DNA of 7,505 nt from Candidatus Woesearchaeota archaeon (GTDB lineage: Archaea; Nanobdellota; Nanobdellia; Nanobdellales; Nanobdellaceae). The stretch is from contig CAYXSZ010000069.1 in assembly GCA_964468425.1 (NCBI GenBank), forward strand, positions 1 to 7,505. The letters are read 5' to 3'. The notes beneath the pieces are model-generated. The model was given only the letters and a program-made list of their open reading frames with translations. It made no database searches and was not told where the DNA came from. Made by a program: the position numbers and the translations under genes. How positions within the stretch are numbered: the first letter of the stretch is position 1; the number at the start of each line of letters is the position of its first letter. Positions 1 to 7,505 of the stretch are shown in pieces.

Positions 1-620
1 ATGTAACCTTCGGTTACGGAGACTGTGATGTATTCATCGGGTCTATCGTGATCTCCAATTACTTTTTGAACCTTTGGATCCCAAACTACCGGGTGCTCTC
101 CTTTAGTAATTAAACCTTTTTCTTTAAGTTTTCTATATTGCCAGTGAACGAACTTTGAATAAGGTTTATTCAAGTAAGTAGTGTAGAACTCCCTCCTCCA
201 ATCTATCGAGAACCCGAACTTCCTAAAAGCTTCTCTATTTTTATCAACAAAGTAAAGTGCCCACCCTTCTGGAGTTTTTAGCTTGTCCCACTCTTCTTCA
301 GGAATCCCGTACGATTTAAGTTCTTCTATTATTTTTGGATCTCCTTCAGAAAGTCTCATCGCTTTTCCAACAATTGGAGCTCCAGTTATATGCCAACCTT
401 GTGGCCAAAGAACATTGTAACCTTTCATTCGCTTGTACCTCGCAAGGAAATCTGCTCTTGAATAAGTGAACGCAGAACCGAGATGAAGCAAACCGTTTAC
501 GTAGGGGTAAGGAACTGTAATGAAGAACTTGGGCCTTTCGTCGGGTTCAGGTTGATATACTTTCTTTTCTTCCCAAATCCTCTGCCATTTGGATTCAATT
601 TCCTTCAGATTGACTGTCAT
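1..620 (-). CDS. leuS: Leucyl-tRNA synthetase, N-terminal part (partial; the CDS continues beyond the left window edge)
   Basis: Not in the supplied ORF track because it is open at the edge. I hand-translated the minus strand from ATG at 620-618: MTVNLKEIESKWQRIWEEKKVYQPEPDERPKFFITVPYPYVNGLLHLGSAFTYSRADFLARYKRMKGYNVLWPQGWHITGAPIVG...REFYTTYLNKPYSKFVHWQYRKLKEKGLITKGEHPVVWDPKVQKVIGDHD.... The frame has no stop down to position 3. It carries the class I HIGH-type signature (HLGS) and the archaeal LeuRS blocks W-H-I-T-G-x-P-I, REFYTT, FxxWQxxKLKEKG and GDHD. Confidence 0.9.
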   Translation of the reverse strand, partial: MTVNLKEIESKWQRIWEEKKVYQPEPDERPKFFITVPYPYVNGLLHLGSAFTYSRADFLARYKRMKGYNVLWPQGWHITGAPIVGKAMRLSEGDPKIIEELKSYGIPEEEWDKLKTPEGWALYFVDKNREAFRKFGFSIDWRREFYTTYLNKPYSKFVHWQYRKLKEKGLITKGEHPVVWDPKVQKVIGDHDRPDEYITVSVTEGY

Positions 621-642
621 AAGAATAATATATCTCGATTAA

Positions 643-650
643 ATTTATTA
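643..650 (-). promoter_or_regulatory. Putative TATA box for leuS (minus strand TAATAAAT)
   Basis: An 8-nt A/T box is centred about 26-27 nt upstream of the leuS ATG at 620. The geometry fits an archaeal promoter driving a leaderless mRNA. Confidence 0.4.
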
Positions 651-771
651 ATAGTCTTGAGGTGGAGAACTGGGTCTTCGCAGTTACTGGAGATGGTAAT
701 TTGTGAAAAATTGTGCAGGGGTTTTGAAAAACTATCTGAAACCAGGAAATCGTAAAAGCTGAAAGTCGGGA

Positions 772-1338
772 GTGGCACTGTGCTTAAGTAAGTTTTATAT
801 TCTTAAAGTTAAAGTATACTATGTGAGCTCTCGCTGTTCGTACATAAAATTATCCTCGTCAGAGGCGAAAGAGCTCGCTAGCAGAGCATGCAATGTTAAA
901 TCGTGCGAAAGAGAAATTCTGTCTGCAATTCTCGATTCAATACCAGATTATATGTTTCATATACTCAGAGTCTTTTATAATTCTCATGTAGAATTCGTAA
1001 CGCTGTCGTCTGGATCTTATTATGAGGATTTCGAAGAGATTTTTGTATACAAATACCTATATGAAACTCGTCCCTTGGATGAAATAGTTAGTGATAGAAA
1101 GTATCCCATCGTTCTTAGCATTATCGAAGTGACAAATTCTCCTCGTAAAATTTTTTCGGGATATAGATTCGTAAAAAATAAAGACGAAACGCTTCTTAGG
1201 TTTTCGATAGGATATAAAATAAAAGGCGTTTATAGAGAAGCGAACAGCTTAGAAGATTTAATACGCTTGCTAGAGGGATTAAGGTCTCTTAGAAAGTATG
1301 TATTCGAGGAAGGTTACAAGCTATGTGGAACAACTTAA
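772..1338 (+). CDS. Hypothetical protein with no recognisable family; start uncertain (GTG 772 as in the ORF track, or more likely GTG 823)
   Basis: This is a long open frame on the strand opposite leuS with a K/E/Y/I-rich composition like its neighbours. It has no in-frame ATG before residue 62. A TATA-like box at 793-800 lies inside the tracked ORF, about 26 nt upstream of the in-frame GTG at 823. I recognised no conserved motif. Confidence 0.5.
   Translation: MALCLSKFYILKVKVYYVSSRCSYIKLSSSEAKELASRACNVKSCEREILSAILDSIPDYMFHILRVFYNSHVEFVTLSSGSYYEDFEEIFVYKYLYETRPLDEIVSDRKYPIVLSIIEVTNSPRKIFSGYRFVKNKDETLLRFSIGYKIKGVYREANSLEDLIRLLEGLRSLRKYVFEEGYKLCGTT
793..800 (+). promoter_or_regulatory. Putative TATA box (TTTTATAT) for the hypothetical ORF
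   Basis: The box is centred about 26-27 nt upstream of the in-frame GTG at 823. It shows the same geometry as the other promoters in the window. Confidence 0.4.
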
Positions 1339-1356
1339 ACAGTTACAAAATACTTG

Positions 1357-1361
1357 TTTTT
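1357..1361 (+). terminator. Oligo-T tract, possible archaeal intrinsic termination signal
   Basis: A TTTTT run sits 19 nt after the TAA stop at 1336-1338, followed by a second T-rich stretch (cttttcc). Archaeal RNA polymerase terminates at oligo-T. Confidence 0.25.
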
Positions 1362-1476
1362 GAATCGCTTTTCCATATCTAAATTTTAGCTCTACAGCTA
1401 TCCGATGGAAAGGGTTCTCGAATTTTAAAGCTGTTCCCGAGTTTGAAGGTAAATAGAAATGACTAATACTAAAATG

Positions 1477-1484
1477 ATTTAAAA
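1477..1484 (+). promoter_or_regulatory. Putative TATA box (ATTTAAAA) for the rps3ae operon
   Basis: The box is centred about 25-27 nt upstream of ATG 1505, so the first cistron would be leaderless. Confidence 0.4.
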
Positions 1485-1504
1485 CTTTTAATCCTGCATA
1501 AGTT

Positions 1505-2113
1505 ATGGGTTACAACAAGAAATATGCTGAATGGAACAAGAAAGTTTGGTACGAAATAATCGCCCCTCAAGAAATATTTAACGAAGCGGTAATTGGAGAA
1601 ACTCCCGCGTACAAGCCAGAGCAGGTTATAGGAAGAACTGTAGACTTGAATTTAGCTTTCTTGACTGGAAACTTTAGGCATCAGAACATGAAAATTATTT
1701 TCCAAATTTACAAGGTCTCCAGTCTCAAGGCGTATGCAGACATCAAGGAAGTCTCCCTTTACGACGCGTACATCAGAAGAATAGTTAGAAAAGGAACTTC
1801 CAGAATAGACGACTCCTTCGAGGTAGAAACGAAGGATGGCATCAAAGTTAGAGTAAAACCTTTGGTAGTTACAAGATATAGAGCACACTACAGGCAGAAG
1901 TCGGCTATAAGAAAGGCTTACAAAGAGTTCTTACTTCAAAAAATCCCTGAATTTAACTACAAAGAACTCGTGGAGAAGGTTATTAATAAAGAAATTCAAA
2001 GCGAAATCTTTCCTGTTTTAAACAAGATCTTCCCAGTTCAGCACGTTGAAATCCGCAGACTCGTGCGAGAGACTCCTATAGTTCAATTAGAGGAGATCCA
2101 GGCTAAAACCTAA
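1505..2113 (+). CDS. rps3ae: 30S ribosomal protein S3Ae (eS1)
   Basis: The 202-aa protein contains KKVWYEIIAPQ, IGETPA, IGRTV, LTGNF, YIRRIVRKGTSRID, TKDG-x-KVRVKP, IRKAY and VEIRR. Together these match the S3Ae/eS1 family pattern along the full length. Confidence 0.95.
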   Translation: MGYNKKYAEWNKKVWYEIIAPQEIFNEAVIGETPAYKPEQVIGRTVDLNLAFLTGNFRHQNMKIIFQIYKVSSLKAYADIKEVSLYDAYIRRIVRKGTSRIDDSFEVETKDGIKVRVKPLVVTRYRAHYRQKSAIRKAYKEFLLQKIPEFNYKELVEKVINKEIQSEIFPVLNKIFPVQHVEIRRLVRETPIVQLEEIQAKT

Positions 2114-2532
2114 TGCTCTTTGTTTTTTATAAGTTAAAAGCTGAAGAAAACTTGCAGGACATCCTCAAAATTGCTAGGGAGTTGAAGCTGGACGTCGCAT
2201 TCATTCCCAGAGAATCTATGAATATCGATTACGAAAAACTCAGAAATATAAAGCATTTTGATCTTTTAGATTACGATTCCTTTTTAAAGAAGGTTGGAAG
2301 TAAAAAGATAGCCTTCATAGAAACTTGTGGAACAAGGTTCGTCCACGAGGTTGATTTATCTGAGTTTTCAGCTTTTGTCTTCGGTTCAGAAGACTATGGG
2401 ATAGATCCTTGCGACATAAAAAAAGCGAAGAACTATGAAGTCCTGAAGATCCCAATTCTTTCTGAAAGTTACAAGGTAGTTTCGAGTTTTGTGATGGTAC
2501 TAACAGAGTTAAAGCTTCAAGGTATTCTATAA
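2113..2532 (+). CDS. Small SPOUT (SpoU/TrmL-like) RNA methyltransferase, divergent
   Basis: The 139-aa layout resembles minimal TrmL/SpoU enzymes. The N-terminal block NLQDILKIARELKLDV resembles motif 1. FVFGSEDYGI matches the LvFGxExxG motif. LKIPILSESYKVVSSFVMVLTE matches the trefoil-knot IPm...SlNvs.a..i.lyE motif, with SYK in place of SLN. The start overlaps the rps3ae stop by 1 nt (TAATG at 2111-2115). Confidence 0.6.
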   Translation: MLFVFYKLKAEENLQDILKIARELKLDVAFIPRESMNIDYEKLRNIKHFDLLDYDSFLKKVGSKKIAFIETCGTRFVHEVDLSEFSAFVFGSEDYGIDPCDIKKAKNYEVLKIPILSESYKVVSSFVMVLTELKLQGIL

Positions 2533-2534
2533 AT

Positions 2535-3683
2535 ATGATCGTCAAAGCCAAGGTTTCTGAAGTGACTGAAGCCTTCCGGGATACGAAGAGCAAGCTACTC
2601 TTGCGAGTTTTGGAGGAAGGAAAACGCGTATTCGCGCTTAAACTACCAAACTTCAAGGGTCTTCTCGGCTTTAACCTTCTCCCAAATCGTAGAATCGGAA
2701 CAGAGCTTGCAGATCTTGTAAAGAGATTTGGTTTAAGGGGTATCTTGCATTCAGATGAACTTCCCGCTTATGGAATTTCGGAGTTGGAGGTAGAAAAAGT
2801 TAAGAAACTCCTTTCTTGTGAAGAGAACGATGCTTTTGTCTTGATTCTTGTTGAAAATGAAGAAAAAGCTAAAACAATTTTCAAGCACATTGTAAACCGA
2901 TTGAACGAAATGATAGAAAAAATCCCAAAGGATACGCGAAAAGCTAATGAAGATGGAACTACTTCTTTCCTCAGACCGCAACCAGGTTCTGCGAGAATGT
3001 ATCCAGAGACGGACTTGCCTCTAATTCTTGTAGATCGTAAAGAAATCGATAGAAGTTCTTATAAAGAGATCGTTTACAAAATAACTCACGGAGACAAAGT
3101 TTATGAATTGAAGTTAGCAAGATTAAAAGAAAAAAATGTAGATTTGTATCTAAAGCTTAAAGAAAACGAAGATTTGTTCGTTCTCGACTCTCTAGATCCC
3201 GAATTTCGAAGAGAAGTCCTAAAGAAACTTGGATTCAACGAAAGCCAGATTGAGAACATTCTTTGGTCGGACAACCCAGATTTGTTTGAAAAATACGCTA
3301 GAAAACTGAAGCCATCCCTCATTTATTACATCTACTTTATGCTTCCTTCCGAAGTTGAAAGCGAGTTTGGCGAAAAGGTTTATCCCGACGAAGACTTCAT
3401 AGAGCAAGCTGCTGACCTCATCTCTAAAAAATTAATCACTAGAGACGCTTTAAAAATTCTTCTTTACGAATACTCCAAAACTCGGAAGCCTCTTAAAGAG
3501 ATTATAGAAGAAAAGGGGTTGAAGAAAGTTTCTGGATCCGAGCTTGAGAATAAAATAGACGAGTTACTTAGCAAATACAAAAATTTAGAAAAGAAAAAAT
3601 TAATCAATAAAATTCTAAGCGAGCTAAGACTTATCGCCGATCCTAAAGAGATAATAGAAATTGTAAATCGTAAACTCAAATAA
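2535..3683 (+). CDS. gatE: Glu-tRNA(Gln) amidotransferase subunit E, C-terminal fragment only (insertion domain, last cradle strands, helical domain and YqeY-like tail)
   Basis: The 382-aa protein contains LKLPNFKGLLG, NRRIGTELAD, GILHSDELPAYGISE, DAFVLILVENE, TRKANEDGTTSFLRPQPGSARMYPETDLP, then a helical K/E-rich tail. These are hallmark GatE blocks from the middle to the C-terminus of the roughly 620-aa archaeal protein. The N-terminal catalytic half is absent. Confidence 0.85.
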   Translation: MIVKAKVSEVTEAFRDTKSKLLLRVLEEGKRVFALKLPNFKGLLGFNLLPNRRIGTELADLVKRFGLRGILHSDELPAYGISELEVEKVKKLLSCEENDAFVLILVENEEKAKTIFKHIVNRLNEMIEKIPKDTRKANEDGTTSFLRPQPGSARMYPETDLPLILVDRKEIDRSSYKEIVYKITHGDKVYELKLARLKEKNVDLYLKLKENEDLFVLDSLDPEFRREVLKKLGFNESQIENILWSDNPDLFEKYARKLKPSLIYYIYFMLPSEVESEFGEKVYPDEDFIEQAADLISKKLITRDALKILLYEYSKTRKPLKEIIEEKGLKKVSGSELENKIDELLSKYKNLEKKKLINKILSELRLIADPKEIIEIVNRKLK

Positions 3684-4606
3684 TGCTTTGCTCGTTTTGC
3701 AAAAATAAGGCAGTTTACAAAAGACAATCCACCTTTTACTGCAGGGAGCACTTCATTAATTATTTTTTGGAAAAAGTACGCAAAACTATACAAAATTTTT
3801 CTCTGCTTGAACCGGGAGAGACTGTTGGAGTCGGGATTTCGGGCGGAAAGGACTCCGTAAGTCTTATGCATGTTCTTTCTCAGCTAAAAGAACTTAAGCT
3901 AAATTTAATAGGAATACACATAGACGAGGGAATCAAAGGATATCGAGATGTTCTGACAAATTTTCTTGAGGAGCTTGCGAGGAAATACAAATGGAATATT
4001 AAAATTTACTCCTTTAAAGATTATTTTGGGTTCACCCTTGATGAAGCGGTTAAGTTGGTTGATGTGAAACCGTGTACAATCTGCGGTGTCTGGAGGCGCT
4101 GGATTTTTTGGAAAGCCTCCCAAGATTTAAAGCTGGACAAAGTCGCGGTAGGACATAATCTTAACGACGAAGCTCAAACTTTCATCATAAATCTCCTGGA
4201 AGGAAACTTGAAAGATCTTGCTAAAGGGGGACCAAAAGTTGGAATTGTAGAAGAATTGTTCGTTCCAAGAGTCAAACCTTTTTTCCTAGTTACCGAAAAG
4301 GAAACAACAATTTATTCTCTTCTCAACGAATTTTATCCGCCAACAAGAGAATGTCCTTACATTAGAGGACAAACTAGAGATTTTATTCGCTCTAAGCTTT
4401 ACTCCTTGGAAAACACCCATCCCGGATTTCAAGAATCTTTAATAAATGGTTACATAAATGAAATAAAAAAACTTAGAAATATTTATCAGCGAAGGATTAA
4501 GTCCGAAGTAGTCCGCTGCTCTGTTTGCGGTTATCCATCGACCAGGGAACTCTGTCGGGCGTGCGAGCTTAGGGAGATCGTAGAAAAAAATGCAGGAAAA
4601 AATTAA
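3683..4606 (+). CDS. PP-loop ATPase, tRNA 2-thiouridine synthetase of the TtuA/NcsA (Ncs6/Ctu1) family
   Basis: The protein has an N-terminal zinc finger (CSFC...C..H) and a PP-loop (SGGKDS). It has Fe-S ligand candidates CTIC plus ECPY, a GHNLNDEAQT block, and a C-terminal zinc finger (CSVC...CRAC). The start overlaps the gatE stop by 1 nt (TAATG at 3681-3685). Confidence 0.85.
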   Translation: MLCSFCKNKAVYKRQSTFYCREHFINYFLEKVRKTIQNFSLLEPGETVGVGISGGKDSVSLMHVLSQLKELKLNLIGIHIDEGIKGYRDVLTNFLEELARKYKWNIKIYSFKDYFGFTLDEAVKLVDVKPCTICGVWRRWIFWKASQDLKLDKVAVGHNLNDEAQTFIINLLEGNLKDLAKGGPKVGIVEELFVPRVKPFFLVTEKETTIYSLLNEFYPPTRECPYIRGQTRDFIRSKLYSLENTHPGFQESLINGYINEIKKLRNIYQRRIKSEVVRCSVCGYPSTRELCRACELREIVEKNAGKN

Positions 4607-5060
4607 CAAAAAAAGACTCTGGGTTTCCATTTTCCTGGCGTCTTTAGTTCTTATTTGGCTAGACTTCTTTGTGGGAAACGCTCTTAGCGAGAAGAAACCT
4701 CTTTTGCTTGGAATCTACGATGTCTCTTTTTTAGGATATTCGCTAGCCGTTTATCCCCTTCTCCTTTTATCTTTTCTAACAATTCCCATAATTCTTTATC
4801 CAGAGCGGTGGAAGCTCTGGATTTTTGTTGGATTAATGATATGGACGCTAAATGACGCCTTGTGGTTCGTAGTCCGACCTGACGAGTGGATAAAATTTTG
4901 GTTTTTCAAGGGAGAAGTAATTTTTAAGTGGTGCTTGATAAACAACGAAGTCTGCATTTACTCAACAGATTATTTAATGGCTTTCTCAATTATAACTCGT
5001 CTACTTATTGGAATATACATCTACAAGAAGTGGATTCAGGGAAGGGCGTGCTCTTCATAG
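4590..5060 (+). CDS. Hypothetical integral membrane protein, about 4 TM segments, Trp-rich
   Basis: Four hydrophobic stretches are visible: WVSIFLASLVLIWLDFFV, FLGYSLAVYPLLLLSFLTIPIILY, LWIFVGLMIWTLNDALWFVV and YLMAFSIITRLLIGIYIY. The N-terminus is positively charged. There are 10 Trp in 156 aa. It overlaps the upstream CDS by 17 nt. I recognised no family. Confidence 0.55.
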   Translation: MQEKINKKRLWVSIFLASLVLIWLDFFVGNALSEKKPLLLGIYDVSFLGYSLAVYPLLLLSFLTIPIILYPERWKLWIFVGLMIWTLNDALWFVVRPDEWIKFWFFKGEVIFKWCLINNEVCIYSTDYLMAFSIITRLLIGIYIYKKWIQGRACSS

Positions 5061-5084
5061 CTCCGCCCCGATGGATTTCATCAT
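5036..5084 (-). ncRNA. C/D box sRNA (2'-O-methylation guide), canonical archaeal architecture
   Basis: The minus strand reads ATGATGA (C, 5084-5078), aatccatcgggg (12 nt), CGGA (D', 5065-5062), gct, ATGAAGA (C', 5058-5052), gcacgcccttcc (12 nt), CTGA (D, 5039-5036). The C and D boxes are perfect, C' and D' each have one mismatch but keep the GA, and the two 12-nt spacers are symmetric and GC-rich. The core is 49 nt. Confidence 0.7.
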
Positions 5085-5090
5085 ATTTTA
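5083..5090 (+). promoter_or_regulatory. Putative TATA box (ATATTTTA) for the trm5-family gene
   Basis: The box is centred about 26 nt upstream of ATG 5112, which fits a leaderless mRNA. It abuts or overlaps the C box of the antisense-oriented sRNA. Confidence 0.4.
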
Positions 5091-5111
5091 AGCTTTGGAG
5101 CTAATTAAATA

Positions 5112-6155
5112 ATGGCTTTCGATATAATCGGAGACATCGCGATCCTAAAACCTCCTCTTAAGATGTCTGAGGAAGAGTATATCAAATATATTCAAGAAAA
5201 ACACAAATATATTCAAACAATTTTGCTCCAGGAAACGGACGTTTTACCTCCTTATCGCGTCCCTAAGTATAAAATTCTTTGGGGAGAGAACAAAACCGAG
5301 ACTGTTCATAAAGAATACGGTTTGAGGTTTAAAGTAGATGTTGTTCGAGCTTATTATTCGCCTAGGCTTGCAGAAGAGAGAAAGAGAATCGCAAGCCAAG
5401 TTAAAGATGGTGAAAAAGTTTTAGTTATGTTTGCAGGAGTCAACCCTTACTCAGTTTACATTGCAAAATATGCAAATCCTGAAATCATTTATGCTGTTGA
5501 GTTAAATCCCTTTGCTTTTAAGTATGCTTTTGAGAATGCTAAGTTAAACAAAGTTGAAAGTAAAATTACAACTATCTTGGGAGATGTGAGAAAAGTAGCA
5601 CCTTTTATTCAAGTTTTATCAAACAAGGACGCAGTTGTTCACTGCAAGCGAGATTACCTTTTAGACCTGCTCGATGCAAATCCAGAAATCAATAGGTGTT
5701 TTCTGGTAGGCTTTGACGAAGCCTACTATGATTTGGTTGAAAAAATAAGAGCTAGGAAAAAATACTTGGTTGTTTACGAGGACTTAGACTATGCGCAGTT
5801 CGATGGAGTCTTACTAAACCAAGACAACCTAGTTCTTCGAGACTACGAAGAAAATTCTCATATAGAGTTCGAAAAATTCGGCATCGAATTCGATCGGATC
5901 ATTATGCCTCTTCCAAAAGAAGCTGACACTTTCCTAGACGTCGCGATCCCATTGATAAAGGAAGGTGGAACAATCCACTTATATCAATTCTTTTTCGAAG
6001 AAGAAATTCCTGAAAAAGCTAGAGAAATTTTAGATAAATATTCGAAGCTTTTGAAATTCGAGTACGAGATTTTAAATGTTCGAAGGGTTGGAGATATAGC
6101 TCCTAGACAGTATAGAGTTTGCATAGACTTCAAAGTTACTCAAAAGCTTTTCTAA
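5112..6155 (+). CDS. trm5: Trm5/TYW2 (Met-10+ like, COG2520) family tRNA methyltransferase, lacking domain D1 and carrying an internal insertion of about 95 aa
   Basis: FDIIGDIAIL marks the D2 domain start. WGENKTETVHKEYGLRFKVDVVRAYYSPRLAEERKRIA is the family signature. VLVMFAGVNPYS is SAM motif I, IYAVELNP is motif II, ILGDVRKV is motif III, and FDRIIMPLPKEADTFLD is the motif IV region. GGTIHLYQF and APRQYRVCIDFKV follow. By recollection of M. jannaschii Trm5, ILSDVREVDVKGNRVIMNLPKFAHKFID is collinear with this protein except for residues about 164-259. Confidence 0.85.
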   Translation: MAFDIIGDIAILKPPLKMSEEEYIKYIQEKHKYIQTILLQETDVLPPYRVPKYKILWGENKTETVHKEYGLRFKVDVVRAYYSPRLAEERKRIASQVKDGEKVLVMFAGVNPYSVYIAKYANPEIIYAVELNPFAFKYAFENAKLNKVESKITTILGDVRKVAPFIQVLSNKDAVVHCKRDYLLDLLDANPEINRCFLVGFDEAYYDLVEKIRARKKYLVVYEDLDYAQFDGVLLNQDNLVLRDYEENSHIEFEKFGIEFDRIIMPLPKEADTFLDVAIPLIKEGGTIHLYQFFFEEEIPEKAREILDKYSKLLKFEYEILNVRRVGDIAPRQYRVCIDFKVTQKLF

Positions 6156-7185
6156 TCTCCCGAGCAGTTTCCTTTGGTAGAGTATAGGCTAGCTTTTCCA
6201 AGTGAAGAGTCTCCAAATACCCTTCAGCAGTCGTTCCTTGTTCTGAGGAAAACCTTGAAGCTATTCGTATTATTGGATAAACTCCAGGCTCTTTAACAAA
6301 CGTAGAGTCTATTATACTCATGTTAAATGCAATCAGATCTAAGGTATTTATATATTTGACTAAGAATTCGTACAATTCTTTAACGAAACCTTCTAAGTTG
6401 ATTTCTGCCATATTGAAGATTCCAAAGCTTTTAACAAGTCCAAGTACATCGTGATGTCCAAAGGGAGAAAAACTAGCAACCCAATCTATGAATTTCCCCG
6501 AGTAAATCACCCTATCTTTAAAGTTTAACTCGGATTGCACATAGTCTTCGACCAGCGAACTCTTAAATCGTGCAAAGTGTTCCTTAGTCTTCTCAAGCAA
6601 GATCCTATGATAGTTTGTTGGAATGGTATTTTGTTCTATTTGGAAATGTAAATGTTGCTGAGATGCTCCCGCGAGTAAAGTGTGATTCAAGTGGATGTAA
6701 ACGAATTTGGAACTTGAATCGTTTCTGTAGTTGGAGCTTACGAACTCTTTTATAAGCTTAAAAGAGATTATGAGATCGTAAACTGGGATTTCGTCTATGA
6801 ACTCCGCGTGCTTTTCAACGGTTGGTATCACTATTGCATGATATTTAGAGTACAACTTATCGGGTACGAATAAGATGGAATTCTGTCTTGATAACTTGGA
6901 TATCTTGAACCTATTGTCTATAGAGAGTCTTAAGAGTTTGTTTATGTTTTGCTTACAAAAGGGACAAGTTTTGTCGGCGCTAATCATCAAGATGTACTCA
7001 GATTTGTTAATTTTTCTCACCTTCTTGAAGGGATTTATCTTGTTCCAGAAGCCAGTAATCGGATCCTTTCGAAGTTCTAGGTATTCTGGGCGAATAGCGT
7101 CGTCCCCAGGCTCGATGCAATGATAAGGGATGATAACTCGCTCAAAGGGAAGGGAATTTTTACCATATTGGAGTTCCCTTTCCAT
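6136..7185 (-). CDS. galT: Galactose-1-phosphate uridylyltransferase-like nucleotidyltransferase (GalT branch of the HIT superfamily)
   Basis: LRKDPITGFWNKINPFKKVR corresponds to RYNPLTGxW...P.R..RP. CPFC is the zinc CxxC motif. AGASQQHLHFQI corresponds to the active-site GxSxxHxHxQ. LVEDYVQSEL corresponds to MLVDYVQREL. WVASFSPFG and the C-terminal GYLETL...LPKETAREIRKA correspond to GYEML...LTAEQAAERLRA. The protein is collinear with GalT over the full length. Confidence 0.8.
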   Translation of the reverse strand: MERELQYGKNSLPFERVIIPYHCIEPGDDAIRPEYLELRKDPITGFWNKINPFKKVRKINKSEYILMISADKTCPFCKQNINKLLRLSIDNRFKISKLSRQNSILFVPDKLYSKYHAIVIPTVEKHAEFIDEIPVYDLIISFKLIKEFVSSNYRNDSSSKFVYIHLNHTLLAGASQQHLHFQIEQNTIPTNYHRILLEKTKEHFARFKSSLVEDYVQSELNFKDRVIYSGKFIDWVASFSPFGHHDVLGLVKSFGIFNMAEINLEGFVKELYEFLVKYINTLDLIAFNMSIIDSTFVKEPGVYPIIRIASRFSSEQGTTAEGYLETLHLEKLAYTLPKETAREIRKAFE

Positions 7186-7210
7186 TAGAATATCAATGAG
7201 CCTTGAAAGA

Positions 7211-7218
7211 TTTTAATA
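7211..7218. promoter_or_regulatory. Shared or bidirectional TATA box (TTTTAATA / TATTAAAA) between the galT-like gene and tRNA-Ala
   Basis: The centre at about 7214.5 is 26-27 nt from the mature tRNA 5' end (7241). It is about 29 nt from the ATG of the divergent gene (7185). A purine-rich BRE-like gaaaga sits immediately 5' on the plus strand. Confidence 0.5.
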
Positions 7219-7240
7219 GATGAACTGCAAGGAGTTTAAA

Positions 7241-7312
7241 GGGCCCGTGGTCTAGCGGTAGGACGCCGGACTCGCTATCCGGAGATCCCGGGTTCGAATC
7301 CCGGCGGGTCCA
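7241..7312 (+). tRNA. tRNA-Ala (anticodon CGC), 72 nt, no encoded CCA, no intron
   Basis: Hand-folded cloverleaf: acceptor GGGCCCG/CGGGTCC with the G3:U70 alanine identity pair and A73. D arm GTCT-AGCGGTA-GGAC. Anticodon arm CCGGA-CTCGCTA-TCCGG. Variable loop AGATC. T arm CCGGG-TTCGAAT-CCCGG. The sequence after A73 is TTC, so CCA is not encoded. Confidence 0.95.
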
Positions 7313-7505
7313 TTCCCTTCAATAAAATTAAGCAAAACGCATCGCTACATTAAACCAGCAAAGTAAGTTTCAGACGATGTTGGCACTCGAACTCCTCATC
7401 ATTTTATTAGACTTCCAAAAAATGTGTCGTGGCAATTGAAGGTTAAAACAATTCTAGAGAACATTTCTGCCTTTTTTCTGAGAACAGAGCTCATCATTAT
7501 ATTCA

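Follow-up and report, generated by a model that had tools for sequence, protein, structure and literature searches.

A C-terminal gatE gene from a hydrothermal-vent nanoarchaeon, very probably one half of a split amidotransferase subunit

The open reading frame at positions 2535-3683 of the stretch of DNA analysed here (7,505 nucleotides, henceforth referred to as 'the window') is very probably the C-terminal half of a truly split gatE gene, the product of which would be reassembled non-covalently with a separately encoded N-terminal half and GatD. GatE is the tRNA-binding kinase/transamidase subunit of archaeal GatDE, which converts Glu-tRNA(Gln) to Gln-tRNAGln. The two halves are separate, intact and conserved genes, and the position of the break between them is conserved to the residue. 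Waters and colleagues reportedly described the GatE of Nanoarchaeum equitans as split in 2003, and the split in the window is the one that earlier papers describe in N. equitans, Nst1 and N. acidilobi; the assignment is thus correct and already known, and as a discovery it is of little weight because the Nanoarchaeota have been a textbook case of split gatE since the N. equitans genome. Our analysis adds a divergent lineage from marine vents, with a different gene neighbourhood, to those broken at the identical residue, and provides a structural rationale, namely that the cut divides the catalytic domain, so that the halves must interdigitate. The features referred to below are:

2113-2532, + strand: upstream neighbour, a SPOUT/SpoU-type methyltransferase of 139 aa, unrelated to GatE, with a TAA stop at 2530-2532
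2463-2465, + strand: in-frame TGA closing the gatE-C frame upstream, located within the SPOUT gene, which is itself read in a different frame
2535-3683, + strand: gatE C-terminal fragment gene, 382 aa plus stop, ATG start, equivalent to GatE residues ~272 to the end (M. thermautotrophicus numbering)
2535-2561, + strand: head of nine residues, MIVKAKVSE, that precedes the conserved motif VTEAF, equivalent to the 9-residue linker after RGI in unsplit P0007 and P0009
2607-2870, + strand: GAD/AspRS-like insertion domain, residues 25-112 (PF02938, E 4.7e-9; AspRS insertion-domain structural matches)
2853-3047, + strand: orphaned end of the catalytic (cradle) domain, residues 107-171 (GatB_N model positions 233-276 of 277)
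2967-3014, + strand: invariant core FLRPQPGSARMYPETD, residues 145-160, where conservation in the protein is highest
3024-3179, + strand: nanoarchaeal lineage-specific insertion of ~39 residues, for which the model confidently gives a beta-meander of three strands and a short helix
3183-3677, + strand: helical domain and YqeY-like tail (GatB_Yqey residues 287-381, nt 3393-3677)
3683-4606, + strand: downstream neighbour, an NcsA/TtuA-like PP-loop tRNA thiolase of 307 aa, the ATG of which overlaps the gatE-C stop

Both NCBIfam GatE equivalog models place the frame in the second part of the protein: NF003107 matches from model position 278 of 630 to its end (E 4.7e-78) and TIGR00134 from position 275 of 622 onward. 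The scores (263.1 bits against a whole-protein cut-off of 456 for NF003107, and 188.6 against 319.55 for TIGR00134) fall below the cut-offs, as expected of half a protein, and the HMM alignment confirms the original prediction that the C-terminal half alone is encoded here. In alignments with solved structures, residue 2-3 of the reading frame falls on position 272 in the GatE of M. thermautotrophicus (2d6f_C) and on position 282 in that of P. abyssi (1zq1_C); the ~280-290 residues estimated to be missing came close to the 271 aa of the candidate partner fragment (see below). Canonical GatE (M. thermautotrophicus 2D6F and P. abyssi 1ZQ1) shares with the window protein the domain order of cradle, nested AspRS-like/GAD insertion, cradle end, helical domain and YqeY tail, as well as the HSDELPxYGI and RMYPETD motifs, but the window chain is cut between the first part of the cradle and the insertion domain. 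The nesting of the GAD domain in the catalytic domain, which is the trait separating GatE from GatB, is present (GAD at residues 25-112, followed by GatB_N model positions 233-276). A further difference is that nanoarchaeal GatE has ~39 extra residues following MYPETD compared to canonical GatE; this insertion occurs in split and unsplit nanoarchaeal proteins and is absent from Ignicoccus and P. abyssi GatE. At the C-terminal end, PF02637 (GatB_Yqey) matches residues 287-381 with 26.9 bits, slightly below its 27-bit cut-off, and a second HMMER domain aligns residues 228-381 with residues 466-627 of P. abyssi GatE. The N-terminal cradle with its GLEIHQQL motif is absent from the reading frame and from the whole window, and was found in a separate 271-aa protein (P0126).

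The boundaries of the gene argue that it is complete as it stands. No ATG, GTG or TTG start occurs in frame between the TGA at 2463-2465 and the gatE-C ATG, the gap between the SPOUT stop and that ATG is 2 nt, and the gatE-C stop and the thiolase start overlap as TAATG (3681-3685). The sequence therefore bears out the closed upstream frame, the SPOUT gene ending 2 nt before the ATG and the tight junctions on both sides that had been noticed originally, and also the view that the gene is neither a mis-called start nor a frameshift, since the DNA upstream encodes an unrelated SPOUT protein and 59 C-fragments from many lineages have the identical start. Even though the window is a short 7.5 kb contig that is apparently metagenome-derived, it is scarcely credible that the truncation is an artefact of assembly or gene calling (through a chimeric contig, a frameshift or an incorrectly chosen start): the gene and its neighbours (S3Ae - SPOUT - gatE-C - NcsA) recur identically, with the same order and boundaries, in two metagenome contigs that were assembled independently (L001 and L002), a complete SPOUT protein is encoded where the frame is closed, tblastn with an N-fragment and with full-length GatE detected no remnant of the N-half in the window, whichever the frame (best E 0.39), and the same boundary is repeated in cultured, closed genomes.

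A different reading is that the gene is a decaying remnant, or a degenerate gatE paralog, beside a working full-length copy. Close relatives (P0007 and P0009) do possess an unsplit gatE, but we consider this reading very improbable, because the reading frame is intact, starts at one and the same position in 59 sequences as divergent as 40% identity, retains invariant motifs and is tightly packed between its neighbours. Furthermore, the C-half has been found by mass spectrometry in N. acidilobi (PMC4935971), and the published genomes of relatives report the two halves as their gatE complement (PMC3655853, PMC4935971). Two more near-identical copies of the protein were found in other sources; synonymous to nonsynonymous differences from the near-identical copies number 5:2 and 9:2 codons, counts that are too small alone to demonstrate purifying selection.

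As regards the position of the break, all 59 C-fragments examined (the window protein and 58 others, all intact and diverging down to 40% identity) start nine residues before the motif [LIV]T[ED]x[FL], and the N-fragments, which are 269-278 aa long, end with a tail after RGI that is 7 residues long in 21 of 30 and ranges from 6 to 11 residues. In the model of an unsplit relative the break site is a loop between a helix (residues 234-260) and a strand (residues 268-272), and the alignment with unsplit proteins likewise locates it at the start of the GAD/AspRS-like insertion domain, where it had been predicted to lie. The prediction that the C-fragment keeps strands of the cradle also held, as it contains GatB_N positions 233-276 compared to 2-235 in the N-fragment; in P0007, which is unsplit, residues 3-432 match the GatB_N model, and the GAD domain is nested inside at 285-375. 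Because the break precedes an insertion domain that is nested in the cradle, the N-fragment (~271 aa, from an unlinked locus) would supply ~85% of the cradle, including GLEIHQQL, and the C-fragment would supply the insertion domain, the last cradle strands (FLRPQPGSARMYPETD), the beta insertion, the helical domain and the YqeY-like tail. The cut divides the catalytic domain itself, so the halves must interdigitate: the two polypeptides would associate non-covalently, with the orphaned strands of the C-fragment completing the fold of the N-fragment, and together with GatD would constitute a three-polypeptide enzyme equivalent to GatDE. Overall, the reading of a true split gene with reassembly in trans, as originally proposed, is supported by these results, from which we infer the association of the polypeptides. 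A literature search found no biochemical proof that the halves assemble with GatD in any nanoarchaeon.

Structure models are informative about what the C-fragment could do by itself. The model of the isolated C-fragment has a mean pLDDT of 89 and a pTM of 0.54, with an entirely helical C-terminus, and residues 146-160 form the sole segment with a pLDDT below 50 (43-49). The equivalent segment in the model of unsplit P0007 (pTM 0.89) consists of beta-strands with a pLDDT of 83-96, an indirect contrast, as the two AlphaFold models were made from different alignments. The best Foldseek matches of the isolated model were 1zq1_C (E 1.3e-11) and 2d6f_D/C (E 7e-9 to 9e-9), and its TM-scores against solved GatE are low at 0.33-0.36, since the domains of the fragment modelled alone are oriented differently with respect to one another. 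Given that this model is confident save for one segment, that GAD domains and YqeY tails are autonomous folds elsewhere, and that the insertion domain of canonical GatE contains a pocket proposed as the ND-GluRS docking site (PMC2943598), the C-fragment might conceivably act alone, e.g. as a free tRNA-binding or ND-GluRS-docking module made of the GAD, helical and YqeY parts. We regard this as improbable, because the most invariant residues of the C-fragments (R147, P148, P150, G151 and R154-D160) sit in the orphaned strands of the cradle, for which no function apart from the catalytic domain is apparent, N-fragments co-occur in all lineages where they could be sought, and archaea need GatDE for Gln-tRNAGln (PMC2943598).

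If the halves function together, as we favour, they could in principle also be rejoined covalently, by protein trans-splicing (i.e. a split intein) or by joining of the RNAs, as each of these mechanisms is known to operate on other split genes in Nanoarchaeota. The DNA polymerase of N. equitans is joined by a split intein through protein trans-splicing. In the same organism, split tRNAs are trans-joined (PMC3655853 Table 1). For gatE, intein joining was rejected, since N-fragments end 6-11 residues past RGI and C-fragments start 9 residues before the next conserved motif, and extensions this short leave no room for intein halves. Joining at the RNA level was rejected as well: complementarity between the 3' flank of the N-gene and the 5' flank of the C-gene amounts to 8 nt, which is at chance level (59% of shuffles reach it). 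As each gene also has its own start and stop codon, covalent rejoining is almost certainly not how the two halves are united.

The original prediction placed the N-fragment elsewhere in the genome, and our search for it led to P0126, a 271-aa N-fragment (MKAGLEIHQQL..., GatB_N model positions 2-235) that lies on a separate contig of matching composition in a metagenome that also contains a copy of the C-fragment. The assignment was made through near-identical copies of the window in JGI 3300007771 and ENA ERZ23491583: in metagenome 3300007771, P0126 is on contig Ga0105700_1023090 and the C-fragment copy on contig Ga0105700_1026948, and neither contig contains the other half. The GC content of the P0126 contig is 0.370 compared to 0.377 for the window, and its tetranucleotide composition correlates with that of the window with r 0.959, compared to 0.71-0.90 for other nanoarchaeal contigs. 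Judged by co-occurrence and composition, P0126 is thus a candidate partner of the window C-fragment. Three other N-fragments (P0133, P0122 and P0124) were rejected as partners, as they come from other samples and have a GC content of 0.27-0.32. Both halves appear to be present in Nanobdella aerobiophila (P0136 and P0019) and in one further nanoarchaeote (P0247 and P0013). A profile search with a 'virtual fusion' N+C alignment took its seeds from N-terminal motifs alone; its ranking consisted of full-length GatE from unrelated archaea, with no nanoarchaeal loci. The host is a hydrothermal-vent nanoarchaeon with Nanopusillus/Nanopusillaceae as its nearest named kin: the best named matches of the S3Ae protein are from Candidatus Nanopusillus sp. 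(78%), Nanopusillaceae (63%) and N. acidilobi (59%), and the GatE halves fall in the nanoarchaeal clade with bootstrap values of 99-100.

Comparison with published genomes shows how closely the window matches the known split. A split amidotransferase subunit in N. equitans had been mentioned in the original prediction, and rightly so, as NEQ245/NEQ396 is the split Glu-tRNA(Gln) amidotransferase of this organism (PMC3655853, PMC4935971), listed as broken at the 'same site' as in Nst1 (Podar et al. 2013, PMC3655853 Table 1). The split gatE of Nanobsidianus stetteri Nst1 is Nst1_197/449 (PMC3655853), that of N. acidilobi, Nps_02280/03415, is again listed as 'same site' (Wurch 2016, PMC4935971 Suppl. 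Table 1), and the 'same site' is reported across marine and terrestrial Nanoarchaeota (PMC3655853). Post-translational assembly of the split halves was inferred by both Podar 2013 and Wurch 2016 (PMC3655853, PMC4935971), and in the proteome of N. acidilobi the N-half (Nps_03415), the C-half (Nps_02280) and GatD (Nps_02755) account for 0.249%, 0.166% and 0.360% of spectra, respectively (PMC4935971 Suppl. Data 1). Split gatE is absent from the discussion in a 2026 preprint on complete Nanobdellota genomes. As in the window, NEQ245/NEQ396 is one protein in two unlinked genes with presumed post-translational assembly, but N. equitans, with a GC content of 31.6% compared to 37.7% for the window, is a different organism; the residue-level match of the break to NEQ is based on the published 'same site' together with our alignment with Nst1-, Nanopusillus- and Nanobdella-type sequences. 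The C-fragments of Nst1, N. acidilobi and Nanobdella aerobiophila have the identical start with a 9-residue head and equal domain content (381-385 aa compared to 382 in the window), and the N-fragments of these three are 269-271 aa long. However, the identity between their C-fragments and that of the window is only 45-48%, and the gene context in the hot-spring lineages (TatD - TFE-alpha - gatE-C - HIT - RadA) differs from that in the window (S3Ae - SPOUT - gatE-C - NcsA).

The history of the split appears less simple than its conservation. An unsplit gatE is kept in the close relatives P0007 (GCA_964573185.1) and P0009 (GCA_053994055.1), and a P0007-type copy is also found on metagenome contig L116. 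In both relatives a single reading frame of 649-650 aa runs through a 9-residue linker at the point that carries a stop codon and a new start in the split lineages, the nanoarchaeal beta insertion is common to them and the window, and the C-terminal parts are 51% and 47% identical to the window protein, respectively, i.e. as near as most split homologues. In the phylogeny of the N-half the unsplit genes nest among split lineages, and monophyly of all split lineages is rejected by ~48-50 lnL units (RELL 0.000). Neighbour-joining trees built from the N-half, from the C-half and from both concatenated disagree in their placements, a conflict that the likelihood comparison sharpened without settling. 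As far as such trees can tell, the N-half and C-half phylogenies disagree on a single origin of the split, which is modestly new. It is possible, though in our judgement rather unlikely, that the split was not a single, irreversible ancestral event; the results would fit more than one cut at the boundary before the insertion domain, re-fusion of the halves, or independent exchange or recombination of the halves among co-occurring nanoarchaea. If the nesting of the unsplit genes is true, gatE would be a tractable case in which to ask whether splits in reduced genomes are recurrent or reversible, and whether the two halves of a split gene go on to evolve, or to be transferred, independently.

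Two further observations belong with this possibility. The gatE of P0121 (FORT17-1 scaffold_11326), a sister of unsplit P0007 (87% identical), is broken three residues off the canonical site and has an unrelated tail. On contig L101, a SpoU gene located 0.9 kb upstream of an unsplit gatE is homologous to the SPOUT gene of the window (40% identity, E 2e-27). As a weak lead, the adjacency of SPOUT and gatE-C in the window might have been left behind by an inversion through which the gene was cut. In the hot-spring lineages gatE-C has neighbours other than SPOUT (TatD-TFE-gatE-C-HIT), as it has in the P0137/P0065 lineage (GCA_054016815.1; Kae1-gatE-C-PK), which argues against such an origin; in its favour are the homology with the SpoU gene of L101 and a conserved gene upstream of gatE-N, of which an uncharacterised gene upstream of the unsplit P0009 gatE is a homologue.

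The open reading frame at 2535-3683 encodes the C-terminal half of GatE only. Both NCBIfam GatE equivalogs matched its product (the C-fragment) from well inside the model, NF003107 from position 278 of 630 (E 4.7e-78) and TIGR00134 from position 275 of 622, so that the back part and not the whole of GatE is covered, as had been predicted. A tblastn search of all frames of the window with an N-fragment and full-length GatE detected no remnant of the N-half (best E 0.39). The in-frame TGA, SPOUT stop and TAATG junction described in the original prediction are all present in the window sequence.

Features of the gatE-C gene and its product
2535-3683, plus strand: gatE-C ORF, 382 aa, ATG start
2463-2465, plus strand: upstream TGA in the gatE-C frame, read in the sequence
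2530-2532, plus strand: stop codon of the SPOUT gene, two bases ahead of the gatE-C ATG
3681-3685, plus strand: TAATG stop/start overlap of gatE-C with the downstream gene, read in the sequence
C-fragment residues 25-112, plus strand: GAD domain (Pfam)
C-fragment residues 107-171, plus strand: end of the GatB/GatE catalytic-domain model, last ~44 positions (233-276 of 277; Pfam)
C-fragment residues 287-381, plus strand: GatB_Yqey tail (Pfam)

Profile matches identify the neighbours of gatE-C as a SPOUT/SpoU-type methyltransferase (upstream) and an NcsA/TtuA-like PP-loop tRNA thiolase (downstream). In alignments to solved structures, residue 2-3 of the C-fragment corresponds to residue 272 of Methanothermobacter thermautotrophicus GatE (2d6f_C) and residue 282 of Pyrococcus abyssi GatE (1zq1_C); the earlier estimate of 280-290 missing residues was about right, the real figure being ~271. 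In the unsplit relative P0007, the Pfam catalytic-domain model extends over residues 3-432 with GAD nested inside at 285-375. The candidate partner N-fragment, P0126, carries positions 2-235 of this model and the window ORF positions 233-276, placed after GAD; the catalytic domain is therefore shared out over two polypeptides, and the C-fragment retains part of it, as expected. Nanoarchaeal GatE, split and unsplit alike, also has ~39 extra residues after MYPETD (window 3024-3179), modelled confidently as a three-stranded beta-meander and a short helix and missing from Ignicoccus and P. abyssi GatE.

More than 55 entries of a large protein collection align with the ORF over their full length; they are 381-385 aa long and belong to Nanopusillaceae, Nanobsidianus, Nanobdella aerobiophila and metagenome contigs. 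NCBI, JGI and ENA supplied four near-identical copies of the C-fragment, and two independent assemblies (L001 and L002) reproduce the gene order of the window. All 59 C-fragments examined start exactly nine residues ahead of a conserved [LIV]T[ED]x[FL] motif. When the first 265 residues of an unsplit relative served as query, they retrieved a matching set of N-fragments, 269-278 aa long and containing the catalytic domain only, which, when aligned to unsplit proteins, end where the C-fragments begin, in 21 of 30 cases seven residues past a conserved RGI. Since nine residues separate RGI from the motif in unsplit nanoarchaeal GatE, the N- and C-fragments, mapped on that chain, overlap by ~seven residues. 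The invariant start and the existence of matching N-fragments support the prediction of a true split gene. Other metagenomes contain three GatE-like proteins, 463-464 aa long (P0145, P0148 and P0201, one labelled 'GatDE subunit E [Nanoarchaeum sp.]'), that have catalytic and YqeY domains without GAD.

Split gatE is already known as a phenomenon: Podar et al. 2013 (PMC3655853) described the gene as divided in Nanoarchaeota, every other archaeon having it in one piece, and the split amidotransferase subunit mentioned for Nanoarchaeum equitans is indeed published, as a Glu-tRNAGln amidotransferase cut at the 'same site' in N. equitans (NEQ245-396) and Nst1 (Nst197-449) (PMC3655853, Table 1). Wurch et al. 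2016 (PMC4935971) give the 'same site' for N. acidilobi too, and both papers infer that the halves assemble after translation. The window is not from N. equitans, whose GC content is 31.6% compared with 0.377, and its gene context (S3Ae - SPOUT - gatE-C - NcsA) is unlike that of hot-spring lineages, TatD - TFE-alpha - gatE-C - HIT - RadA, both as published and in the loci retrieved here. The window is therefore a further case of the known split, with a residue-identical break, in a divergent vent lineage. Its nearest named S3Ae relatives are from Candidatus Nanopusillus sp. (78%), Nanopusillaceae (63%) and N. acidilobi (59%). Judging from record and sample names, the metagenomes were taken at hydrothermal vents.

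In line with the prediction that the N-half is encoded elsewhere, the candidate partner, the 271-aa P0126, lies on a separate 14.7-kb contig from JGI metagenome 3300007771, which is also the source of L002, a near-identical copy of the window. GC content is 0.370 for the P0126 contig and 0.377 for the window, and the tetranucleotide profiles of the two correlate at 0.959, as against 0.71-0.90 for other nanoarchaeal contigs. Both halves appear to lie in one genome in Nanobdella aerobiophila (P0136 and P0019) and in another nanoarchaeote (P0247 and P0013); metagenome 3300005275 supplies another pair, with the N-fragment P0122 on L009 and, on L123, a C-fragment 99.7% identical to P0005.

According to PMC2943598, archaea make Gln-tRNAGln by an indirect route, the amidation of Glu-tRNAGln by GatDE, and ND-GluRS is proposed to dock in a pocket formed by the insertion domain peculiar to GatE. 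The C-fragment contains this domain together with the helical and YqeY domains that bind tRNA, and its invariant F145-D160 (FLRPQPGSARMYPETD) is part of the catalytic domain. In an AlphaFold model of the isolated C-fragment (mean pLDDT 89.2, pTM 0.54), which resembled the two solved GatE chains most closely and then GatB and the AspRS insertion domain, residues 146-160 formed the sole segment below 50. The equivalent segment of unsplit P0007 (pTM 0.89) was modelled at 83-96 with strands at 405-410 and 417-419; in the same model, the loop that joins helix 234-260 to strand 268-272 contains the break position. We infer that the halves assemble non-covalently in trans, so that the N-fragment cradle gains its last strands from the C-fragment, where they are orphaned, and that both halves with GatD would form a three-polypeptide enzyme. 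Covalent rejoining of the halves is unlikely, as junction extensions of only 6-11 residues leave no space for split inteins, each half-gene is complete with start and stop codons, and flank complementarity is at chance (8 nt, attained by 59% of shuffles). In N. acidilobi proteomes (Wurch et al. 2016, Supplementary Data 1, PMC4935971), the N-half (Nps_03415), C-half (Nps_02280) and GatD (Nps_02755) account for 0.249%, 0.166% and 0.360% of spectra (ranks 127, 166 and 76); both gatE halves are thus real proteins in a relative of the window lineage.

In two close relatives, unsplit gatE genes encode P0007 (649 aa; GCA_964573185.1, L003 10001-11950) and P0009 (650 aa; GCA_053994055.1, L101 6001-7953), and a P0007-type copy lies on metagenome contig L116 (2-1582); Translin is downstream of both the P0007 and P0009 genes. 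Their C-parts are 51% (P0007) and 47% (P0009) identical to the window ORF, most split homologues being no closer, and the P0007 N-part is 74-87% identical to split N-fragments. Placement within the nanoarchaeal GatE clade suggests that the source organisms are nanoarchaea, in which case these would be unsplit nanoarchaeal gatE genes very near split ones.

The residue-identical C-fragment start and similar heads and tails (MIVxA..., EKI[IV]L...) favour one origin, and a single ancient split is our default reading. A neighbour-joining tree of the C-half agrees with it, both unsplit proteins being basal to a single clade that unites every split C-fragment (bootstrap 78), but neither the N-half tree nor the concatenation fits this pattern. 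We compared likelihoods of fixed topologies for 16 taxa (BLOSUM62-derived rate matrix, four gamma categories); in trees and likelihoods alike, N/C pairings were guessed for some metagenome lineages and N. equitans was not included. For the N-half, monophyly of all split lineages was rejected by 48-50 lnL units (KH s.e. ~15, RELL 0.000), the preferred tree placing the P0137/P0140 group outside and P0007 beside split P0122 (RELL 0.92). For the C-half, the main alternatives differed by about one standard error or less and a grouping of P0007 with the P0122 lineage was rejected; the concatenation favoured trees with the P0137/P0064 group outside (RELL 0.93). Differing amino-acid composition adds to these caveats, which are substantial, FYMINK being 0.34-0.38 in hot-spring and 0.27-0.32 in vent lineages. 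A split that is not unique or is reversible, through recurrent cutting, re-fusion or independent exchange of halves, seems to us improbable. One truncated 278-aa N-fragment, P0121 (L100 2238-3074; 87% identical to the P0007 N-part), diverges straight after ...KER, three residues short of the canonical site, into an unrelated Ser/Gln-rich tail of 17 residues that overlaps a convergent DUF483 gene; its contig holds no C-half remnant, and either the break is independent or the contig is chimeric.

In three split lineages, gatE-N is immediately preceded by a gene whose homologue (E 1e-38 to 1e-45) sits just ahead of the unsplit gatE of L101.

L017 7172-7975, L009 7184-7978, L012 437-1198 and L101 5137-5970: conserved uncharacterised gene, 253-277 aa, no Pfam match

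From this common upstream gene, the N-half appears to have kept the ancestral locus. The window SPOUT gene (2113-2532) shares 40% identity (E 2e-27) with a SpoU gene of L101 (4683-5108), encoded on the strand opposite to unsplit gatE and 0.9 kb upstream of it. A single inversion that broke gatE internally would yield both adjacencies and the strands observed. SPOUT is absent beside gatE-C in hot-spring lineages and in the P0065 lineage, so the idea rests on a single comparison, a weak lead to how the split may have arisen.

Six co-oriented, tightly packed genes occupy 1505-6155 (S3Ae, SPOUT, gatE-C, NcsA-like, a 156-aa ORF and Trm5-like), joined in order by an ATGA-type overlap, a 2-nt gap, the TAATG overlap, a 17-nt overlap and a 51-nt gap; of the six, at least four are tied to translation or tRNA. 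In the last, a Trm5b/Taw22-like methyltransferase (5112-6155), the Pfam domain is matched in two pieces, the first (residues 64-164) covering model positions 1-101 of 164; nt 5607-5900 after it match no family and look like a lineage-specific insertion within the domain. On the minus strand, 1-620 encodes the N-terminal part of a class I aminoacyl-tRNA synthetase (887 aa, LeuRS editing domain), whose gene exits the left window edge and is complete at L001 3-2663. The 349-aa protein at 6136-7185 (minus strand) has no Pfam match and may be a divergent HIT-superfamily nucleotidyltransferase, judging from a weak NCBIfam likeness to galactose-1-phosphate uridylyltransferase (E 4e-7, residues 149-231). 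Unlike the split and half tRNAs of N. equitans, the tRNA-Ala(CGC) gene at 7241-7312 is intact (Rfam, 66.2 bits).

Follow-up and report, generated by a model that had tools for sequence, protein, structure and literature searches.

The window analysed here, a stretch of 7,505 nt, contains a short region on its minus strand that faces the end of a membrane-protein gene (CDS 4590-5060) and lies just ahead of trm5. A reading made from the sequence alone had proposed that this region encodes an archaeal C/D box small RNA (sRNA), which raises the question of whether such a gene is present and, if so, which nucleotides its RNA would modify. The element is judged to be a genuine C/D box guide-RNA gene with a probability of roughly 80%, based on its anatomy, on statistical support and on complementarity to rRNA. 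It appears to be an ordinary representative of a well-known archaeal type, most likely directing methylation of 23S rRNA near the 5' end.

Re-reading the minus strand from 5084 to 5036 returned the proposed order of boxes and spacers (ATGATGA, 12 nt, CGGA, GCT, ATGAAGA, 12 nt, CTGA), and all of the coordinates given by the sequence-only reading proved right (Table 1). Its arithmetic also stands: the sRNA overlaps CDS 4590-5060 by 25 nt, is separated from the trm5 ATG at 5112 by a gap of 27 nt, and has the N+5 position of both guides correctly placed. That the gene was unannotated is trivially true of a metagenome contig. Boxes D' and C' each deviate once from the consensus, with the GA and UGA..GA cores intact, and the layout is symmetric, with two 12-nt spacers around a 3-nt linker (12-3-12). 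Every defining sequence-level feature of an archaeal C/D sRNA was thus found, in the layout that is commonest in N. equitans.

Table 1. Features of the predicted sRNA gene and its putative promoter, in coordinates of the window
Feature	Position	Strand	Basis or remark
Whole predicted C/D box sRNA gene, 49 nt, box C to box D	5036..5084	minus	sequence, scanner, shuffles, Rfam, model R1
Box C, AUGAUGA (canonical RUGAUGA, exact consensus match)	5078..5084	minus	sequence
D' guide, AATCCATCGGGG (RNA AAUCCAUCGGGG), 12 nt	5066..5077	minus	N+5 = C5070, opposite target G
Box D', CGGA (one change versus CUGA, GA retained)	5062..5065	minus	sequence
Linker, GCU, 3 nt, D' to C' (k-loop)	5059..5061	minus	sequence
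Box C', AUGAAGA	5052..5058	minus	sequence
D guide, GCACGCCCTTCC (RNA GCACGCCCUUCC), 12 nt	5040..5051	minus	N+5 = C5044, opposite target G
Box D, CUGA (exact canonical)	5036..5039	minus	sequence
Putative archaeal box A (TATA-like), TTTAAT	5104..5109	minus	25-26 nt upstream of first box C base

The base composition of the two guides supports the same interpretation. Their G+C content of 58% and 75%, against about 38% in the local DNA, agrees with the claim that they are richer than their surroundings, and a pair of G+C-rich guides within A+T-rich DNA is what would be expected if selection favours pairing with rRNA. One property counts against the guide-RNA reading: in the free sRNA, an internal GGGGCG/CGCCCU stem could form between the guides (z = -2.15).

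The host is an uncultured hot-spring nanoarchaeon, known from contigs of 7.5-9.6 kb. Full-length relatives of its Trm5 (52-65% identity) come from Nanopusillaceae, Nanoclepta and Nanobdella, and its identity to the protein of named Nanoarchaeota is at most 57%. When genomes were searched with Trm5, the matches were all to Bathyarchaeia and Thermoproteota MAGs (42-48% identity), with Nanoarchaeota absent. Upstream of box C, the position of the TTTAAT hexamer suggests an sRNA promoter. In N. equitans, TTTAAA stands 26 nt upstream of transcription starts (Randau 2012, PMC3491384), sRNAs under a promoter of their own have a purine as first nucleotide (PMC3491384), and the published sequences of these self-promoted sRNAs begin at box C or a few nucleotides from it. 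A second box-A-like hexamer, TTTTAA at 5086-5091, lies 26 nt upstream of the trm5 ATG and is interleaved with the putative sRNA promoter.

A scan for the whole architecture matched once in the window and not at all across related loci totalling about 170 kb. Of 3000 shuffled versions of the window with dinucleotides preserved, 1 contained the architecture, a figure that is somewhat optimistic because the scanner tolerances were chosen after the motif had been seen. A search with C/D models had been put forward as a check by the sequence-only reading. A model built from 24 verified N. equitans C/D sRNAs, with the candidate excluded (model R1), scores the element at 14.9 bits with E = 1.7e-4 in the window; on 162 kb the candidate has E = 0.0037, and the remaining significant matches fall in Nanoarchaeota loci only. 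No Rfam family reaches its gathering score: sR5 (RF01304) gives 21.7 bits against a threshold of 40, sR28 (RF01136) 18.6 against 39, sR46 (RF01130) 20.1 against 50, and snoR9 (RF00065) 19.2 against 90. These four C/D families nevertheless align to the candidate, on its own strand, along the entire model and through the box positions (E = 0.1-0.5). Scores of 18.6-21.7 bits against thresholds of 39-90 place the element outside sR5, sR28, sR46 and snoR9, which are guide-specific families.

Targets were scanned on proxy rRNAs in place of the host's own, namely the published 16S and 23S rRNA of N. equitans and those of more distant archaea; further 23S sequences, retrieved via spurious ORFs, are at most 77% identical to that of N. 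equitans. Over the full N. equitans 16S and 23S, the best site of the D guide is 23S nt 51-62. Positions 2-11 of the guide form 10 consecutive Watson-Crick pairs with nt 52-61, GAAGGGCGUG, spanning N+5. This is longer than the at least 9 consecutive Watson-Crick pairs to rRNA or tRNA spanning N+5 that a published survey takes as its criterion (PMC4644070), as counted on a proxy rRNA and not on the host's own. The same 10-mer is present in four published 23S sequences (P. calidifontis, T. tenax, N. equitans and I. hospitalis) and in loci L025 and L026. The D match alone is not rare, since a 10-nt Watson-Crick site in this G+C-rich rRNA is also found by 6.7% of composition-matched shuffled guides. 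The D guide probably targets the 5' domain of 23S rRNA at 5'-GAAGmGGCGUG-3', where Gm marks the nucleotide predicted to be methylated (N. equitans G55, E. coli about G54). Among the tRNAs of the window and the loci, none matches either guide at up to two mismatches.

For the D' guide, three sites in N. equitans 23S score similarly: nt 21-32, nt 1295-1306 and nt 1326-1337. The first of these, hereafter site A, is joint best in the scan of 16S and 23S. Site A (CCCGGUGGAU) lies 30 nt upstream of the D site and offers 10 consecutive pairs over nt 22-31, including one G.U that splits the Watson-Crick pairs into 4 + 5. By the published criteria this site qualifies only through the relaxed rule for double guides. 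Its duplex, at -18.7 kcal/mol, is the most stable among the real D' candidates; for comparison, a published guide-target pair of M. kandleri sR54 has -19.4 kcal/mol. Randomising the guides brought both matches to within 100 nt in only 4 of 5000 trials (joint frequency 0.0008), and with the D' guide shuffled, a match close to the real D site arose in 11 of 5000. As a positive control, the sRNA of locus L008, transferred onto N. equitans 23S, forms 11 and 12 pairs; verified N. equitans guides form 9-11 pairs with their own rRNA. No perfect D' match can occur at the 5'-end site, since every sequence seen conserves a G at target positions 6 and 12. The likeliest target of the D' guide is 5'-CCCGmGUGGAU-3' at site A (N. 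equitans G25, E. coli about G23), an assignment that is tentative.

The 12-mer targets predicted by the sequence-only reading are right in their 10-nt cores, whereas the outermost guide positions are probably unpaired; the D site reads GUGG and not GUGC in seven published archaeal 23S sequences. That reading had also made itself dependent on an rRNA site of at least 9-10 nt, and on the N. equitans proxy the D guide finds 10 Watson-Crick pairs and the D' guide 10 pairs including the one G.U.

Other placements of the D' guide were set aside. Beyond the D site in the downstream direction, a helix around E. coli nt 105 has only UGGAU in common in N. equitans. A 16S site, CUAAUCCCCGAUAGG, offers just 7 contiguous pairs and the weakest duplex. 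The N. equitans hairpin at nt 1295-1306 gives 9 Watson-Crick pairs, but its sequence is hypervariable across lineages, which makes a D' match there unlikely in the host organism.

Anatomy, statistics and proxy-rRNA complementarity are the observations; from them we infer that the gene is transcribed, that its RNA assembles into an RNP and directs methylation, and which D' target it uses. An RNA of about 49-55 nt would be made from the minus strand, starting at or beside box C, and would probably have a box-A promoter of its own. Boxes C and D would form a k-turn, and D' and C' a k-loop, each of which would bind L7Ae and then Nop5 and fibrillarin. The 12-nt spacers would pair with the target, and fibrillarin would 2'-O-methylate the target nucleotide that faces the fifth guide position ahead of D or D'. 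As a double guide, the RNA may clamp two neighbouring segments of nascent 23S rRNA, methylate both, and could help local folding.

The sRNA was not found upstream of trm5 in L008, L014, L027, L010, L012 or L028, and in the closest relatives this spot holds a tRNA gene or plain spacer. Neither guide is present among the 26 N. equitans sRNAs. In three strain variants the sRNA is identical, and with an overall divergence of only 0.3-0.9% these are too similar to reveal selection on it. Two metagenome scans, one for both exact 12-mer targets and one for homologues of the sRNA, gave no match, but they carry no weight: the collection does not contain the source contig, and the target scan placed the D target upstream and included terminal guide positions that probably stay unpaired. 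In the literature, the only matches to the guide and target strings were unrelated primers.

The main competing explanation keeps the C/D sRNA and moves its D' target to the 5' strand of a covarying helix at about 23S nt 1326-1337 (site C), so that the RNA would not be a 5'-end double guide. Site C reads UCCCGGUGGCCU in N. equitans, UCCCGAUGGCUU in L016, UCCCGAUGGCGC in L025 and CCCCGGCGGCUC in M. kandleri, followed each time by a conserved AGAAGG. A perfect target, CCCCGAUGGAUU followed by AGAAGG, may exist in the rRNA of this lineage: it differs from L016 at 2 of 12 positions, both of them variable and covarying between lineages, a freedom that the two conserved G residues deny to the 5'-end site. 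In addition, the published double guide sR85 of M. kandleri brackets the site C helix. Against this, every available sequence of site C allows at most 8 Watson-Crick pairs plus G.U, its duplex is weaker (-15.2 to -15.8 kcal/mol, versus -18.7 at the 5' site), and the perfect sequence is hypothetical, since the only exact CCCCGATGGATTAGAAGG matches found (two, in viral contigs) belong to a phage protein-coding gene. Site C would also put the two targets about 1270 nt apart, whereas among 489 archaeal sRNAs about half act as double guides whose targets lie within 100 nt (PMC4644070). This placement is possible but on balance doubtful.

Three further explanations depart from a fully functional methylation guide. 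It could be a decaying, unexpressed or half-functional gene in which the boxes survive while the D' guide has no target or transcription is lost, nanoarchaeal sRNA genes being mobile and short-lived. The absence of a homologue at the corresponding position in relatives and among the N. equitans sRNAs would fit, as would the departure of CGGA from the D' consensus and the lack of a clean D' site of at least 9 Watson-Crick pairs conserved across the proxies; moreover, about one third of the 489 archaeal sRNAs lack an rRNA target, and many of the sRNAs have one 'empty' guide (PMC4644070). Decay is nevertheless improbable in view of four intact boxes, two intact 12-nt spacers and an intact 3-nt linker, G+C-rich guides inside A+T-rich DNA, a box-A hexamer at the right distance, and a D guide with an all-Watson-Crick 10-mer to a site used by another archaeon. 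A chance arrangement of motifs, antisense to the end of a CDS and to A+T-rich spacer and devoid of RNA function, would draw on the shortness of the boxes, the frequency of ATGA-type words in A+T-rich DNA, the constraint of the overlapping CDS on 25 of the 49 nt and the missed Rfam gathering scores. It is hard to credit given the rarity of the architecture in the shuffles and in related DNA, the E-value from the independently built model R1, and the finding by both spacers of neighbouring 10-nt 23S sites, at positions that published sRNAs also target. Equally slight is the probability that the element acts primarily in cis, as an antisense or promoter element that regulates either the divergent trm5 promoter or the mRNA of the membrane protein at its 3' end. 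The overlap with the last 25 nt of the CDS and the interleaving of the putative sRNA promoter with TTTTAA ahead of trm5 are compatible with such a role, and L7Ae is reported to bind k-turns in mRNAs (PMC5539422). However, overlap of sRNA and mRNA is the norm in N. equitans, with no regulatory role demonstrated there (PMC3491384), no sequence feature demands such a role, and regulation in cis leaves the guide-RNA architecture and the rRNA complementarity unexplained.

With a genuine guide-RNA gene as the preferred reading, one well-supported guide RNA is added to the small Nanoarchaeota set outside N. equitans, and one or two 2'-O-methylated G are predicted at the extreme 5' end of 23S rRNA. 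Current understanding is unchanged; what is gained concerns annotation and comparative maps of rRNA modification. When metagenome-assembled genomes are annotated by their ORFs, sRNA genes of this kind are overlooked, and the approach used here can recover them.

The closest known counterparts are the sRNAs of N. equitans, which belongs to the same phylum, although the candidate's host represents a different, uncultured lineage. N. equitans has 26 abundant C/D sRNAs, encodes fibrillarin (NEQ125) and Nop56 (NEQ342), and the majority of its sRNA genes overlap mRNA sequences (PMC3491384). In a comparison set of 24 of these sRNAs (sequences from PMC4644070, supplementary file 1), the candidate's AUGAUGA is the commonest C box (9/24) and its AUGAAGA the second-commonest C' box (5/24). 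The candidate likewise shares box D CUGA with 16 of the 24 and the 3-nt linker with 22, and its two 12-nt spacers have the commonest length on both sides (D' 20/24, D 18/24). NeqsR03 and NeqsR01 have the same build, ATGATGA-12-NNGA-3-ATGAAGA-12-CTGA, with no terminal stem. The D' box is the exception: the N. equitans variants include CAGA, AUGA and CCGA but not CGGA, a type known from the published sRNA lists of M. kandleri and I. hospitalis. As with the candidate, N. equitans sRNA genes overlap or abut protein genes, including genes for RNA modification, and have a box-A promoter about 26 nt upstream of a purine start, of which the candidate carries a putative equivalent.

The guides themselves resemble those of more distant archaea. 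The D' guide of I. hospitalis sR449, CCACGCCCUUCG followed by CCGA, shares positions 2-11 and the register with the candidate D guide, GCACGCCCUUCC followed by CUGA (PMC4644070), so both point to the same G of 23S GAAGmGGCGUG. A published alignment indeed marks I449 (I. hospitalis sR449) at the candidate's D site (PMC4644070). The two RNAs differ in that sR449 carries the matching guide in its D' slot, has an unrelated second guide and G+C-rich Ignicoccus-type boxes, and comes from another phylum; the likeness of the guides may reflect common descent or convergence.

M. kandleri sR54 provides the nearest parallel to the proposed function, as a double guide for the same two segments of the 23S 5' end, and the published alignment marks K54 (M. 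kandleri sR54) at both of these sites (PMC4644070). Pairing analysis matches its D guide GAUCCACCCGAG to UCGGGUGGAU, where it points to the nucleotide homologous to that of site A, and its D' guide to GAAGGCCGUG. Relative to the candidate, the D and D' guides thus sit in exchanged slots. sR54 also has a 13-nt D' spacer and a second-site register that is off by one nucleotide (A, not G), and its host is a euryarchaeon, unlike the candidate's nanoarchaeal host. Circular sRNA intermediates occur in archaea. It is conceivable, though rather unlikely, that the candidate, sR54 and in part sR449 form one ancient double-guide family that clamps the first ~60 nt of nascent 23S rRNA, with D and D' exchanged by circular permutation via such intermediates. 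If that were true, sRNA-assisted folding at the 23S 5' end would be conserved from Euryarchaeota to Nanoarchaeota. As it stands, sRNAs of three distant archaeal lineages appear to address the same two rRNA segments with guides in different slots, which is in line with published proposals that sRNA genes exchange guides and that rRNA folding is helped by double guides.

The minus strand of the window, read from 5084 down to 5036, carries the boxes and spacers of a C/D box sRNA gene exactly where the sequence-only reading had placed them. Its account of the neighbourhood was also accurate: the candidate overlaps the last 25 nt of CDS 4590-5060, whose stop codon is the TAG at 5058-5060, and lies 27 nt from the trm5 start at 5112. 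The guides are indeed GC-rich (58% G+C for D' and 75% for D, against ~38% in the DNA around them).

Elements of the candidate C/D box sRNA, in 5' to 3' order of the predicted RNA
Element	Sequence	Position in window	Strand	Basis
Box C	ATGATGA	5084-5078	minus	sequence read
D' guide	AATCCATCGGGG	5077-5066	minus	sequence read
Box D'	CGGA	5065-5062	minus	sequence read
Linker	GCT	5061-5059	minus	sequence read
Box C'	ATGAAGA	5058-5052	minus	sequence read
D guide	GCACGCCCTTCC	5051-5040	minus	sequence read
Box D	CTGA	5039-5036	minus	sequence read

The window differs only at strain level from JGI metagenome contigs (99.1% identical to L001, 99.7% to L002). A genome scan returned distant Bathyarchaeia only. 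In a protein search, full-length Trm5/Taw22 relatives (52-65% identity) came from Nanopusillaceae, Nanoclepta, Nanobdella and a 'Nanoarchaeota archaeon', and the host is therefore an uncultured nanoarchaeon. Nanoarchaeum equitans, which has genes for fibrillarin and Nop56, makes 26 abundant C/D sRNAs; the majority of its sRNA genes overlap mRNA sequences, in several cases those of RNA-modification genes (PMC3491384).

To assess the architecture statistically, a scanner was written for RTGATGA, 10-13 nt, CTGA (≤1 change), 2-9 nt, TGATGA (≤1 change), 10-13 nt and CTGA. It found one match in the window, none in ~170 kb of related loci and one in 3000 dinucleotide-preserving shuffles of the window, a figure that is somewhat generous since the tolerances were chosen after the motif was seen. 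A sequence-only model, R1, was built from an alignment of the 24 sRNAs that could be parsed among the 26 RNA-seq-verified ones of N. equitans (PMC4644070, supplementary file 1), with the candidate left out. With R1 the candidate scores 14.9 bits, at E = 1.7e-4 on the window alone with filters off and E = 0.0037 in 162 kb. Only sRNA-like genes from two further Nanoarchaeota loci match better; on Bathyarchaeia loci R1 gave nothing significant. In E-value mode, Rfam placed four C/D box families on the candidate's exact strand and position, namely sR5 (21.7 bits), sR46, snoR9 and sR28. All four fall below their gathering scores, as expected because these families are guide-specific, and the candidate belongs to no single Rfam family.

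The boxes are not enclosed by a terminal stem, a trait shared with the N. equitans sRNAs. The free RNA is predicted to form an internal stem, GGGGCG/CGCCCU (-17.3 kcal/mol, z = -2.15), in which the 3' end of the D' guide and the D' box pair with the D guide, so the two guides are partly complementary to each other. Assembly of the RNP would need to open this stem.

As a proxy for the host's own rRNA, N. equitans 16S and 23S sequences (1500 and 2990 nt, both complete) were transcribed from the alignments in the PMC4644070 supplement. Both guides were scanned against them in register, with a Watson-Crick pair required at N+5, the fifth guide position upstream of box D or D'. The sequence-only reading had applied the N+5 arithmetic correctly. 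The D guide qualifies: its best site is 23S nt 51-62, AGAAGGGCGUGG, where guide positions 2-11 give an unbroken run of 10 Watson-Crick pairs; the nucleotide predicted to be methylated is G55 (E. coli G54 by motif alignment). The predicted 12-nt target holds in its 10-nt core; all published archaeal sequences have GUGG rather than GUGC here, so the outermost guide base is probably unpaired. The same 10-mer occurs in the 23S of P. calidifontis, T. tenax and I. hospitalis in the published alignment, and in two retrieved archaeal 23S genes (L025 and L026). Such rRNA-bearing contigs can be reached via spurious 'proteins' that match antisense translations of rRNA. In the published alignment this site is assigned, as a predicted target, to I. 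hospitalis sR449 (PMC4644070), whose guide, CCACGCCCUUCG followed by CCGA, shares positions 2-11 and register with the candidate's GCACGCCCUUCC followed by CUGA. Taken by itself, the D match is equalled by 6.7% of shuffled guides.

For the D' guide, two N. equitans sites tie (A and B) and cross-lineage comparison adds a third (C). Site A, 23S nt 21-32 (GCCCGGUGGAUG), precedes the D site by 30 nt. The 10 pairs it offers are consecutive and include a single G.U, which involves a target G shared by all the sequences examined; methylation there would fall on G25, the equivalent of E. coli G23. Site B, a hairpin at nt 1295-1306, offers 9 Watson-Crick pairs and a G.U. Because this hairpin's sequence is hypervariable across lineages, another nanoarchaeon would be unlikely to keep the match.

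Site C (23S nt 1326-1337), which forms the 5' strand of a covarying helix, is a serious though less probable rival. It reads UCCCGAUGGCUU in L016, UCCCGAUGGCGC in L025 and CCCCGGCGGCUC in M. kandleri, a pattern of variation that the perfect D' target, CCCCGAUGGAUU, would fit, while the conserved G residues rule out a perfect match at site A. In N. equitans itself, site C provides only 9 pairs, 2 of them G.U. Site A is preferred over B and C for four reasons. With real sequences, no other candidate site forms a duplex as stable (-18.7 kcal/mol; the others reach about -15.5). It would make the RNA a double guide, like about half of archaeal sRNAs (PMC4644070), and the published M. kandleri sR54 is marked at both 23S 5'-end segments (PMC4644070). 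Nearby paired sites are also rare by chance: both guides had sites of at least 10 pairs no more than 100 nt apart in 4 of 5000 randomisations, and a shuffled D' guide fell near the real D site in 11 of 5000. Under the target criteria of PMC4644070, site A qualifies only by the relaxed double-guide rule.

The use of N. equitans rRNA was checked on a C/D box sRNA-like gene at L008 1095-1143 (+) and L009 1103-1151 (+) (R1 E = 1.4e-4); L008 comes from a nanoarchaeon with a Trm5 60% identical to that of the window. Its D guide, CCGGAGUAGCUA, matches N. equitans 23S nt 2537-2547 by 11 Watson-Crick pairs; NeqsR14 also uses this site and has GGAGUAGCU and register in common with it. At nt 2650, 114 nt away, the D' guide makes 12 pairs, one of them G.U. 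Verified N. equitans guides make 9-11 pairs with their own rRNA. With this sRNA as positive control, N. equitans rRNA works as a proxy for another lineage, and the L008/L009 RNA is probably a double guide conserved across Nanoarchaeota. A further C/D box sRNA-like gene lies in Nanobdella aerobiophila AP019769.1 (L012 11525-11572, minus; R1 E = 2.5e-6), laid out as UGAAGA-AGCAAGGCAUUA-CUGA-GAU-AUGAUGA-AACAUCGAUAUG-CAGA. It sits between two tRNA genes ~600 nt downstream of trm5, recalling the tRNA-sRNA dicistrons of N. equitans, and its guides found no good site in N. equitans rRNA.

Upstream of the candidate, TTTAAT (5109-5104, minus) lies 25-26 nt from the first base of box C. This spacing agrees with N. 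equitans, where TTTAAA is the rule 26 nt ahead of a purine start (PMC3491384) and where the sRNAs described as having a promoter of their own start at box C or no more than a few nt from it (sequences in PMC4644070). The plus strand has a box-A-like TTTTAA (5086-5091) 26 nt ahead of the trm5 ATG. With two such hexamers, the 27-nt spacer 5085-5111 seems to carry back-to-back divergent promoters, and the trm5 mRNA is probably leaderless.

Among the related loci examined, no conservation of the candidate was found beyond strain level. It is identical in three strain variants that differ only 0.3-0.9% overall, and the tail of the overlapping protein does not vary within a cluster of 97-99% identity. 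In the two next-closest lineages a minus-strand tRNA gene occupies the corresponding place upstream of trm5 (L008 6689-6763; L014 47-121), and the closest relative, L027 (1-195; Trm5 65% identical), has only an A+T-rich spacer; in all three a small-RNA gene or spacer adjoins the same tRNA-methylase gene. None of the N. equitans sRNAs has the candidate's guides. Absence at the corresponding position is weak evidence because sRNA genes are mobile (PMC3491384), and two empty metagenome-contig scans carry no weight, the collection lacking the window's own contig.

Several other features were noted. The 382-aa GatE-like ORF at 2535-3683 (+) is limited to the GAD insertion domain, the YqeY tail and, from the GatB/GatE catalytic domain, the final ~45 profile positions; it lacks the N-terminal ~230 residues, and the ORF upstream codes for a SpoU-like methylase. 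It resembles the C-terminal half of a split gene, of the kind described for other N. equitans genes. The methyltransferase domain of Trm5/Taw22 (5112-6155, +) is interrupted, with Pfam matching it in two stretches; relatives outside Nanoarchaeota align over only about 257 of 347 aa, and nanoarchaeal ones are 305-353 aa long, which is evidence of an insertion of roughly 50-90 aa specific to the lineage. The 349-aa ORF at 6136-7185 (-) has no Pfam match and contains an HLHFQ motif resembling the HxHxQ of HIT/GalT-type nucleotidyl transferases. Within the 23S rRNA gene of L025, an NCBI archaeal MAG locus, a LAGLIDADG homing-endonuclease ORF (8094-8606, -) lies where the blastn match to N. equitans 23S breaks, probably marking an rRNA intron.

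The combination of four boxes, symmetric 12-nt spacers, a 3-nt k-loop linker, the R1 match and a D target in proxy rRNA supports the sequence-only reading of the candidate, which is predicted to work like an archaeal C/D box sRNA. It shares the commonest N. equitans anatomy (12-nt D' spacer in 20/24, 3-nt linker in 22/24, 12-nt D spacer in 18/24). Its C and D boxes are the commonest of that set and its C' box the second-commonest; only the D' box, CGGA, has no exact counterpart, N. equitans having CCGA, CAGA and AUGA. As an addition to a known type of guide RNA, it is of low to moderate significance. One aspect is mildly unusual: both 23S 5'-end segments are also targets in Methanopyrus, for a double guide whose D and D' slots are exchanged, and in Ignicoccus a guide addresses the 23S 5' end in the candidate's register. 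By pairing analysis, M. kandleri sR54 directs its D guide to the nucleotide that is homologous to the one at site A, and its D' guide to one nucleotide off the candidate's D site. This shared targeting could reflect descent with permutation or convergence.

Follow-up and report, generated by a model that had tools for sequence, protein, structure and literature searches.

Within the window, the 7,505-nt stretch of DNA analysed here, lies a gene for a Trm5/TYW2-family methyltransferase whose catalytic Rossmann domain is split by about 95 extra residues. The question is whether this insert makes the protein a new kind of enzyme and what role it could have. The features of the gene are listed in Table 1. 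The kind of enzyme is already known, and the insert is a lineage-specific decoration of it. Taken as a whole, we find a Nanoarchaeales Taw22 carrying a non-catalytic accessory insert, acquired in two steps and with a structural or stabilising role, somewhat better than an even bet (probability ≈0.55).

Table 1. Position of the methyltransferase gene and its features in the window (nt, forward numbering).
Feature	Position	Strand	Basis or equivalent
Trm5/TYW2-family methyltransferase gene, putative aTrm5a/Taw22 type, 347 aa	5112..6155	+	ORF, PF02475, NEQ228 identity
D2 (TYW2 N-terminal domain), aa 2-60, no D1 before it	5115..5291	+	PF25133; residue 2 = Trm5b residue 99
R49	5256..5258	+	PaTrm5a R133; invariant in 115 homologs
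Rossmann domain, N-terminal part, aa 64-162, strands β1-β3	5301..5597	+	PF02475 profile positions 1-101
E89-R90	5376..5381	+	PaTrm5a E173, R174; invariant in 115 homologs
SAM motif I, F107-A-G109	5430-5438	+	F107 = PaTrm5a F191
18-nt direct repeat, copy 1 (ATGCAAATCCTGAAATCA), in core, Y-A-N-P-E-I	5470..5487	+	
E130, ribose-binding	5499-5501	+	PaTrm5a E213
G157-D158-V159, adenine-binding	5580-5588	+	D158, V159 = PaTrm5a D243, V244
Inserted subdomain, aa 163-258, ~95 residues	5598..5885	+	Gap vs solved structures; AF2 model
Insert tier 1, ~60-aa core, aa 163-213	5598..5750	+	All Nanoarchaeales homologs incl. NEQ228
18-nt direct repeat, copy 2 (ATGCAAATCCAGAAATCA), in insert, D-A-N-P-E-I	5674..5691	+	
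Insert tier 2, strand + β-meander, ~40 residues, aa 214-254	5751..5873	+	Homolog alignments
Rossmann domain, C-terminal part, aa 259-345, opens with β4 FDRIIM	5886..6146	+	Second PF02475 stretch
P266-L-P268-K269, NPPY-equivalent catalytic loop	5907..5918	+	PaTrm5a P260-T-P262-K263; Trm5b NLPK

The Pfam family PF02475 (COG2520 family) matches the protein in two separated stretches with 175.1 bits (cut-off 28, E 1.4e-51), and PF25133, the D2 domain, matches aa 2–60 with 31.6 bits (cut-off 27.7). By sequence (phmmer), Trm5b and Trm5a are its top relatives in the PDB, and the highest score is that of P. abyssi Trm5b (5YAC, 169 bits). The AF2 model of the full-length protein (pLDDT 94.9, pTM 0.93) has a class I Rossmann fold in a D2–D3 architecture, for which Foldseek finds PaTrm5a, PaTrm5b, MjTrm5 and Taw2 as best matches (E 1e-18 to 2e-24). 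Homologs with at least 85% query coverage are all metagenomic or Nanoarchaeota proteins of 270–353 aa. The nearest non-identical relatives share at most 66% identity, and among matches from named genomes the closest are Nanoarchaeota MAGs, Nanopusillus, Nanobdella and N. equitans.

In the aTrm5a subfamily, the NPPY-type motif opens with Pro or Thr and not with Asn or Asp (PMC5113207). The opening residue is Pro in the window protein (P266), as judged from the phmmer alignment to P260 of PaTrm5a. The D1 domain is absent from most aTrm5a enzymes (PMC5113207, PMC7761594) and also from the window protein, which starts at D2; the ORF upstream of the gene (4590–5060) has no family match and is unrelated. 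A preliminary description of this locus had correctly seen the missing D1 and the PLP in place of the NLP of Trm5b. It took both as marks of novelty, which they are not, as both are published hallmarks of aTrm5a enzymes (Taw22/Taw21; PMC5113207, PMC7761594). The NCBIfam equivalog model for Taw22 (NF047728) yields 170.9 bits where its cut-off asks for 550, and the Trm5b model (NF047730) scores higher, with 210.1 bits and a cut-off of 600. As both scores fall far below the cut-offs, the assignment to Taw22 leans on three other points: the Pro motif, the domain architecture and the orthology to NEQ228 described below. To judge by the cut-offs, both models seem to have been fitted to other lineages; in addition, the match is interrupted by the insert.

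The protein from N. equitans, NEQ228 (locus L007, 297 aa), is 40–43% identical to the window protein over residues 1–339, likewise lacks D1 and has an MPLPK catalytic loop. It carries an insert at the same β3–β4 junction, with A[NK]PE[IL] and E-x-YYDL[VL] as common motifs. Identity, architecture and insert site together identify the window protein as the probable Nanoarchaeales ortholog of NEQ228 (aTrm5a/Taw22). In vitro, NEQ228 forms m1G37 and, most likely, imG2 according to a TLC assay (PMC5113207, Urbonavicius et al., 2016). Dual activity was assayed for NEQ228 and PAB2272 only, and the identity of imG2 was established by HPLC-MS for PAB2272 only (PMC5113207). The gene in the window would correspondingly encode a SAM-dependent methyltransferase with two targets: N1 of G37 and, on tRNA-Phe, C7 of the wyosine intermediate imG-14, whose methylation gives imG2.

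The residues expected for this chemistry are in place. In PaTrm5a, R133 is responsible for guanine-specific recognition of G37 (PMC5714064), E173 is the general base, and R174 contacts the SAM carboxylate (PMC5113207, PMC5714064); all three have counterparts in the window protein. In the phmmer alignments to PDB chains P266, P268 and K269 fall on P260, P262 and K263 of PaTrm5a, and across 115 homologs L267 and P268 are invariant and P266 nearly so. The same holds in general for the SAM-binding and catalytic residues of the window protein, which are invariant or nearly invariant across the family. Judged from these residues, the catalytic machinery is intact, and the insert is unnecessary to account for the specificity of the enzyme. 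The earlier suggestion that the enzyme might have an altered specificity is not supported in that form. Activity on both G37 and imG-14 is known from this subfamily, where it goes with the Pro motif and not with the insert.

P. abyssi Trm5a/Taw22 (PAB2272; 5HJJ, 5WT1) has the same D2–D3 fold (Foldseek E 2e-24, TM 0.65) and shares the SAM-binding and catalytic residues and the first-position Pro, but it has D1 and its motif reads PTPK instead of PLPK. Trm5b (MJ0883, 2YX1/2ZZN; PAB0505, 5YAC) gives the top sequence scores (169 bits for 5YAC, 210 bits for the NCBIfam model), and its motif flank, DRIIMNLPKYA, is near-identical to FDRIIMPLPKEA of the window protein. It differs in having D1, an Asn in the NPPY motif and no insert, and N1-methylation of G37 is its only described activity. 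Taw2 (MJ1557, PH0793; 3A27, 3A25) has the D2–D3-only architecture and the fold of the window protein. Its structures score lower (93–126 bits) and lack the insert, with phmmer covering only query residues 3–162 or 6–155. Taw21 (SSO2439) is D1-less and also D2–D3 only. Unlike Taw22, Taw2 transfers acp and Taw21 carries out C7 methylation only.

The insert itself is clearly delimited. In P. abyssi Trm5b, query residues 2–162 and 258–343 align with residues 99–258 and 260–345, and in P. abyssi Trm5a, query residues 3–165 and 259–342 align with residues 86–250 and 253–331. The GDV motif and FDRIIMPLPK are therefore separated by ≈91–95 extra residues, compared with 1–3 residues in solved Trm5a and Trm5b; D158 and P266 are 108 residues apart, whereas the equivalent D243 and P260 in PaTrm5a are 17 apart. 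phmmer against PDB chains showed the insert to be absent from all solved Trm5a, Trm5b and Taw2 structures. It is found in frame at the identical site in 36 of 36 Nanoarchaeales homologs, and the same protein sequence recurs on contigs obtained independently from separate samples. The preliminary description, which had quoted the peptide exactly and placed it at 5601–5888 (aa 164–259), was right about an insertion of ≈95 aa splitting the Rossmann domain, and the boundaries are now set at aa 163–258 (nt 5598–5885). It was also right that the insert is acidic (net charge −8, pI 4.57), and along the chain the insert does lie between the residues that bind the SAM adenine and the catalytic loop: it starts four residues past the adenine-binding D158/V159 and ends eight residues ahead of the PLPK catalytic loop.

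In the AF2 model, a helix (159–168) that begins in the core just ahead of the insert is followed by a β-α-β-α-β unit (E174–177, H180–189, E193–199, H203–210, E214–221) and three antiparallel strands (E232–235, E239–244, E249–254). The pLDDT is 93–98 for residues 161–220, 67 for 221–230 and 85–93 for 231–260. Modelled alone, the insert still reaches a pLDDT of 89 and a pTM of 0.81. It is thus predicted to be a compact α/β subdomain that folds independently, and the pTM of the full-length model implies a fixed position of this subdomain on the core.

This subdomain has no recognisable relatives, as the preliminary description had proposed. For the insert alone, the best Pfam match has an E-value of 0.021, which does not pass the threshold, the best match among PDB sequences is a segment of an aminotransferase (E 6e-4) with no family signal, and the best Foldseek match in the PDB has E 0.038 and TM 0.32. 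A profile of the insert searched against 1.84 billion proteins recovered its own family alone. A k-mer-indexed search with the insert returned nothing, but it also missed the parent protein. A thioredoxin-reductase/FNR NADPH domain was considered and rejected, as the Foldseek match is weak (E 0.04, TM 0.3) and the insert has no glycine-rich loop; such matches presumably reflect a generic Rossmann-plus-meander topology. The earlier view of a structurally novel variant therefore stands as far as the insert is concerned, which matches no domain, but not for the enzyme, which is the ortholog of a characterised protein that already bears the core of the insert. NEQ228 is at the same time the only characterised enzyme with a segment at this position. 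The condition that the preliminary description had named as fatal to its view, comparable segments being common among characterised enzymes, thus applies only in part. The word “insertion” does not occur in PMC5113207, PMC4024628 or PMC7761594; the 2010 MBE paper that defined aTrm5a/b/c might mention the NEQ228 insert.

Homolog alignments divide the insert into two tiers. The ≈60-aa tier 1 contains the near-invariant residues D173, G174, D185, S189 and N194, and it makes up the whole insert of NEQ228, to which the window protein adds ≈40 aa of β-hairpins (tier 2). Tier 2 is complete only in the clade of the window protein (P0002-4, P0014, P0024), shortened in three homologs (P0006, P0007, P0034) and missing from Nanopusillus, Nanobdella, Nanoclepta and Nanoarchaeum. 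This distribution suggests that the ≈60-aa core was gained before the split of the known Nanoarchaeales, and that the ≈40-aa β-hairpin extension may have followed later in the window's clade. Across homologs the insert varies between 58 and 102 aa and shares 26% identity with that of the window protein, compared with 68% for the core. The conserved positions of the insert belong to its hydrophobic core and to loops and turns. Family-wide, its pI is 4.6–6.3 (acidic to near-neutral, net charge −8 to 0), whereas the remainder of the protein is basic (pI 7.7–9.4).

On the favoured reading, the segment is translated, sits in the β3–β4 crossover of the Rossmann fold and would be a non-catalytic accessory module, rigidly attached to the catalytic domain at its SAM-side edge. 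The accessory character is suggested by its divergence, its variable length, the mostly core and turn nature of its conserved positions, and its acidity against a basic remainder. Two Trm5a-like proteins (P0116 and P0082), whose closest named relatives are DPANN archaea, carry a nested domain in exactly the same place, with GD[AV]R before it and FDRIIMPLPK after it. This domain is a PF01261 xylose-isomerase-like TIM barrel of ≈290 aa that is unrelated to the window insert. Its insertion was an independent event, and the junction evidently tolerates insertions. The likeliest role of the insert would be to buttress or stabilise an enzyme without D1, and perhaps to shield an otherwise exposed cofactor. 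In a crystal of PaTrm5a, a symmetry-related complex exposes its SAH enough for base-base contacts with tRNA nucleotide G34 (PMC5714064). We do not think that the insert is a primary RNA-binding element. Retention in every known Nanoarchaeales lineage and the near-invariant D173, D185, S189 and N194 could nevertheless point to a specific function, beyond simple tolerance of the insert.

One such function, raised already in the preliminary description, is that of a tRNA-recognition module which stands in for the D1 missing from this enzyme and contacts the anticodon or D-arm at high temperature. Cultivated Nanoarchaeales are thermophiles. In M. jannaschii Trm5, D1 matters only at 60–80 °C (PMC5372744), where activity is lost in the D2–D3 fragment and retained in the full-length enzyme. 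This thermal dependence and the thermophily leave room for an insert that compensates for D1. A replacement would also fit with an insert that is confined to the Nanoarchaeales, kept in all of them and provided with a few near-invariant polar residues, and with its fixed placement on the catalytic domain, as implied by the pTM of 0.93. We still regard such a replacement as unlikely. Published Trm5–tRNA contacts are mostly salt bridges of Lys and Arg, which is hard to match with an insert of net charge −8 to 0 that is far more divergent than the core and ranges from 58 to 102 aa. Many DPANN homologs do without both D1 and insert, most aTrm5a enzymes lack D1 according to the literature, and NEQ228 acts on heterologous tRNA from Salmonella and yeast (PMC5113207).

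A docking or regulatory surface is also rather doubtful: either an acidic platform for partners such as the wyosine-pathway enzymes Taw1 or Taw3, or a lid over the SAM adenine that raises cofactor affinity in a symbiont dependent on its host's metabolism. The family-wide acidic character and the start of the insert so close to D158 and V159 would suit these roles, as would the solvent-accessible cofactor in PaTrm5a crystals and the minimal three-enzyme wyosine pathway of N. equitans (PMC4024628). The low conservation of the insert is, however, unusual for a specific interface. Similarly slim are the chances of a broader version, in which the insert is a new-fold domain that gives the enzyme a second handle on substrates or partners, be it the D-stem or elbow of the tRNA or a dock for Taw1/Taw3.

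As to origin, the insert might have begun as a tandem copy of the SAM-binding half of the Rossmann fold (β1-αA-β2-αB-β3) that has since degenerated. Such a copy would come to lie directly behind β3, where the insert is, and this origin would fit any function. The element order β-α-β-α-β is the same, tier 1 (≈60 aa) is close in length to the β1–β3 unit (≈62 aa), and an in-frame 18-nt direct repeat with 17 of 18 nt identical lies at the equivalent helix-to-strand junction of core and insert, where NEQ228 reads AKPEL at the same insert position. The two copies are 204 nt (68 codons) apart, and a repeat of 17/18 arises in 0.2% of codon-shuffled genes. Such an identity is nevertheless too high for an event that predates the divergence of the family. 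Pairwise similarity ends at ANPEI (p = 0.33), with no protein similarity around the copies beyond it, and most relatives read SGxELN and SKAKIIY at the two positions. An hhalign comparison of insert and core gave a probability of 0.3–0.4% with no in-register alignment, and a weak self-similarity in Nanopusillus has a different register. With the hhalign and pairwise tests negative, we dropped an internal duplication of β1–β3 as unsupported and quite improbable.

Inteins have an N-terminal Cys or Ser and a C-terminal His-Asn followed by Cys, Ser or Thr, and are typically longer than ≈130 aa; Nanoarchaeota are noted for split genes and unusual RNA processing, and the window encodes only the C-terminal half of GatE. 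That the segment is missing from the mature protein, as an intein, a bulge-helix-bulge mRNA intron or an assembly or frameshift artefact, can nonetheless be ruled out for practical purposes: it is in frame without a stop, maintained at the protein level in 36 homologs whose indels are whole codons, found in the same protein on independent contigs from different samples and confidently folded in the model, it is short (≈95 aa here, 58–102 aa in homologs) and starts with Ala and ends in ...FGIE before Phe without His-Asn or other intein junction residues, and NEQ228 is active when produced in E. coli with a synthetic gene in which its insert is included (PMC5113207), so its insert belongs to the active protein.

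For the enzyme as an accessory-insert Taw22, our understanding of m1G37 and wyosine chemistry is unchanged. N. equitans has a sole Trm5 paralog, and its genome also encodes Taw1 and Taw3 (PMC4024628). As the only Trm5-type enzyme in this organism, Taw22 must act on every tRNA with G37 in addition to its part in the wyosine pathway. NEQ228, the lone characterised D1-less Taw22, carries a previously unremarked orphan subdomain beside its cofactor pocket, which bears on the interpretation of its biochemistry and on any structural work. If the insert were a new-fold handle on substrates or partners, these thermophilic symbionts would need it for function, and domains that add function would have a general entry point in the β3–β4 crossover of Trm5a-type enzymes, for which the nested TIM barrel of P0116 and P0082 offers a comparison. 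The family offers a natural series at this one site, with no insert, 60 aa, 100 aa or a 290-aa nested TIM barrel, and the β3–β4 crossover of the Rossmann fold accommodates whole domains.

Pfam matches the methyltransferase to PF02475 (TRM5/TYW2 methyltransferase; E 1.4e-51) as two separated stretches. The insert between them was located by a phmmer search of the protein against all PDB chains. For P. abyssi Trm5b (5YAC), residues 99–258 pair with query 2–162 and residues 260–345 with query 258–343; for P. abyssi Trm5a (5WT1), residues 86–250 pair with query 3–165 and residues 253–331 with query 259–342. From these two split alignments, the window protein has ≈91–95 residues where the solved enzymes have 1–3. 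The preliminary description had reported an acidic insert of ≈95 aa at 5601–5888 (aa 164–259), and its length, coordinates and quoted peptide were all correct. The insert has a net charge of -8 and a pI of 4.57, against 8.6 for the remainder of the protein. D1 is indeed absent, the protein beginning at D2, and the catalytic loop reads MPLPK where Trm5b has MNLPK.

Coordinates of the methyltransferase gene, its domains, insert and active-site residues. Residue equivalences follow native numbering in the PDB alignment, with roles from PMC5714064 and PMC5113207.
Feature	Position	Strand	Description
Trm5/TYW2-family methyltransferase gene	5112..6155	+	347-aa ORF
D2 domain	aa 2–60		PF25133 (Pfam)
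Insert	aa 163–258; nt 5598–5885	+	boundaries set in this analysis
Insert, tier 1	aa 163–213 plus short C-terminal piece		in 36/36 aligned Nanoarchaeales proteins
Insert, tier 2	aa 214–254		complete in the window's clade alone
AlphaFold2 elements, first part	helix 159–168; strand 174–177; helix 180–189; strand 193–199
AlphaFold2 elements, second part	helix 203–210; strand 214–221; three strands within 232–254; beta4 260–265
R49	aa 49		PaTrm5a (P. abyssi Trm5a) R133; guanine recognition (essential)
E89	aa 89		PaTrm5a E173; general base
R90	aa 90		PaTrm5a R174; SAM carboxylate
F107	aa 107		PaTrm5a F191; SAM contact (adenine stacking)
E130	aa 130		PaTrm5a E213; ribose
D158, V159	aa 158, 159		PaTrm5a D243, V244; adenine N1/N6
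P266, P268, K269	aa 266, 268, 269		PaTrm5a P260, P262, K263; catalytic loop
Direct repeat, copy in methyltransferase core	5470–5487		encodes ANPEI
Direct repeat, copy in insert	5674–5691		encodes ANPEI

A search of 5.8 billion proteins gave 2823 relatives of the window protein. Those with coverage of 85% or more, which takes in the insert, are all 270–353 aa long, and the names on them are all nanoarchaeotal (Nanopusillus, Nanopusillaceae, Nanoclepta minutus and Nanobdella aerobiophila). The remaining relatives come from other archaea, mostly DPANN where named; only the flanks of the insert align, and the proteins are either D1-less (250–290 aa) or D1-containing (∼332 aa). When one genome per species was scanned, a match long enough to span an insert was found only at the Nanoarchaeota loci L001–L005 and L007; L006 (Nanopusillaceae) is truncated by its contig end after residue 198, and at each of the remaining 73 loci ∼250 codons accommodate query residues 2–345.

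Locus L007 is the Nanoarchaeum equitans chromosome, and the 297-aa ORF found there, 40–43% identical to the window protein, is NEQ228. Like the window protein, NEQ228 begins at D2 and has the catalytic loop MPLPK, but it carries ∼60 rather than ∼95 extra residues at the identical junction. The two inserts have motifs in common (AKPEL and EEYYDLL in NEQ228, ANPEI and EAYYDLV in the window protein). Recombinant NEQ228, produced in E. coli from a synthetic gene with its insert included, formed m1G on G37-containing tRNA and, by TLC assay, most likely imG2 on imG-14-containing tRNA, a product confirmed by HPLC-MS for P. abyssi PAB2272 only; the study classed the enzyme as bifunctional, under the name aTrm5a/Taw22 (PMC5113207). 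The whole wyosine pathway of N. equitans consists of aTrm5a, Taw1 and Taw3 only (PMC4024628). Most aTrm5a enzymes lack D1, and their NPPY motif has Pro or Thr where Trm5b/c carry Asn or Asp (PMC5113207; PMC7761594). Two of the three oddities taken as signs of novelty, the missing D1 and the Pro motif, are therefore subfamily hallmarks, and the altered specificity that had been considered possible is the known dual activity of aTrm5a/Taw22. The window protein misses the NCBIfam equivalog cut-offs for both Trm5b (210 vs 600 bits) and Taw22 (171 vs 550), so it is placed in its subfamily by the Pro motif, by architecture and by orthology to NEQ228.

The suggestion that the insert resembles no known domain agrees with searches of several kinds. 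A Pfam scan of the insert gave nothing over threshold, and a PDB sequence search gave no meaningful match. The best Foldseek matches of the insert model in the PDB (E 0.038, TM 0.32) were to NADPH domains of thioredoxin-reductase-like flavoproteins, which we take to be a generic Rossmann-plus-meander resemblance; the insert lacks a glycine-rich loop. A profile of the insert core recovered only P0024, a protein of the same family, from 1.84 billion representative proteins. A k-mer search using just the insert gave zero matches, missing even the parent protein, and is therefore uninformative.

Two tiers could be read from an alignment of 36 Nanoarchaeales proteins. Tier 1 has the consensus xPYIxYLxNxDGIIKxxxxYIxDxIESxxELN, in which D173, G174, D185, S189 and N194 hardly vary. 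Tier 2 is complete only in the window's clade, comprising P0002–4, P0014 and P0024 (total inserts of 95–102 aa), partial in P0006, P0007 and P0034, and missing from Nanopusillus, Nanobdella, Nanoclepta and Nanoarchaeum (58–64 aa). [quoted passage not shown] An AlphaFold2 model built from a 115-sequence alignment has a pLDDT of 94.9, with residues 221–230 as the sole low-confidence stretch (block mean pLDDT 67), and its pTM of 0.93 implies that the insert would be held fixed on the core, not loosely tethered. Residues 157–262 modelled alone (21 sequences) gave the same secondary structure (pLDDT 89, pTM 0.81), and the insert is therefore, by prediction, an autonomous subdomain.

The same beta3-beta4 junction holds ∼290 aa in two Trm5a-like proteins, P0116 (535 aa; locus L083:3001–4608) and P0082 (561 aa), whose closest named relatives among the 2823 are DPANN archaea. 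This segment matches the xylose-isomerase-like TIM barrel PF01261 (37.2 and 30.4 bits, respectively; cut-off 31.1), nested within a split PF02475 domain, and has no PDB relative by sequence. Both proteins have MPLPK and lack D1, and they are possibly bifunctional enzymes. Independent lineages have thus taken up whole domains in the beta3-beta4 crossover, and the junction is permissive for insertion.

The catalytic and SAM-binding residues of the window protein are kept, each being invariant or nearly so among 115 homologs, and the enzyme should therefore be catalytically competent. Together with the published assays of its ortholog, these residues make it most likely a Taw22-type SAM-dependent tRNA methyltransferase. 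We suggest a non-catalytic accessory role for the insert, as a module that may brace the D1-less catalytic domain at its SAM-side edge, given its rapid divergence, varying length and acidic charge, its conservation only at hydrophobic-core and turn positions, and the insertion-tolerant site. It might also shield the cofactor; in one PaTrm5a crystal, SAH from a symmetry-related complex was exposed enough for base-base contacts with tRNA G34 (PMC5714064).

The known cultivated Nanoarchaeales are thermophiles, which counts for the earlier proposal that the insert stands in for the missing D1. So does the observation that M. jannaschii Trm5 needs D1 only at 60–80 °C (PMC5372744). We nevertheless consider this substitution unlikely, since the insert is acidic whereas published tRNA contacts are mostly Lys/Arg salt bridges, D1 and insert are both missing from many homologs, and NEQ228 accepts heterologous tRNAs (PMC5113207).

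Origin as a degenerate tandem duplicate of the beta1-alphaA-beta2-alphaB-beta3 Rossmann half is unsupported. Element order and tier-1 length do resemble this half, which lies immediately before the insert, and a direct repeat of 18 nt, in frame and matching at 17/18 positions, with its copies 68 codons (204 nt) apart, joins equivalent helix-to-strand junctions; a repeat of such quality occurs in only 0.2% of codon-shuffled genes. However, profile-profile comparison of insert and core gave a probability of 0.3–0.4%, pairwise similarity stops with the five ANPEI residues, most relatives lack this patch, and the weak self-similarity of the Nanopusillus proteins is out of register. The evidence against duplication is stronger than that for it. 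The repeat, backed by neither protein-level nor profile-level similarity, could be chance or local micro-conversion. An intein, intron or assembly artefact as source of the insert is effectively excluded.

Several tRNA-related genes share one strand (2113–2532, 3683–4606 and 5112–6155, all +). They comprise a small methylase weakly matching the SpoU/TrmL type, a GatE fragment, a tRNA thiolase of the NcsA/TtuA type and Taw22, and their start and stop codons abut or overlap at 2113/2113, 3683/3683 and 4590–4606. The GatE fragment, a 382-aa ORF at 2535–3683 (+), has a match confined to the C-terminal half (NF003107 profile positions 278–630; GAD and YqeY domains), and the half with the N-terminal catalytic part is absent from the window. 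The ORF resembles part of a split gene, an arrangement typical of Nanoarchaeota. A 349-aa ORF at 6136–7185 (-) is convergent with the Taw22 gene, overlapping its 3' end by 20 nt, and weakly matches galactose-1-phosphate uridylyltransferase (HIT-like; E 4e-7, far under the cut-off). The ORFs at 772–1338 (188 aa) and 4590–5060 (156 aa), both +, have no NCBIfam family match; by eye, the latter product has the appearance of a small multi-pass membrane protein.

The enzyme family, missing D1, Pro motif and dual activity are already known, and the insert has been visible in a public protein sequence for two decades. The word "insertion" is absent from PMC5113207, PMC7761594 and PMC4024628. What is new is the recognition of the insert as a folded orphan subdomain common to all Nanoarchaeales, its two-tier history with the long form in the window's clade, and the use of the same junction again elsewhere by a nested TIM barrel. 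Unsurprising in principle, these points are of use to people studying the structure of Trm5/Taw22.
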